64,000 nt of DNA from Epithemia pelagica (taxonomy: Eukaryota; Protista; Bacillariophyta), in assembly GCA_946965045.2 (NCBI GenBank), contig OX337228.1, positions 5,890,001 to 5,954,000 of the forward strand, read 5' to 3'. Position numbers and translations under genes: made by a program. Each line of letters begins with the position of its first letter. The stretch's first letter is position 1. The notes under the pieces were generated by a model. The model was not told the DNA's origin and did no database searches. It worked only from the letters and a program-made list of their open reading frames with translations. This document shows positions 1-64,000 of the stretch, piece by piece.

Positions 1-1117
1 TGTATTTGTTTAGTAGTGTTTGAGCCACATTGCTCGAGAAATCCTCAAACTGAACAAGCACCCTTGGCCAACGAAATCGAACGGCCTCCATAAATTCGTC
101 GACCAAATGAAAGTAAGCATTTCCTTTCAATCTTTTGTTTGGAACGCCGAGATAAAATTTGTCATTAAGGAGAGTTTCGTTGTCTGTTCCGACGTCGAGG
201 AGAACTGGCAAGACACGATGGGGCGCAATCCCTCCAGCTGCGCAATACAGACTAAGTTTACCAATGGGAATACCCATCCCACTGGCACCTAAATCTCCTA
301 ATCCCAAAATTCGGCTGAAGAAAATACACCATACAGAGTAGCGTTGAGAGAAGGTCTGGAATTTCTGAATCAAGTGATTCTGTTGGATCGTACCTTCCGT
401 CTGTTACAACAATCACATGGACATCCTTATGTGGCCAATTATACACCATCGCTGCCATGTTACCACGATCTTCTTCAGTGAAATACATCCCTCTGGGTCG
501 TCTATACTGCTTTCCAAACTCCAAACATGCCTGTCCCACTGTAGGGGTGTAAATCAACGGCGCCATTTCTTCAATGTGATCGACTAATACACGGTGATAC
601 AAAGTTTCGTTGCGATCATGGAGATCCTCCAGCATGATATTCTTTCGGATTTGACTTTCTTCTTGTCGTAGAGCGCCGAGAAACTTTTCTTTTTGCATAT
701 GGATGTTCATTACTTTGGCTGGCAAAAGTCCACGAAATCGCAGTCGATCTCGTTCTCCAGATTTGAAGGCTGTGCCTTTGTTGAAGAGAGGATCGGTCAG
801 AATGTCCCGACCGCGAACCGAGATCTGAATAGGATGCATGAAACTACTCGTATGTAATGAGGACATATTGACATGGAACGTTTGTTTCCTTGGGGCAACA
901 TCTCTTACCTTCGCTTACAACCCGCCCATTCTCCAGAGTCTGGGATTCTTTCCTCTGCGATCGGATCTCCGTGGTCATCAGTGTCGCCATCGTCAGTGGT
1001 CGATCGACTGCCTGCACTCAACTGTCTCTGAAGTCTTGTCGCATGGAAGAGCGGTCCCCGAAGCCTTCCCTCTCTTGTAGCACCAGGTATTCGAGAAAGG
1101 AGGACGGTCCTGAACAT
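1..1117 (-). CDS. Malic enzyme (NAD(P)-dependent), probably mitochondrial; 3' end runs off the window
   Basis: Exons 1117-909, 843-394, 314-<1 (GT-AG introns 908-844 and 393-315 keep frame). Motifs [46 protein letters not shown] and LVQFEDF. Arg-rich N-terminus [15 protein letters not shown] resembles a mitochondrial presequence. Confidence 0.93.
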
Positions 1118-1286
1118 GTTCCTTTTTCGTCAACGGGATATTAATTATGCTTTTTGCGAGTTGTCTCACAACATATCGAGCAAAAGATTCTGTCCACACC
1201 TCCGCCGTATCTTTTGGTCGCAGAAAAAGTACGTGCACGACTGAAACTTTCGCGCTCATCTTGATGTCTTCTATCTTCTCCAACCA

Positions 1287-2012
1287 ATGACGATGTGGAC
1301 AGAAACAAGTTTTGCGTCCGAAGCCAAAGCCCTCATCGGTGACAATGCACGAAGAATCGACTCTTCTTCTCTTTATGATGATGATGATTTTCTTTCAGAT
1401 TGGGAGCTCAATGAAAAGGAGGGGTTGTCTGAATTGACAACCTCGTTCATTCGGGTGGACCGAAGCTGCTCGGATGGGAACAGCGATTCGCCCGATCATG
1501 ACGGTAACATTCTCCAGGACGATCATGTTGTTGTGATACCCCAACGAAACGATTCGGATGAAATGGAGCTCTGCTGGCGGCTAAGCATTGTCTATCGAGA
1601 TACATGGCAGTGTCCAGTTCTTTATTTCCGTGTCGAACACTTGTACGGATCACTAGTACTGTCTCATGAGTCCGTTATCGAGATGCTCCGTCGCCACCAT
1701 CATCAGAATCACGTTGAAGATCCATGGGAGTTTGTTTCTCTCGATGAACATCCTATTCACAACACACCCTTCTTCTTTCTTCATCCATGCCAAACCGAGG
1801 CCCGACTAAGGCTACTGACTACGAATAGACAAAAAGAAACCAATCCACCAGGTGCTCTACTGCTAAGTTGGATGTCCATGATACTCCCATCTATAGGAAT
1901 GTCAATAAATGCACGAACGTTTGCGTCGATTCGACTGAGGCTCTTTGACCGCAATGGTGTTAGCTCAGATGCGTTGGTCCTTTCACAGTCCGAGGAAAGT
2001 AAAAATACTTGA
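1287..2012 (+). CDS. ATG10: Autophagy E2-like conjugating enzyme ATG10
   Basis: Single ORF with WQCPVLYFR, SLDEHPIHNTPFFFLHPCQT (catalytic-Cys HPC motif) and LSWMSMILPSIG. Confidence 0.85.
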   Translation: MTMWTETSFASEAKALIGDNARRIDSSSLYDDDDFLSDWELNEKEGLSELTTSFIRVDRSCSDGNSDSPDHDGNILQDDHVVVIPQRNDSDEMELCWRLSIVYRDTWQCPVLYFRVEHLYGSLVLSHESVIEMLRRHHHQNHVEDPWEFVSLDEHPIHNTPFFFLHPCQTEARLRLLTTNRQKETNPPGALLLSWMSMILPSIGMSINARTFASIRLRLFDRNGVSSDALVLSQSEESKNT

Positions 2013-2142
2013 AGTTTATCGGTAAACTGACCCTGAAGAATATATGTCGCATGTAATCTATTCGAAGTCCATCATTGTCGTCCTGCATAGTTTTCCAATG
2101 CACTTATTGGGGAAAATGTGGTATGAGTGTTGCATGAGGCCA

Positions 2143-3927
2143 TCAACTTTCATTCGCAGTCTTGAGGCGAAGCTCTTCTGGAAGTTCTTGCTCCTCCAGC
2201 CATTCCCCAAAATCTTCTTGGCGTTTCTGCATTTCCAATTCTATTTCCTTCTGACTACTCATATGCATGGTATAGTCTGTGATGCCGTCCCAATACCCAA
2301 CCCGTAATCGCCTGTTTCCATTCGATGCCACGGTTTCTGTCTTTGTCTTCCAATCTCGTCCGTTCAAGGATCGAACCGCTTCACTGGCCGAACCGGGGGT
2401 CGTAAATTTGACAATCACGACTCCATCAGGATTCTTTTCAAACATTGTGATCTTCTCTACGACCCCAAACTTGGAGCATTCGGCATGTAATTCGTTGTGT
2501 AGGGTTTCCATTTTCGTATCGTTCATGGATTCCACAGTTGGGTCGAAAAGATTCTTAATGACAATAATCCGAAGTCCTTTCCGTCCTCCCGATATTCTTC
2601 CGTTAACTTCTCCTTCATCCCAATCTCTTGCCTGGATAGCCGCAAGTTTTGCAACTTGTCGCTTGACGTTTGACACACGTTTCGTTCCTTTGGATGCATC
2701 GAAGGATGTACCATGCTGTTCGAACTTTGCGGGTTGAACTTTCATTAAAAGAGAAGAATTTGTGTCCTTGGTGTTGTCCATAATCACTGAAGGTCGGAGT
2801 GGTGTTTCATCCAGCAGGGTGATTGCCAACTGGACCGATTCAGGTCGAGCGTAACAAATGGAGGCATCTCCTTTGGCTTGACCTTTGGCTGTGCCGTCTT
2901 TATGGGTATAAACTTTTATTTTGGGAAGCTGGTTTTCCGGATCGAGATCAATGATGCCCGCCTTGGAAAATACACGTTGAAGCTCCTCCATGGTACAGTC
3001 TACGGGTAAACCCGTGATGTAGATCCAGCATTTGGAGTGTTTGGCCGAAAACTTGGGTCGCTTGCGCTTCTTAAGATTTTCGCGATTCTGCACCAAGGCT
3101 TTGTTCGAAAGAGACTCGTGCTTTTGGGTTTTGGTATTGAATGATACCTTGTCGTCTTGTGGTTGTCCCAGCATGGTTGTTTCATCGTTTTGTGTTTCAT
3201 CAGTGCCCTCCTCAACATCGTCGCCTCCCTCCTCGGTGGTAAGGGAGTGAGCCGTTGAAGACAAGAACGATTCGAGTTCATCCAGTATGGTATCTTTCGA
3301 AGCTTTCTTGCTGGTTTCCAAATTAGACACAATTGGGGTGTCTCCTGGAAATGGTCGTTCTTCGGTTTGCACTGAAGTAGAAGAGGGGATCGGTGCTGAA
3401 TCGTGCCGAAAGGCGTCCAGTGCACACAGCAGATTGGGAAATGCAGATATGGAGTCCCATTGTCCAGTCGTTTCAGAGTATACCCTTGTTTTTCCTCCTT
3501 TCAAGGAAAGCTTACTTTGGTTCACCAAGGACGCCATGTATCGACAAGAAACAGGGCCTTCAACAGGTGCGGAAGAAGAGAGCGTCATGTTTTGATAGTA
3601 CCACACAGCAACTGCCTCTTTCAACACATCCAGTGTTCGTGCAGGCTTCCACCCTTCGGATGAATAACTTCCATCCGCCTCAATGGCAAGCAGCTGGGAA
3701 TTTGGGGAGACGACTTTCATGGACGACGACGCCGTTTGGCTGCCTGGTTCCTCGGACGGTGTTGAGGTCGGTTCGGACAAAGGAGGGCAGAGAATTCGAC
3801 ACAACTGACGAAGAGTCCATCGATTGGACAATACTTCGCCGGTGATTGCATTTTGACACAGAAATTGTTGGTTGTCCAGTATTGAATAGCCAATGGTGCT
3901 GGACGATGCTTCTTTGTTCTTTGCCAT
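2143..3927 (-). CDS. HTATSF1: HTATSF1/Cus2-like splicing factor (RRM + UHM) with N-terminal GYF_2-like region
   Basis: WIYITGLP, FSKAGIIDLD, KIKVY, KGDASICY and VQPAKFEQ; second domain IIVIKNLFDP, ECSKFGVVEKITMFEKNPDGVVIVKF and YWDG. Confidence 0.88.
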   Translation of the reverse strand: MAKNKEASSSTIGYSILDNQQFLCQNAITGEVLSNRWTLRQLCRILCPPLSEPTSTPSEEPGSQTASSSMKVVSPNSQLLAIEADGSYSSEGWKPARTLDVLKEAVAVWYYQNMTLSSSAPVEGPVSCRYMASLVNQSKLSLKGGKTRVYSETTGQWDSISAFPNLLCALDAFRHDSAPIPSSTSVQTEERPFPGDTPIVSNLETSKKASKDTILDELESFLSSTAHSLTTEEGGDDVEEGTDETQNDETTMLGQPQDDKVSFNTKTQKHESLSNKALVQNRENLKKRKRPKFSAKHSKCWIYITGLPVDCTMEELQRVFSKAGIIDLDPENQLPKIKVYTHKDGTAKGQAKGDASICYARPESVQLAITLLDETPLRPSVIMDNTKDTNSSLLMKVQPAKFEQHGTSFDASKGTKRVSNVKRQVAKLAAIQARDWDEGEVNGRISGGRKGLRIIVIKNLFDPTVESMNDTKMETLHNELHAECSKFGVVEKITMFEKNPDGVVIVKFTTPGSASEAVRSLNGRDWKTKTETVASNGNRRLRVGYWDGITDYTMHMSSQKEIELEMQKRQEDFGEWLEEQELPEELRLKTANES

Positions 3928-4184
3928 TGTCTATCGTCTTGCATCAATTGTCGACGACGTTGGAGGTTGGAGGAGCCGTCTTTGTCTCCGTTGGGTGGTC
4001 CGCTTCGTTCTCCCCGAAAAATTTCACTTTGAATTTAAAATTTGAAATAGTACTCCTCATACTTTGAGCCATTTTTTGTTCAGATCACTCTATTCTGCTC
4101 CATTTGACATCGCGAAGATGTAATCGCTACGATAGTTGCAAGTTGCAAACCATGCCGTAACCTGAACACGAGGGGACAAGAATC

Positions 4185-6216
4185 ATGAGAGAGCAAACGA
4201 CCAAAAAGAGGCCGAGCTTGTGGCGGCGTCTACTTCTGAGACCCTCGTATTGGGTAGCCCTGGCAAGCGTTCTCGTGTACTGGGATGACAACGCGCTGCA
4301 TGGAAGTTTTATCTATGACGACGATGGTGAGCCAATACACGACAATGTGAGAGTCTAATTTTTCATACGGCCGTCTAATCCAATCGTTCACTTCTCCTGA
4401 CATTACTTGTGTGTCGTCACCACCAGGATCGATTCGAACGAATCCTGTTGTCAACGGGAAAGTTCCATGGACCGATGTTTTCAACCGAGATTTTTGGGGC
4501 ACCCCAATGATCAACGTACAATCACATAAATCTTTTCGACCCATAACCACCTTATCGTTTAAGCTGAATTGGATTCTTTTTCCGCCGCCAGAGACTGAGC
4601 CTTTTCCAGGGTCGGATCGGTCTGTCGGGACGTACAGTTTTCATGTTGCCAATCTTTTATCGCATGGATTTGTATCGGGGCTTGTCACAGAAGCTGCTGG
4701 TTTTGTGTTCCATGGCGGCAAAATGGAAGATTCTATTGCACAGATTGTAACTGGATTCTTGTTTGGTTTGCATCCAGTACATGCTGAGGCCGTCAGCAAC
4801 ATTACCAGTCGCGGTGAAATGTTGATGTCCTGTTTCTTTCTTTTGGCCTTTCTTTCGTATTCAAGCCAAATATGTACTCGAACAGGCAAACCCCGTCGTG
4901 GTGTAATGTCCTTTCTTGCAATCTACGTCTTTCCTTGGATTGCCATGACGCTGTCTTTATTCAGTAAGGAACAGGGCGGATCCACTTTGATTACACTTGT
5001 TGTCTATGACTTTCTTCACAACTATTTCTCGGTTGTCGATTTGGTCAAATCAATAATGAGAAGGGAGAAGGCGGCGTTGTCGTTTGTTCGAAGAACCTTT
5101 GTTCTTGCTATAGAAACTTTGGTGATCTGTGGGTGGCGTTATTGGTTGAATGGAGAAACGAAACCTGATTTCATTTTTGATCAAAATCCAGCAGGATTTG
5201 CTCCCGACAGATTCACGCGAGCCTTCTCTGTCACCTGGGTTTATTGTTTGTACATATGGGATGCCATATATCCCCGCTATCTTTCGGTTGATTGGTCGGG
5301 ACAAAGTATTCCTCTGATCACAGAGATTGGGGATGCACGAGCCCTTGGAGTTTTGGCTCTCTGGGGTTTTGCCTTTCTTTGTCTTCTCTCCATAATTTTT
5401 GGATTGCCTTCAAGCGTATCTCAAAGCACCCGCTACTACCGAACCACAACATTGATTAGTTTTGTTGGGTTTCTTTTTTGTCCATTCCTACTTTCCTCGA
5501 ATATTTTCGTTGTTGTTGGCTTGATGAAAGCCGACAGAGTCATTTACCTTCCTTTGGCGGGCTTCTGCATGCTGGAGGCTCAGCTTGTTCGTTATCTGTG
5601 TTCGCCGTCTACGTCAATGTCCGCTTCTGGAAATGTGAAATGGAAGTGGTTTTCTCTCACGAAGATTTGCAATGGTTTAGTGTTGGTGCAGACTCTCCTT
5701 TTGTCTCGCAAGGTCCATGAAAGAAACATTTCCTGGCAGAGCCCCGAGCGCCTATGGACCTCTGCCTATAAGGTCAATCCCAAGAGCCATCACACGATGT
5801 ACAACTGTGGATACAATTTGTCGTTGATGGGGCGCTATGTCGAAGCAGAGTACGTTCTGCGCAAGATTAGTGACCCCGAGGCTGATGGCCCAACAACAAC
5901 GTTTGTCTATACGATGGTCTTGCAGAATCTTGGACGTTGTGATGAGGCTCGGCTTTTGATTGACAAAGCCATGGTAGTGTTGGAAGAGCAGAAAAGGAAA
6001 GGTGGTGTACGCAACACTGTGCAGTCCCTAAAGCGAGCTAAAAGCAACTTGTTAGTGGCAAGAGGCTTCTGCACCAAGGACATTCCTGAAAGAGCAAAGA
6101 TCTTCTTGGAGTCTGTGGAAGTCGACCCGTCGAACAATTTTGCTGTTGATTCTGCAACAGCATTGAACGAGCTGATAGGGAAAATGAAACAACAGGGATC
6201 TAAGGTACATCTATAA
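4185..6216 (+). CDS. TMTC-family protein O-mannosyltransferase-like membrane protein (DUF1736 + TPR)
   Basis: Exons 4185-4326 and 4427-6216 (100-nt intron). FIYDDDGSIRTNP, DFWG, SHKSFRPITTLSF, LHPVHAEAV, DQNPA, LSVDWS and ADRVIYLP. Confidence 0.88.
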
Positions 6217-6302
6217 AAAACGAACCTCAAGTGTATCTTTGCTCATGTGATGACAACTTCATTCGCATGCCCCAAAACGATATTCCAAGAAACACACACG
6301 AA

Positions 6303-7947
6303 CTACATGTCGACATGTTCATGCCACTCTTGAACAAGTTCATGTGCTTTCGCATTGTCATCCATCCCCTGCCACTTGATCAATTGCTGTCCCTGTGCCT
6401 TTTTTCGAATCCGATACAACACAGCTGCCATTACAAGCAAAAGGCCAAAGAATCCAGTGGCCGTTACCTTGTGACCATATAGGACGCAAGATAAGGCAAT
6501 GCTCAATAGAATTCGAGTTGTCATGATCAACGTAAAGACAACGGCCCCGAAATTCTTGATAGTGTAGAAAATAAAAAGTTGCCCAATGGTAGAACAGACT
6601 GAAAACAAAAGAAAATGCCAATGGATCTCTGAATGTTGCATAGCGAATTCCATTGCCGGATAAAGTTCTTTTGTATGGACCAGCGTTACGAATGACAACA
6701 CTGTCGAAAATGCCGAAGTTGCGAACATCATCTCGACCATGCTTAGATCGCGATGACGCTGAAACATTCGACTTTGAAACTGACTGGTGAAGCTATCAAA
6801 GAACAAGAAAAGAAACAGGAGCATGATTCCAGTCCATGCACCGCTAACTTCAACTCCATATGCGTCAATGTCAAAGCGTAGGCCATCCGTGGACGTCATG
6901 AACATAGTGATCCCAGCTCCGATCAACAGCGCAACAATGTAGTCATATTGAGGATAGGATTTATTACCCAACAGCTTTCCCATCAACATTACCGGAGCCA
7001 GTTTGAACGACTTGAACAGCGTGGTTGCAGGAAATGAAACGTATCGTAGTGCTTCGTACTGACACCAACTGCTCAACATGTTTGAAATACTTGGAAAGGA
7101 ATACTCGTAGATCACTGTTGTCCGACTGCGGCGTGGTTTCATGTAAACGAGGAGCATGGTTGACATTATAAGTGTCCAGAATCGATTTGTAAACACTAAA
7201 GCGTAGGAGTAAGTAAAATACTCCCCATTCTCGGATTTTCGAGGGTACTTTCGCGTTAGCATACGCTCCTGTTGTTGAAAAACCGTTTAGATTGAGTACT
7301 TCTCTGAAAGGATACAAAACGAGACGATCGACCGGACTTACTTGTATTGCTCCCCAAGTGATAAATGTAAGATTGAGCATAAGAGAGCAGAAAAGAAGTC
7401 GCCGTAGTACTTGTACTCTCGACAGACTTTCCTGATTAAATTCTTCCAGGAAGAAACTTGTTCTCTTCCTCGCCGGTGCTCGTCGCAAAGCTTTAGTTTC
7501 TTCTTCATCATCGCTATCCAGAACTTCTGATTCGTCTTCTATATCGCCATCGTCCTCGGCATCTGAGCCATAATATTCCATTTCTTCCTCCTTGGCGATT
7601 TCTGCCATTCGATAGCTGTATGATCGTGATCGTTGTACTGACGGCTCAGAACGCTGCAAGGATTCTGGAAAGTAAATTTTTGCAACAATAGTTGCAATTA
7701 TTACCATTGCCACATATAGAAGGAAATTGGTAGCCAAAAGGTAGAGCTCCGCTTCCGCAGCTTGGGAGAGGAGGGGTTTGGACGATGGATCAGTAACATC
7801 TACGGTTGTCTCATTGATGTTAGATCCCCCTTGATCTGAAGATGCGGTCACTAGTAGACCATCATCATCTCCCAATACATCAATAAGGTATCTCATCATC
7901 TGACGCGGGTCAGTTTCAGTTGCGAGCGTTACGAAATCCATTGTCAT
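6303..7947 (-). CDS. PAPS transporter 1 (SLC35B2-like, UAA family) with long N-terminal extension
   Basis: Exons 7947-7342 and 7268-6303 (intron 7341-7269). WGAIQERMLT, LVFTNRF, QYEALRYVSFP, KSFKLAPVMLMG, FFDSFTSQFQ, GQLFIFYTIKNFGA and TTRILLSI. Confidence 0.88.
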
Positions 7948-8052
7948 GCACTCCTATTGCTTTGGTCGTACGATGATAGGATCGTGACTCTCGTTGTCGC
8001 TGTGAATTGTGAGCATATTCCCATCTTCCATCCCATGTCCGGGGGAGATCTG

Positions 8053-8088
8053 TCCCCCATTTGCCTGGGGTCCCCCATTTGCCTGGGG
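8053..8088. repeat. Perfect 18-bp tandem duplication TCCCCCATTTGCCTGGGG x2 in the PAPST/Lhcf divergent promoter
   Basis: Copies read directly at 8053-8070 and 8071-8088. Confidence 0.9.
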
Positions 8089-8215
8089 GTGGGCGCAGAA
8101 AACCAAAGAGTCATTCCAGTCGCGTAAACCAACAAAGAATCCAGAACTTTTTGTTGAACCTAAAAGATTGGTCCAAACTGGTCACATAACCGACTGATCT
8201 TTGCAAAAGATAACC

Positions 8216-8821
8216 ATGAAGTCTGCTGTGTTCGCCTCCCTCGTTGCTTCGGCCGCTGCTTTCGCCCCCGCCTCGCAAAAGGCGTCTTCGTCTGCTCTTA
8301 AGGCTTTCGAAGACGAGCTTGGTGCCCAGCCTCCTTTAGGACTTTTCGATCCCCTTGGCCTTGTTGCCGACGGTGACCAAGAAAAGTTCAACCGTCTTCG
8401 ATACGTCGAAATCAAGCATGGACGTATCTCCATGCTTGCCGTCGTTGGATACCTTGTCCAAGAAGCCGGTTATCGCCTCGGTGGAACCATTGATCTTTCC
8501 GGAAAGACCTTCGCCGATATCCCCAACGGATTCGCCGCCTTCAAGGAAATCCCTGCCGGTGGACTTTGCCAACTTCTTTTCTTCATCGGCTTTTTGGAGA
8601 CCACCATCATGAAGGATGTCACTGGCACCAACGAATTCCCCGGTGACTTCCGTAACATGAACCCCGAGGGTGGCCTTGACTTCGGCTGGGATACTTTCAC
8701 CGAAGAAGAAAAGCTTGAAAAGCGTGGAATCGAATTGAACAACGGCCGTGCTGCCATGATGGGTATTCTTGCCCTTATGGTCCACGAACAATTGGGAGTG
8801 TCTCTTATCCCCGAAGCATAG
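8216..8821 (+). CDS. LHCF: Fucoxanthin-chlorophyll a/c binding protein, Lhcf type
   Basis: MKSAVFASLVASAAAFAP presequence; ELGAQPPLGLFDPLGL, RLRYVEIKHGRISMLA and ELNNGRAAMMGI. Confidence 0.97.
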   Translation: MKSAVFASLVASAAAFAPASQKASSSALKAFEDELGAQPPLGLFDPLGLVADGDQEKFNRLRYVEIKHGRISMLAVVGYLVQEAGYRLGGTIDLSGKTFADIPNGFAAFKEIPAGGLCQLLFFIGFLETTIMKDVTGTNEFPGDFRNMNPEGGLDFGWDTFTEEEKLEKRGIELNNGRAAMMGILALMVHEQLGVSLIPEA

Positions 8822-9124
8822 ACTTGACGTTATTTCGTCGAGATCATCAAGATCTAGATAGGTTGATGTAATCTTAGAAAATGGCTTTCATACAGGTTAT
8901 AAAATAAAGAACCTACCGACGTCCATGATCACTTTCTTTCTTTCCTTGAGCTGTTCCGATAGAAGTCGAAATCTCTAGGATCCAGGAGTAGTGCTTACCA
9001 TAGAACCATAGGAACCGTAGGATATGGGACAACTCGGAACCTGGCGAGATGTAATTTCAGTCGTCATTCTACAGATCCATGACACGCCGTTGTCACCAAA
9101 AGCGCAGCAAATGGAAAATGGAAC

Positions 9125-10210
9125 ATGACCAGTGAACAGATGGACCGCCCTTTTCGTTTCATTGAAGTTCATGGCCAAGAGGACGACGCTCCGGATTCTC
9201 GTGATCCTTATGTGGAAGCCTATATTGCGTCCGTGGAAGCTCAACGATGTGGATTGCTGGTAAAGGAAATCACAAACGGTCTGCCAGTAAACAAGCAGCT
9301 GTCTCATTTGAAACGTGTGCGACGTCGCTTGAACCAGGATGAAGACAAGACAAATTCGTCAGACAAGCAAATAAATGAGGCTGTCACTAAGCGTCGCAAA
9401 ACAACGGCCGTACCCCAGGCGTTCTTAATGACTTTGGACATTCTAATGGGACCTTGTTTGGTCGTGGACCAGCACCTGAGCAGCGATCCCACTTCGAATG
9501 GAAAAACGACCGAAAGCATTCTAGCTGATAGGTTCAAAGTGCACGCCGTTTTTCGCGAAAGAGTGCCTCGACGACCGGCCGAATGTCGAGCGGAATGGGA
9601 GGAGTTCGATGCCATTTGGCCAACCAACTTTTATCCGCTCAAGACACTCGAACACAAAGTAAAGCAACTCGAACTTTCCAAGAATGAGATAGATCAAATG
9701 ATCGTTGGTGTCAATGCTGCTATTGCTGATGCAAACGAAGAATCAAACCAAGAGTTGACGGCACCTGGTGCAGTTGTTGTTCAAAATACAACCAGTGACA
9801 TTTTATCGAGAGCTTCCAGCGAACGGATTCTGCAGAAAAGATCGAACCTTTTCAATCCTCTACAAACTTCAATTTTGCTTGCTATACAGGGAGTGAGCCG
9901 AACGGAACGTCAAGTGGCCACTGGAACGGGTATGGATAGCAATACGTTCCAGAAAGGACAATATCTATGCACAGGATGCACTCTCTACACAACCAGAGAA
10001 CCAACTCTTTTCGAAGCTATGGCGCTGGTCCACGCTCGGATAAGCCAAGTTGTGTTCATGAAGGACGATGCGTGTAAGGCTTCCTACGTCAAAGGACTGA
10101 CTGAGAAATGCGTCCACAACTTGCCAGGCACAAATCACAAATATCGCGCATTCCAATGCGAAAGTGTCACGAGCAAAGAAAAGGAAGTTGAAACTCCAGT
10201 ATGTGAATAA
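9125..10210 (+). CDS. ADAT3: tRNA-specific adenosine deaminase subunit 3 (ADAT3/Tad3)
   Basis: LSHLKRVRR, WPTNF, YLCTGCTLYTTREPTLFEAMALVHARISQVVF and NHKYRAF. Confidence 0.85.
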   Translation: MTSEQMDRPFRFIEVHGQEDDAPDSRDPYVEAYIASVEAQRCGLLVKEITNGLPVNKQLSHLKRVRRRLNQDEDKTNSSDKQINEAVTKRRKTTAVPQAFLMTLDILMGPCLVVDQHLSSDPTSNGKTTESILADRFKVHAVFRERVPRRPAECRAEWEEFDAIWPTNFYPLKTLEHKVKQLELSKNEIDQMIVGVNAAIADANEESNQELTAPGAVVVQNTTSDILSRASSERILQKRSNLFNPLQTSILLAIQGVSRTERQVATGTGMDSNTFQKGQYLCTGCTLYTTREPTLFEAMALVHARISQVVFMKDDACKASYVKGLTEKCVHNLPGTNHKYRAFQCESVTSKEKEVETPVCE

Positions 10211-10261
10211 AACAAACCTTATGGATCCATCAAACATGTACCCGACACCCTAAACATCGGT

Positions 10262-11121
10262 TCAACCAATCACCGCATCAGGTTCGTCATGATATTCCTC
10301 TGGTGGATCGTATACTGTTTCTTCGATGGTCTTGGAGTTATCCAGATTTACAGTTGTCCTTGTAATCTTAGTTGTGCCGTCGGGGAGGATGGTTTCTGTT
10401 TCAGTGATTGTTCCTGGTTGGAATGGCTCTCGAGCCGCTCCACCAAGTTCGCTTGTGAAGGGTTCCACCGACGGGGGCACATAGAAAGCGACGATGCCAC
10501 ACGCCAAAGCGACAAGTACAGCTGCAATCGACATTCCAGCTCCCCAGTAAAACTTGCAGTCATAGTCATTGCATAGGTCTGAAGAAAATACAAGGAAAGT
10601 AAAAACTTGACACGCACTCCCAATCAACATCATGATTCCCGTGATCCTCACCATTGGCAAGGAGAACTGAATGCAACAGGTGGACAAAAGCACAATCATG
10701 GCAATTCCAACAAAAACATTCGCAGCCACGGCAAAGCTTCGAGCAGATTTGAAAGTAGAATCCAGTTTATCCATCTGTTCGTCCGAATATGTGTAGCAAA
10801 CCCAGTTGAAACCGCTGTCCCGGTTTTCGGCTCCGTCCTCGTAGCTGAACAAACCAAATCCAGCGCTGTAATCGTCAAAAAGTTCGCCTTTACTATTTTC
10901 CTTTGCAGAAAATGTTGCATCAACGTCGACGAAATAGCAACCCCAGGACGCACTAATGGTGAACAGGTACGCGCTGATGGACATGATGAACAGGTAAATT
11001 GACCTTTGTCCATGTGGAAATGTGCTAGTAGAGACGGGAGTAACGGCATGTGAGTCCCTGACATAGCTTATCAACCTCTAGAAAAGACGTGGTGGACTTA
11101 CCAGCATCCTTGAATAATCAT
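10262..11121 (-). CDS. Hypothetical four-pass membrane protein (claudin/tetraspan-like layout) with acidic cytoplasmic tail
   Basis: Proposed exons 11121-11102 and 11024-10262 (77-nt intron, in frame, giving MIIQGCCTFP). Four hydrophobic segments, Cys pairs in loops, tail ending TTVNLDNSKTIEETV. The start is a model, not certain. Confidence 0.6.
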
Positions 11122-11537
11122 GGTGGTAATGGTCTACAATTCAAAGCTTGTCGTTGGGTCTTCGTCGAAGGTTTTGTGTTGTTGGTTGTCTTTTTCTTTT
11201 CTTCAGGCAAGACCAACGAATCTTTGATTGCTGGATGGGGTGGTGTAGACAAATCCCAAGCGCTGTCGATAATGGAAATGCATTGAATCACTGTTTTGGT
11301 TCGATGAATGAACACCTGGAGAGTCAAGAATGGGTCAGGAGAAGTCTTGACCCAACCATCAACTGGCATTCGACTGCGGAAGCACGATAGTGCTCCTTAC
11401 AGTAGGTTCTCCTATCTGGTGTACTGTAAAAATTTTGTTGGGGGAGTTCAAACTCGGAACCTGCAGTCGCTTGAAGCTCGCCTCTAGAGGTAATACACAC
11501 GAAAAAATGCGCCATACCTAATAGCCATTTCTGATCT

Positions 11538-12872
11538 CTAGGCTTGTCCATTACGAAGCACCTGCGACAGAGCAAACCTCGAAGCGCACTCGGAGATCCA
11601 TAACAGGTTCGAGGAGATGCAATGAATGGCTTGTGACCAACTCGAGTCATCGTTCGCATCTAGTTCCAGCAAATTTATACCTCCGATTGACGTAGAAGTC
11701 GCCTGAAACGGGGGAGGGTCAATATTTAAGAACTCGGCCTCCCCAGCTCTGATCGGTTCCGCCAAAACCTGCAATGCATGCTGGACAACACAATGCACCA
11801 AATCATTCCACGCAAGCAATGTTTCTGGGCCATTTGCTTTCGGGTGACCTAGATTGTAAACGACAAAATCTTTTCCCCTCGTAGATGTCCCTGTTGCTTT
11901 ACGAATGAGCTTTGCTCCAGTCGAGAGTGGGACAACCTTCCAGTGCTGCGACTGATAATGCAGAAGAGTACCACAAACCAATAACAGTTGCGCAGCTGAC
12001 GACCAGGCGGCCTGAATTTCGTTCACGTCTAAATCACCTTTCGGTCGGTAGGCAAGTCTGAGTTGGTTGATTAACGGGTACCTGAGTCCCCGTTCTTTGT
12101 CAACTTTGAGATCAACCAGCTTTGTTGTAAGTCGAAGATGAATAGAACTAAGCTTCTCGAGTTCAATGAGAGACTCTGATAGCTGCTTCCATGCTTGCTC
12201 TTCTGCATTGTCGAAGCCACGAGCTTCAATCTCCAAGAAATTCTGATGCTCTTCCACGTTCCATTCAATATCATCTAGTTCCTGCGACAATTTCACTTGA
12301 ACATCGTGTAGTCTCACTAATTCCGTGTTCTCGTTTCTCTGAAGCTGACAGGTTTCCTTCATGGCTTCGATTTCGCGTTTGTAGAGCTGCAACAGTGTTT
12401 TGCTGTTGAAGTCATCTTCCGCTCGACCTCCATCCCTGCCTGCTGGCCATACGGTTTTCATTGCTCTAATCAGTTTTTCTTGTCTTCTTTGTTCATTTTT
12501 CACTGTGTCCTCGTACAACTGGCATTCGTGTTCAAGTCTATCTGTGTCAAATTCCAGCGCTTTTCTTACACTGAAGAGTGAAAAGTGAGAGACTGGGGCA
12601 GTCCTTTTGACAGGTCAGTGTTTGACATCTTACCGTTCTACACAGTCCAGGCAAACACTCTGGTCAGGCAACGTTTGATTTGCAATACTTTGAAGCATGA
12701 GGAGATGATTACGTGAATCACCACAAGCGGAACGAGACGGAGTTGATGTAACTGTATCCAAGTCGGTATGCAAGTGCACAAATGATGCGTCGATCTTCTG
12801 AACGAGATCATTGGGGAGTGTTCCCCATCCTCTCTCCTTTTTGGAGCAATTGTATCCGCAGGTACAACTCAT
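11538..12872 (-). CDS. ATG6: Beclin-1/ATG6/VPS30 homolog
   Basis: Exons 12872-12634 and 12570-11538 (63-nt intron). CLDC motif, coiled coil, RYPLINQLRLAY, EIQAAWSSAAQLLL and WSQAIHCISSNLLW. Confidence 0.82.
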
Positions 12873-13053
12873 GGTCTGAGCCTGATTCAATGAATATGCG
12901 GAATTTTTCTAGTTTCTAGCAAAATCTAAAAGTAAAAAAGAAATAAAAAAGAAAATGTCGGGTGGAAGACAGAAGTTGAAGACAGAATCATTTTTTTACC
13001 TCACCTGTTCTCACTTTTTTAAATCACATCTCATTCCACGATCGCCATTCGCA

Positions 13054-14457
13054 ATGCCAACTCTGGCGGCTATAGGTGTTCACCCTGATGTTTGTGGTCG
13101 TCTCATGGTGGCCTCAAATGGCCTAGGTGCTTCAACCCCATCCTCACGCTTGAAAACAACAACGGACACGGACTATGACGAGCATACAGCTAGCAATGAC
13201 ACGGCATCAAAACTGGATGAAAAAAATCCAGGAGTTGCTCCTGGTTCTGTTCGTATTCCGAGCAAGGCTCCCGGTCCTCGTCGAATACATCGGACGGCGA
13301 CTCCCATCAGCGTGCTTAAATGCCCACTTGATAAGTTGTGGATGTTGGACGACAGACAGCAACCATTGTCGATACCACTGACAAAGGCAGCGCGATTGCG
13401 CAAAGATATCGCACATGCCATGATTGGTTATTACAGTTCTCATGGTCCAGAATCCACAGTGGAGACACCTCATGGTAAATCTCTGGAGAAAAATGAAACC
13501 CAAGGTCTTGAACCCGATGCTCGGCATCTCAAACGCATGAAGTATTCTGTGAGACTAAAGTCCATGCGAGAAAGAATACACGAGGCACAAGACACCTTGC
13601 AGGTTACTTTCACAAGATTGTCGACAGGTTGTCCAAGGCTCGACGAAATCTTAGTACCGCCTTGCCGCGATCCAGTCCATCATCCGAATAGGTCAATCAC
13701 CGATCCTTCGCATCTGGAAACACCAGATGATTTTGAAGCAGGCAGGGTTGAGGGAGGAATTCCACTTGGTTCTTTCACACACGTGACAGGAGCTCCAGGG
13801 TCCGGCAAAACACAGTTTATTTGCCATTTGTGCAAACACCGAATTGCCGACGATCAGAGAGCGTGTGTCTGGCTTGTGTCTTCGAGTCCGGTGATTCTGC
13901 AATCATCTCGAATAGCGCAAATGGTGGAGGCGATGAATATACCTATTGAGACAAAACGCGACATAATCAAGCGAATCAACATGAAGACTTTTTGTAATGA
14001 ATGGGAACTTTTGTCAATCCTGGCAGAAATCGAAACCAACCTTCGGCAACCAATGCCATCTTCTTCCATTCTTTTGGTTATCGATGCTCTTGGCCCGTAT
14101 GACTTGGACAGTTCCTTGGCCACGCGTATCATTGGCAGACTTCGCTATCTTGCCCAACGTTACAACGTTGGAGTAATAATTGTTGAGTCTTCAACCGTTG
14201 ATACAGTGAGAACATCGTCGTTTCGTCCTCGACAGCGAAATAACGGACGCGGGCGAATGTACTCTGGAGATATTCATCTTCGGCTTTCCAGAGTCCGTTC
14301 TCACGAAGCGACGAGGTCAGCAGACAGAATATCTTTTGTAGTGGAAGTAGAATGCGAACATTCGACGCCCTTGAACTATTTCGTCTCCGAACAAGCCTTG
14401 AAGGCATTTCCGAAACAACGCTGTGAATTGAATGTGTTACCAAAGGGAATAGCATAA
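13054..14457 (+). CDS. Divergent RAD51 paralog (RAD51D/XRCC-like RecA-fold ATPase)
   Basis: LSTGCPRLDEIL, Walker A VTGAPGSGKTQ and Walker B LLVIDAL. Subfamily assignment is uncertain. Confidence 0.75.
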   Translation: MPTLAAIGVHPDVCGRLMVASNGLGASTPSSRLKTTTDTDYDEHTASNDTASKLDEKNPGVAPGSVRIPSKAPGPRRIHRTATPISVLKCPLDKLWMLDDRQQPLSIPLTKAARLRKDIAHAMIGYYSSHGPESTVETPHGKSLEKNETQGLEPDARHLKRMKYSVRLKSMRERIHEAQDTLQVTFTRLSTGCPRLDEILVPPCRDPVHHPNRSITDPSHLETPDDFEAGRVEGGIPLGSFTHVTGAPGSGKTQFICHLCKHRIADDQRACVWLVSSSPVILQSSRIAQMVEAMNIPIETKRDIIKRINMKTFCNEWELLSILAEIETNLRQPMPSSSILLVIDALGPYDLDSSLATRIIGRLRYLAQRYNVGVIIVESSTVDTVRTSSFRPRQRNNGRGRMYSGDIHLRLSRVRSHEATRSADRISFVVEVECEHSTPLNYFVSEQALKAFPKQRCELNVLPKGIA

Positions 14458-14575
14458 GGTACATACTGTGATCGAACACCTAGTTCGTCATGTTTCCATT
14501 CGCGAGGGAAGTGAATCAATCTATTTATTTACCAATAAAGTATGCATTACAAGCAGCAAACTACAAAATCTGTAA

Positions 14576-16564
14576 TTAGCCTGACAGCAAGTTAATCACT
14601 AGCATGCCTTGATTCAAGCAATGAATCATACTATCATCGCTTTCGTCCTCCGAAAACAAATGCGATTCAAAGTAGTTTCCAGTCTTGGTTGCCACGATAA
14701 TAAATCGTTCGTTACAAGTCATGTTCAAGCTATCATGCGGTTCCAATCCACCGAGAGCAGGGTGCCGTATCTTCCTTGCGAATCTCAGAGCAGGGGTTGA
14801 ATCCAAGTTTAAAACACCAACCGATGATGCGACACCTCGGGAGTCGCTGGGACCTGATGCAAAGTTCTCCAAGTCCTCGTTACAGTAAAGGATCTGGTAC
14901 ACCAGAAGCAAAAACCCGACGTGATCTCTTCCCAAAACAATTATTTTCCGTCCATCAAAGTGAACTTTCGGAAAATGCCTCGACGAAAGCGGCAAATCAA
15001 CCAGAGCTCTCACTTTCCATTCATTGTCGACAAGTTTCCACAGGAACAAAGTGGTACCATGCATTGATGAATGCATCATTGTTACAAAGCCGGCAGAATC
15101 AATTGGAAGATGACGTGAAAGATAAATTTCTTCCACAGCCGATGACTGCTGGTTTGTCCAATGTTCATCTGGTATTCCGAATGATTCACCTTCATCCGTT
15201 CTATTGTTGATCGAAGAACCCTTGGAACAGGGCACCTTGTGGACGAGAACTGGAGAAGAAAGATTCCGAACGTTCCAGATTTGAATGTCTCCTCGAGTGG
15301 TGCCTAGCACGAGCCAATTGCCGCACGATGAGACTTGCAAAGATGTGAGAGAATCGCTGCACTGCAAAGTAGTGATTGGACCAGGAAAGAATTTGAAATT
15401 GCTAGTTTCGCAATTGGGCGGCAGCTGAGACTTGAGAATCATTGGGTAGACCAGAATTCTGTCTTGACCAGCCATTGCATGCAAGCCTGAATCCGTAGCC
15501 CATCGATTGATGTATGCACAACGTTTTACAGCGCACACTTCAATCTTCCGAAATCCGTCACGAATCCGACAGATATGTTGGTCAGTAAAGCCCGTGTTGT
15601 CATTGGGTCGAAACCATGCGAGGAGTTCTGTTACAGTATTCCAAACTCGATGCTCGCCAAAGTTGTTTTCCAAACGGTGGATGCCTTGGTGATTATTGGC
15701 TTCCGCATGAAAATCCTCCTCCCGAGATATGACTCGTCCGACAGCCGCCATTGTGCCGGCACTTTTTATTCGTTGAAGCTTATCTCTTACCAAGATAGGT
15801 TTGGCCTCAATACCAATGTAGGAAACGTGGAACTCTTGGTCTTCATCACTCCGAGCTGCGCGTGGAATACGCATGTCATGATGAGGAAAGTACTGATGAA
15901 TATCGACCTCAAAATAATCGACTGTATCAAACAATACTTGTTTGGGTGAGCATGGTTTCCACTCAAGTATATCGTCCGACTTGCTGGGAGAAATTTCAGA
16001 GGTTATCTTGTGATTAAGGACATTGTCCCAAACGGAAAGTCTTGTGGAGAATGGATTTAGATATAGAAGTTCACCCGAAGATCCAGAAGAACATAGCCAG
16101 AAGGAATCGCAATCAAAGGACACCGGAGGGGGATCATCATCAAATGCCAAATCCCAGTCGTCGGGCAATACTGGCACAAAACTGAAACAATCTTGTCGCA
16201 AGAGTTTTGCGCTGTCAGTTCTGCTTCGACTTGGAGGTGGACAGATTGAGTGATCAAGCTTTCGTCGGAGTTCACAGTCCTTTGCGTTGGCAGTGGATGT
16301 CGAATCTTCTGGTGAAAACCCATGGCGTCGAAACATTCGATCTTGAACGTGTGATTCCGCTAAGACCACCTCACATCGTTTACGCCACAGATGTGAAAGA
16401 TCCTTGGCGAACTGGGAAAAACTTTTGAAATCCAAGAACTCCAGAATCAATGCCAAAGAATCATTGTCCAAGTCGTGCAGTCGTGTACTCTTTGCCATTG
16501 TTCCACGCTGAATCGAAAAACAATGTCGCGGCCCTTTCGACTTGGATCCAGGTCCATCAAACAT
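14576..16564 (-). CDS. F-box-like protein with a degenerate WD40/propeller C-terminus
   Basis: LHDLDNDSLALILEFLDFKS (F-box-like) and SLTSLQVSSCGNWLVLGTTRGDIQIWNV (WD40-like). Start is ATG 16564 or 16498. Confidence 0.6.
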   Translation of the reverse strand: MFDGPGSKSKGPRHCFSIQRGTMAKSTRLHDLDNDSLALILEFLDFKSFSQFAKDLSHLWRKRCEVVLAESHVQDRMFRRHGFSPEDSTSTANAKDCELRRKLDHSICPPPSRSRTDSAKLLRQDCFSFVPVLPDDWDLAFDDDPPPVSFDCDSFWLCSSGSSGELLYLNPFSTRLSVWDNVLNHKITSEISPSKSDDILEWKPCSPKQVLFDTVDYFEVDIHQYFPHHDMRIPRAARSDEDQEFHVSYIGIEAKPILVRDKLQRIKSAGTMAAVGRVISREEDFHAEANNHQGIHRLENNFGEHRVWNTVTELLAWFRPNDNTGFTDQHICRIRDGFRKIEVCAVKRCAYINRWATDSGLHAMAGQDRILVYPMILKSQLPPNCETSNFKFFPGPITTLQCSDSLTSLQVSSCGNWLVLGTTRGDIQIWNVRNLSSPVLVHKVPCSKGSSINNRTDEGESFGIPDEHWTNQQSSAVEEIYLSRHLPIDSAGFVTMMHSSMHGTTLFLWKLVDNEWKVRALVDLPLSSRHFPKVHFDGRKIIVLGRDHVGFLLLVYQILYCNEDLENFASGPSDSRGVASSVGVLNLDSTPALRFARKIRHPALGGLEPHDSLNMTCNERFIIVATKTGNYFESHLFSEDESDDSMIHCLNQGMLVINLLSG

Positions 16565-16945
16565 GCCCAAACAACTCGCACTTATGAATTCGTTTCTTTC
16601 TTTTGTCTCTTGGCCTCCGAAGGATACGACCCAATATCGTGTATTGTGTATTGTTGAAATATGACACCCAGCAAGCTAACGTTGCAGGAGCGAACATAGA
16701 CGTCCGCGTCCGCAGTCTCGCAGACGTGGTTGGATGTGGATTCTATTGGCTCCATCAGCCACCTCCATGTTAAATAATCTACCCAGCGTCCGATTCGAGG
16801 CACTGCTAGTTTTGTCATTAAAGCGACCTTTCCGCGAATCAATGATCCTGATCCTGTTCAAATGTGTCGGTTGGAGATCGGCACAGATGTAATAGGTAGT
16901 TGCCTGACCCTTAACCGCAAAAGAGAGCTCTGTCTTGTCTTTACC

Positions 16946-19560
16946 ATGGCATCTAACGGTAATGTTCCGGCATTTGCCGTTCCGCATGCAAGCACACAGC
17001 CGTCGGTAGACAACACGGTGACTGCAACGCAGCCGGGTTTACAACCGTATAATGCGGGTGGAACCAATGTTCCAATGAGTGCTCATCAGCAAGCGCAACC
17101 ACAACAACAACCACAAGGAACCCAACACTACAGCCATGCAGGAGTTGCTCCGAATGCCGTTCAGCAGCAAGGACAAGGTATGCCTCAGATGTCTAGCGCC
17201 TCTGGGGCTGATCAAACCTCTGTGGCGACTCCTCAAAAGGCGGCTGACCAGCCTGAACGCAAACTTGCGCAATACAAGGACCCGAAAGAAGATCAAATGC
17301 TGACTACGACAATTCCTGATGCAGAAACCGAAGAAGGACTGATTCGAAACAAGCAGGCCGTTGAAAAAATCCGCGACACTTGGCTTTATAAACAAGTTAA
17401 AAGTCGCCAGGATGAATTTACGAATTATCAACAAGCTACCTTGTTCGTGGGAACTTGGAACGTGAACGCCAAAGGAAAATCAGAAGACGATTTGACCCGT
17501 TGGTTGTGTGTAGATTGGGCTCAAAGTGGATTACCAGATATCGTATGCGTTGGTTTTCAGGAAATTGTCGATTTGAATGCGGTCAACGTAGCTGTCGATA
17601 ACAAGACACAGCAAAAGACCCAATTCTGGAGCGAGAAGATTAATCGTACCCTCAATGATGCCGTTGGGCAACGCGATGCTGCGCGCAATGGATACAACTT
17701 GGTCATGCAACGATCGATGGTTGGTTTGCTGGTCTGCGTTTATATCAAGAGAGTCCACCTGCCACGAACGAAATACGTGTCAGCTGCCTCGGTGGGAGTA
17801 GGTGTCATGGGTATGATGGGAAACAAGGGTGGAGTCTCCGTCCGTTTACAGTTCTACGATTCTACAATCTGTTTCGTTTGTACCCACTTGGCCGCCCACC
17901 GGGAGAATGTCAAGGGAAGAAACCAAGACTTCGAGAATGTTTACGCAAAGACGGCCTTTGAAGTTGGAGAAGAAGCCATTCGGGAAGTCATTCGTTCCGG
18001 CTCTCTCTCACACTGGGCAATTGGATCATCAGCAACAACTGTGCCAGATCATGACATTGTTGTTTGGCTTGGTGATCTGAATTATCGAGTCGATGAATCA
18101 ATGCAGACCGAAACTGTTCTGAAATTGTCGGAAAGTGGTCAGCTTAACGCACTTGTGTCACTTGATCAGTTGAACATCGAACGTGCGGCAGGTCGAGTGT
18201 TTCGCGAATTTCAGGAAGCGCAACTAACTTTCCGCCCTACTTACAAATACCAACCGGGTACGGATATGTACGAACAACGTCCGGACAAGAAATTGCGTGC
18301 ACCAGCGTGGTGTGACCGAATTTTATGGAGGACGCAACAGCCTTCTCATGTCCGTTTGCTCTCCTATAACCGAAGTGAAGTTCCGAATGTATCGGACCAC
18401 AAGCCTGTCTACTCGACGATGCGGCTAGTCATCAAAGACGTCATAGCCCCGAAACGTGAAGCGATTTACAACGAGCTTATGAGAAAGTTGGATCGTTTCG
18501 ACAATACTGCCCTCCCCATTGTTGCACTGGACAGAGACACCTTGGACTTTGGGGAAGTCAGATACGGCGAAACCACTTCTCTCAAGATTAAAATAACTAA
18601 CACTGGAAATGTTGTCGCCCAGTTCCGACTTGCTGCCAAGCTTGACGAGGTAAGTCTTTGTGAGGACATCCTATTCTTTCATGTGTATGTATTCGCTGAT
18701 CATATCGTTTCTTGTTACAGCCTACCATCTGCAAGCCATGGATGTCGATATCACCAACATATGGCATGCTTATACCGGGAGAAGAGCCCTCAACACTCGA
18801 ATTTAAAGTTACTATCGACAATGTCACGGCCCAGAACTTGAACTCTGGTCGTGAAGTGCTGGAGGATATACTTATTCTTCGTCTTGAAGGTGGACGCGAC
18901 TACTATATCACTGTGAAAGCGTCCTACGCGAGATCTTGCTTTGGAATGTCTTTGGAAGAGCTTGTGATGTACACGAAGCCGATACGCAGCATACCCTTGG
19001 ATCCGATCAAGCGAACCGAAACTTTGGAAAGCGAAAACAAAGCAGCGACAACGGCCCTGTGTGTTCCAAAAGAGCTCTGGAGAATTGTCGACGCTATTAT
19101 TCACAAAGGATTGGACACGCCTGGTATATTTGTCGAAGCTGGTATAGCTGAAGAGGTGTCAAAGATTCGGGAAGATCTGGACACTGAAGCTCGGTTCGGC
19201 ACATACAATATACACTCTTACGCAGAGACATTGGTTTCGTTTTTGAGTGGTCTCTCTACGCCAGTCGTCTTACCGGCCTTGTTTCCAACCGTTGAAATTG
19301 ACACTCAGAATATTCAATCCTATGCGAGACGATTGCTGGATGAATTACCGCCAATCCACTACAATGTGTTCGTGTACATTATATCACTATTTCGTCGTGC
19401 TCTGTCGCATCGACGGAAGAATCAACTTACGGCTGCGAAAGCTGCTCGCGTCTGCTGCAGTTGCATGGCACCTACCCTGGACTTATCAAATAGCGATATC
19501 ACCAAGACTACTGGGATTCAGCTTTTGATTATCCATTTGCTTGAAACAAGCTCCATATGA
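16946..19560 (+). CDS. OCRL: OCRL/INPP5B-like inositol polyphosphate 5-phosphatase (5-phosphatase + ASH + RhoGAP-like)
   Basis: Exons 16946-18649 and 18721-19560. GTWNVN, VGFQEIV, GNKGGV, HLAAH, WLGDLNYR, PTYKY, PAWCDRIL and SDHKPV; C-terminal VPKELWRIVD RhoGAP-like domain. Confidence 0.93.
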
Positions 19561-20024
19561 GACCGATATTGGCATGGTTTGTAACCGACTGCTAAGCCGT
19601 ACAGGTTACAAGGAGAACAACACATCTAGAACTTTTGGTTCTTGGGTAACGGAATGACACAAGGCATACGGCATGTACCTTTCATCCAAGGAATAAATAA
19701 ATACTCCTAGTGGTAGGTGGTTGAGTAACGGAGTACTCCTGAATGAGTAGAGCAAGAGCCTACGGTATTGTATTAGGAGTAGGTAGACTACTCCTTCCCT
19801 TCTTCTTCTTACTCCTAGTTCGGGGTAGTGTCCATAGAGAGGGCTGACTGCGCCGAAAGTGAAGGTTAGCCGGCGTGTAATGGGCAAAGAAAGAGGTACG
19901 CGAGCATGCCGACCAACCGAAGTTGAACCGGGCTCCATTTCCGTTCCATTTCCACATCTGTTCCATCCCAGCTTTGTCCATTCATTGGTCTGAGCGTGCG
20001 CTAGCAGAACCATCGCCATTGAAT

Positions 20025-20999
20025 ATGCCCACCAAGAACGATGAAAGAAAGAAACGGAAGAGCCCTCTGGTGACCGAACCTTGTCTCAGGACTGAACGGA
20101 CGTTGACTAAGAAACAACGTCAGACAAGCATCTCCAGGTTCTTCGATTCCGTCGCACAAAGTGTATCACGTCCAACTCCAACATTAGGAGGTGGGCGAAC
20201 GACGACAAAAGAAAAACCGAAAGCAAGTGGGAGCACCAAACGGGCGCAACTGTATCTTGACTTTGGACAGAAAAACTTTGCTGAAAGCAAAATTTGTTCC
20301 ATTTGTGGCATGCTGTTTGTTCACGGTGTTGCAGAAGATTTCTCGACACACCAAAAAGTCTGCCGTAAATACACTCAAGGCATTAATTTTAGAAATGCGA
20401 AAGCCGCACGGGTATGTATCCCCTCAGATGGAAAAAGAAAAAGTGAAAACGTGATTGTGGAGGTGAGTAAACTATGAACTAGTGGCATGTTTTGACCGGA
20501 CCTCGTCAAATCTGACATTCTGGACTAGGTACGCCCGACAGATAAGGTTTCTATAAGAATCAAGGCTGATGAAACACGAGCAATCGCTCAAGAGGAGTTG
20601 GGAATGGTTCAAAATTTTGGGGACAACAAGAAGTTGCGAACAACATTTCTCCTAGTGAAGAACAAGCACGTTATAGGCATGCTTGACGTTGAACCAATTC
20701 AGAAGGCTAACCAGCTCATCATATCCACGCATGAATTGTGTTGCTCGTCAGTCCCCGCTACAATGGGTGTGTATCTTCTGTGGGTTCATAAAAGATTTCG
20801 TGGTCAGAACGTTGCGTCGGATCTCCTAGACGCAGCTCGAGAAAAGTTCTCTTATGCCATTCCTTGCCTACCGGTGAAGGAAATCGCATTTTCAAGTCCA
20901 ACTGAAGCTGGAATTGCATTTGCAAGCAAATACATACGCAGGGTACATGGAACGGAGGGTATTCGTCATATTCTAGTTTACGAATGTCCGACGTCATAG
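20025..20999 (+). CDS. ECO1: Cohesin acetyltransferase ECO1/ESCO
   Basis: Exons 20025-20462 and 20529-20999. PIP-box QTSISRFF, QLYLDFGQK, CSICGMLF...HQKVC zinc finger, GVYLLWVHKRFRGQNVAS and AFSSPTEAG. Confidence 0.92.
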
Positions 21000-21671
21000 C
21001 ATAACGATCCTTTTCATAGATAAATTATGATGCTCAGGCTTAGGCTTGTTCCAACGTCCAAATATTTTCAGTAGAATAGCAACATGTTGGGGCAAATCTA
21101 CTCTCTAGAGTTGAGTAGGCTCAGGCTATGCTGAAATGTGATCGATGAACAAAAAATACTCCTACTCCTCTCTACTAGCTAGGAGAAGCAAGACGACGAA
21201 AATCGTACTAATATAGGAGTATTCATTAGAGTACGGGATAGTCACAGGTTTTACTGGATGTGGGATTCCACTTTGCAGAAGTCGAACATGTCACATGAAT
21301 GTCAGCAGCTCAGAAGCCGAAACGCGTAGAAGAAATCGATTTGTCCTGCATCCCAAATTCTTGAAAGAGTCATGTCGGGAGAATGTCGTCTCAGCTTCAC
21401 TTCTGGATCCGGTGATCGGTCATCTCCTCGACATGTTCGCCAGTCTTCGCTTTTTGAGCCCCGTGTTCTGCTGTCTGCTTTGCTTCTTCTTTGGAAATCA
21501 GAAATCAGACTTTTCCTTGTGTCGATGATGATGTAAGGAATCCGTTCGGAATCCATAATTATTGATTCTGTAGGTTGTAGGTGAGGATACTGAAGAGGAT
21601 AGAGGGTAGAATATAATCTAGAACATGGGACTGAGACGGTGATCGGTGAGAACCTTGTAAGGTTAGGAGAA

Positions 21672-22108
21672 CCTAGTGCCTCGTCTCGGGTTGTGCCCAT
21701 TGGCCTAGAAACACCCTTTGGGCACATAGTTTCAACTAGATAGAACATGATCAATATTAGGCCTACGGCAACGTGTGGATGCTCAAAGTTCTTCTCAAAG
21801 ACATCCTCTATCAACATTTGATACCCCATTGCACCCATATATGACATATCTAGGTCATATGAGCGCCTAGCCAAAAACCGAGCACAACCCCCCAAAGGAG
21901 GTGCTATGGAGGCACTCATATGACCTAGATATGTCATATATGGGTGCAATGGGGTATCAAATGTTGATAGAGGATGTCTTGGAGAAGAACTTTGAACATC
22001 CACACATTGCCGTAGGCCTAATATTGATCATGTTCTATCTAGTTGAAACTATGTGCCCAAAGGGTGTTTCTAGGCCGAAATGGGCACCACCCTAAACGAG
22101 GCACTAGG
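21672..22108. mobile_element. Foldback/MITE-like element with ~197-bp inverted arms and a 41-nt loop
   Basis: Arm 21672-21868 is the reverse complement of 21910-22108, with 7 substitutions and one 2-nt indel by manual alignment. Both ends sit in CCTAG/CTAGG, compatible with a TA or CTAG TSD. Confidence 0.85.
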
Positions 22109-22141
22109 AGTACCTAGTAGAGGTAGCTATCATATCAGATA

Positions 22142-23977
22142 CTCCCTCTGGACCGTAATTATTATTTAGCGCGCGACCAACAAGTAAAATTAGTCGCCTT
22201 AATACATCACGTAGACCCTGGTACAAACCTACGGGGAACTGGCCGGCTCATTCGGAGTCGAATTTTAGAGATGAACATTCCACGACACACGTACCTTCAA
22301 ATAAGTAGAAAAACTATTTAACGTCAAATATAGCAACTAAGGACTGATAGATAAGCTTTTTTCCGCGCCTGCATGCTTTAGGCCAAATATCTGGTGAGTT
22401 GATTAAGCACTGAAGCACGACTGAGCATGGCACGCGCCAACAGATTACTTATGGAGGTTCTGCTAGCACCAAATTTTTTGGCGACTTGTGCAATGGCACC
22501 ATGGGAAAGTCTGCCATTTTTAGCCAGCGCACTATGGCACGTCCACGGTCTTGTGGATGCATATCCCTCCTCTATGGACCCCTCTGGGCCTCCCCTAAAT
22601 GGGCCGGGTCTTGAGAGGGGTCAGGGGGCATGAACCGGTACGGCAAAGTTAGACATTATTTATTTTTGCTATTGTACGCCTTAGTTCCCTCTCATGGCCC
22701 CAAAAATGAGAGATGGAACATATAAATTGTACATGAAAATGTAGATCTTGGAAAGACCGACCGATCCCTCCGACTAGATGTCCGCTTCTTAGCTCGTCTG
22801 TTCGGGCAAGACAAACCCAATCTCACAGACAAAAAATGAATGGAAATTTCACATCCATCGGTGGAAAGGCTGGCGTGCTGTGACAGTTGGAGGATGGCAG
22901 GCGTTCTGCTCAACAAGACTCAAAATAGTGTTCTCGGTTCTCGGTGCGTCCACAGGCCACAAAATCAATGCAGGCAACAAAACGAGGCAATGACCAAACC
23001 AGCACCAAAAACGGCATGCTTCGTCCCTGGGCAGCTCATCTCATCTTTGTCACTGCACATCCAGCATGGTAAGTTCTGGAATGACTAATAGTTGCATTGG
23101 AATGGAATGTTTAGTTTTAGGCTCTCACTACGTTGCCATAGTGTGTCATTTGTTTGTACCTAATAACATCCATTTTGGCCGATGCTGCTGGCATCATTTG
23201 TAGGATTCTTATAGGACAAAATAGAGCTATAGACCTCAATTAGGAGTAGATAGGATAAGTGGAGGAAGCCATCCATTTTTCCTCTGTCGTCTTTAGTCGA
23301 TTGTGATGTTGACCTGCTCCTCTTATTCTTTTTTTATTGCCATGAGCATGACATGTCTTTCCCAGCAGTGCAGGGGACTCAACACTCAACATACTCCATA
23401 ACGGAACTCGAAAGAAACGTATTCTAAAATAGGACTGCAGTAAGTCAAGTGGTTGCAAAGAGACAAGCCTACGGCAACGGCACGGTGTTGTGGAGGAGGC
23501 TTCACTTTTAAACGGACACTAACACTAGAAACAACCACACTTCTCCTAGAAAAAACAAAGAAAGGATGGCGGTAGATCAAAACACTATCTATGGTCTATA
23601 TGTCAAATGTCCATGGTGTGCAGATGATGGAGAATGCATTGTGATGGTGCATGTCCATTGTCCATGTCAAAAGGTGCGTGGTGAAAATAATGTGGGACAA
23701 TCAAGAATGGGGAAGACCAACGGTCAAAGTGCGCACGCCTGCTCACAAAATTTTGAAAGGGTGATCCAGAAGGCCGGCGTGGTCTTTTACATTTTGACCA
23801 GAAATTTTCTTCTAAAACGCAAAAAAAACTAAAATAAAAATGGTTGGTCGCGGAGAGCGGCTGGGGGGCTAAGAAGCGGACACCTAGTCGGAGGGAATTT
23901 TTAGTACAAACGGAGATATGCCCATGAAGTTACAGTATTTTTTTGCAATTCGCTACACAATTTCGGTCCAGAGGGAG
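22142..23977. mobile_element. Non-autonomous Tc1/mariner-type (Stowaway-like) element, 1,836 bp
   Basis: TA|CTCCCTCTGGACCGtAATT ... AATTtCGGTCCAGAGGGAG|TA: 14-bp perfect TIR (18 of 19) with TA on both sides. Subterminal 10-bp IR at 22172-22181 and 23843-23852. No transposase ORF inside. Confidence 0.82.
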
Positions 23978-24391
23978 TATCAGAGATCAGATAGGAGTAG
24001 CTATAATTGTAGGAGTAGCTCTAGCTAGCTAGGTAGTACAGATTAGAGATCTATTGAGCCTTACTACTTGTTAGGCCTTGGTCTGTCCGACACATCATGA
24101 TGCTCGATCTACAAGAAAGATAGAGATGTGTATTTTCTACTCCTTATAACATTTCGACAGCAAGATTCCATAATACCGTTTTAAAAGTGATTTTGTCTCG
24201 TACGATCGGTTGTAATCGATATGTTTACTCCTCATCCTACAGAATGTGTCACCACGAACCACGAATTCGAAAGCGAATAGTTCCAGGATGTCTCGCTCCA
24301 GGCTTCGAATTTTGACTGTGCCCATAAATAATGGCTTATGCACGTATTTCTCAAAATGCCCTTGAGGAATTTTGATTGGTTGATTCTTCTA

Positions 24392-24936
24392 CAAGCTGAG
24401 TTCAGACAGAATGTTCCTGTCGTAGCGCTCCAGTAGGAAATCTACGTATTTCGCGCCAGCCATCCACTTAATATAGCCCTTCTTATCCTTCTTATTATGC
24501 CTCTCTTGTGAAAAGTGTGCTTCCGAAACATCTCGACTCTCGACGCTCGTTCCCCCAGAGAAAAACTTCGTCTTTTGTACGAGACTATCGTGCGTGGGGT
24601 GCGTCCGATGATCGTGTCATTGCGGATGATGCCAACCGTTCGAGATGTTGCCCCATTGGTGGTGGTCCAACGACACCCCAAGGGAGCTGGGTGCAGCTCG
24701 GCAACATCTCGAACGGTTGGGATGGCCCTCCACCATGGTCAACAGTCAACCGTTTTTTGTAATTTTAACGAAATTCTAGCGTTCGGAAGAAATCACACAC
24801 TACACTCTGGATAACAAAATATTAATTTAAGCCACTGGGAAGTCGTGAGTCGGTCACAAACGCTTTCGAGGATTGTTCTTCTGGTACTAATTATACAGGG
24901 GTCTACGACAGGAACATACTCCCTGAACTCAGCTTG
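24392..24936. mobile_element. 545-bp MITE with 34-bp TIRs, TA TSD and an internal 21-bp inverted repeat
   Basis: TA|CAAGCTGAGTTCAGacagaATGTTCCTGTCGTAG ... CTACGACAGGAACATactccCTGAACTCAGCTTG|TA (3 mismatches). Internal perfect IR at 24632-24652 and 24700-24720. Confidence 0.8.
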
Positions 24937-25582
24937 TAATCCAGTTCCTCGAATTCGCTGACGTTGCCTTGAACTTCAGTTAGCCCATGCTCGAGTTCGC
25001 AATGTTCGATTCGACTAGCTAGCTAGTAGAAATCATCTCGTTACTCATTATCCTCGCTATACTATCCTCGCTATACTAGAGCTAGCTAGCTTCTTGCTTG
25101 TAGTAGAGAAGAACTATATAGAGCTGGAGAGAGAGTACTAACATTAGTAGAAAATAATAGCCATCTACTAGCTAGCAGTCTATTCTAGCTAGAACACGCA
25201 GAATCGTCCAATGATGCTTTTGAGCCTTGAGCCCTCTGACGCGAATTTCTGTGCACTGGCCGGTTGATTTGAAATGTGTCGGAAGAACAGGCATAGAACA
25301 CAGGAACTGTTGCGGTACTTGTTGCTGTTCGAATCGGGGCTGTTGACCAAACAGTTCACATCACGTTGTTGTTGTCTTGTGTCGTCGCAGGATTCTATCA
25401 TTCCATCCTATTCGCAACATACTTCGGTTTCACAACAAGTTCGAGAAGAATCATAAAAAGCAACGACACAAACATTTTATCGGATTTCATTTTTGTATTG
25501 AATCGTCAGAACGAACGTTGGTATTCCTTTGCGGTGTTGAAAGGAAAACCTTCAGTCTCGAATACGTGGGTGATAGCTCTCC

Positions 25583-26698
25583 ATGTCTCAAAATATTCAA
25601 GGATTTGAGGAAGGCCAACGGTACCAGGAGCAACAAACCAACTCCGAAATTCTAACATCATCGCTACAGAACGCATCGGTGCAAGCGCAACCTCAAGCAA
25701 GCTCTGCATTGGCGCCATCTGGAGTCTCACCTGCAATGCTTATCCCCAACCAACCCCTAGGTGCTCTTCTTCAGCAACCGCCGCAGGCGGGAGGCACAGC
25801 TGGAACTTCCAACCAGGGATCATTTGATCTAAACAGCGAGATTAAGCGAATTCAACAGCTTCAACAGTTGGGTGCTCCGGCGCCTTCAGCCAATCCGTTT
25901 TTACTGCCAAGTGCCAACGCACCTTCCAATGCACAGCTGAATGCAGCAGCGATTCCGAATCAGGCTGCCTTCTTGCAGACGATTCTTGATCAACAAAAAC
26001 TCCAACAGAACACCAGCTTCATGGGTGGCGCAGCTATTAACCCCTTGTTAACTCACCCCGGACTTCTTCAAGATGCCAGACTTCTTCTGGCACAAAGTCA
26101 GTTGGGTGGCCTGTTGCCAAGCCAAAGCAACACCAGCCAAGAAGTGCCACTACCTTCTCCTCATTCTCTTTTTCATCGTGACGGGAGTCGCCGTATGAGA
26201 GGAGGTGTTATAGTGAGTATTGTTTCCGATCTGCACGTGAGTAATATTTGGCTAGCATCTCACAGTTTGCTCACTTCGTTGATATAGGAACCATTCCCCG
26301 AGAAACTACATCGTCTTCTTACAGAGGTTGAAGCAGCTGGAAGGTCGGATGTGATCAGCTTCGTTGCGAATGGAAGGGCATTTGCGATTCATAAGCCTGA
26401 TACATTTTTCAAGGAAATTGTTCCCCTCTATTTCCGCCAGAGTCGGCTTAGCTCATTCAAGCGTCAGCTCAACCTGTATGGTTTCGAGCTTATCAACACG
26501 GGTCCTTCTCGTGGGGGCTATTTCCACGAACTTTTTGTCAAGGATAGACCGGAACTCTGCCGACGGATGCGTCGCGTAGCCGTCAAGGTATCCACAGGAA
26601 AATCGGACAAGGACGAGGGAGAAGAGTATGCCCACGGCGACGAACATAACAAAGGGGGAAACGAAGGTGGGGACACTGGTGAAAAGAAGAACCCATAA
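25583..26698 (+). CDS. Heat-shock-factor-type (HSF DNA-binding domain) transcription factor
   Basis: Exons 25583-26212 and 26288-26698. RRMRGGVIEPFPEKLHRLL, ISFVANGRAFAIH and YFRQSRLSSFKRQLNLYGF; Q/P/A-rich N-terminus. Confidence 0.93.
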
Positions 26699-26954
26699 CC
26701 AGGGGCGGCATGGAACGAATGATCGACTGCCGGGTGCTATTCGGTGCTGATTTATCTGTATTATTATATGTTGTTGTTTTGACAAAGTATTAGGAGTAGG
26801 AGTAGGTCTCACTCTCTCCGACAGCGCATTACCATGTGCCTCATAGCTACTCACCATATGGATTAACGCGACCCTTCTGCCACTGGGCTCGGGCAAGGGA
26901 AAATGCGCGGGACTCCCTTTTCGACTTTACACTTTACACCCACAATTCAACATC

Positions 26955-29728
26955 ATGAGCATCCAAGGAAATCTGGAAAGAGAAATGGATCCAAAGGGTA
27001 TGAGCTCGGATCAAGAAGCACCGTTGCTGGACCAATCAATGGTCTGCATGTCGGTAGTTGAAGACGGACCTCGGATATCGTTTGCCGCCTACAATGAGGA
27101 GACAAATCTTATAACACTCGAAGAATCCTACGCCAACGGATGTGAAGTACAAAATGTCATTGAAGGAGTCCTTCTTGCACTGCAACCTACATTACTTCTT
27201 GTTTCGAATCAAGTTGTGGCCAACGACAAATTGATTGGTCTATTGACCAAGCCGCCAAGTATAGCTTCTTTTTCTGCTCAAAACCCGTCAAACTCCTCTA
27301 CGGACAAGATAAGCCCGGGATCCATACCCTATCGAGCACTGAAGTCCTCTTGTTTCGACTTTCGAAGTTGTAGAGATATCATTCTTCAGAAGCTTCGAGT
27401 TCGCTCTCTCAGAAGAATGAGTTCCCGCACTGATGAAGAACAAGCGGAACTGGGCGGAGACTCAAGCGTCCCGCTTAGTATGTATCATGCACTAGCCACG
27501 GTGATTAATTTCGAATCCAAAAATCAGGTTCAAGCACTTGGATCGCTCCTCTCGTTCTTGAGCGACACGGCGTTTCGCCTTGCAAACCATGACGATTCAA
27601 CAAACGATTATGAAGGATCGTCTTTGATTGTGGTGTCCGACGTTGTACGTGCTAACACGTCCATGTTCATGACCGTATCACCCGAAACATTGGCATCCTT
27701 GCATATTTTCTCCACAGAACATCATCCCTTATCCGTTGCCAGAGGAACAGGGAATTCAAAGGAGGGGTTTAGCTTGTTTTCCTTGTTGGATCGCACGACG
27801 AGCCATGTAGGCCGGGTGCGTATGAAGGAATGGATGATGAAGCCTCTCATTGACTGCGAGGCCATTCAACATCGCCAAAATGGCGTTCAACTCTTTTTGC
27901 AACAAGAAATGGGGGAAGCCAAGAAGAATATCACTGAGCTCATTGCCGAGATTGCAGCAGTAGAAAAAATTTTTGCTCGCCTCAACAAGTGTTCGGCAAA
28001 ACCATACGACTTCGTAAGTCTTCTTTTGTCATTTGAAGCAGCCTGTGAAGTCTTCGATGTGCTTGAGCATCAAGTCGCATTCGTCTTGCAGCAGCTATTG
28101 GCTGGTGCGTCGAAATCTGCAGTTCAAGACGAAAATGAAACCGAGGACCAACCGATTGGATCAAACTTGATCTCTTCTTTGCAGTTTGTCGAATCTTTAC
28201 TCAGCGACACCAGCATTGGACTTTCGCTGGCAAAAACCTTGGCAGGTAAATTAAGGGAGGCCCTCGATGTCGAAGCAACAGACGACTCCACTCTTGCTCT
28301 GATCTTCCGACCAGACTACGACGAAGAATTGACTTTTTGGGACTCGGAGCTCGTGAAGGCGACAAATGCCCTGTCACTTGTCAAGGAAGAACTTTCACAA
28401 ACATTTCCAAACCTTGCTGATTTTATCGATGTCGCTTTCTTTCCCCAGGTAGGTTGACAACATGATGGAAGCCCCTCAAACATGAGAGTTCTGATGTCTT
28501 TTTGCTCTTGTTATAACACCAGCTTGGGTTTCATATTGTCCTCAAGAACGGATGGGAAGAAAACGGAACACTCCCGGAAGAATTCAATTTCTTATTCAAT
28601 GACGCAGAAGGGGCGTTTTACAAAACCGCTGTCATCGAAGAACTTGACGAATCGTATGGTGACATCGATGTCTACAGGAAAGCACGGGAGGCCTCTCTTC
28701 GTGCAGAACTAGAAGAGGATCTCCTCGAGAATGTCATTGAACTACAAAAGTTGTTCAATACAATCGGCGATATTGACTGCACTCTCGCGTTTGCTTCATG
28801 TGCTAGGGAATTCGGATATGCGAGGCCAACTATGGTTCGGTCTACTGAAAGTTGTATTGAGATCCGAAATGGGCGTCATCCCCTCCAAGAACTTTTGCTG
28901 AAAAATTTCGTACCTAATGACACTTCCATGAACCAGACGAATCGAGTGCACGTACTCACCGGTCCAAATTATTCCGGAAAGAGTTGCTACGCACGGCAAG
29001 TGGGTATCCTGGTTTACATGGCTCATATTGGCTCCTTCATTCCTTGTGACGAAGCCCGGATTTCCGTAGTCCAGAGTTTATTCGTGCGCTTCAGTGCAAT
29101 CGAAACATGCTCAGTTCCTCAAAGCAGCTTCCAACTTGATTTAAGCCAGATGGGAACCATTCTTCATAGAGCAGGAAAAGAAAGTTTGGTCATTATCGAT
29201 GAATTCGGCAAAGGAACTTCACCTGCATCTGGCATTGCTCTTCTAGCTGCCGTCGTGAAATTTCTCGTTGAAAAGAAAGCACTTGCGGTCATTACGACAC
29301 ATTTCCTGGAAATATTTTCCATGCAGTTGATACGAGATGGTGAAGATGGAATCAAGGCGAGTCAAATGGTCGTAGAAATCCCCAAGAATGGGCGCCAGAT
29401 GGCATACCCAGTTTTTCGGCTCACTGAAGGTGTAACATCGTCCTCTGCGGGGCTTGTTTGTGCCAAGATGGCTCGACTCCGTCCTGCAGTTTTAGATCGG
29501 GCAACAGAAATTGTTCAAGCAAGCAGGAACAAACGTCGGGTCCAGCCGCTAACTGAGATAGTTCGTGATAGTATACGATTCACGGATACAGAGAAACGGA
29601 CGTTTCGAGCCTTTCTTCGAACGGAATGGAGCACTGCAACCATGGAAGACATTGACTCGATGCTCGAAGCTTTCAAATCAGACACTACCATGGAAAGAGA
29701 TACATCGAGCCACTCCGAGTACAGTTGA
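26955..29728 (+). CDS. MSH5: MutS homolog 5 (meiotic crossover factor)
   Basis: Exons 26955-28448 and 28523-29728. KEGFSLFSLLDRT, PQLGF, GRHPLQE, LTGPNYSGKSCY, SSFQLDLSQM, IDEFGKGT and TTHFLEI. Confidence 0.9.
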
Positions 29729-29830
29729 AATCCACTTTTCGGCAACCTTACATATAGGAAAGAATCAAACCTCCCCAACAACACTTCTGCTTTCAACGAC
29801 TTCATAAGCTTGACTAATTTCCTGAATAGT

Positions 29831-32800
29831 TCATTTCCTTCGCGAGCTGGCGTCCTCAGGAAGCAACACTTCTAGTTTTTGAAGCTCATTAAGCCAAATT
29901 TGAGTTGAGGTCATTGCTTGTATTGCTTTCATCTCCTTATCCCTTTTTAGCGTTTCTTCCTCGAGTTCGCGGATTCGCTCTGATGTAAAACTTGCAATAG
30001 GTAGGTTGAGCATATAGGAGAATGGGTCTTTTTCATCGGAATTTATTCCCGTTCCCCCCCGTCCTCTGATGGGATTGTCATCTCGGATTTGCTTAAGCTT
30101 CAACGCACTGTCGAATCCAAGTTCTCCTAGACGAGAATTCATAACGACAGATGACATTGATTTACGGCCGTTCATCAAATCAATTTCTCCGCCAACAACC
30201 ATTTGAACAAATCGGGCTTGGTTTCGAAGAACCAACGCTCTGTACTCTGTCTCCGATTTCAACACGGACATTCTGTCTTCATAGAGTTCCAACCGTACTG
30301 GGAAAAACTCTTCAATTATATCTTGAGGCCTTTTATACTTTTTGAGAGTTCCCTGGGAATCGAATGCGTGCATGTTTGTTGTGGTCAAGGATGATGTGAG
30401 CTTTAGGTTCTTTTCATAGCCCGTGCGCTCCATTTCCTCAAGTTGCAACTTTGGTACGTCGAGAACGAACGAAACCTTCGTAGGAGTATGATTTTCTCTG
30501 AAGCTCGAGATCACTCCTTCTCCGTGCAGTCTCTTGAGTGTTTCTTTGTACTTGTCAGTCCAGCAACCGAGAGGAAGCTCTTCAATGTGTAGTTGACCTC
30601 CGTTCTTCGTTACCTTTCCGACAGCTGTATATCCGAGAGGACTCTTTGCCAATGAGCCTGTGAATCCTCTGGCATATGGATTAATTGAAGGAAGTTCTAC
30701 TTTGCCTTCGAGCTTCCCACGCAAGTACTCCAATATGTCGTGTGGATTATGTGGCGGGATACCAGTTGACCAACCTGTCCCGATTCCTATACTGCCATTG
30801 ACTAAGAGCATCGGAATAATAGGGCAATAGAACTGAGGTTCAATTGTTTGACCGTCGTCTTCGAGGTACCGGAGAAGTTGGTCATCTTCTTCGGGAAAAA
30901 GAACACGCGTAATTGGCGACAAATGAGTGAAGATATATCGAGGAGCAGCCGCATCCTCACCTCCGTTAGACCTTGTACCAAATTGCCCACTTGGCACCAG
31001 CAGATTTATATTGTTTGAGCCTACAAAGTCTTGTGCCATCCCAACTATTGCCGATTGCAATGATGCCTCCCCTTTTACCGAGTAAAACTGATGAGAAACA
31101 TTCCTGAGACTTCGGGGTTTCTTCTAACACTTTGAATACTTACCATGATGGTAGGCAGTGTGTTCTGCACAGTATCCGGATAATTGAGCCACTTTCATTT
31201 CTGACTTGAGGTTCCGCTTAAAACAAGCAAACAAAATCTTTCTTTGTGATGGCTTCAATCCATCCATGGCACTCGGTATGCTTCGGATGTTGTCTCCATG
31301 AGAAAAATGAACCAACTCTTTGTTGACAAAATCTTTATAGCGAATCGAATCGTTGCTTTCTTGATCGTAGTATACGCTTGTTTTCTCATCATAGGCTTCA
31401 TTTATCCATCTCCGTCGGTCCTGCAAAGCAACAAAGGAAAGGGCAATGAGTTTCCATTTCTCCGTTCTAAACTTTTGAGATTGAAGACAAACCTCAACGC
31501 GTGCTTTCTCGAAAGCCACATCAAGAAGGTCGTCATCTTCGTCAGATACCCATCTCAACTCGCGGGTATGTCGATCAAAAGCAGAAAAATACTCTCGAGC
31601 TTCTGCTGCGGTACTTGTTCCCAGACCTATGTTCACGACAGAAAGAGTGAGCCTGAATCGGATACATCAAATGAAGAAAGCGCAGTAACCTTCTCACCCT
31701 TGTAGTACTTGATCTTGAACTTTGGATAATCACTTCCAACGTTCTGTTTCCATTCTTCAAATTCCGCCTCGGAGTAAAACGATTTAACCTTCTCGCCTCG
31801 TCGGGCTTTCAGCAATGGGGTGACGAAGACCGAGAGAAAAGCAGGGTCATTTTCTGAATCTCCGTCCACAGCAGGACGAAGAAGAAACGGCCAAAAGTGT
31901 TTGAAGAAATTTATCACGAGGCCCTTTATATGCGAACCTTGTAGAGATAATCAACCAATGGAACAACATGGTTAGTGGTTTATTGTCATATCCAACAGCT
32001 CTTGACATTCTTACCGTCCTTGTCTTGATCAGCCATCAACATCACTTTGCCATAACGAAGGGATCTTCGCTCTGCGATTGTTTTATATTCTTTATCAAAT
32101 TCCAAACCCATTATTGTGCACAAGTCTTTCAGTTCACTGTTCGTGGCCAGTTGTTTGGTCGTTGCATTTCTGACGTTGAGAAACTTGCCGCGAAGCGGGT
32201 ACACCCCAAACTTCTTTCGCCCAATCACTTCTAGACCGGCAACAGCTAGAGCTTTGGCTGAGTCGCCTTCTGTAAGGATGATGGTGCACTGCCATCCATT
32301 CTTCGATCCTGCCTGGTGAGCATCTTCCAGTTTCGCAATCGAGGGGCCCAAATTTTTCGATTGTCGGCCATTGCCCACGGATTTTTTCAAATTGTCTTTT
32401 TCCCTTCGTTCCGCAGCTCTTGTTATTTCTTCCAGAAGCCCAGGACCTCCGGAATCAATCTTTTTCAACAGCTTGGAAAAGAATGATTTAGGGAGGTCGT
32501 ATGAACTACCGTATTTCGACGGGCTTGTTGTTAATTTTTCCTTCATTTGAGAATCAAACGTGGGATTCTCAATGAGGGCATCAATACCAACAAATAAGTG
32601 TTTTCGTATGACCTGTGGTGAGAGATACTGAGCCAATTCGCCGCCATTTTTGTCAAATTTATTTTGGATCTGTTTGATTATTTGATTTGCGATTGCATTT
32701 ACATGAGTTCCACCACGAGGAGTCGAAACCCCATTGACGAATGACACAGATTCAAACTCCCGTTCAGCTGACAGCGCTACACCAACAGACCACCTCTTGT

Positions 32801-33914
32801 TTATTGACTTTACAATAATGCTCTCCGTCGACGGATACAACTTCATGTATGATTCGAAGGAAGGCAACGAAACGTCCATTCCATTGAGGCTGATTTGCAG
32901 CGTTCCGGCTGTACATCCTGCGACATCTATTACACGACGACACATGAATGCGTAGTCGTCAGGTCCGATCACAGTCGCTCCTGTGGTATTGGTTAACCGC
33001 TCCAAATCCGGGACAAACGAAATGCATGTATAGTCTTTTCCATCGTCACCGTAAGAGGTGATGCTCTGGGTGGACGAGTTCGTCATGTTGTCGGTCCAAG
33101 TTTGTGTGAAGAGTTTCTTGGAGGAGGAGTCGGCCACCTCGACGGTGAAGGATTTACTAAAAATATTGGTCAGCTTGGCTCCGTACCCATGACGGCCGCC
33201 AGTGACTCTTTTGGCGCTGTCATCAAAGTTGGATCCGGTCAACAAATGGCCAAACACCAGTTCAGGGACATACATCTTTTCTTTCTGATGCATTCGAACA
33301 GGGATTCCTTTTCCATCGTTGAAAACTCGAATTACAGGATCGCGTTTTTTCGACCCAGGATCCACAATGACATCGATGCGGGTGCATGATTTTGGATGGC
33401 GTAAACGATTGTCCGATGCATTAACAAGAATTTCATCAAAGATTTTAACCAATGCAGGAACAATCTCACATTCTTGCTTCACCATCTTACCTCTCCATGG
33501 TTTCTTGGGAATCTTCATCGCAGCAAGTGATCCGTCAAGTAGCTCTTTGGGAGGTAAACTCGTCTGTTGGTCGAGTATCCAGTGTGGCTGAGGTGGCATT
33601 TTTTCGTTTGCACCCACATACATTCCAGGACGAAGCAATACATGCTCTATTGGGGTCTTGCGGCTGTACTCTTCCTCAATCGAAGTTCCTGAAGGATCTT
33701 CACTAGCCGATTGATCACCACTTTTACCTGCGAACTGCCGTTGGAACAACAGAAATGCCATTTGCCGTGAAAGCCGAGGATTGGCAGGGCCGAAGCTGGC
33801 CATGGATTCATGCTTCTGCATCCACTTCAACATATGACAGGCGGTCATGAATGAGATATTCATGCCTTTCTTTCCGCACGCGGTCCACCAAAGCATCCTG
33901 TTGATTTGGGTCAT
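29831..33914 (-). CDS. TOP2: Type IIA DNA topoisomerase (eukaryotic TOP2-like), 1,263 aa, lacking a CTD, possibly organellar
   Basis: Exons 33914-32015, 31937-31698, 31626-31493, 31420-31144 and 31071-29831, all in frame. EHVLLRPGMYVG, FDEILVNA, GGRHGYGAK, LTEGDSAK, PLRGKFLNV, MADQDKDGSHIKG, DGLKPSQRK, YHHGE and AAPRYIFT. Confidence 0.95.
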
Positions 33915-34346
33915 CCTACCTTATGAGAAAGATATTGGAGGTACCATTGTTCGTGGTCGTCACATGCCTAGCAGCACTCCAATCGATGAGCCTTGATACA
34001 TTGCCTAGCTATGATGCTCTAAAATCAAATCACAGGAAAATCCAACTATTTGGCCGCGGCACGCGGAATGTTCAGCTATTTCTTAAGTATGCGAGTCAGC
34101 ATGTCGCGACATGCGCAGGATCACGCTCCCTCCTATGAAAACAAGCGATGTTTGGCGAAAGCACACGCATGCTAAACTTTCCATAATATTTTTCTCCTTC
34201 TCCACGATCTCGGCCACCTCGATCGATTGTGTGCGCATTAAATAATACCAGAACCAGGGCCCACCACAAAATTCACACCTGTTGTTCACAAAACGAGAAT
34301 CGACAGACCCAAAAGTTGCAAAGTTATATCGTTGAAACCAAAAGTC

Positions 34347-34766
34347 ATGGTGTTTGATTGTGGCTGCGAGGCCGATACCGTTGATGAAGAGTTTATCTCG
34401 ACTGCTCCACCGCCCAAGTTCATCAGCGACAATGGAAATATGAATTTGGTTGGTGAGTAGTTCTTGTTGAATGCAGGTTTCATAACAACGATTACTCACT
34501 CTCTTCTTGATGCAGTAACGGTTCCAGGAAACTACCAGTCAGGCAATCTTATCATTGTCAAGTCTCCGTTTGGCACAAGAACCGTTGAGATGATTATTCC
34601 TCCCGGCGTAAAAGGAGGTGGCAAATTTGTCGTGTCGTTGCCTCCACCATCGGTCAAGGTTGCTCCTGCGGAATCTCCGTCTTTCAAACATGCTGTCGAG
34701 AACATGATGGCTCCCACACCAGTGGTAGTTGGACAGATCGCAGAAGAGGAGGAAAGTGAACAGTAA
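34347..34766 (+). CDS. Small hypothetical protein (118 aa) with one VxVPxGxxxG...VPPG module
   Basis: Exons 34347-34452 and 34516-34766 (63-nt phase-1 intron). Paralogous to the next gene. Confidence 0.7.
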
Positions 34767-35533
34767 AACTGCGTCCGTGTTTCAAACGAGCCAAGCATGT
34801 TTGTATATACCGTGAATCACAGGCTTTCTTCTCTCGGTTCGCTTGATTCGGCTCATCAAACCTACGGTCCTCCGTCCGACAGCATAGCATGGTGTTCGAT
34901 GAAGCGAATGACTTGACTTGGTACACACTCTGTAATAAACTTTAGGTTTAACGTCAAATGTCGGAAGTCTACAAGCAAGAAGGTTAGGTAGATGGTGGTG
35001 TATTGCGAATTGCGAATTCCATCACAGGAAGGCAGAGGCAAAGTCGGTCGTGGAGGTGCAAGTCCCGGGTTGCAGGGAAAGAGGAGCAAAAGAATTATGC
35101 CCCTACATAATACCCCATACCCAAGATACCCTTGCTCGCTAGAAACGTTATATCTGTTGATTCTTCCATAAAAAAATATGATGTGACACGTGAAAGACAA
35201 AAAGACTTAAGCGAATCATTTGTCTACTTAGGGAAGAAGTCTCTTATGTTTCTGTAAGCAGCGACTCATTGCTAATACAGGAGTACCGGAGAGATCGCAG
35301 TGAGTATCCGTTGGCCACAAATTGGTAGACGAGATCGAAAGCATCGGCGAAAACTGTTCCCATCACGGTGGAAGCAATCCCCTTCTGATCCAATTGAACA
35401 GCGTAGGAGAGTAATATTATTATGGTCATCAATTGCAAGGTTTCTGTGTATCCTGTACTTGACGAGCAGATTTTGTTTTGAGATTGAATAGAAGTGCACC
35501 ATCGATCGTTCGACCATCAAATAGAGCGGAGCC

Positions 35534-36951
35534 ATGGTATTTTGTTGTTGGGATACTTCCGTCGACCCGGAACACGGTATAGTAGGAGACTCCAAAGCAA
35601 GTCTTTATCCTGGACAGCGCCGTCCCATAAACACAGGTCTCGTTGACGCACCTGACCATGCCGAGTTATCGTCTGCACCAAGTATGGACACCATGGTTGC
35701 CGGTAAGTTTCGTAGTGTTTGGTTTCGTTAACACAAGATAAATAGTTCTCTGGTCTTGAGTTCTCACTCACTGACATAAATCATACGCGTTGTTGCTCCG
35801 TTACAGTGAAAGTACCAGCAGGCGTCTTGCCTGGTGATACAATTGCCGTCAAATCGCACGATGGTCGACGGACGGTGAATGCGACTGTTCCACCGGGTAT
35901 GAACTGTGGTCAAACCTTCATGGTCCGATTTCCACCCTCTCCTCCCCCTTCGAAACGACCCCAGCCAATTAAACCTATTGTTCAACCAGAGGTTGCGAAA
36001 CAACAAACAACTCCCACCTTTGCACAAGCATTGGATGCTTTCATGACACAGATAGAAGCAGCAGCAACGCCAGTTCCAGACCCAGTCCCTACTCCAGCCA
36101 AAACGGCACCGAGTCCAGATGGAAAGCATGCTTCTGAGGAAGCTCGACAAGAAGAAATTCAGTCGTACAGCTTTTCCGAAAACGTTGACAATATACTGAG
36201 CCCCGAGCCAGTACCTGAATCACAGCAGCCCGTCAAACAGAAATACTTGTTGGTGAACATTCCTCCAGGGACCCAACCTGGAACAACCATTCATGTTCAA
36301 GTGCCGGGAGAAAACCGAACACTTGCCGCCGAAGTTCCTCCCGGCGTCACATCTTTTCGGGTAGCCTATACTCCCAGACGGACAGAACCGTCCAAACCAT
36401 TGTCACCACCCGTTTCACAACAACAACTTCAACGTCTGCAACCACTCCAAGCCCCCGTCGATCCGAATCGTGCAATGGGCCAGAAGCTCTTATCAGTACA
36501 AGTTCCACCAGGAACAAGCCCCGGTGCGACTCTCCATGTTGCAGTTCCTGACGAACCAGGTCGGATTCTTGCCGCCCAAGTACCACCGGGCAATCTGCAA
36601 AACTTCCATGTCGCCTATGTTCCACGAACACTGCTTCAGCAAACCAATCAACAAGGTTTTATGCCCATGGCGGATCCCTACAACCCTGGTCCAACTTCTC
36701 AACAATCTGCCACACAAACAACAGAACAAAGATATAGTCAGCAACCCCAGTCGTACACGTCCAACAACATGCTTCCAGCGTTCAACCCCGAGTACAACAA
36801 TCTTCAAGGTCCACAGAACAACACTTACCAAAATAATACTAACGGCGGTGGAGGCAATGTTGGAGACTATGTACTACCAACCATCGGAGCTGCTGCACTT
36901 GGAACAGCCGCATATGCCACCTACGATCACTTCACTCGTCAGAACAACTGA
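35534..36951 (+). CDS. Pro/Gln-rich hypothetical protein (437 aa) with three VxVPxGxxPG...VPPG modules
   Basis: Exons 35534-35702 and 35807-36951 (104-nt phase-1 intron). Starts MVFCCW; modules begin VKVPAGVLPG, VNIPPGTQPG and VQVPPGTSPG. Confidence 0.75.
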
Positions 36952-37297
36952 CAATGATTAGTTGGCGGTTTTCGGATGATTTTAATGCTCTCTTTTTTAA
37001 ACGGTGTATTATTGTGTTTTGATTTCTGCGCTTCAGGGTGGAATGAATGGTTATCATCATCTCTCGTTCCGAGAAGCGCCGTTTCTCTATAGTGCACTCT
37101 TCATACTTTCAAGTACAGCGAGATACATCGTGGCAAGTAGATTTGTAAATTGTTTGTAGCCTCATGTTTTTGTCGATATTACGAATCGGGGTAGTGGAAT
37201 TGATTACTCCTTCGTGCAGACATGTGTGCCCCATGAAACCGCGGACCGCCCTTGGTGGTGAGGAATGGGAACGTGATCCGATTCACGGCCAAAGCCA

Positions 37298-38471
37298 TTA
37301 CCCATATGTTTGTGGTGATGTTCCCTTTCCGAGCACAAGAGCAAGGAGAGCCATTCGAACAAACATGCCATTCTCCATTTGTCGGAAATAGGCTGCTCTT
37401 GGATCAGTATCTACATCCTTGTGAATCTCATCGACTCGAGGGAGCGGATGCAAGACAATCATGTCTCTTGGTGCGTCTCTCATGATCTTGGAATCCACAA
37501 TGTACGAGCCCTGATCGAGTGTGTATCGGCGTGGGGGAGAAGCAGTGAGATGCCATGGACACACGCCCTGGACCTAGGTAGTGTGTGTTCCATGGTGAAG
37601 AACGTACCTTTGCTTTTGCATACGTCGCTTCGGATTCAAAACGTTCTTTCTGAATCCTTGTGACATACAAAATATGGGTTCCTTGACAGGCCTCCGAGAC
37701 CGACGTGACGGTTTCTTGTTTCACTTTGGGCATGTAGGTTCGAATGTAGTTGGTGATGCTATCGGGCATTCCAAGACCGGGTGGAGCGCAATATCGCAGC
37801 ACTAGTTCGTCTTGCCAGAGAATTCCATCACCAGAAGAGCAGAGCAGCTTGGCCAAGGAATGAACGGTCCGTCCATGTTTCAAGTCTCCCAGAAGGGTCA
37901 CCGTCAGGCTCGTTTTCTTGCTGGGCAGTTGTGGGGTTTTTTCTGGGGACATGGACACAGTCTGGTTGGAAAGTTCATCATAGATTGTAAAGACGTCCAA
38001 TAATGCTTGAGTTGGATGCTCTCCAACTCCATCTCCCGCATTCAAAACGGGTTTTTGTACTTTGGCAATCACATCACCGACTTGTCCTTGAATTGGATGG
38101 CGCAAGACCGTCACGTCCGTGTAGCATTCAAGGCAGCGTATCGTGTCTTCGAGAGATTCTCCCTTCTTCGCAGCCGAAGAGTTGCCTCCTCCATCCACGT
38201 GAATGGTATTCCCACCAAGCCTCATCATTGCTGCTTGAAAGGAGCAGGAGGTTCGAGTGGATGCTTCGTAAAAGACAGTCCCCAGAATGTGATGTTTGAG
38301 TCGATCGTCTCCTCCTTGACGTCGTACCAACGATCTCATCTCACTCGAAACCTCAAGAAGCAACTGGAGTCCAGGTGCTGTGAGTTGACTCACAGATAAT
38401 AGACTGGACCCATGCCAAGACTGTGGGTCTTCTGTCAACACGGGCAATGGCATCTCTTCTTTCAAAATCAT
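37298..38471 (-). CDS. pyrB: Aspartate carbamoyltransferase (stand-alone)
   Basis: Exons 38471-37608 and 37510-37298. [55 protein letters not shown] and [10 protein letters not shown]. Confidence 0.95.
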
Positions 38472-38746
38472 GGTCGCGCTCGCCCTCTCGTCTTGTTTTG
38501 TGCGTCAAGCGGTGGTGGTGGAGTTTTTGCGTGTGGCGGGTGGTCCGCGTGGGTGACAGCCATTCAAACACAGATGGCGGCAAACTCTCATCCGCCAACG
38601 GAAAACAAAACTGATGTAATTGATGATGGCAGCCTTTCTGCGACCAAAAACGGTCGTCGGCCAGACGTCGTAAAGACTCAATCTCGTCCAGTCGACGACG
38701 ACGACCATTCCAAGTCGACGACACGACGGAAGGTTTCTTTCTCACC

Positions 38747-39784
38747 ATGGTGAACGACGACCCCAAGAACAAGCATCTGACACCAAGTGACAATGACGAT
38801 GACAGTAACGCGAATGATCATCGAATGGAGTTATCAAATGCAGCTGCGACAATTGATCCATCGGTCGTTACGTCGCGCATCTATCAAAGCGCATCGCTTC
38901 AACAACCCGCTTCCCTCCCCTTGACACCCGGAAAAGGAGACTCCGCAAATGACGATACAGTCGATCAACCTCATTTTCCCAAACTTTCCGCCCTGCAAGC
39001 AACTGGAAATAAAGTGGAATATCGAAGAGTCCGATGTCCTCCCCACCGTTATACACCTCTGCGAGAACACTGGGAGCAAATCCTCACACCACTCGTCGAG
39101 TTTCTCAAGTTGCAGGTGAGTCGAATGTATCCATGAATGGACAATGATGGAGCGCGTATGATTATATCGTTTTAAGGGATTTATCAGATGGGACCGTGTT
39201 GTTCCTGGATTCGAACCTCCAGGAAGCCTCGGCCTTGGATGAAGTCATTGAACCCATGTCTGATGCGTCCAAGACGTAGAATGCAATGATCAGGAAAACA
39301 GACGATTACTCACAACCATGCGTTTGCTTGTCCCTTATGAAAGGTTCGGTTCAATACTAAAACTCGCAGTGTGGAAATGAAGACATCCAAACATACCATT
39401 GATACAGGCGCCTTGCAAAAAGGCGCTGATTTTGTGTCGGCCTTTATGCTCGGTTTTGAAGTCCAGGATGCGGTGGCACTGTTGCGATTGGATGACTTGT
39501 ACTTGGAGTCGTTTCAAGTGACGGACGTCAAGCTCCTGCACGGAGATCATTTGTCGCGAGCCATTGGTCGTATCGCTGGTCAAGATGGGAAAACGCGGTT
39601 TGCCATTGAGAATGCCACACGGACGAGAATAGTCATTGCCGATCAACGAATCCACTTGCTGGGAAGCTATTCCAATTTACGAGTTGCCCGGAATGCAGTG
39701 TGTGATTTGATTCTTGGTGCTCCACCCGGAAAAGTGTACAACAACATGCGAAGTGTCGCCAAACGAATGAGTGAACGATACTAG
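38747..39784 (+). CDS. PNO1: Pre-40S assembly factor PNO1/DIM2 (KH domain)
   Basis: Exons 38747-39115 and 39344-39784 (228-nt intron). RVRCPPHRYTPLREHW, DAVALLRLDDLYLESF, HLSRAIGRIAGQDGKTRFAIEN and GAPPGKVY. Confidence 0.95.
39149..39270 (+). ncRNA. Candidate intronic box C/D snoRNA
   Basis: Terminal stem GGAGCGCG/TGCGTCC, box C-like ATGATTA at 39158, D' CAGA at 39185, internal 8-bp stem TTCCTGGA/TCCAGGAA, C'-like TGGATGA at 39236 and box D CTGA at 39260. Guide TTAAGGGATTTA (39172-39183) is complementary to the 18S segment UAAAUCCCUUA(A), recalled from memory. Confidence 0.72.
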
Positions 39785-39798
39785 ATTTGTTAGTATCT

Positions 39799-40428
39799 TC
39801 AAACACCCTTTTGTAGAAAATCGAAATGAAGTAGAACTTGTGCCACCATGCAACGTGCTCTCCATTCGGGTCCTCCATTCTTTTCATCAATCTTTACCGC
39901 TTCGTTCCCGTGGATTTCGCGGATGGCATCCCAGATGCTTTTATGGTCATCTTCATCGACCAATGGATCAGGGAGTAGAGCTTGAAGTTGTTCACAAATC
40001 TCCGTGTTGGAATCATCGGCTGGCAGTACATGAATGGACGCATCAGTGGAGGGTTGTTGTGCCAGAACCTTTGTGACCATATCCACCCGTTCCCTGGTTC
40101 GTTCTGGTGACGCAACTGGTTGGGACCTTTCACCATACTCCTTGCGTAGATAACCTTGTAGCACATGAAAGAGAATTGTGTTTGTGTCATCGGCATCGGT
40201 TTCGTAGTCCAGGAGTTTCTGGATATATCTCCACCGATCAAATGCATCTTCTAAACCGAGACGACTGCACAATTCCGAGCTGTCGTGTACCGGATCCGAT
40301 GCACCGTTCCGGCAGAGAAGCGTAGGGTTGATCCTAGTAGCAACCAAAGGATGGAATGCATCGGCAACATGTCGACACTGGTCGATTAGAAGCAAAATTG
40401 CGCAATGGAAAAGTTCTATATGACGCAT
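39799..40428 (-). CDS. Hypothetical protein, probably plastid-targeted
   Basis: ATG 40428 gives MRHIELFHCAILLLIDQCRHVADA-F (signal peptide + Phe). 209-aa ORF with a globular C-terminus. Confidence 0.6.
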   Translation of the reverse strand: MRHIELFHCAILLLIDQCRHVADAFHPLVATRINPTLLCRNGASDPVHDSSELCSRLGLEDAFDRWRYIQKLLDYETDADDTNTILFHVLQGYLRKEYGERSQPVASPERTRERVDMVTKVLAQQPSTDASIHVLPADDSNTEICEQLQALLPDPLVDEDDHKSIWDAIREIHGNEAVKIDEKNGGPEWRARCMVAQVLLHFDFLQKGV

Positions 40429-40671
40429 TTTGGCTCTAGAACAACCCCTGGGCTTCAAATAGACGTTGGAACTGTGTAATGGACGAGATCGGAAAAGATT
40501 TGAAGAATCGCGGCGAGGACGACTGGTGTCATCTGAGATGACGTGTTCGCGACTGAAAATGACCCAGTCGCGGGATGCGAAAGACCAGCATGCCACCCCC
40601 AAAGATGCAAATCCCCAAAAATCCTGCGAACTGGGATCGCTCGACGATGGCAGGGAGTACGGCTGTGGACC

Positions 40672-41844
40672 ATGGCCGAGCTAAGGAAAACGCAAGAGCA
40701 ACTCGTTACATTTGCCAGGACTTACACACAAATCCAGTGTGATGAAAGAATTAAGCATTTATCTCCTCCTTCCCTCAAGACAAGCATTCCTGAAAGTCAG
40801 GAGATGGAGCATGATGAACAGACGAACAGTGCGATTCCAAGCACGTATGCGAGTTTGCTGTCGCAATTAGAGAGCCTCAAGGATGAGCTCGAAAACGTAC
40901 GGCCAAGTACAGAGCGCTTACAGAAAAGATTAGTCGAAAAGGACCCCGTCTCGAACAAACCTCGCTATGGTGAGAAAACCCAGGCTCGTGTATCGCATCT
41001 TCTGTCACTTTTCAATGAACTGGAGGAAATCATTATTATCACCTTATTTGGAGGAGGCTCAGAGAATGCGATAAAGGATGCAGAACCCAGTGATCTGGTG
41101 AAATACCTTCGAGGTGAGGTTGACCGGGAATTGGCGGAAGCAGAGGAACAGACTAGGCTTGCCAAACTTGAAGAAGAGAAACGCTTGATGCGCATTGCCG
41201 ATGAAGAAAGAGAGCGTCGTGAAATGCAACAACGGGAAGCTGAAGAAGCCGAGCGAGCGCGATTGAGAGAAGAAGAGAAAATACGTATGCAACAAGAGGA
41301 GGCCAGACGTGCCGAGCAGCAACGACGACAGGAGGATGAAAAACGAGACCGCGATTGGGTGAATAGTATCACCAAAGGGAGCATTGGTGTGAAGCAACAA
41401 CTTGCACTTTTGCTAGAAAGCACCGCCGAAGATAAGCAGACACAACGATGCGCAATCGAGGCCTTACACACAATTTTCAATCAGATTTGTGCCCGTCCAG
41501 AAGAAACCAACTTTCGAAGGATTCGTCGAAATCATCCAAAATTCAATGAGGTATGAGAAGAAATTTGGTGCTGATCCTCGGCGTTGGGTTTGGGGTCCCT
41601 TTCCCTGTGTAGTCGTCTCAACTCTAGTTTGTGTTCTGTTGCAACACCACAGGACATTGGCCGTCATCCCGGTGGAAAGGAGATTCTCATTGCTGCGGGC
41701 TTTGAGCTTGGAGAGATTGACGGGGTGCCATCTTTTATTTCGAAGGAACCGGATCTGGAATCTGATATGGATCGCTGGTCCGCATGGTTCGATCTGTTGA
41801 AAGCGACGCTGGCTTTACTGGACGAGCACCTCAAGAAAATGTGA
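40672..41844 (+). CDS. Coiled-coil protein with C-terminal PUB/PUG domain
   Basis: Exons 40672-41550 and 41653-41844. LHTIFNQICARPEETNFRRIRRNHPKFNE|DIGRHPGGKEILIAAGF, preceded by an E/R-rich helix. Confidence 0.8.
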
Positions 41845-42189
41845 TTGTTTGTTAGAAGCATCGGTGTGTTCGTTCTCGTGGGGAACAAATGGTTCGATAG
41901 CTGGATTCGCGCACATCGTCTTGTTTAATCTTCAAGTCGTTTGATCAGCGTGGTGTTCCTTCTCCCATTGTAATTACTCCTTCGGATTAGGACATGCACC
42001 GGGATAAGTCACCTTTAGAGAGCGTAGCCGCTATCTCGACAAGATAGCTCAGTGGCCAGCAGATTTTTCGCGACTGAATAGAGTATTTTTATTTTTTGGT
42101 ATCTTTATTTGCCGCCCCAGCCCTGAATGTTCTGGTGCAATGGAACTCTGGAGAAAATGACTTGCGTTCTAGTAAATTTCGTTGTCGGA

Positions 42190-43341
42190 ATGAGAAGAAT
42201 ATTGTTGAGTTCACTGATGCTTAGTCCCTCCCTCGCGTTTCTGTCGTTGAGGGCCGTACAATGGAATGCGTATCATTTTAGTCGTCACTCGTGCACTGTC
42301 GCAACACAACGACAAAAGGTCTCGCGTTGTCCAAGTCGCATCGTGGATGCAGAGTTTGAAACAGTGCCCGAAGACACAGACGAAGATGGCCGTCGTGAGG
42401 CTTTAGAAAAAAGTCAAATGGATATGCTCGAATCGGAACCCGAAGCTTCCTTTCTTGATATGTCCATCAATGCCGACCCCGAGATTAGCAATCTACGTAT
42501 TCCATTCTGTGACGGAGAGAAGTGCATTGACACCAAACTTTCATTCATGGCCGATCTGGACGGTACGCAGTACGCAATCGGAGTTCCTTATGATTTTGCT
42601 GCTGCCATTGCTCTTGAAAAGAAGAACGGGGAGGTAGTAAATCTATCACCAGATTCCGATGAGAATGAGGAGTTCATGGAACTCATGGCTCAACAACTTC
42701 AAGAAGCTGTGGGCGACGATCTTCGTCTTGTTCGAACGCCTCGCGTACTTACAATCGCAGGGCCGTTGGATAAGTACACAAAAAACTGGAGGGACGAGCT
42801 CCTTCCGAAGTCAGTCGACACTGAGACACTACTCAACGAAGACGACGAAGATATTGAATCATTTCTAAGCTTTATGAGAGAGGAACTTGGCGAAGAAGAT
42901 TTTACAAAGACTCTAAACGAGGAACATACTTTCGACGAAGAAACTCTTTCCCTTTTTTCTGTGGACGATGAAGATGGCCTTGCTGACTTCTTGAAAAGAG
43001 AAATGATGGATGCCTCGTCGTCTGAAGAAGACGAATACAAGGAGCGTCAAAAGCATATTATGGAAGATGTTGTCGGAAAGCTTGATTTGACACATGATGG
43101 TGTTGCGTTGAAGCTCGTCAGTTATGGAATGCCAGATGGAAAGAGCTACTCGCTCGTACAACTATTGCAACCTGTTGTGTTAGTCGCCAAACAGGTAGAG
43201 ATCGGCGAATCAAGCGAACATGGAAAGATGACGCCTCAGTTTGATTTACTCTCTCGAGACGAGCTTCTGCTTGTGTCTCCGCGCTTAGAGGAAGTATGTC
43301 GTGAGGATATAGAGCGACTTGGATGGGAACTCGAGGAGTAG
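42190..43341 (+). CDS. Acidic plastid-targeted protein, DUF3727-like
   Basis: MRRILLSSLMLSPSLA-F presequence. DGTQYAIGVPYD, LRLVRTPRVLTIAGPL, GKSYSLVQLLQPVVLVAK and DLLSRDE resemble cyanobacterial/plastid DUF3727 proteins (recalled pattern). Confidence 0.6.
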   Translation: MRRILLSSLMLSPSLAFLSLRAVQWNAYHFSRHSCTVATQRQKVSRCPSRIVDAEFETVPEDTDEDGRREALEKSQMDMLESEPEASFLDMSINADPEISNLRIPFCDGEKCIDTKLSFMADLDGTQYAIGVPYDFAAAIALEKKNGEVVNLSPDSDENEEFMELMAQQLQEAVGDDLRLVRTPRVLTIAGPLDKYTKNWRDELLPKSVDTETLLNEDDEDIESFLSFMREELGEEDFTKTLNEEHTFDEETLSLFSVDDEDGLADFLKREMMDASSSEEDEYKERQKHIMEDVVGKLDLTHDGVALKLVSYGMPDGKSYSLVQLLQPVVLVAKQVEIGESSEHGKMTPQFDLLSRDELLLVSPRLEEVCREDIERLGWELEE

Positions 43342-43675
43342 ACGTTGGGTACACCTTCAGATTTAGCTGTGACGCTAAATAGTTCGACCGTTCAAGCTTT
43401 CATTGGAAGATCACGATGTCAGCGATCTCTGGGCCTGCTTCGGTTGGACTGTAGCTTCAAGAGAACTCCTCTTTACTAGAGGCAGTAGCTAGAGAGCATG
43501 TGTTCTCCTAGGAGTACCTTAAAAAGAACAGCTACCCCTGCTGACCACATCCGACATAGCAATATCTCATATCGGACGTCGTACGGACGCTTTTGCTTTT
43601 TTACCTATTTTCTTATTACTAAAATGCGAGAAACAAAGAGTTTGTTATGTCCAATCTATTTGCCACAGTTTCACC

Positions 43676-44394
43676 ATGGTATTGACAAAAACAAAGGTGA
43701 TTGATGGACGAGGCCATCTCCTCGGCCGCTTGTGCAGTATCGTAGCTAAGGAACTGCTTGCTGGCCAGACAATTGTTATTGTCCGATGTGACGAAATGGT
43801 CGTATCTGGATCATGTAAGTAACAACATTCAACGTCGTCGCCGTCTTGATGGTCGCTTCACCAGCCATTAGTGCTTACTGAGGTTTATCATCTGATGTAA
43901 TGGTAATTGTTTGGTATTCGTTCACAGTGGTACGAAATAAGGTCAAATATGCCCAGTTCCGAAAACTTCACATGAATACAAACCCTCGTCGGGGACCTTA
44001 TCACTACAGATCGCCCTCTATGATGGTATGGCGCACAATCCGCGGTATGGTTCCGCATATGTCCCCCCGTGGTGCTGCAGCATTGAAGCGTTTGTCAACA
44101 TTCGAAGGCATCCCGTCTCCTTTCGACAAAAAAGAACGAGTTGTTGTCCCAGCTGCATTGAAGGTTGTCCGTCTCAAACCTGGACGTGACTTTACCGTAA
44201 TGGGCGACTTGGCGCATGCCGTGGGCTGGAAGCATCGCGACTTGCTACAGCGTTTGGAAGCCAAGCGCAAGACAGAATCTTCGGAATGGTATACTAAAAA
44301 GAAGGAAAATATGGAGAAGAGGAAGAAGGCCGAGGAGGCCGCTGCTGGCGAGTTGGCGACGGTCAACAAATTCCTCGAAGAATCAGGATATTAG
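43676..44394 (+). CDS. RPL13A: 60S ribosomal protein uL13 (L13a/L16)
   Basis: Exons 43676-43814 and 43928-44394. [37 protein letters not shown] and FEGIP. Confidence 0.97.
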
Positions 44395-45027
44395 ACCTAA
44401 TCCAGCTATTTTTCCTGTCTTGAATTGGCGTAGCCTCCACTGGTTTCCCTAGCTAGTATGGGTTTATGTTAGGGATATGTCCATCGTCGGTTCAGAATTC
44501 AGAATACTCTGACACGATTTGACGGATACAGAGGTATCTTTCAAGCCCCGTGCTCGTACCTTTGTCCTTTGTATCCCTTGCATTGCACCTTTTCGAGGTG
44601 ACGCAATACCGTCCGAGTATGAGCATGGGAGATTAGAGACGCATCGCCGCGGGGTGAAGCATTCCTCTCCCAATGATTCCCCTATTTTGAAACTGCGGAA
44701 CTAATGATGCTTATCCAATGGACGACTACAGCGACGTAGCGAATTCCTCTGAGTTGCTTTCTATATTCCACAAACGAAAGTCCTCAATCCTCAAGGTCGA
44801 TTTGCATGTAACCGAGAAATTGTCGACATTGACTACGCTAGATACTCCTAGGAGTGGGACATAGGACTAGAGGTAAGTACCTCAGGTGGATCGGGGTAGG
44901 AGAGGTAGAGATCTGCAGTCGCATGAAATATCTTTTCCCCAAGATGTCGTTTTTGAGAAAGACACCTGCAGCATGTCGACAGTTGATCTGAGATCTTGGG
45001 ACCACTAGCAAATCAACGAGAATAACC

Positions 45028-45955
45028 ATGGCTACCAACAATGATAAAACGCTTTCAGTGGGATTCATTGGTTCTGGAATGATGGCTTCCGCCATTATGG
45101 TGAGTGATACGTTCTCGACCTTTCGCACTTGATGTATCGTCTTACGTCGTCCATGTTGGAAAGGATGGTATTATTTCAAGAAAACTCGTTTCAAGTCCAG
45201 AATCTATTTCCTGTTCAGATGTTTTCGACGCTCCGTTGCAAAACGCTCGGAAGAAAGGAATCTATGCTACAGATTCAAACCGCATTGTGTGCGAGCGTAC
45301 CCGTGATGCCATCATTATTGCCGTCAAACCAGACACTGTCGCACAAGTTTGCCACGATATATCGGCTGTTGAAGAATCTAAAAGTGCAGTGATCATAAGT
45401 GTTGCAGCTGGCGTCACAATCGACACACTTGAGCAGAATCTCCGGGGTCGTCGTGTAGTTCGTGTGATGCCCAATCAAGCTTGCACGGTGGGAGAATCAG
45501 CGTCTGGCTTTGCGCTTGGATCTTTGTGTACCAATGAAGATCGAGATATTGTTCAGGCTATCTTTGGTGCGTGTGGCGTAGCTCGCGAGTTCAAAGAGTT
45601 CCTGTTAAATGCAGTTACAGGATTGTCAGGAAGTGGGCCTGCCTATGTCTTCCAATTCATTGAAGCACTTGCTGATGGAGGCGTACGCGTCGGCTTGCCT
45701 AGGGCTGAAGCAATCCAGCTTGCGGCACAAACGGTGAAAGGAGCGGCTGAAATGGTGCTGACGACTGGGAAGCATCCCGGTGAACTAAAAGACCGTGTTA
45801 CATCACCTGGTGGGACGACAATTGCTGGTGTGGATGAGTTGGAGAGAGGTGGTGTGAGAGCCGCGACCATACAGGCCGTCAAGGCAGCGACAAAACGGTC
45901 GATGCAGATGGGTGGAGTGAGCGAATCAGAGATTACGAACAAATACAATCTCTAG
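45028..45955 (+). CDS. proC: Pyrroline-5-carboxylate reductase
   Basis: Exons 45028-45099 and 45164-45955. VGFIGSGMMA, IAVKP, RVVRVMPN, VTGLSGSGPAY and LKDRVTSPGGTTIAG. Confidence 0.95.
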
Positions 45956-46403
45956 AAAAGCGATGAGTAATTGTTATTTGTGGAGTTTGCTTTCGTCAGG
46001 TAATTTCCCGTAAGATCTTCATACCAACCGGCTAAACATTCTATCAGTTTGCATGCTCATATGTGGACCTCCTTATCCATAACATTTTCCATAACATTGA
46101 AGGGAAAGCGTCCTTCTAAGACCACCGAGAAACAATATCGGAGTAGGACGACATACTCGTGCTCCTACACTCCACTAGAGGTAGGTTTACTCGGAGTACC
46201 TACCTAGCTAGAGGTAGGTAGCTTCGCCATGGCCGAATAGAATCTGTCCGTCGTCGGCACACATTCGAATGTTCTTTGACGAATCTCCAACCTCCGCCCG
46301 ACACAACCAACATCAACCCTCAGCTCTCAACCCTCAACATAACACGTGTGAACTTCATTGTCGACTACGAGCTGATCTCCACCAACAAGTTTGTGCAAAA
46401 AGA

Positions 46404-47370
46404 ATGGAGCCCAGTAATCCAAAACAATGGAGTCCACCTGGCAACTGCAGGTTTGCTATTCCGAAGAAAGGCCGTCTTCATGAAAAGGTTCTGGAGATGC
46501 TGAAAGGTGCTGGAATCAGCTTTCGTCGGGAACCACGTCTGGACGTTGCTTTGGCAGTCGACTTGCCAATTACACTCGTGTTTCTTCCAGCATCGGATAT
46601 TCCCAAATACGTTGGGGAGGGAGACGTCGACATTGGGATCACAGGACAAGATGTTGTCAAGGAGGCAGGTGTTGTGGTTAACAACATCATGGATCTTGGT
46701 TTCGGCAAGTGTCGGCTATGCCTCCAAGCCCCTGTCGCAGACAAAATTACAAGTGCTGAGACATTGGCAGGCAAGCGCATTGTGACAAGCTTCCCAGAGA
46801 TCTCGAAACAGTTTTTCCAGCCTCTTGACGAGAAATTGGGAGTTACGACCAAAATCAGTGTACTTTCGGGCTCGGTGGAGGCTGCTTGTGGGCTCGGTCT
46901 TGCAGACGCTATCGTTGATCTTGTTGAGACTGGCACCACTATGAAGGTAGGTTTATTGGATTTCCTGAATCAGCTCTCGTGAACATTTTCTCAGCATTGA
47001 ACGATTTAATGTGGAGCAGGCTGCTGGACTGGAGATTGTTTCCGAAATCTTTTCGACACAAGCGAGCCTCATTGTTAATCCGCATGCACAGCACCAAGAT
47101 ATCGTGGAAATGGTGAAACGGCGCATCGAGGGTTTTATTACAGCCACCAAATACTGCCTTATCATTTACAATGTGTCAGACAATCTCCTTCAGCAAGCAT
47201 GCGCGCTCACCCCGGGTAAGAAATCGCCGACCATTACAACTCTTGATGATGGTGGGAAATCCGTCTCTTCTCTGGTGCTCAAGAGTGAATTGAACAAAAA
47301 GATGGATGAACTCCATGATCTTGGTGCTACTGATATACTTTCGATGGACCTTAGTAACTCTCGCATGTAA
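46404..47370 (+). CDS. hisG: ATP phosphoribosyltransferase (long form)
   Basis: Exons 46404-46946 and 47020-47370. FAIPKKGRL, DIPKYVGEGDVDIGITGQD, GSVEAAC, DLVETGTTMK|AAGL, SPTI and GATDIL. Confidence 0.95.
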
Positions 47371-47967
47371 ATCTTGGTCGAAAAAGGTTGGGCTCTGTCC
47401 GGTGACATCTTGGTCAACATGCATTTCACTTTGAAAAAGATGTAACACTAAATGATAATACAACACCATGTTTGTCTGCTTTCTAGAGCGTGGTTTTGGA
47501 AGTTCTACTCCCAAAAATAGATAGCGTGAGGATGGTTTACTGATCTCGACTCCTCTAAGACTTGAGAATTGACTTTGATGGGCCTCTCGCCATCAAACTC
47601 TTCTGACGTCACACACGTCTCGAGGTTGTGGATTGTGTTTGGGAGAAGGCTTTCCAGCGACTGAAATTACTGCGAGGTTGCGTGGACGCGCGCGACGAGG
47701 TTGAATTCGGCTGAAAAAATCAGGATGTGTCAAAGATACTCGGCGGGGGGAACATTTTGTTGCACCTATTGCCTTGATGAAGCAAAAGAAAAGAGAAGCG
47801 AAACTGAAGCCTGTTTCTTGTCCATTCATAAGTTCGGTTTGCAAGAAACACAACCAGCGCTAAATCCAAATTTCACTCTCCAAGGTGAGATTGAATCACA
47901 CTGAGCAGTGCCAAACAATCTCACAGAAGAAAGCTTGTCACCATTGTGCCAACGAAAAAGAGTAAGG

Positions 47968-48959
47968 ATGCGTAGTATGAGAGGAGCCCCCGAATATGGC
48001 CTGCTGTCGGATCGAGCCGCCATGGCCTTTCATTGCGGCAATCACCGACAGGCGGCCGACTTGTATGCCGAATCCTTTTCTAAAACGCCATCTCATTGGT
48101 GCATCTATCGCTACCACATTCTACACGGTTTAATGTCCGTGCTGGAAGAACGGTACTTTGAGGCGACCGACAAGGATTTGGAGTTTTTGCAAAAGGTAAT
48201 GGAAGACAAACACGAGCCCAAGCTGTATCGCTGTGATGCAGCTCGCTGTCTGGGGATTTTGAATTGGGACCGTCTACGTCGAGAGGAAGCGGCCGAATGC
48301 TATCGTGATGCACTCCGATTGGGAGAAAAAGTCACCGAAAAGGAGCGGCGTAAAAAGATCCATGCCATGAAAGACATGCAACTTGTAGAACGACAGGTGG
48401 GAGAAGTCTTGACGAGATTTTACAGACGACACGGAACAATCTCAATCGGCTCGAAAATCCCACGGCGGCACATGCCCCTTTTGCACCCACCAATAACATG
48501 CGGTCGGACGGATCGGCCATGCCCGCCAATGCCGGACGGCGACCGGTGCAGCTTAAAGTAGGTCCTTTGGGGTCTGACATGACGCCTGACAAGGCAGATT
48601 TTCTTCTTTCAACCGGTGGATCCCAGTGTGACCATTGTGGGAAAACAAGACAAGAATTGGGGGTGTCGCACTTGTTATCCTGCTCGCAGTGCCGCAAAGC
48701 CTATTATTGTGGTGCGGAATGTCAACGACTTCAGTGGAAAAAGGGGCACAAGAAGCATTGTCGCAAGCCAGGACAATTTCAAACTGGAGATTATCTTCAA
48801 ATCCATGGTCTCCAGTCGAACTCGGATCTGAATGGGACCATTGTGCACGTGATCGGACCCGCGACCACAACCGGACGATGGGAAGTGCGGATTCCTGGTG
48901 GAACCAAATCCATTTCGGTGTCGGGTGAAAAGCTAATTCAGCTTCGACCTCCTCTGTAA
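47968..48959 (+). CDS. TPR-like + MYND zinc-finger protein, interrupted by a frame break near 48410
   Basis: 5' ORF is helical/TPR-like. 3' ORF has CDHCGK...CSQCRKAYYCGAECQRLQWKKGHKKHC. The two halves are in different frames with no normal-sized intron between them. Confidence 0.7.
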
Positions 48960-49593
48960 GAGCATACGAGGATTGGACTCCGTGACCAAGGTTGGAGGCC
49001 ATCACTGTGAAGATATGTTATGGCCTGTTTCTGTTTTCTTGGACGATACTGTGTTGTATTTTCCAACGGCCTAAAAGTTGCACGAATACCTTGGTTTAGA
49101 TACTGCCACTAAATAAATATGGACAAGCCTACGAGCCAATTTCCAGTCCTTTCCAGAAACCAGTGACTAGCACTTTGTCAACGTACTTTAACCTTCAACA
49201 CCTGCAGGTTGGCTTACTTCTTTTAAGGCACTTGACATGCCTTGCTGCAACAGTTTTCTTTCGTGGCATAAGGTTACTCTGTTGTATGTTGTATCAGTAT
49301 CAACTATAGGAAGTAGGAAGTCCGGGAAGCTATTGAAATCGCCTTAAAAGCTTGTTCCGTCTCGGATTGCACTACAGACAGATTATCAACAAGCTAGCCT
49401 TTCTCGTCCTAGAGAGGTCGCGTCAATGTCCCAAAAGGCTAGGTCGTTCGTCCAAACATCATCCAAGATTTCGGGGAGGCAACGTGTTCTCGTAGGACAG
49501 AATTCAGGTCTCAGCGTATATCTACAACCGATTAGGCGTAAGAAAGTGCGCCGGTCAGTTGGATGGCACGTGTCTTTAATTAATTTTGGTCCT

Positions 49594-49816
49594 GATGTCG
49601 GAAATCTGGTCCCGATCTCGGAATTCGGGTCGATCTCGGAATTCGGGCCAGATCTCGGAATTCGGGTCGATCTCGGAATTCGGGCCAGATCTCGGAATTC
49701 GGGTTTTACTCTGAAATAAAGTATACTTTTGTCGGAATTCGGGTCGATCTCGGAATTCGGGTCGATCTCGGAATTCGGGCCAGATCTCGGAATTCGGGCC
49801 AGATCTCGGAATTTGG
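49594..49816. repeat. Minisatellite of GATCTCGGAATTCGGG+(TC|CCA), 18/19-bp units in two blocks
   Basis: Perfect 16-mers at 49614, 49632, 49651, 49669, 49688, 49746, 49764 and 49783. Partial copies at 49594, 49732 and 49802. AT-rich interruption at 49704-49731. Confidence 0.95.
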
Positions 49817-50327
49817 TCTTTCCGTTGAACGGTTTTCAAGTTGCCATGCCTGCTTGCAATATCCTGTTTGACAGGTCAACTCGGCTCTCTAATGACTAGA
49901 TAGCTAGGAGTACTATTAGCCACTATCGAAATTCGGGGTTTTAGCTATGGAATGGGAACACGATCTACTTAACGCCATTCGTAATCGGGCAGTAAATACA
50001 CTACTCGCATAACTTTGAGTAGTAAATACACTACTCGCTTAATTTCCTTTCCACCCTACGTCGTCAATATCCACGTCATCTCTTTTTTGACCCGTCATTC
50101 TGATAGATCTCGTCATTTGGAGCGTTTTGGTATATGACACCCTACACTAATTCTCAAGTTGTGATGGTTGTTTCCTCGTTCAAAAAATCGCTACTTTCCC
50201 TCATTTTTCTTCCTTGACGATAGAGGTCCGACTTTGACCATAACTCCTACATTCTAAAAGTCGTTTCGAGTGTCGGCAATCTCCATTCAAGTCCATAATA
50301 ACATCAAGAAGTGGTGTACGGAAGGAT

Positions 50328-53300
50328 ATGTTGTCAACCTCGACCAATTCGGCCGGAGAGACCCAAACGTCACAGAGTGCGTACTCTCAGTCGTTACTCG
50401 ATTCATCTCAAGAAGCCAACGAATCAAGTCAAGCATCCTCCAGACCAGTTTCTGTTCCTACGCGACGACAGCCACAACAACGCAATCGGTTCTCCTACGC
50501 AAGAAGAAAGTTGATCGCTCCACATTCATTCTGGCTCGATCGGAATTTTCTCAACCGGTTCACTGCCACATTTCCTGGTCGAACAGTGAGCGCGCCGTTG
50601 TTGCTTCAGGGACAGATCCAAGCCTGTCCAACGAACAAGAATGGAAACGTTTATGTTGTATTTTGGAACCAAGCTGACCACCCAAATCTTGATCCAGCTT
50701 GGGTATGCCGTCATTACCCGTCGACCCAGTATTTCAAGGATCTCCTCAAAGACTACATCTATGCCTACGACGATTGGAAACGTCGTCAGGATTCGACGGG
50801 AAATACCTCTACGACCAACAACAACAACGCCGCTCCGTATTCTCGTCGTAACCAATTGTCTCCAACCGACAATAATACACAACAAACTTCCACCACCTTG
50901 ACCCAGACCGACAATACACAGCCAACTTTGAACCAAGTCACGCAGACAAACAATACACAGCAGCTTTCGATGTCTTCGACCCGTGGCAATAATCGGGAAA
51001 GTGAAACCCCACTTTCGCACGATTCCAATGAACCTGATTTGCCTTCTCCCCAAGATGACGACAATTCTGATAACCAAGACATCCCATCGACAATTGAAAG
51101 GGCCCAACGTCGCGCTCAACTCCGAACTGCAGCTGCAGAAGATGGGTCACCTGCTCTGTCCAATCTCACAGACAACCAGCCAAGTCAAGGCATTACAGGC
51201 AACACACCTCCAACCAATCCTGACTCTCGTCCCATACGCCTTTTTGGGAGCGGCAGTACTGTCACTAATGGAGAATCTGGTACCGCGACAGAGAACGCGT
51301 CAATGCCTAGTCGGCGACTTCGACGACGACCCAATGACACAGAGGACTCAAGTGATTCTGAATCGGACGAAGATGGAGCGGACCCAGACGACAATTTGGA
51401 ACAAGACGAACAAGTTCCACGCCCAGACAATCCACTGGAGGACCAGAATGATTCGGACGATGAGGATGAAGAGGAAACTGAAGAAACACCCCCTCCCGTG
51501 CCCCCTCCACAACAAAACACAAATGCAGCACAACAAAACACAAATGAGACGAATGAGAACAACCAACCAGAACAAACCATTCGTCAACTCATGGATGCGT
51601 TGGTATTTTCATATCAAGAGACAGAACTTTCGGCTGAACCTACCGAATGGATTGGAAAAGACGCGAATCATCGTTCCATGTACAGTGGACCAGATGGTCT
51701 CAGGAATGGAGTTAGTGACAACTTTACCAATCCATACCAATGTTTCCAGTTTGTTGGTGGCCTGTCAAATTCGCTGATAGCAGATATGGCAACTGCTACG
51801 AATGTTTATTTCCACGAGAAGATAAAACCAAACCTGGTGTCTCGTCGTGGATACTACCACTCACAAAAGTGGCAGAATGTCACTCTCGAAGAGATGACGA
51901 GATTTCTAGGGATCATCCTGATGATGTCCCTTCGTCCCGTCGACGGAGGAGGATACGGTGCATATTTTCAAACTACAAATCGCATGTATAATGTCGGGGC
52001 CGGCCAACCGGCTATTGAAATCAAAGATAGCGCAGGATGGGCCAGTCAATATATGAAGTTAGCACGTTTCCGGCAGATTCGGGGGGCTTTCCACTTCGAG
52101 GAGAGTCCAAGCAGGCGTGGCGGTGACAAATGCCATCAGTTACGAAAGTTGATCACAGCCCTCAACGCAGCTTCAAAACGTAGCTTCCGGATCCCCAAAG
52201 ACATGGCGTTCGACGAAGGTGGCATTGGATGCAGGTCACGGTACTGTCCGGTGAGACAGTATAACAAAGATAAACCCCAGAAGTTTCGGGTTGACTTTTT
52301 TATATTGTCTTCTTCTTCCACCTACGCAATTCTTCATCTGGACGTTTATCAAGGAAAAAACACGTCCAATGCCTACATACGGCCGGAAGCTAAACAGCTC
52401 CCTACTACCATGAAGGCAGTCGTCAACGCCTGTTACGCATTGGGCATCCACAAGTTGACAGATGGTTACCGGCATCTGTCGATGGACAATCGATACGCTG
52501 CTCCGAAGTTGGCAGTCATCCTCCGCGACCGGCTCCGTCTTTTTTCCACTGGGACATGTCGGGCCAATAGGATTGGTTGGAATCGAACCAAGTTGAATTT
52601 GAAGCGGACAAAGACAAATCGGGGTAATTGCATCTTGTTTCATGACCCAGTGAATGGGCTCATCTTCGGGCAGTGGGTGGATTCGAAAACGGTGAACTTC
52701 GTAAGTTCCTACGAAGATTCTGGAAGTGGGATCGTCCTCCGCCAAGTGGGCAGTCAGAAAGTGGAGTTTGTTTGCCCTGTACCGCTAATACGGTACCAAA
52801 TGAATATGGGCGGCGTTGATAATGGTGACCAGATGAGGTTTCAGTTCGGAGGATTTGCAACCCATTCACACTTCAAGAAATGGTATAAGAAATCTGGCTT
52901 CGCTGTGATTGATTGTATGCTACTCAACAGTTATATTGCTTGGAACCTTGCAGCAGGCAATCGTCCTCGTTCCCGTAAAACGAAGTTGTCGCGGCATGCA
53001 TTTTACACAATCATTGCCCAAACAATGTGCAGCTACGTCGCTCCTCAGGAAGTAGATGCTTTGGCTCGTCGGACAAGAAACAATAACGAATCAACATGTA
53101 ACGATGGGCACTACCCAGTGGCGGTAGAAAGCAACAAACAAGTTGGATGTGCTGTGTGTATGCTGGAATATAGATGGAAGAAGCAAGAACTTAAGATGGG
53201 TGGGTTATTCAAGAACGTTGGGAGATGCGTCAAGTGTGGGATTGCGGCCCACACGGTGGCTTGCCAACACAAAGGAGAAGAAGGCTGGAAAATCCACAAC

Positions 53301-53615
53301 CGGCCTGAGTTTCAGAACAAGACGTGCTTCGAAATCTTGCACTCATCAACAGGAAAAGAGATTTTCGTGGAGGCAGACGAGGGGTCTCGGTACACATACA
53401 CGGTGAGAAAGAACCATCCCGTTGTGGCGGAACTACGGGAAGCACAAGGCTTGACATCAACGTTGACTCGGAAAAGAACACGCCAAGGAGCCGGAGAAAC
53501 GCAACCACGTAGACGAAGACGACAAAATGAGAATGAAGAGTCGGATGCATCAAATACAGACAATGAGAACAACGAAGATAACGACGAAGATGATGAAGAG
53601 TTTGAGGCAGTGTAG
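50328..53615 (+). CDS. piggyBac-family DDD transposase (1,095 aa) with long N-terminal extension and Cys-rich C-terminus
   Basis: YMKLARFRQIRGAFHF, FDEG (D629), RQYNKDKPQKF, MDNRY (D720), WVDSKTV, YQMNMGGVDNGDQ (D831/D834), KKWYKK and LLNSYI; C-terminal CAVC...CVKC...H...CFEILH. Confidence 0.93.
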   Translation: MLSTSTNSAGETQTSQSAYSQSLLDSSQEANESSQASSRPVSVPTRRQPQQRNRFSYARRKLIAPHSFWLDRNFLNRFTATFPGRTVSAPLLLQGQIQACPTNKNGNVYVVFWNQADHPNLDPAWVCRHYPSTQYFKDLLKDYIYAYDDWKRRQDSTGNTSTTNNNNAAPYSRRNQLSPTDNNTQQTSTTLTQTDNTQPTLNQVTQTNNTQQLSMSSTRGNNRESETPLSHDSNEPDLPSPQDDDNSDNQDIPSTIERAQRRAQLRTAAAEDGSPALSNLTDNQPSQGITGNTPPTNPDSRPIRLFGSGSTVTNGESGTATENASMPSRRLRRRPNDTEDSSDSESDEDGADPDDNLEQDEQVPRPDNPLEDQNDSDDEDEEETEETPPPVPPPQQNTNAAQQNTNETNENNQPEQTIRQLMDALVFSYQETELSAEPTEWIGKDANHRSMYSGPDGLRNGVSDNFTNPYQCFQFVGGLSNSLIADMATATNVYFHEKIKPNLVSRRGYYHSQKWQNVTLEEMTRFLGIILMMSLRPVDGGGYGAYFQTTNRMYNVGAGQPAIEIKDSAGWASQYMKLARFRQIRGAFHFEESPSRRGGDKCHQLRKLITALNAASKRSFRIPKDMAFDEGGIGCRSRYCPVRQYNKDKPQKFRVDFFILSSSSTYAILHLDVYQGKNTSNAYIRPEAKQLPTTMKAVVNACYALGIHKLTDGYRHLSMDNRYAAPKLAVILRDRLRLFSTGTCRANRIGWNRTKLNLKRTKTNRGNCILFHDPVNGLIFGQWVDSKTVNFVSSYEDSGSGIVLRQVGSQKVEFVCPVPLIRYQMNMGGVDNGDQMRFQFGGFATHSHFKKWYKKSGFAVIDCMLLNSYIAWNLAAGNRPRSRKTKLSRHAFYTIIAQTMCSYVAPQEVDALARRTRNNNESTCNDGHYPVAVESNKQVGCAVCMLEYRWKKQELKMGGLFKNVGRCVKCGIAAHTVACQHKGEEGWKIHNRPEFQNKTCFEILHSSTGKEIFVEADEGSRYTYTVRKNHPVVAELREAQGLTSTLTRKRTRQGAGETQPRRRRRQNENEESDASNTDNENNEDNDEDDEEFEAV

Positions 53616-53698
53616 TAAAAAACAGATCAACATATCAAATTGACATTCTAAGCAATATTCAGTTACTACTACGAGGATGTATTGACTCCCTGTGTTGC

Positions 53699-54145
53699 CT
53701 AATGGTCAGTAGGAGCAGGAATGAAACCAGTATAAGGGTCGTCTGTGTTTTCATTCGGGAAATTTTCACGGACAAAGTCCACTAGGCAAGGAGGTAGTTC
53801 AACACGGTTGCCCTTCCCCAGTGTGCCATAGAGCTTGTTGGTAAGGCGGCGGTACAAATGGTAGCGTATGGAACGGTTAGGCTTACCAAGGCCCTTGAGG
53901 TGCGTCGCAATATCGTGCATGTAAGGGAGGTGCTCAACAACTTGGCACGGGTTGAGTTTGCAAACGGGGCAAACATTCTCCCAAAACATGTATCCATGTT
54001 TATTGCTAGAAGACTGTTGAGTATTGTTCAATTCATGAAGGATGCGGTCAATGCTTTCCATCGTCGCGTATTCTTCAGGAATAAAGCGGGTTTCAGTGCG
54101 TTCTTTGGCTTGGTGAACTACGTTGCCGTCCTGATTTGTTGTCAT
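53699..54145 (-). CDS. Transposon-borne accessory protein (148 aa) with a P2X7-ballast-like motif
   Basis: Open frame extends to 54340; ATG 54145 is the best start. CPVCKLNPC then NRSIRYHLYRR...YGTLGKGNRVELPPCLVDFVRENFP...YTGF. Lies wholly inside the TIRs. Confidence 0.75.
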   Translation of the reverse strand: MTTNQDGNVVHQAKERTETRFIPEEYATMESIDRILHELNNTQQSSSNKHGYMFWENVCPVCKLNPCQVVEHLPYMHDIATHLKGLGKPNRSIRYHLYRRLTNKLYGTLGKGNRVELPPCLVDFVRENFPNENTDDPYTGFIPAPTDH

Positions 54146-54849
54146 GACAAGAGACTTCTGCAGGGTAAAGGGCACAAACACTCCACTTGATGAACAGTTG
54201 TTGTCGGGGAGGTGGGTTTCTGCAATGTCGACAGATTCGTTGAATGCTAAAAGACAAAACAAAAATGAGGTGAGGATCATTTGCGCATCGTGAATGGGTG
54301 CGATAGCAACTTTTGGTATAATCGTTCCGTACAAACACACCTTCCATCATACCCGGGTCATCCATGGTTGCGTTGTGGTTTGGTTTGACAATTCAATGAT
54401 CCCAATGACATAGTGCAATGAGATCAGTCAATGCATTGGATACTACAGCGCGATGAAAGCAACAAAAATGATGCTGGCGGAGAGTTAAAACGATCTGTTT
54501 TCAAACACGGTTAAGGCGCGAGCAGTATAAGCGAGCATAACCACTAATCCCATAAATTTTATGCGAGTAGTAAACTGGTTGCTCGCTAGTGCTTAAAACG
54601 CGTTCCTTACGAATGGCGTTAAAGGAATGATTAACTAGGATAGGTTGTGCTATGGCTTTTGTCTGACTTCTTGTCCGGACTCGACAGGTAATTGGCAAAT
54701 CTCTTGGCAGCCTCTCGTCCGAGCTTTTAAGGCAATTTCATTGAGCTCCCGCAATGGCGGTCGCGCGGGATAAAGGTCATAAAGACGACTTATGAGCGAT
54801 TGAGGATGGATCTTTTTCTCTGTCGGGGCAAAGATCCAACGACTCGACC

Positions 54850-56431
54850 ATGAAAACAAGTGGAGCGGCTCTCCTTATTTGTGCATTTACATGGAATGAA
54901 TGCAGAGCTTTTTATCACAATGTACCACTCATAACACGACGTCTCCTAGAAGTTCAATCCAGCAGTCATGCTCCGAAGCGAACCCATCATGATGAGAAGC
55001 GTACCGTTCCGACTGACTTCTCATATTCCACTGCATCGGCGCAAGCGACGATATCGACAACAAAGCGACAAGAGTCGTTGATAACGGGGAAAAGATCAGT
55101 CAGCTCAACAAGTTTATATTCATCGTTCCGCAGCACAGACTTGCTAGTTGCAATGGGAAACAATTTCGGATCACTCGATTCAATGTTGAGCATGAGCTCG
55201 GATACTGCCGAGGCCTTGGCTGGGCCATTCTTTGGTGCATCGCTCTTTCCATACCTTGCTTTTCTATACTTTTTGAATCTCGAGGAAAATGAATGTCCCA
55301 AAGGCGTTACAGTCGGATTCGCAACATGTCTTCTCTTTGTTTTTCTTACCATACCGGCAGCCATTGCAGCCAAGCTACTTTATGGTGTCTCACTGGCCGA
55401 CAGTGACTGGCTGCATGGGTCCGCCGAATCTTTGTTAACCATTACAAATTTGGTCACAGTTATAGCATTTCGCCAGGCACTGTCAGCCAAAGAGCAAGTT
55501 ACGGATGGGAAGGATGTCATTATGCCTCGCAGTGCCCAATCGTACGCCCCCATGACATGGCTTGTCGTTGGCCTCACAGCTTTGGCAGCAGCAACAGCAA
55601 TCGTACCAGCCCTCAATGATCCCCAAGTTCATACATTGTTCTTGGGAGGCTTCCTAGATCTTCCTTTTACAGTTGAATTCCTCGGTGCCAATCCGGAACC
55701 AGCAAACGCCTTGTCTATTCCATGCTGGATCATCCATGTTTCGTCGCTTGTGGAGTTTTTGGTGGCAATGGGGTTTTGTTGGAGATGGGCTGATGTTGTT
55801 GGTAATCCGACCTGGAAAGGCTTGACGTGGGGACTTTTGCCTCTTCATTCCAGTGGAATTACTGCCTGCACATATCATCTTTTCTAGTAAGTCTATTGTG
55901 TCTTCTTCGTTGCGCAAAGTCCTACCCAAACTCTTTTGCACGCTCACAACGCCTTGTCTTTTTTCTCTGGCTCCGGACAAAAGCAACCAAATCCCTGTCC
56001 TGGTGCCGCTGCAAGCATTTCTAACTTGTGTAGGCAATACATCTGCGGCATATGCCGCATTTCGTATTGCTCGTTCCAATGGCTGGGAAAGTCCTGAATT
56101 ACCAGTCCTTTCGGATTGGATCAGTGGTACCACCAAAGCACCCGACACGGAAACGGTAGTACAACACCAACAACCAGAATCCGCAAGTCTGATTGGGTTT
56201 GAAGATTTGGGCGATGCCTTGGCGGGGGACAATGACTATACATTTCTCATCAAGTTGTTTGCGGGCTGCGCTGTTGCCTCGTATGTGATCAAGTATGGCG
56301 AAACCTTTTGGTCTTTTCCGTACGACGCCAATGTCTATTTAGGGCTCTCTGTGGTCGCCATACCGAGTGCACTGAATGCATTCAAGTGGTACAAGCGTAG
56401 TCAGGATCCTTCCTTTGAGGGGTGGTTTTGA
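54850..56431 (+). CDS. Plastid membrane protein with DUF3593-like and Ycf49/DUF2499-like domains
   Basis: Exons 54850-55886 and 55984-56431. Signal peptide ending CRA-F. FFGASLFPYLAFLYFL, DWLHGSAESLLTITN, LSIPCWIIHVSSLVEF, WKGLTW and ACTYHLF. Confidence 0.8.
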
Positions 56432-56693
56432 TGCCCACGTCGGATACAATGAAGCGTTTGACGGTTTGGATCCGTCCTCACACAAAAGCTCACAGACCAA
56501 CGGAACTACCGGTAGATGCAAACTTGTTGTGAATCTGCTCTGCTCTGTTACGTCAGACAATGAAACGTTTGAAGTTTCAGTTTCACCATAGACGGATAAA
56601 TGCAAACGTTTAGTTGTTTATTAACTCTGGTCTGTTATAGCCTCGCAATAACACAAATGGTCCTACTACCTAGGTACTCGTTCTCGGATCCAA

Positions 56694-58496
56694 TTACGAT
56701 TGGACGACAAAGGCGACAATTCCCATGGCAATAAAGAGAAGGGCCACTGTCGTCATGGCAATCCGAATCGAAGGGTTGGAGACATCTTCGTGATGTCCAC
56801 AAAAAAAGAGTCCACAGGGCATTTGGTGTGAATCGGCAATTTCGTCCAAAACGCGTCGGTAGAGATCGTCATCAATTCGAATGGCATAAAAGGTGGGAGG
56901 GATCAATTCCTTGCCTTCGTTACTGGCCTTATTGAATCGATTGTCCTGGTCCATCCTATGTTCCCAATTGGTCAATTCTTCGGCGGCCAAGTGGTAGAGT
57001 TCGTACTGCGCCGCGGGGATCTCTTGCATGTAGAGTCTTCCAAACTCCATATTCTTGTTATTAATGAGTCGAACGGCTTCATAGGGAAAATGCAACTGAA
57101 CGTGTCCTTCTTCGGTGACACCTTGAAAGAGGGCCGATTTGCTAATATCGGAGACCACGGAATGATGGGAGGTGACGGATTGTCCACCGACCGACTGCAA
57201 ATCGGTGGCCGATTGATTTCTGGAAAAGGAGGGTCGTCGATGATGAGAACCAGTGCTGTTGTTACTCGACACAAACGTTCCCGACAAGGATCGACGGCGA
57301 GCCGTGTCTGGCTTTTTGCGATTGCCACTGCTGGGAGCCGGCGATCTGCTGGGGGGACCAGCCGGAGGGAGATTGCCCGTGGAACCGGAACGACGATGTT
57401 TGGTGCTTCCTGTGGAGGCATTCGAACCGGAACGACGATGCGTCGGAGATTTTCCAATCCGCTGTTTTTCGTCCTTGGCCGAAGAAGGCGGTCGCGAATT
57501 CAAATTCTCGGGGCTCTGTTTTGGCGGCGGCGGCTGAGACGACGAGGCGAGCGATGGATCGGGGTACTGTTGACTGACGACCGCATTAAAACTCTTTTCA
57601 ATATCATCAATCGTCAGTGCACCCAAACCACGGTTGCTGGCGGTTGTTCCTGTCATGTCGACATGACTGCCCGGTGGGGACAAGCGAGGATAGCCGCCTG
57701 TCTGGGACGAAGACGCTTGATAGCTATCACCTCCAATGCTACTGAGAGATCCGTAATTTCCCTCAAAGGAGGACATGCTGTTGTTGCCGGAAGCCAGCAT
57801 GTTAGAATACTCATTGACTCCTCCTCCTGCTGCTCCTGCTGCACCCGGTGCAGGGACGACTCCTGGTGGATAAAAGGATGTGCCACCATAACCAGCCGTG
57901 GGGGGTTGTGAGGGAGGAGAGTAAAATCCCGACCCGGCCGTTTGAAATCCACCTTGATAGGTCATTCCATAATGTGGTTCTTGTCGTGGAGCAAGGCCAT
58001 GAGGAGGCTGTTGTTGTCCAGGAGCGGGCGCTGGTACATAATTGGGATAAAAGTAACTGGAGGGGACGGATGGATCTTGTGCCGTCGTCCCTTGTGGATG
58101 CGGTGGTGCACCATAATAGGGCGAGGGTTGTGGTTGCTGCTGCTGGTGTCGTGAGGCGGCATTCATCATGGACGCATCGGCTGGATTCGTGGAGGAAAAG
58201 GCACCATAGGCCGTCCCATACATGCCGGCGGGGGGCGGAGCGGCATCGCCACCGCCCTCTCCTTGAATGGCGGCAGCAGCCGCGGCCGCGGCCGCTTCTT
58301 GTTGTCGACTTCCACGACGACCTCGTTTTTCATCTTGTTGACGATCGGCTTCCAGTAACTCGACATTTTCAATCGAAATGGTAGGACCATTGCTGCTTCC
58401 ACGACGAGATCCACCCGGTGACGATGCCGTGGCAGGCATTGGACTGGGAACGACCTTGGGTGGGAGAGGTTGCGGTTGTTGGCCGCTGCTGCTCAT
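56694..58496 (-). CDS. Low-complexity Pro/Ser/Gly/Tyr-rich hypothetical protein with a C-terminal domain and tail anchor
   Basis: 600-aa single ORF. Globular-looking C-terminus FQGVTEEGHVQLHFPYE...YRRVLDEI...GLFFCGHHED, then a terminal hydrophobic helix. Confidence 0.7.
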   Translation of the reverse strand: MSSSGQQPQPLPPKVVPSPMPATASSPGGSRRGSSNGPTISIENVELLEADRQQDEKRGRRGSRQQEAAAAAAAAAIQGEGGGDAAPPPAGMYGTAYGAFSSTNPADASMMNAASRHQQQQPQPSPYYGAPPHPQGTTAQDPSVPSSYFYPNYVPAPAPGQQQPPHGLAPRQEPHYGMTYQGGFQTAGSGFYSPPSQPPTAGYGGTSFYPPGVVPAPGAAGAAGGGVNEYSNMLASGNNSMSSFEGNYGSLSSIGGDSYQASSSQTGGYPRLSPPGSHVDMTGTTASNRGLGALTIDDIEKSFNAVVSQQYPDPSLASSSQPPPPKQSPENLNSRPPSSAKDEKQRIGKSPTHRRSGSNASTGSTKHRRSGSTGNLPPAGPPSRSPAPSSGNRKKPDTARRRSLSGTFVSSNNSTGSHHRRPSFSRNQSATDLQSVGGQSVTSHHSVVSDISKSALFQGVTEEGHVQLHFPYEAVRLINNKNMEFGRLYMQEIPAAQYELYHLAAEELTNWEHRMDQDNRFNKASNEGKELIPPTFYAIRIDDDLYRRVLDEIADSHQMPCGLFFCGHHEDVSNPSIRIAMTTVALLFIAMGIVAFVVQS

Positions 58497-58964
58497 GGTG
58501 GAAACTACAAGTTGTCGCTGTACTTGGTGGTGAAGAAATAAGTGTCAATGTTAAGAGCAAAGGCAAGGAAGCAACAATACGATGGATCTGAATGCGTTTT
58601 GTTTCAGAGATCCAAAAACTCAACCCTTGCACTTTTTGGCTTTGGCTGCTCTATTTGCCAAAACGTGTGTGTGTGTGGACAAACATCCCCAAAAACCGAA
58701 AAAATGATCCTCCTCCGGGCGGGACAGCGGGACTAAAGAAGTTTCTCAACAGAAAGATGTGCCTAAGTAAAATCGTTTTGGTCATGATCGCGTTGACGCA
58801 TGCCCATGTATTTTCCGGGCCTGCGACTACGCCCAATGACTGCCACCACGTACCACACTGTCTGTGCGTCGGTGCGTCTATCACAAGGAACCATGTCCAT
58901 CGAAAAAGAAATTGATTCGAAAGAACACACTTCCACACTATCCATCAACGATCCAATCACCGCC

Positions 58965-60074
58965 ATGAGATTGCGTTTGTTGGGAGTAGTGGCTTTGCAG
59001 TTCTGCCTTTGGGTCAGGCTCATGGCGATTTGCCCCTTGTGGAGCTTTGCAGATGCGTTCGTCCACATTCGCATATCCTCGCGCAAGACAACCCGATTCG
59101 GGGACCCTACCGTGTGGAGAAGAGACGGCACATCTCGGTCGGACATGTCGTCCGTATCGGCTCTTGATTCCAGCAGCAGCACAGACGATCCTTCCAAAAA
59201 CTCATCCTTCAAGGATAATGATGACGACGGCAAGCTTCGATCGAATCGGCCCTTTGCCGAACCCATGCCGGCCAATCTACGACGCAAGATTGAAGCCCGA
59301 CGTCCAACCTTGGGCCATGTCGTACCGAAACAGGCCCGAAAGGTCACGGCCGGAGGATCCAAAAACCCTCGTTTACAGGCACAGGGAAAAGCTCCTGGAT
59401 TGAGCAATCCCAGCATGCTCAAGATTAGTGCCGGGTCGGCCAAGGGTCGTCGTCTCGATTCTCCCTCGGTGTACTTACGTCCCATGATGGGCAAAGTGCG
59501 GGAAGCTGTCTTTTCCACCTTTATTAGCTTTGGTCTCTACGATTCCTCCCTTGCCGTGCGACATTTGGATATCTTTGCCGGAAGTGGTTCGGTCGGACTG
59601 GAGTCACTGAGCCGAGGGGCCACTCATTGTACCTTTGTGGATTTGTCCTCCGACTGTTGTGATTGCATTCAACGGAATTTGGCCTTGTGTAACTTTGATA
59701 AGGAGAAATCCAATGTCGTGTGTCAAGACGCCTTGCAAGTCTTGAGAGATCCGTTCCAGACGACGTCCATTCCAGTCGGCCAAACCTTTCAAATTGTCAC
59801 GCTGTGTCCACCCTACGAAGAAGTGGTCTATGCCGATCTCTTGGAAGGCGTGGCCAATTGTCCCTGTGTGACCGAGGATACAGTCGTGCTGATGGAATAT
59901 CCGGTGGAATTGGGCAGTCTTCCTCATGTGGTGCCTCGCAGTGATGGAGGAGCCATGGTCGGTGTCCGGAATCGACGATACGGCCGTACCGTCATTGCCA
60001 TGTATGTGGTAAATCCGACTGGAAAACTGGACGCGGCCGAATCACGTCCCGAAGAGTTTGTCTCTCTACGCTAG
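58965..60074 (+). CDS. RsmD-like (16S rRNA m2G966) methyltransferase, probably plastid-targeted
   Basis: KISAGSAKGRRL, LRPMMGKVREAVFS, LDIFAGSGSVGLESLSRGA, LCPPY and RRYGRT; signal peptide ending ADA-F. Confidence 0.85.
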   Translation: MRLRLLGVVALQFCLWVRLMAICPLWSFADAFVHIRISSRKTTRFGDPTVWRRDGTSRSDMSSVSALDSSSSTDDPSKNSSFKDNDDDGKLRSNRPFAEPMPANLRRKIEARRPTLGHVVPKQARKVTAGGSKNPRLQAQGKAPGLSNPSMLKISAGSAKGRRLDSPSVYLRPMMGKVREAVFSTFISFGLYDSSLAVRHLDIFAGSGSVGLESLSRGATHCTFVDLSSDCCDCIQRNLALCNFDKEKSNVVCQDALQVLRDPFQTTSIPVGQTFQIVTLCPPYEEVVYADLLEGVANCPCVTEDTVVLMEYPVELGSLPHVVPRSDGGAMVGVRNRRYGRTVIAMYVVNPTGKLDAAESRPEEFVSLR

Positions 60075-60626
60075 TAGAGAACAAATCGAACAGTCTAGAG
60101 GTAGTAGAGTGCAAAAGAAGAAAGTGGGGTTCAAGAAAAGGAGGCGGATGGTCCATCGGAGGAACAATCCAATGGTGAACGAGGCCACCAAAGATGGCGA
60201 CAAAATCTCTCTCTCTGCGCAGAAAAAGAAGGACTTGATTCGAGAGGGGCGTCAAGAGAAACTTGTGGTCGGTAACTCCAAGCCTTGACAACACACAACA
60301 CACGACGGCTTCTCTCAAAGCATCCTCCATGGAGACTAGCTAGGAGGAGTGGGCCTTCAATTCCAGGTGTTGGTTTGGTTGTGGTCCATTCTCTTTTGGA
60401 GGAGTCGCCGTATCTCAAAGAGACACAAAGACATAACCCTAAGGTTTGGTCCCGGGAGTCAACTTCTATTACTCCCCAGAAGAACAAAGAGTCATCTGTA
60501 GATCACGAATCTTCTTTTTAGTTTTGAGGAGGTAAACTCTTAGCTACATATACGTATATAACCGCTTAGGTGTAAACATGTTTCATTCGTCAGAGCCATC
60601 CAGAGATCCAAAGAGAAAAAAGGATA

Positions 60627-60817
60627 CGACGAGAGACGCCATTGATCTCCATCACGGAATATTTGACACATTCATCGGCATCGTTCGACCTGGTTGTGTT
60701 GCGTTTGGTGATAGACGACGAGCGACGAGAGACGCCATTGATCTCCATCACAAACCAAAACACAAACTAGTTGACACATTCATCGGCATCGTTCGATCTG
60801 GTTGTGTTGCGTTTGGT
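60627..60817. repeat. Imperfect tandem duplication of an ~83-95 bp unit
   Basis: 29-mer CGACGAGAGACGCCATTGATCTCCATCAC at 60627 and 60723. 47-mer TTGACACATTCATCGGC...GCGTTTGGT at 60663 and 60771 (1 mismatch). Confidence 0.9.
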
Positions 60818-60881
60818 TTGGAATACACACAAAAGGACAAATCGCACAAGTGACCCTCTCGGCACATGACAGGAGACAGGA

Positions 60882-63467
60882 ATGGCAGGTACTGCCAGTA
60901 ACCCCTCTCTTGGATGGCTCACTCTTTCGTGGTCGCCGCATCCACCGTCACATTCGAATCGTCGACCACATGAATGCCAACGAAGAAAACAACAACGACA
61001 GTCGATGCCACTTCGTATCGGTTCCATTCAAATCCTATTCGTAATGCTCATGGTTCACAGTATGGTCCTTGTGTTATCGCCATCACGGTTGGACCGGTTC
61101 TTTTGGAGGGCATGGGGATTCCAACCACGGGTGATTCAATCGACGACACGTGTTTCGGAACAATCCTCGAAGTTCCGGTCCTCCTTGTCACGGTCCCATC
61201 CGTCTCATTATTATTATCATCATCATCACCAACGACAACGACCATCCCACTGGTTCCAGTCGTTGGACGATTCCTCCCTGGCATCGTCCAGCCAGCCGCA
61301 AAATACTTCTACTACTACAAGGACAACAAACAGTCCTACACTCCAACAACATGACGACCATCCAAAGGACATTGCCTTGAACTCGTTGGTCTTGGGACCC
61401 TTGTATCCCATTCGCTTGCCGGGTCAAGAGGACGAACCTCAATCCTTTGTTCAAGCCATGGGCGTTCCCACCTATGCGGCGGCTACTCGTCAAGACTACA
61501 AGAACACGGTCACCCTTCCCTTGGTCTCCCCCACAACAACAACTCGAAAGTCTCGTGGTTTGGAGGGTGTCTTGGGAGACGACCATGGACCGGCTTTGGT
61601 GGTGGATAACATCTTGTCCGAACCTGCCTGTCGTCAACTGGTCCACGAGTTGGAAACGCATCGTTCCACTGTCATGGGACGCTACCAAACGACCAAAAAC
61701 AAGCATGGTGCCCTTCAAGTGGTGGTGCCGCAAAGTATCGCGGATGCTGTGGCCCAAGCCTTGGCACCCTTTCTCAACGTGCAGGCCGTCCAAGATCGAC
61801 GGACCGAATTTGTCCGTGCCAGCTTACTGGACCAGAATACTAGTGCAGTGCTGGACAATGAGGACGACGACGACGACGTTCGCTTGGGCTTTGTGGGACT
61901 GAACCGACGATGGCGCATTTATCGTTACGAACCGGGTGGACAGGAATCCTTTGCACCACACATTGATGCAGGATTTCCACCGTCGGGTCTTTCTAAAGAT
62001 GGCACAGAACTGGTGTGGGACACCAACCAAGACGACAAATCCTCCGAAATTGTCTCGCGCTTGACCATTCTCATGTATTTGAATGACGACTTTGTTGGAG
62101 GAGAAACGAAATTTTATCAACCACGACGATATCCAAGACAGACCTTTGTCAGTTCCGGAGAAAGCAACAACCACAACGATTACGACGATTATACGGTGAT
62201 TGCATCGGTTCGACCCAAAACGGGGTCCGTCTTGATCTTTCCACAAGCTGTAGGCGAAGCCGCAGTGGATTACGCACGGCAACAGTGGCCCTTGCACGAA
62301 GGATCTCCCGTCTTGTCTGGACCCAGTCCCAAGTATGTCATTCGATCCGATGCCTTGTTTGTCACGCAACGACACGAAACATTGGACAAAACGGATCCCG
62401 ACTTTCCATTGTTTCAATACGATGCCGTTGTACGAAACACCTTTTTGCCGCCACCATCCAATCAAATGATTTGGAATGTACCATGGCTCAGTCATGTCCG
62501 AGACTTGTACAATCCACACATGGGAGTTGAACACGTAGGTCCCTTGTTGTACAGTCTGATTCGTATGGCCAAAAAACGACAAGTGTTGGAAATTGGGGCC
62601 GGCTACACAACTCTGTGGATTTTGCAAGCCTTGGCCGACAATGACGAGGAATGGCGTCGGATCCACGCCTTACAGCAACAAGGCCAGTGCCGATTGTTGG
62701 ATTACGAATGGACTGTGCCGTCCATTGTCAATCAGTATTTCGATTCGGCCGACGTGCCCGCAGATATACGAGCGGACGATGATGAACTAGATGCTGACAC
62801 CAAGAATCCTCGGATGGGAAACCCGGCCAACGTTGACGCAGCGGTAGTGGCACCGCAACCCGCACGATTGTGGTGCATTGACAACTGTTTACATCAAAAA
62901 GAAACAGCCACAGGTGCGCAAGCTGTTGCAAAGGCCTTGGGATTGGAATCCTATTTGGAATTTCGAGCGGGCAATGCCTTTGACCTACGGACCCGGGCGG
63001 TGCCGGAACAATGGCTTGACGATGCAAAAGAACGGAATGAGCACCAGGACGACCACACGACGGTGTGGTTGGAACCGAATTCTCTCGATGTAGTGTGGTG
63101 TGATTTTGGGGTGGGTACTCGATTGGCCGAATTTGTCTCGTACACGTGGCCCAGTCTTCGACCAGGTGGATGGTTGCTTTGTCATTCCACCTTGACCAAT
63201 ACCAATACGCGATCTTGGCTCGAAATTATTCGACAAGGAAAGCAACGACAATCGCAAAACAAGGATCTTGACAACGAGACATTTTACAATTTAACGGGGA
63301 TTCCCTCTCCTGACGATTATGTTGAATTGTCCTTGTTGGAACCCCACAAGCGTTTCCAAAACAGTTTGACCTTATTGCAGAAACGACGCGGCACAATGAC
63401 AAATGCCACTAACTCGTCATCGTCGTCGTTTGCCTATGCGGAACCCATTTATTCTCAGTATGCCTAG
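60882..63467 (+). CDS. Fusion of a 2OG-Fe(II) oxygenase (P4H-like) and a class I SAM-dependent methyltransferase
   Basis: FAPHIDAG (HxD), LTILMYLNDDFVGGETKF, LHEGSPV and KYVIRSD; then GPLLYSL, VLEIGAGYTT, DVVWCDFG and LRPGGWLLCH. True start may be a downstream ATG. Confidence 0.8.
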   Translation: MAGTASNPSLGWLTLSWSPHPPSHSNRRPHECQRRKQQRQSMPLRIGSIQILFVMLMVHSMVLVLSPSRLDRFFWRAWGFQPRVIQSTTRVSEQSSKFRSSLSRSHPSHYYYHHHHQRQRPSHWFQSLDDSSLASSSQPQNTSTTTRTTNSPTLQQHDDHPKDIALNSLVLGPLYPIRLPGQEDEPQSFVQAMGVPTYAAATRQDYKNTVTLPLVSPTTTTRKSRGLEGVLGDDHGPALVVDNILSEPACRQLVHELETHRSTVMGRYQTTKNKHGALQVVVPQSIADAVAQALAPFLNVQAVQDRRTEFVRASLLDQNTSAVLDNEDDDDDVRLGFVGLNRRWRIYRYEPGGQESFAPHIDAGFPPSGLSKDGTELVWDTNQDDKSSEIVSRLTILMYLNDDFVGGETKFYQPRRYPRQTFVSSGESNNHNDYDDYTVIASVRPKTGSVLIFPQAVGEAAVDYARQQWPLHEGSPVLSGPSPKYVIRSDALFVTQRHETLDKTDPDFPLFQYDAVVRNTFLPPPSNQMIWNVPWLSHVRDLYNPHMGVEHVGPLLYSLIRMAKKRQVLEIGAGYTTLWILQALADNDEEWRRIHALQQQGQCRLLDYEWTVPSIVNQYFDSADVPADIRADDDELDADTKNPRMGNPANVDAAVVAPQPARLWCIDNCLHQKETATGAQAVAKALGLESYLEFRAGNAFDLRTRAVPEQWLDDAKERNEHQDDHTTVWLEPNSLDVVWCDFGVGTRLAEFVSYTWPSLRPGGWLLCHSTLTNTNTRSWLEIIRQGKQRQSQNKDLDNETFYNLTGIPSPDDYVELSLLEPHKRFQNSLTLLQKRRGTMTNATNSSSSSFAYAEPIYSQYA

Positions 63468-64000
63468 TGGCAGAAACAACAAGCAACGGAACTGAAGTCC
63501 AAATCCTATGCGACACATCCCTCGCAACGGTGTGGACTCGTTCAATGACCAGGATTCTTGTGGAATGAAAAGCAGATGAGTTTGGTCTATGTCGTTCGAT
63601 GGAATAGATCCATCATGATCATCACCTTGTCAAGTTGTGCACAGGTGGATTCCCCAAATGGCATACCGGCCAGGACATCTTCGGAACCAAGGCCTCATGG
63701 TAGGTAGATGTGTTTCCAAAAGGCCTGCACTAGGAGGAGAAATTCTAAAACATATTCTACCTTGGTAGGAGTAGGTAGCTATTCGCTTAGGAGTAGCATG
63801 AAGGAGATCGGGTTTTCATGTGAAGTGCGACTGCTGCAAGCGTCAGGGAACCAGAACACAAAATTTTGTTCTGCGCTGCCGCACCCCCTCCGCATTCGTT
63901 CCCCCGTATTCTGCATTTGAGACTGCGCGATGTCAAGGGATCATGAGAATCGTCTTGTCTCGCGCGTCTGGCGCCATTCTATTTATGTTCTTTACATCGC

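Follow-up and report, generated by a model that had tools for sequence, protein, structure and literature searches.

The canonical piggyBac transposon is a textbook one-gene element and a major genome-engineering tool. The window analysed here (64,000 nucleotides of Epithemia pelagica contig OX337228.1, positions 5,890,001 to 5,954,000, numbered below from 1) contains a piggyBac element in which a second open reading frame, ORF2, faces the transposase gene. This locus raises the question whether the transposon truly has ORF2 as a second gene, whether its product carries the fold of the cytoplasmic ballast of the P2X7 channel, and what such a protein might do for a mobile element.

Two convergent genes lie inside one piggyBac element

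We observed the following features of the element.

49969-54622: whole piggyBac element, TTAA-flanked, with two convergent genes inside the terminal inverted repeats (TIRs)
49969-49984, plus strand: left end, TTAA target-site duplication (49969-49972) and 12-nt TIR CGCCATTCGTAA, inverted with 16 of 16 matches relative to 54607-54622
50000-50012 and 50030-50042, plus strand: two direct subterminal repeats, ACTACTCGC(A/T)TAA, inverted matches to 54559-54571
50328-53615, plus strand: piggyBac transposase gene, 1095 aa with no interruption, Pfam DDE_Tnp_1_7
53616-53698, no strand: spacer of 83 bp between the two convergent stops
54559-54571, minus strand: subterminal repeat of the right side, ACTACTCGCATAA in inverted orientation
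54607-54622, minus strand: right end, TIR and TTAA (54619-54622), exact complement of the left end

The TTAA target-site duplication with short TIRs and the DDE_Tnp_1_7 transposase place the element in the piggyBac superfamily. The transposase matched the Pfam profile (PF13843) over positions 2-349 of 349 (E = 2e-42; score 146 bits, cut-off 22.4), and an identical transposase protein is present on ENA ERZ21939226 ctg1285l. From piggyBac biology, the subterminal repeats at 50000-50042 are probable transposase-binding sites. The original prediction had placed a 148-aa ORF on the minus strand between the TIRs, and this arrangement was confirmed by the coordinates of the two stops (53615 for the transposase, 53699 for ORF2) and by the perfect match of the ends.

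ORF2 is probably longer than 148 residues

The minus-strand stretch 53699-54340 is a 213-codon GTG-to-stop frame, in which the 148-aa form begins at the ATG at 54145. The frame proved right but the length is probably too short. Protein-level conservation reaches upstream of this ATG (VPFTLQK and ESVDIAE blocks) in the homologs P0001-P0003, and a phase-1 GT..AG intron of 91-94 nt lies at the same place in three paralogous subfamilies (L001-L003), hence at four of four loci including this one. Retention of this intron would lead to a frame shift or a stop at three of the four, and the ATG predicted upstream of it is located 258 nt from the element end, as compared with 265-279 nt in the paralogous subfamilies. 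ORF2 thus probably begins with an exon of only 25 nt, followed by a phase-1 intron of 94 nt, and encodes a protein of ∼190 aa, as follows.

53699-54246, minus strand: second exon of ORF2 with its stop codon, coding for residues 10-190 of the 190 aa proposed, acceptor TTTTAG/CA
54247-54340, minus strand: predicted phase-1 intron, 94 nt, GTGTGT...TTTTAG
54341-54365, minus strand: predicted ORF2 exon 1, 25 nt, ATG plus 22 nt, MDDPGMME-

Three runs contain the element, none with a recorded library type; two of them look like DNA assemblies (contigs above 400 kb), and run X3 is the sole informative one for ORF2 transcription. Neither the predicted splice junction nor a clear transcript was seen when the reads of these runs were aligned to the element, and a further search for runs turned up none of RNA. 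Public gene calls miss or mis-strand ORF2: the annotation of this contig lacks it and calls a 110-aa antisense ORF there instead.

The two-gene layout is conserved across a piggyBac clade

An exhaustive search gave 376 relatives of ORF2 at E ≤ 1e-3, and a profile-guided search by words contributed three more proteins only. One phmmer match, P0023, a 3172-aa bacterial surface protein, was spurious and was rejected as a relative.

The same convergent pair of genes was found in eight further elements, as expected of the two-component piggyBac lineage proposed originally. These include the three paralogous subfamilies of the same assembly, where both genes lie inside related TIRs, and a JGI metagenome element (L007/L008). 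We also chose four elements by transposase similarity alone (two from Seminavis robusta, one from an ENA contig and one, L014/L015, from read-assembly contigs of Logan), and all four had an ORF2 homolog (hmmsearch E 1e-15 to 1e-29), so that the expected co-occurrence of the two genes was borne out. The element end TTAACGCCA(A/T)(T/A)C recurs in L001-L003, L007, L013 and L014, both genes lie between TIRs of the form TTAACGCCAATC in L007, L013 and L014, and the convergent spacers are short (10-240 nt) in all related elements. As judged from these sequence comparisons, the element belongs to a two-gene piggyBac clade in diatoms and other marine protists.

Two homologs have other neighbours. The one in L009 adjoins only an N-terminal fragment of a transposase, together with a glycosyltransferase gene, and a distant homolog in L011 adjoins a Mutator-like (PF20700) gene.

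ORF2 is under purifying selection in a recently mobile element

Position, orientation and TIR enclosure of ORF2 were constant although the transposases are only about 41-48% identical, and the retention of a second protein over this distance implies a requirement that is missing from the standard piggyBac model. The pairwise identities of transposase and ORF2 correlated closely (r = 0.93). Among the ORF2 copies, pN was 0.11-0.29 and pS 0.77-0.91; pN and pS are given instead of dN/dS, which is not computable at this level of synonymous saturation (pS > 0.75). Disruption of ORF2 in other copies had been named as an outcome that would count against a functional gene. Layout and purifying selection are kept across elements, whereas individual copies do decay, as in the split copy P0158 and P0159 and in a variant contig with an R-to-C change at a near-invariant Arg.

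In X1 and X2, contigs run straight from 49970 to 54622 and thus show an empty site, and in these read sets the element ends are attached to other flanks. A second full-length copy, 99.4% identical, is located on another contig. As the insertion is missing at this locus in other read sets, the element moved recently.

The C-terminal domain of ORF2 is a short form of the P2X7 ballast

Two domains were distinguished in the product of exon 2.

53711-53974, minus strand: C-terminal short-form ballast/KolX-like domain, spanning residues 91-178 in the exon-2 product of 181 aa
54014-54178, minus strand: N-terminal module specific to closer relatives, with four beta strands and one helix, spanning residues 23-77 in the same product

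The similarity to P2X7 became apparent at the level of the family. Taken singly, the ORF2 protein remained below the gathering score of the Pfam family P2RX7_C (PF20478; E = 0.025, 14.9 bits against 23.5, profile positions 142-191 of 192). The same Pfam profile matched 33 of 61 relatives at E ≤ 0.01 (best E 9.8e-9), P2X7 chains were the sole matches of the family profile among 177,635 PDB sequences (E = 7.9e-5, residues 538-592), and hhalign with a protein that carries bona fide P2RX7_C domains gave a probability of 98% (E = 1.9e-13).

The AF2 model of the ORF2 protein had a pLDDT of 83 overall and of 90-98 within the C-terminal domain. In a VIA search of 48,161 chains, this model ranked rat P2X7 (6u9v_A, 478-595) first, and it superposed on this chain over 86 residues with an rmsd of 3.4 Å, 20% identity and a Z of 6.4, a moderate value given that the domain is helical. 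No significant match was returned when the model was searched with Foldseek against PDB and AFDB Swiss-Prot; P2X7 was found only by the Foldseek-independent VIA search. The AFDB cluster matches of the model were mostly named 'P2X purinoceptor 7-like' or 'P2X7 intracellular domain' (probability 1.0), and the best AFDB match, aligned over residues 33-175, was A0A2V3IZP5, an accession block that we take to be that of Gracilariopsis chorda. An ESM Atlas feature search yielded only unnamed or zinc-finger-like clusters with scores ≤ 0.90, a result that carries no information on the protein. The suspected likeness to the ballast fold thus goes beyond chance in the family profile, in hhalign and in the VIA ranking. 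Significant profile similarity together with superposition on a solved ballast assigns the domain to the ballast/ZCD superfamily, and these sequence and model comparisons support homology between the C-terminal ∼90 residues of ORF2 and the end of the P2X7 ballast, the former being a short four-Cys form of the ballast/KolX domain.

The N-terminal module was modelled with pLDDT 82-91; it is conserved in P0001-P0003 and aligned in a few distant relatives, e.g. P0007, P0008 and P0076. It had no significant fold match by Foldseek against PDB or AFDB Swiss-Prot, and an IHF/HU-like identity was rejected, as the matches were weak (E about 0.24, TM < 0.25).

The motif originally read in the C-terminal half held overall, with one spacing miscounted (YR-x7-G instead of YR-x6-G). 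In it, CxxC-x4-C corresponds to C59, C62 and C67 of the 148-aa numbering and LP-x-C to C120 (92, 95, 100 and 153 of the 181-aa product). These four Cys, singled out at the outset, were the sole invariant columns in the 61-sequence family alignment; in a larger alignment of 139 sequences, one remained invariant and three were near-invariant. The isoelectric point was 7.7 (near neutral) for the domain and 6.0 for the whole protein, and the value for the domain does not favour strong nucleic-acid binding.

We compared these residues with the Zn and GDP ligand positions of P2X7, taken from Rump et al. 2020. Against the first ZCD cluster of these authors (PxWCxCx2C), ORF2 has W-x3-C-x2-C, with one Cys fewer and another spacing. 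The second cluster, LCCRx3GxCITT(S/T), is reduced to a P-C-(V/I) remnant four residues past CxxC, with no LCC. The third, (L/I/V)PSC(C/S)x3IRx2(F/Y)Px5Y(S/T)G, is recognizable in ORF2 as LPPC-L-x3-VR-x2-FP-x7-YTG, the second Cys being Leu. Instead of the seven or eight Zn-coordinating Cys of the dinuclear site, the ORF2 family keeps four, which would be enough for one tetrahedral Zn site. C59, C62, C67 and C120 may be equivalent to P2X7 C479, C482, C506 and C572, a mapping drawn from the range of the structural alignment only.

The GDP ligands of rat P2X7 are R546, H547, R574, R578 and K583 (Rump et al. 2020). Across the clade, R546 alone is conserved among their equivalents. Y stands in place of H547, R574 and K583 have no counterpart, and at the position of R578 this copy has R where related elements have H, K or N. 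The ORF2 protein therefore does not have the full five-residue guanine-nucleotide site of P2X7. The absent residues and the variable R578 count against guanine-nucleotide binding.

An accessory factor is the favoured role

ORF2 is a true second gene, carried by a piggyBac that looks autonomous and moved recently. We consider it probable, though well short of certain, that its protein acts as an accessory factor. In this proposal, ORF2 would be transcribed towards the transposase gene and would give a Zn-stabilised, trans-acting factor of the transposon. Its Arg/Tyr/Gly-Lys-Gly-Asn-Arg surface might bind a phosphate-bearing ligand (guanine nucleotide or nucleic acid) or the transposase, and this binding would promote or tune transposition, so that selection on the element would keep ORF2 linked to the transposase. 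Homology to P2X7 gives ORF2 no mechanism, because the function of the ballast, including its Zn and GDP/GTP sites, is itself described as unknown (PMC9859053).

A regulator of opposite effect appears unlikely: in this reading ORF2 would give no help to the cut-and-paste chemistry, but would damp transposition to limit damage to the host, or interfere with host silencing as the original prediction also suggested. Convergent transcription over the 83-bp spacer could in addition yield transcripts that overlap at their 3′ ends and either feed into small-RNA pathways or titrate them. The convergent layout, kept with very short spacers in every element examined, is in line with this, as is a protein that is not basic. 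In X3, whose library type is unrecorded, the summed depth of ORF2 was 10-20 times that of the transposase, while the two were equal in X1 of the same sample; if X3 is RNA, this depth would fit a highly expressed small regulator. However, convergence as such is not required, because the related Kolobok accessory protein sits in other arrangements.

Less probable still is that ORF2 is a passenger, either hitch-hiking cargo or a past capture from a host or Kolobok gene, kept for host benefit or by linkage. Homologs do occur away from intact piggyBacs (L009, L011), stand-alone and multi-domain P2RX7_C proteins exist, and Nanor has been interpreted as a domesticated KolX (PMC9587614). Against this, place, strand and enclosure persist between distant transposases, the two genes diverge in parallel with the protein conserved at saturated synonymous sites, and neutral cargo would be expected to be lost or broken in some lineages, yet ORF2 was present in every one of the four prospectively chosen elements.

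That ORF2 is a chance ORF of this copy or a single recent gain of a host fragment is extremely improbable and is refuted by its many relatives, the same-place homologs in eight or more further elements from several genomes, the confident AF2 model and a pN far below pS, even though the public annotation omits it and its single-sequence Pfam match is sub-threshold.

Comparison with known systems

Two named piggyBac families with a KolX-like second ORF inside the element are piggyBac-2_GrCh and piggyBac-14_PI, where we take GrCh to denote a red alga and PI an oomycete. Kojima & Bao (2022, Mob DNA 13:24, PMC9587614) noted that a few piggyBac families encode a Cys-poor KolX-like protein, these two among them, and that Kolobok KolX adopts the ballast fold, homologous to P2X7 476-595. 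ORF2 matches their description, and the link to KolX suggested in the original prediction was correct. The ballast fold is indeed associated with mobile DNA outside animals as had been proposed, but this association is not new, since both observations were published there. On the piggyBac proteins, that paper gives one sentence and two sequences (Data S6), without architecture, intron, selection, N-terminal module or clade distribution. By eye only, the published GrCh sequence resembles ORF2 in C-x2-C-x3-P-C ... G-x-LGKG-x-R-x3-P-x-C ... Y-x-GF. Unlike these two families, the host of ORF2 is a diatom, with many relatives in marine metagenomes. The element is thus a new, well-supported member of a previously noted kind of piggyBac. 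The gain is modest, in that a one-sentence note in the literature now extends to diatoms; the architecture is defined by the TIR motif TTAACGCCAWWC, convergent genes, a conserved predicted intron and a signature of four Cys and LGKGNR.

Kolobok Kol0 resembles the diatom element in having a small accessory protein, KolX, beside a DDE transposase, and in cut-and-paste transposition with TTAA target-site duplications. It differs in the transposase superfamily, in the seven conserved Cys of KolX for two Zn as against four in ORF2, and in being described mainly from animals. Since Kolobok and piggyBac share strict TTAA integration, a cofactor portable between them would be tied to TTAA transposition rather than to one transposase fold. 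We regard it as unlikely that the four-Cys mini-ballast is such a portable cofactor, moved between these two unrelated transposase superfamilies, with a function tied to TTAA chemistry or repair or to guanine-nucleotide timing, and that the diatom/SAR form is minimal and perhaps ancestral. If so, vertebrates would later have fused this version of the domain to a P2X channel, and the function of the ballast could be sought by experiment in ORF2, a free-standing and tractable protein. A small soluble homolog with a transposition read-out in a transformable diatom could make the Zn/GDP question of the ballast testable.

The P2X7 ballast (rat 6U9V/6U9W; human 9E3M-9E3Q; PF20478) shares its C-terminal helices with ORF2, and the two have in common the final motif (L/I/V)P-x-C-x4-(I/V)R-x2-(F/Y)P-x5-7-Y(S/T)GF. 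ORF2 retains R546, Y550, P570, C572, F581-P582 and YxGF in P2X7 numbering, to which this copy adds R578, and has a glycine-rich LGKGNR loop of its own. In contrast to P2X7, the ORF2 protein is free-standing and not the tail of an ion channel, has four Cys against seven or eight, and is without the LCC cluster, equivalents of H547, R574 and K583 and the ∼30 residues by which P2X7 separates its first Cys cluster from the helices. The Nanor and nanor-like ZCD proteins (PTHR36981; fish and invertebrates) are likewise small and stand-alone and consist essentially of a ballast-type Zn-coordinating domain; among the GDP ligands they conserve only the R546 and R578 equivalents, and H547 is often Y, as in ORF2. 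Nanor proteins are encoded by host genes and have the complete Cys motif, whereas ORF2 lies within a transposon and its Cys set is reduced.

Structure of the element and its second gene

The piggyBac element in the window is 4,654 bp long and is bounded by TTAA and a 12-nt inverted repeat, CGCCATTCGTAA, with subterminal repeats ACTACTCGC(A/T)TAA inside both ends. The original prediction had placed a second gene, ORF2, in convergent orientation to the transposase gene, and we found its position and frame as described, with 83 bp between the two stop codons. The C-terminal motif string was also correct except for one spacing, which is YR-x7-G and not x6.

Features of the element
49969–49984: left end, TTAA and TIR; pairs with the right end, 16/16 complementary
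50328–53615, plus strand: transposase ORF, 1095 aa, uninterrupted; Pfam DDE_Tnp_1_7, whole profile, E 2e-42
53699–54340, minus strand: ORF2 open frame, 213 codons from GTG; ATG at 54145 gives 148 aa
54365–54341, minus strand: ORF2 predicted exon 1, from comparison of four loci
54340–54247, minus strand: ORF2 predicted intron, from the same comparison
54246–53699, minus strand: ORF2 predicted exon 2, from the same comparison
54607–54622: right end, TTAA and TIR; pairs with the left end, 16/16 complementary

Upstream of its DDE domain, the transposase has an N-terminal module (50430–50840, residues about 34–172) that is conserved in distant elements, with 35% identity in the related locus L007 and 29% in a truncated gene of L009. 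Its counterpart in L003 weakly matches Tudor_5 (E 0.0014), and the module may be a chromatin-targeting domain.

ORF2 belongs to the element lineage

The window stretch corresponds to contig ctg1285l of the ENA assembly ERZ21939226. ORF2 is missing from the protein databases because the public ENA calls have in its stead a 110-aa antisense ORF (53858–54190, plus strand; 6531–6863 of L010), which is probably an annotation artefact. The closest homologs, P0001–P0003, are 58–63% identical to ORF2, and each of their genes is convergent to a DDE_Tnp_1_7 gene in an element of 4.7–4.9 kb within TIRs of the form TTAACGCCA(T/A)(A/T)CGTAA. They come from the window's own assembly, and therefore represent paralogous subfamilies and not independent genomes. 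A distant homolog on JGI metagenome contigs, P0013 (36% identity), is separated by 10 nt from a convergent piggyBac transposase of 989 aa, and both genes lie within TTAACGCCAATC TIRs.

In a prospective test, we took four relatives of the transposase on transposase similarity and contig size, ORF2 not being considered. Seminavis robusta (GCA_903772945.1) supplied two of them, Logan contigs a third and an ENA metagenome the fourth. In every case, a convergent gene lay immediately downstream of the transposase, matched the ORF2 family HMM (E 1e-15 to 1e-29) and had the four Cys, and the TIRs enclosed both genes in L013 and in the read-assembly contigs L014/L015. The two genes lie together inside TIRs in the three paralogous subfamilies, the JGI element (L007), L013 and L014/L015. 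Among eight elements, the pairwise identities of transposase and ORF2 were correlated (Pearson 0.93, Spearman 0.56, for pairs that are not independent). Between subfamilies, pN was low (0.11–0.29) relative to a saturated pS (0.77–0.91), which indicates long-term purifying selection on the ORF2 protein.

Gene model of ORF2

The 148-aa model is probably too short, because protein-level conservation with P0001–P0003 extends upstream of its ATG, in the blocks VPFTLQK and ESVDIAE. At all four loci (the window and those of P0001–P0003), an ATG lying 258–279 nt from the element end opens a 7–25-nt exon followed by GT, and a 91–94-nt phase 1 intron has a pyrimidine-rich AG end directly before the conserved block. 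At three of these loci, intron retention would shift or stop the frame. By this comparative prediction, the spliced product would be 190 aa.

In the read run X3, a contig (depth 552 on its 30-nt side) skips 54238–54491, and the skipped part opens with GT on the minus strand. The alignment may have been clipped by a SNP at 54240, in which case the predicted AG at 54247 could be the real acceptor; the skip would then represent an alternative intron of 245 nt that follows a leader exon close to the TIR and bypasses predicted exon 1.

ORF2 is homologous to the P2X7 ballast

The resemblance to the P2X7 cytoplasmic ballast was borne out by profile and structural comparisons. Alone, the ORF2 protein matched Pfam P2RX7_C at E 0.025 (14.9 bits, below the gathering score of 23.5), with the match limited to the final 50 positions of the profile. 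When 1.84 billion cluster representatives were searched exhaustively with phmmer, 376 relatives reached E ≤ 1e-3; almost all were proteins of 70–250 aa aligned to residues 56–145. In a 61-sequence alignment, the sole invariant columns were C59, C62, C67 and C120 (148-aa numbering), and 33 members individually matched P2RX7_C (best E 9.8e-9). Against 177,635 distinct PDB sequences, the profile of this alignment matched P2X7 chains only (best E 7.9e-5, residues 538–592). A 14-sequence profile aligned by hhalign to P0073, which has bona fide P2RX7_C domains (E 5.4e-14), with 98% probability (E 1.9e-13). By its sequence, P0073 falls between the canonical ballast domains and the four-Cys form. This metagenomic protein of 950 aa carries two P2RX7_C domains in tandem and has a GRGNR-x2-LPSC loop in common with the piggyBac form.

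AlphaFold2 modelled the 181-aa exon-2 product confidently, with a mean pLDDT of 83 and values of 90–98 in the C-terminal domain. Foldseek of the model against the PDB returned no match, whereas rat P2X7 (6u9v_A) came first among 48,161 representative chains in a VIA-align scan, which does not depend on Foldseek; residues 91–178 of the model superposed on 478–595 (Z 6.4, rmsd 3.4 Å, 86 residues, 20% identity). A Z of 6.4 by itself would be weak evidence for a helical domain; from the structural match and the sequence statistics together, the homology is secure.

The N-terminal module of ORF2 (54014–54178, minus strand; residues 23–77 of the 181-aa product) is confidently predicted as four beta strands and a helix; its only matches, to IHF/HU-like and phage coat proteins, were weak and non-significant (E 0.2–2, TM below 0.25).

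Mobility and decay

The transposase has a second full-length copy on a different contig, with 99.4% identity. Contigs derived from read runs X1 and X2 joined 49970 directly to 54622, an empty site at full local depth, and also attached the left end of the element to other flanking sequences, which makes the insertion polymorphic at this locus. In place of the precise TTAA expected at 49969–49972/54619–54622, the empty-site contig has TT-C-A, and it differs from the window flank at 6/171 bases; a haplotype or strain that has diverged and carries a target-site SNP could account for this, an excision footprint being less likely.

The summed contig depth in X3 was 5,700–9,400 over ORF2 (53641–54308) versus 418 over the transposase body (50468–52304); in X1, from the same sample, the depths were equal (452 and 421). 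Should X3 be an RNA library, ORF2 expression would be 10–20 times that of the transposase.

One copy of the P0003 subfamily has ORF2 split into 107-aa and 70-aa pieces, and an X3 variant contig shows six changes in a 156-nt stretch, five non-synonymous and one synonymous, among them R-to-C at the near-invariant Arg. Such decay of individual copies is expected for a transposon. In the same subfamily (clusters P0003 and P0191), the L003 transposase (8678–11667) is broken by at least two frameshifts and 6/6 clustered transposase calls are truncated (277–913 aa), while ORF2 is intact (175 aa) at 7/8 loci, several on the same contigs. ORF2 may be kept in transposase-defective copies, or this may be a mere effect of its six times shorter length.

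At L009 (799–2081), the 191-aa homolog P0010 is convergent to a 226-aa gene matching the transposase N-terminal module only, next to a glycosyltransferase family 4 gene; the two genes are either what is left of a decayed element or a domesticated pair. At L011 (2313–3731), P0167, a more distant family member of 118 aa, and a gene matching Pfam Mutator (PF20700) are divergently oriented, possibly as parts of a Kolobok-type or Mutator-type element with a KolX-like gene.

Proposed role of ORF2

The abstract of PMC9859053 still describes ballast function as unknown, and therefore homology gives ORF2 no mechanism. In the best-supported reading, ORF2 would be a Zn-stabilised trans-acting accessory factor on which its piggyBac clade depends, acting via a conserved R/Y/GKGNR surface that might bind a phosphate-bearing ligand or the transposase. 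Its near-neutral pI and poorly conserved GDP ligands speak against canonical GDP binding and against DNA binding of a simple, strong kind. Alternatively, ORF2 may be a self-restraint or anti-silencing factor, or a passenger gene. A role tied to TTAA-site transposition is speculatively suggested, since Kolobok and piggyBac, though unrelated transposase superfamilies, both make TTAA-specific duplications.

Comparison with KolX and P2X7

In the Kol0 lineage of Kolobok, the accessory protein KolX is similar to P2X7 476–595 and adopts the ballast fold, and P2X7 and Nanor probably derived from it (Kojima & Bao 2022, Mob DNA 13:24, PMC9587614); the 6u9v_A region matched by ORF2 is the one given there for KolX. 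The paper also notes Cys-poor KolX-like proteins in a few piggyBac families. Its Data S6 contains the sequences piggyBac-2_GrCh_2p and piggyBac-14_PI_2p, in which we saw by eye the same pattern as in ORF2 (C-x2-C-x3-P-C ... LGKG-x-R ... P-x-C ... Y-x-GF). The original prediction was thus right in its central idea, the KolX link and the non-animal hosts, but these had already been published; in the literature searched, we found no further paper on KolX in this sense. The present analysis adds the diatom members, the clade-wide spread of the architecture, the conserved TIR motif, the predicted intron, the selection signal, the N-terminal beta/alpha module and the structural match. ORF2 is a real feature and a well-documented example of a known but almost uncharacterised kind.

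Compared with the zinc-coordinating domain of Rump et al. (2020), ORF2 has cluster 3 (LPPC-L-x3-VR-x2-FP-x7-YTG), a cluster 1 cut down to W-x3-C-x2-C, and essentially no cluster 2 (LCC...GxC). Its four Cys would be enough for one tetrahedral site, in contrast to the dinuclear site of the ballast. Among the GDP ligands of rat P2X7 (R546, H547, R574, R578 and K583; Rump et al. 2020), the R546 equivalent is conserved in ORF2, H547 is replaced by Y, R574 and K583 are absent, and R578 is R in the window ORF2 and H, K or N in related elements.
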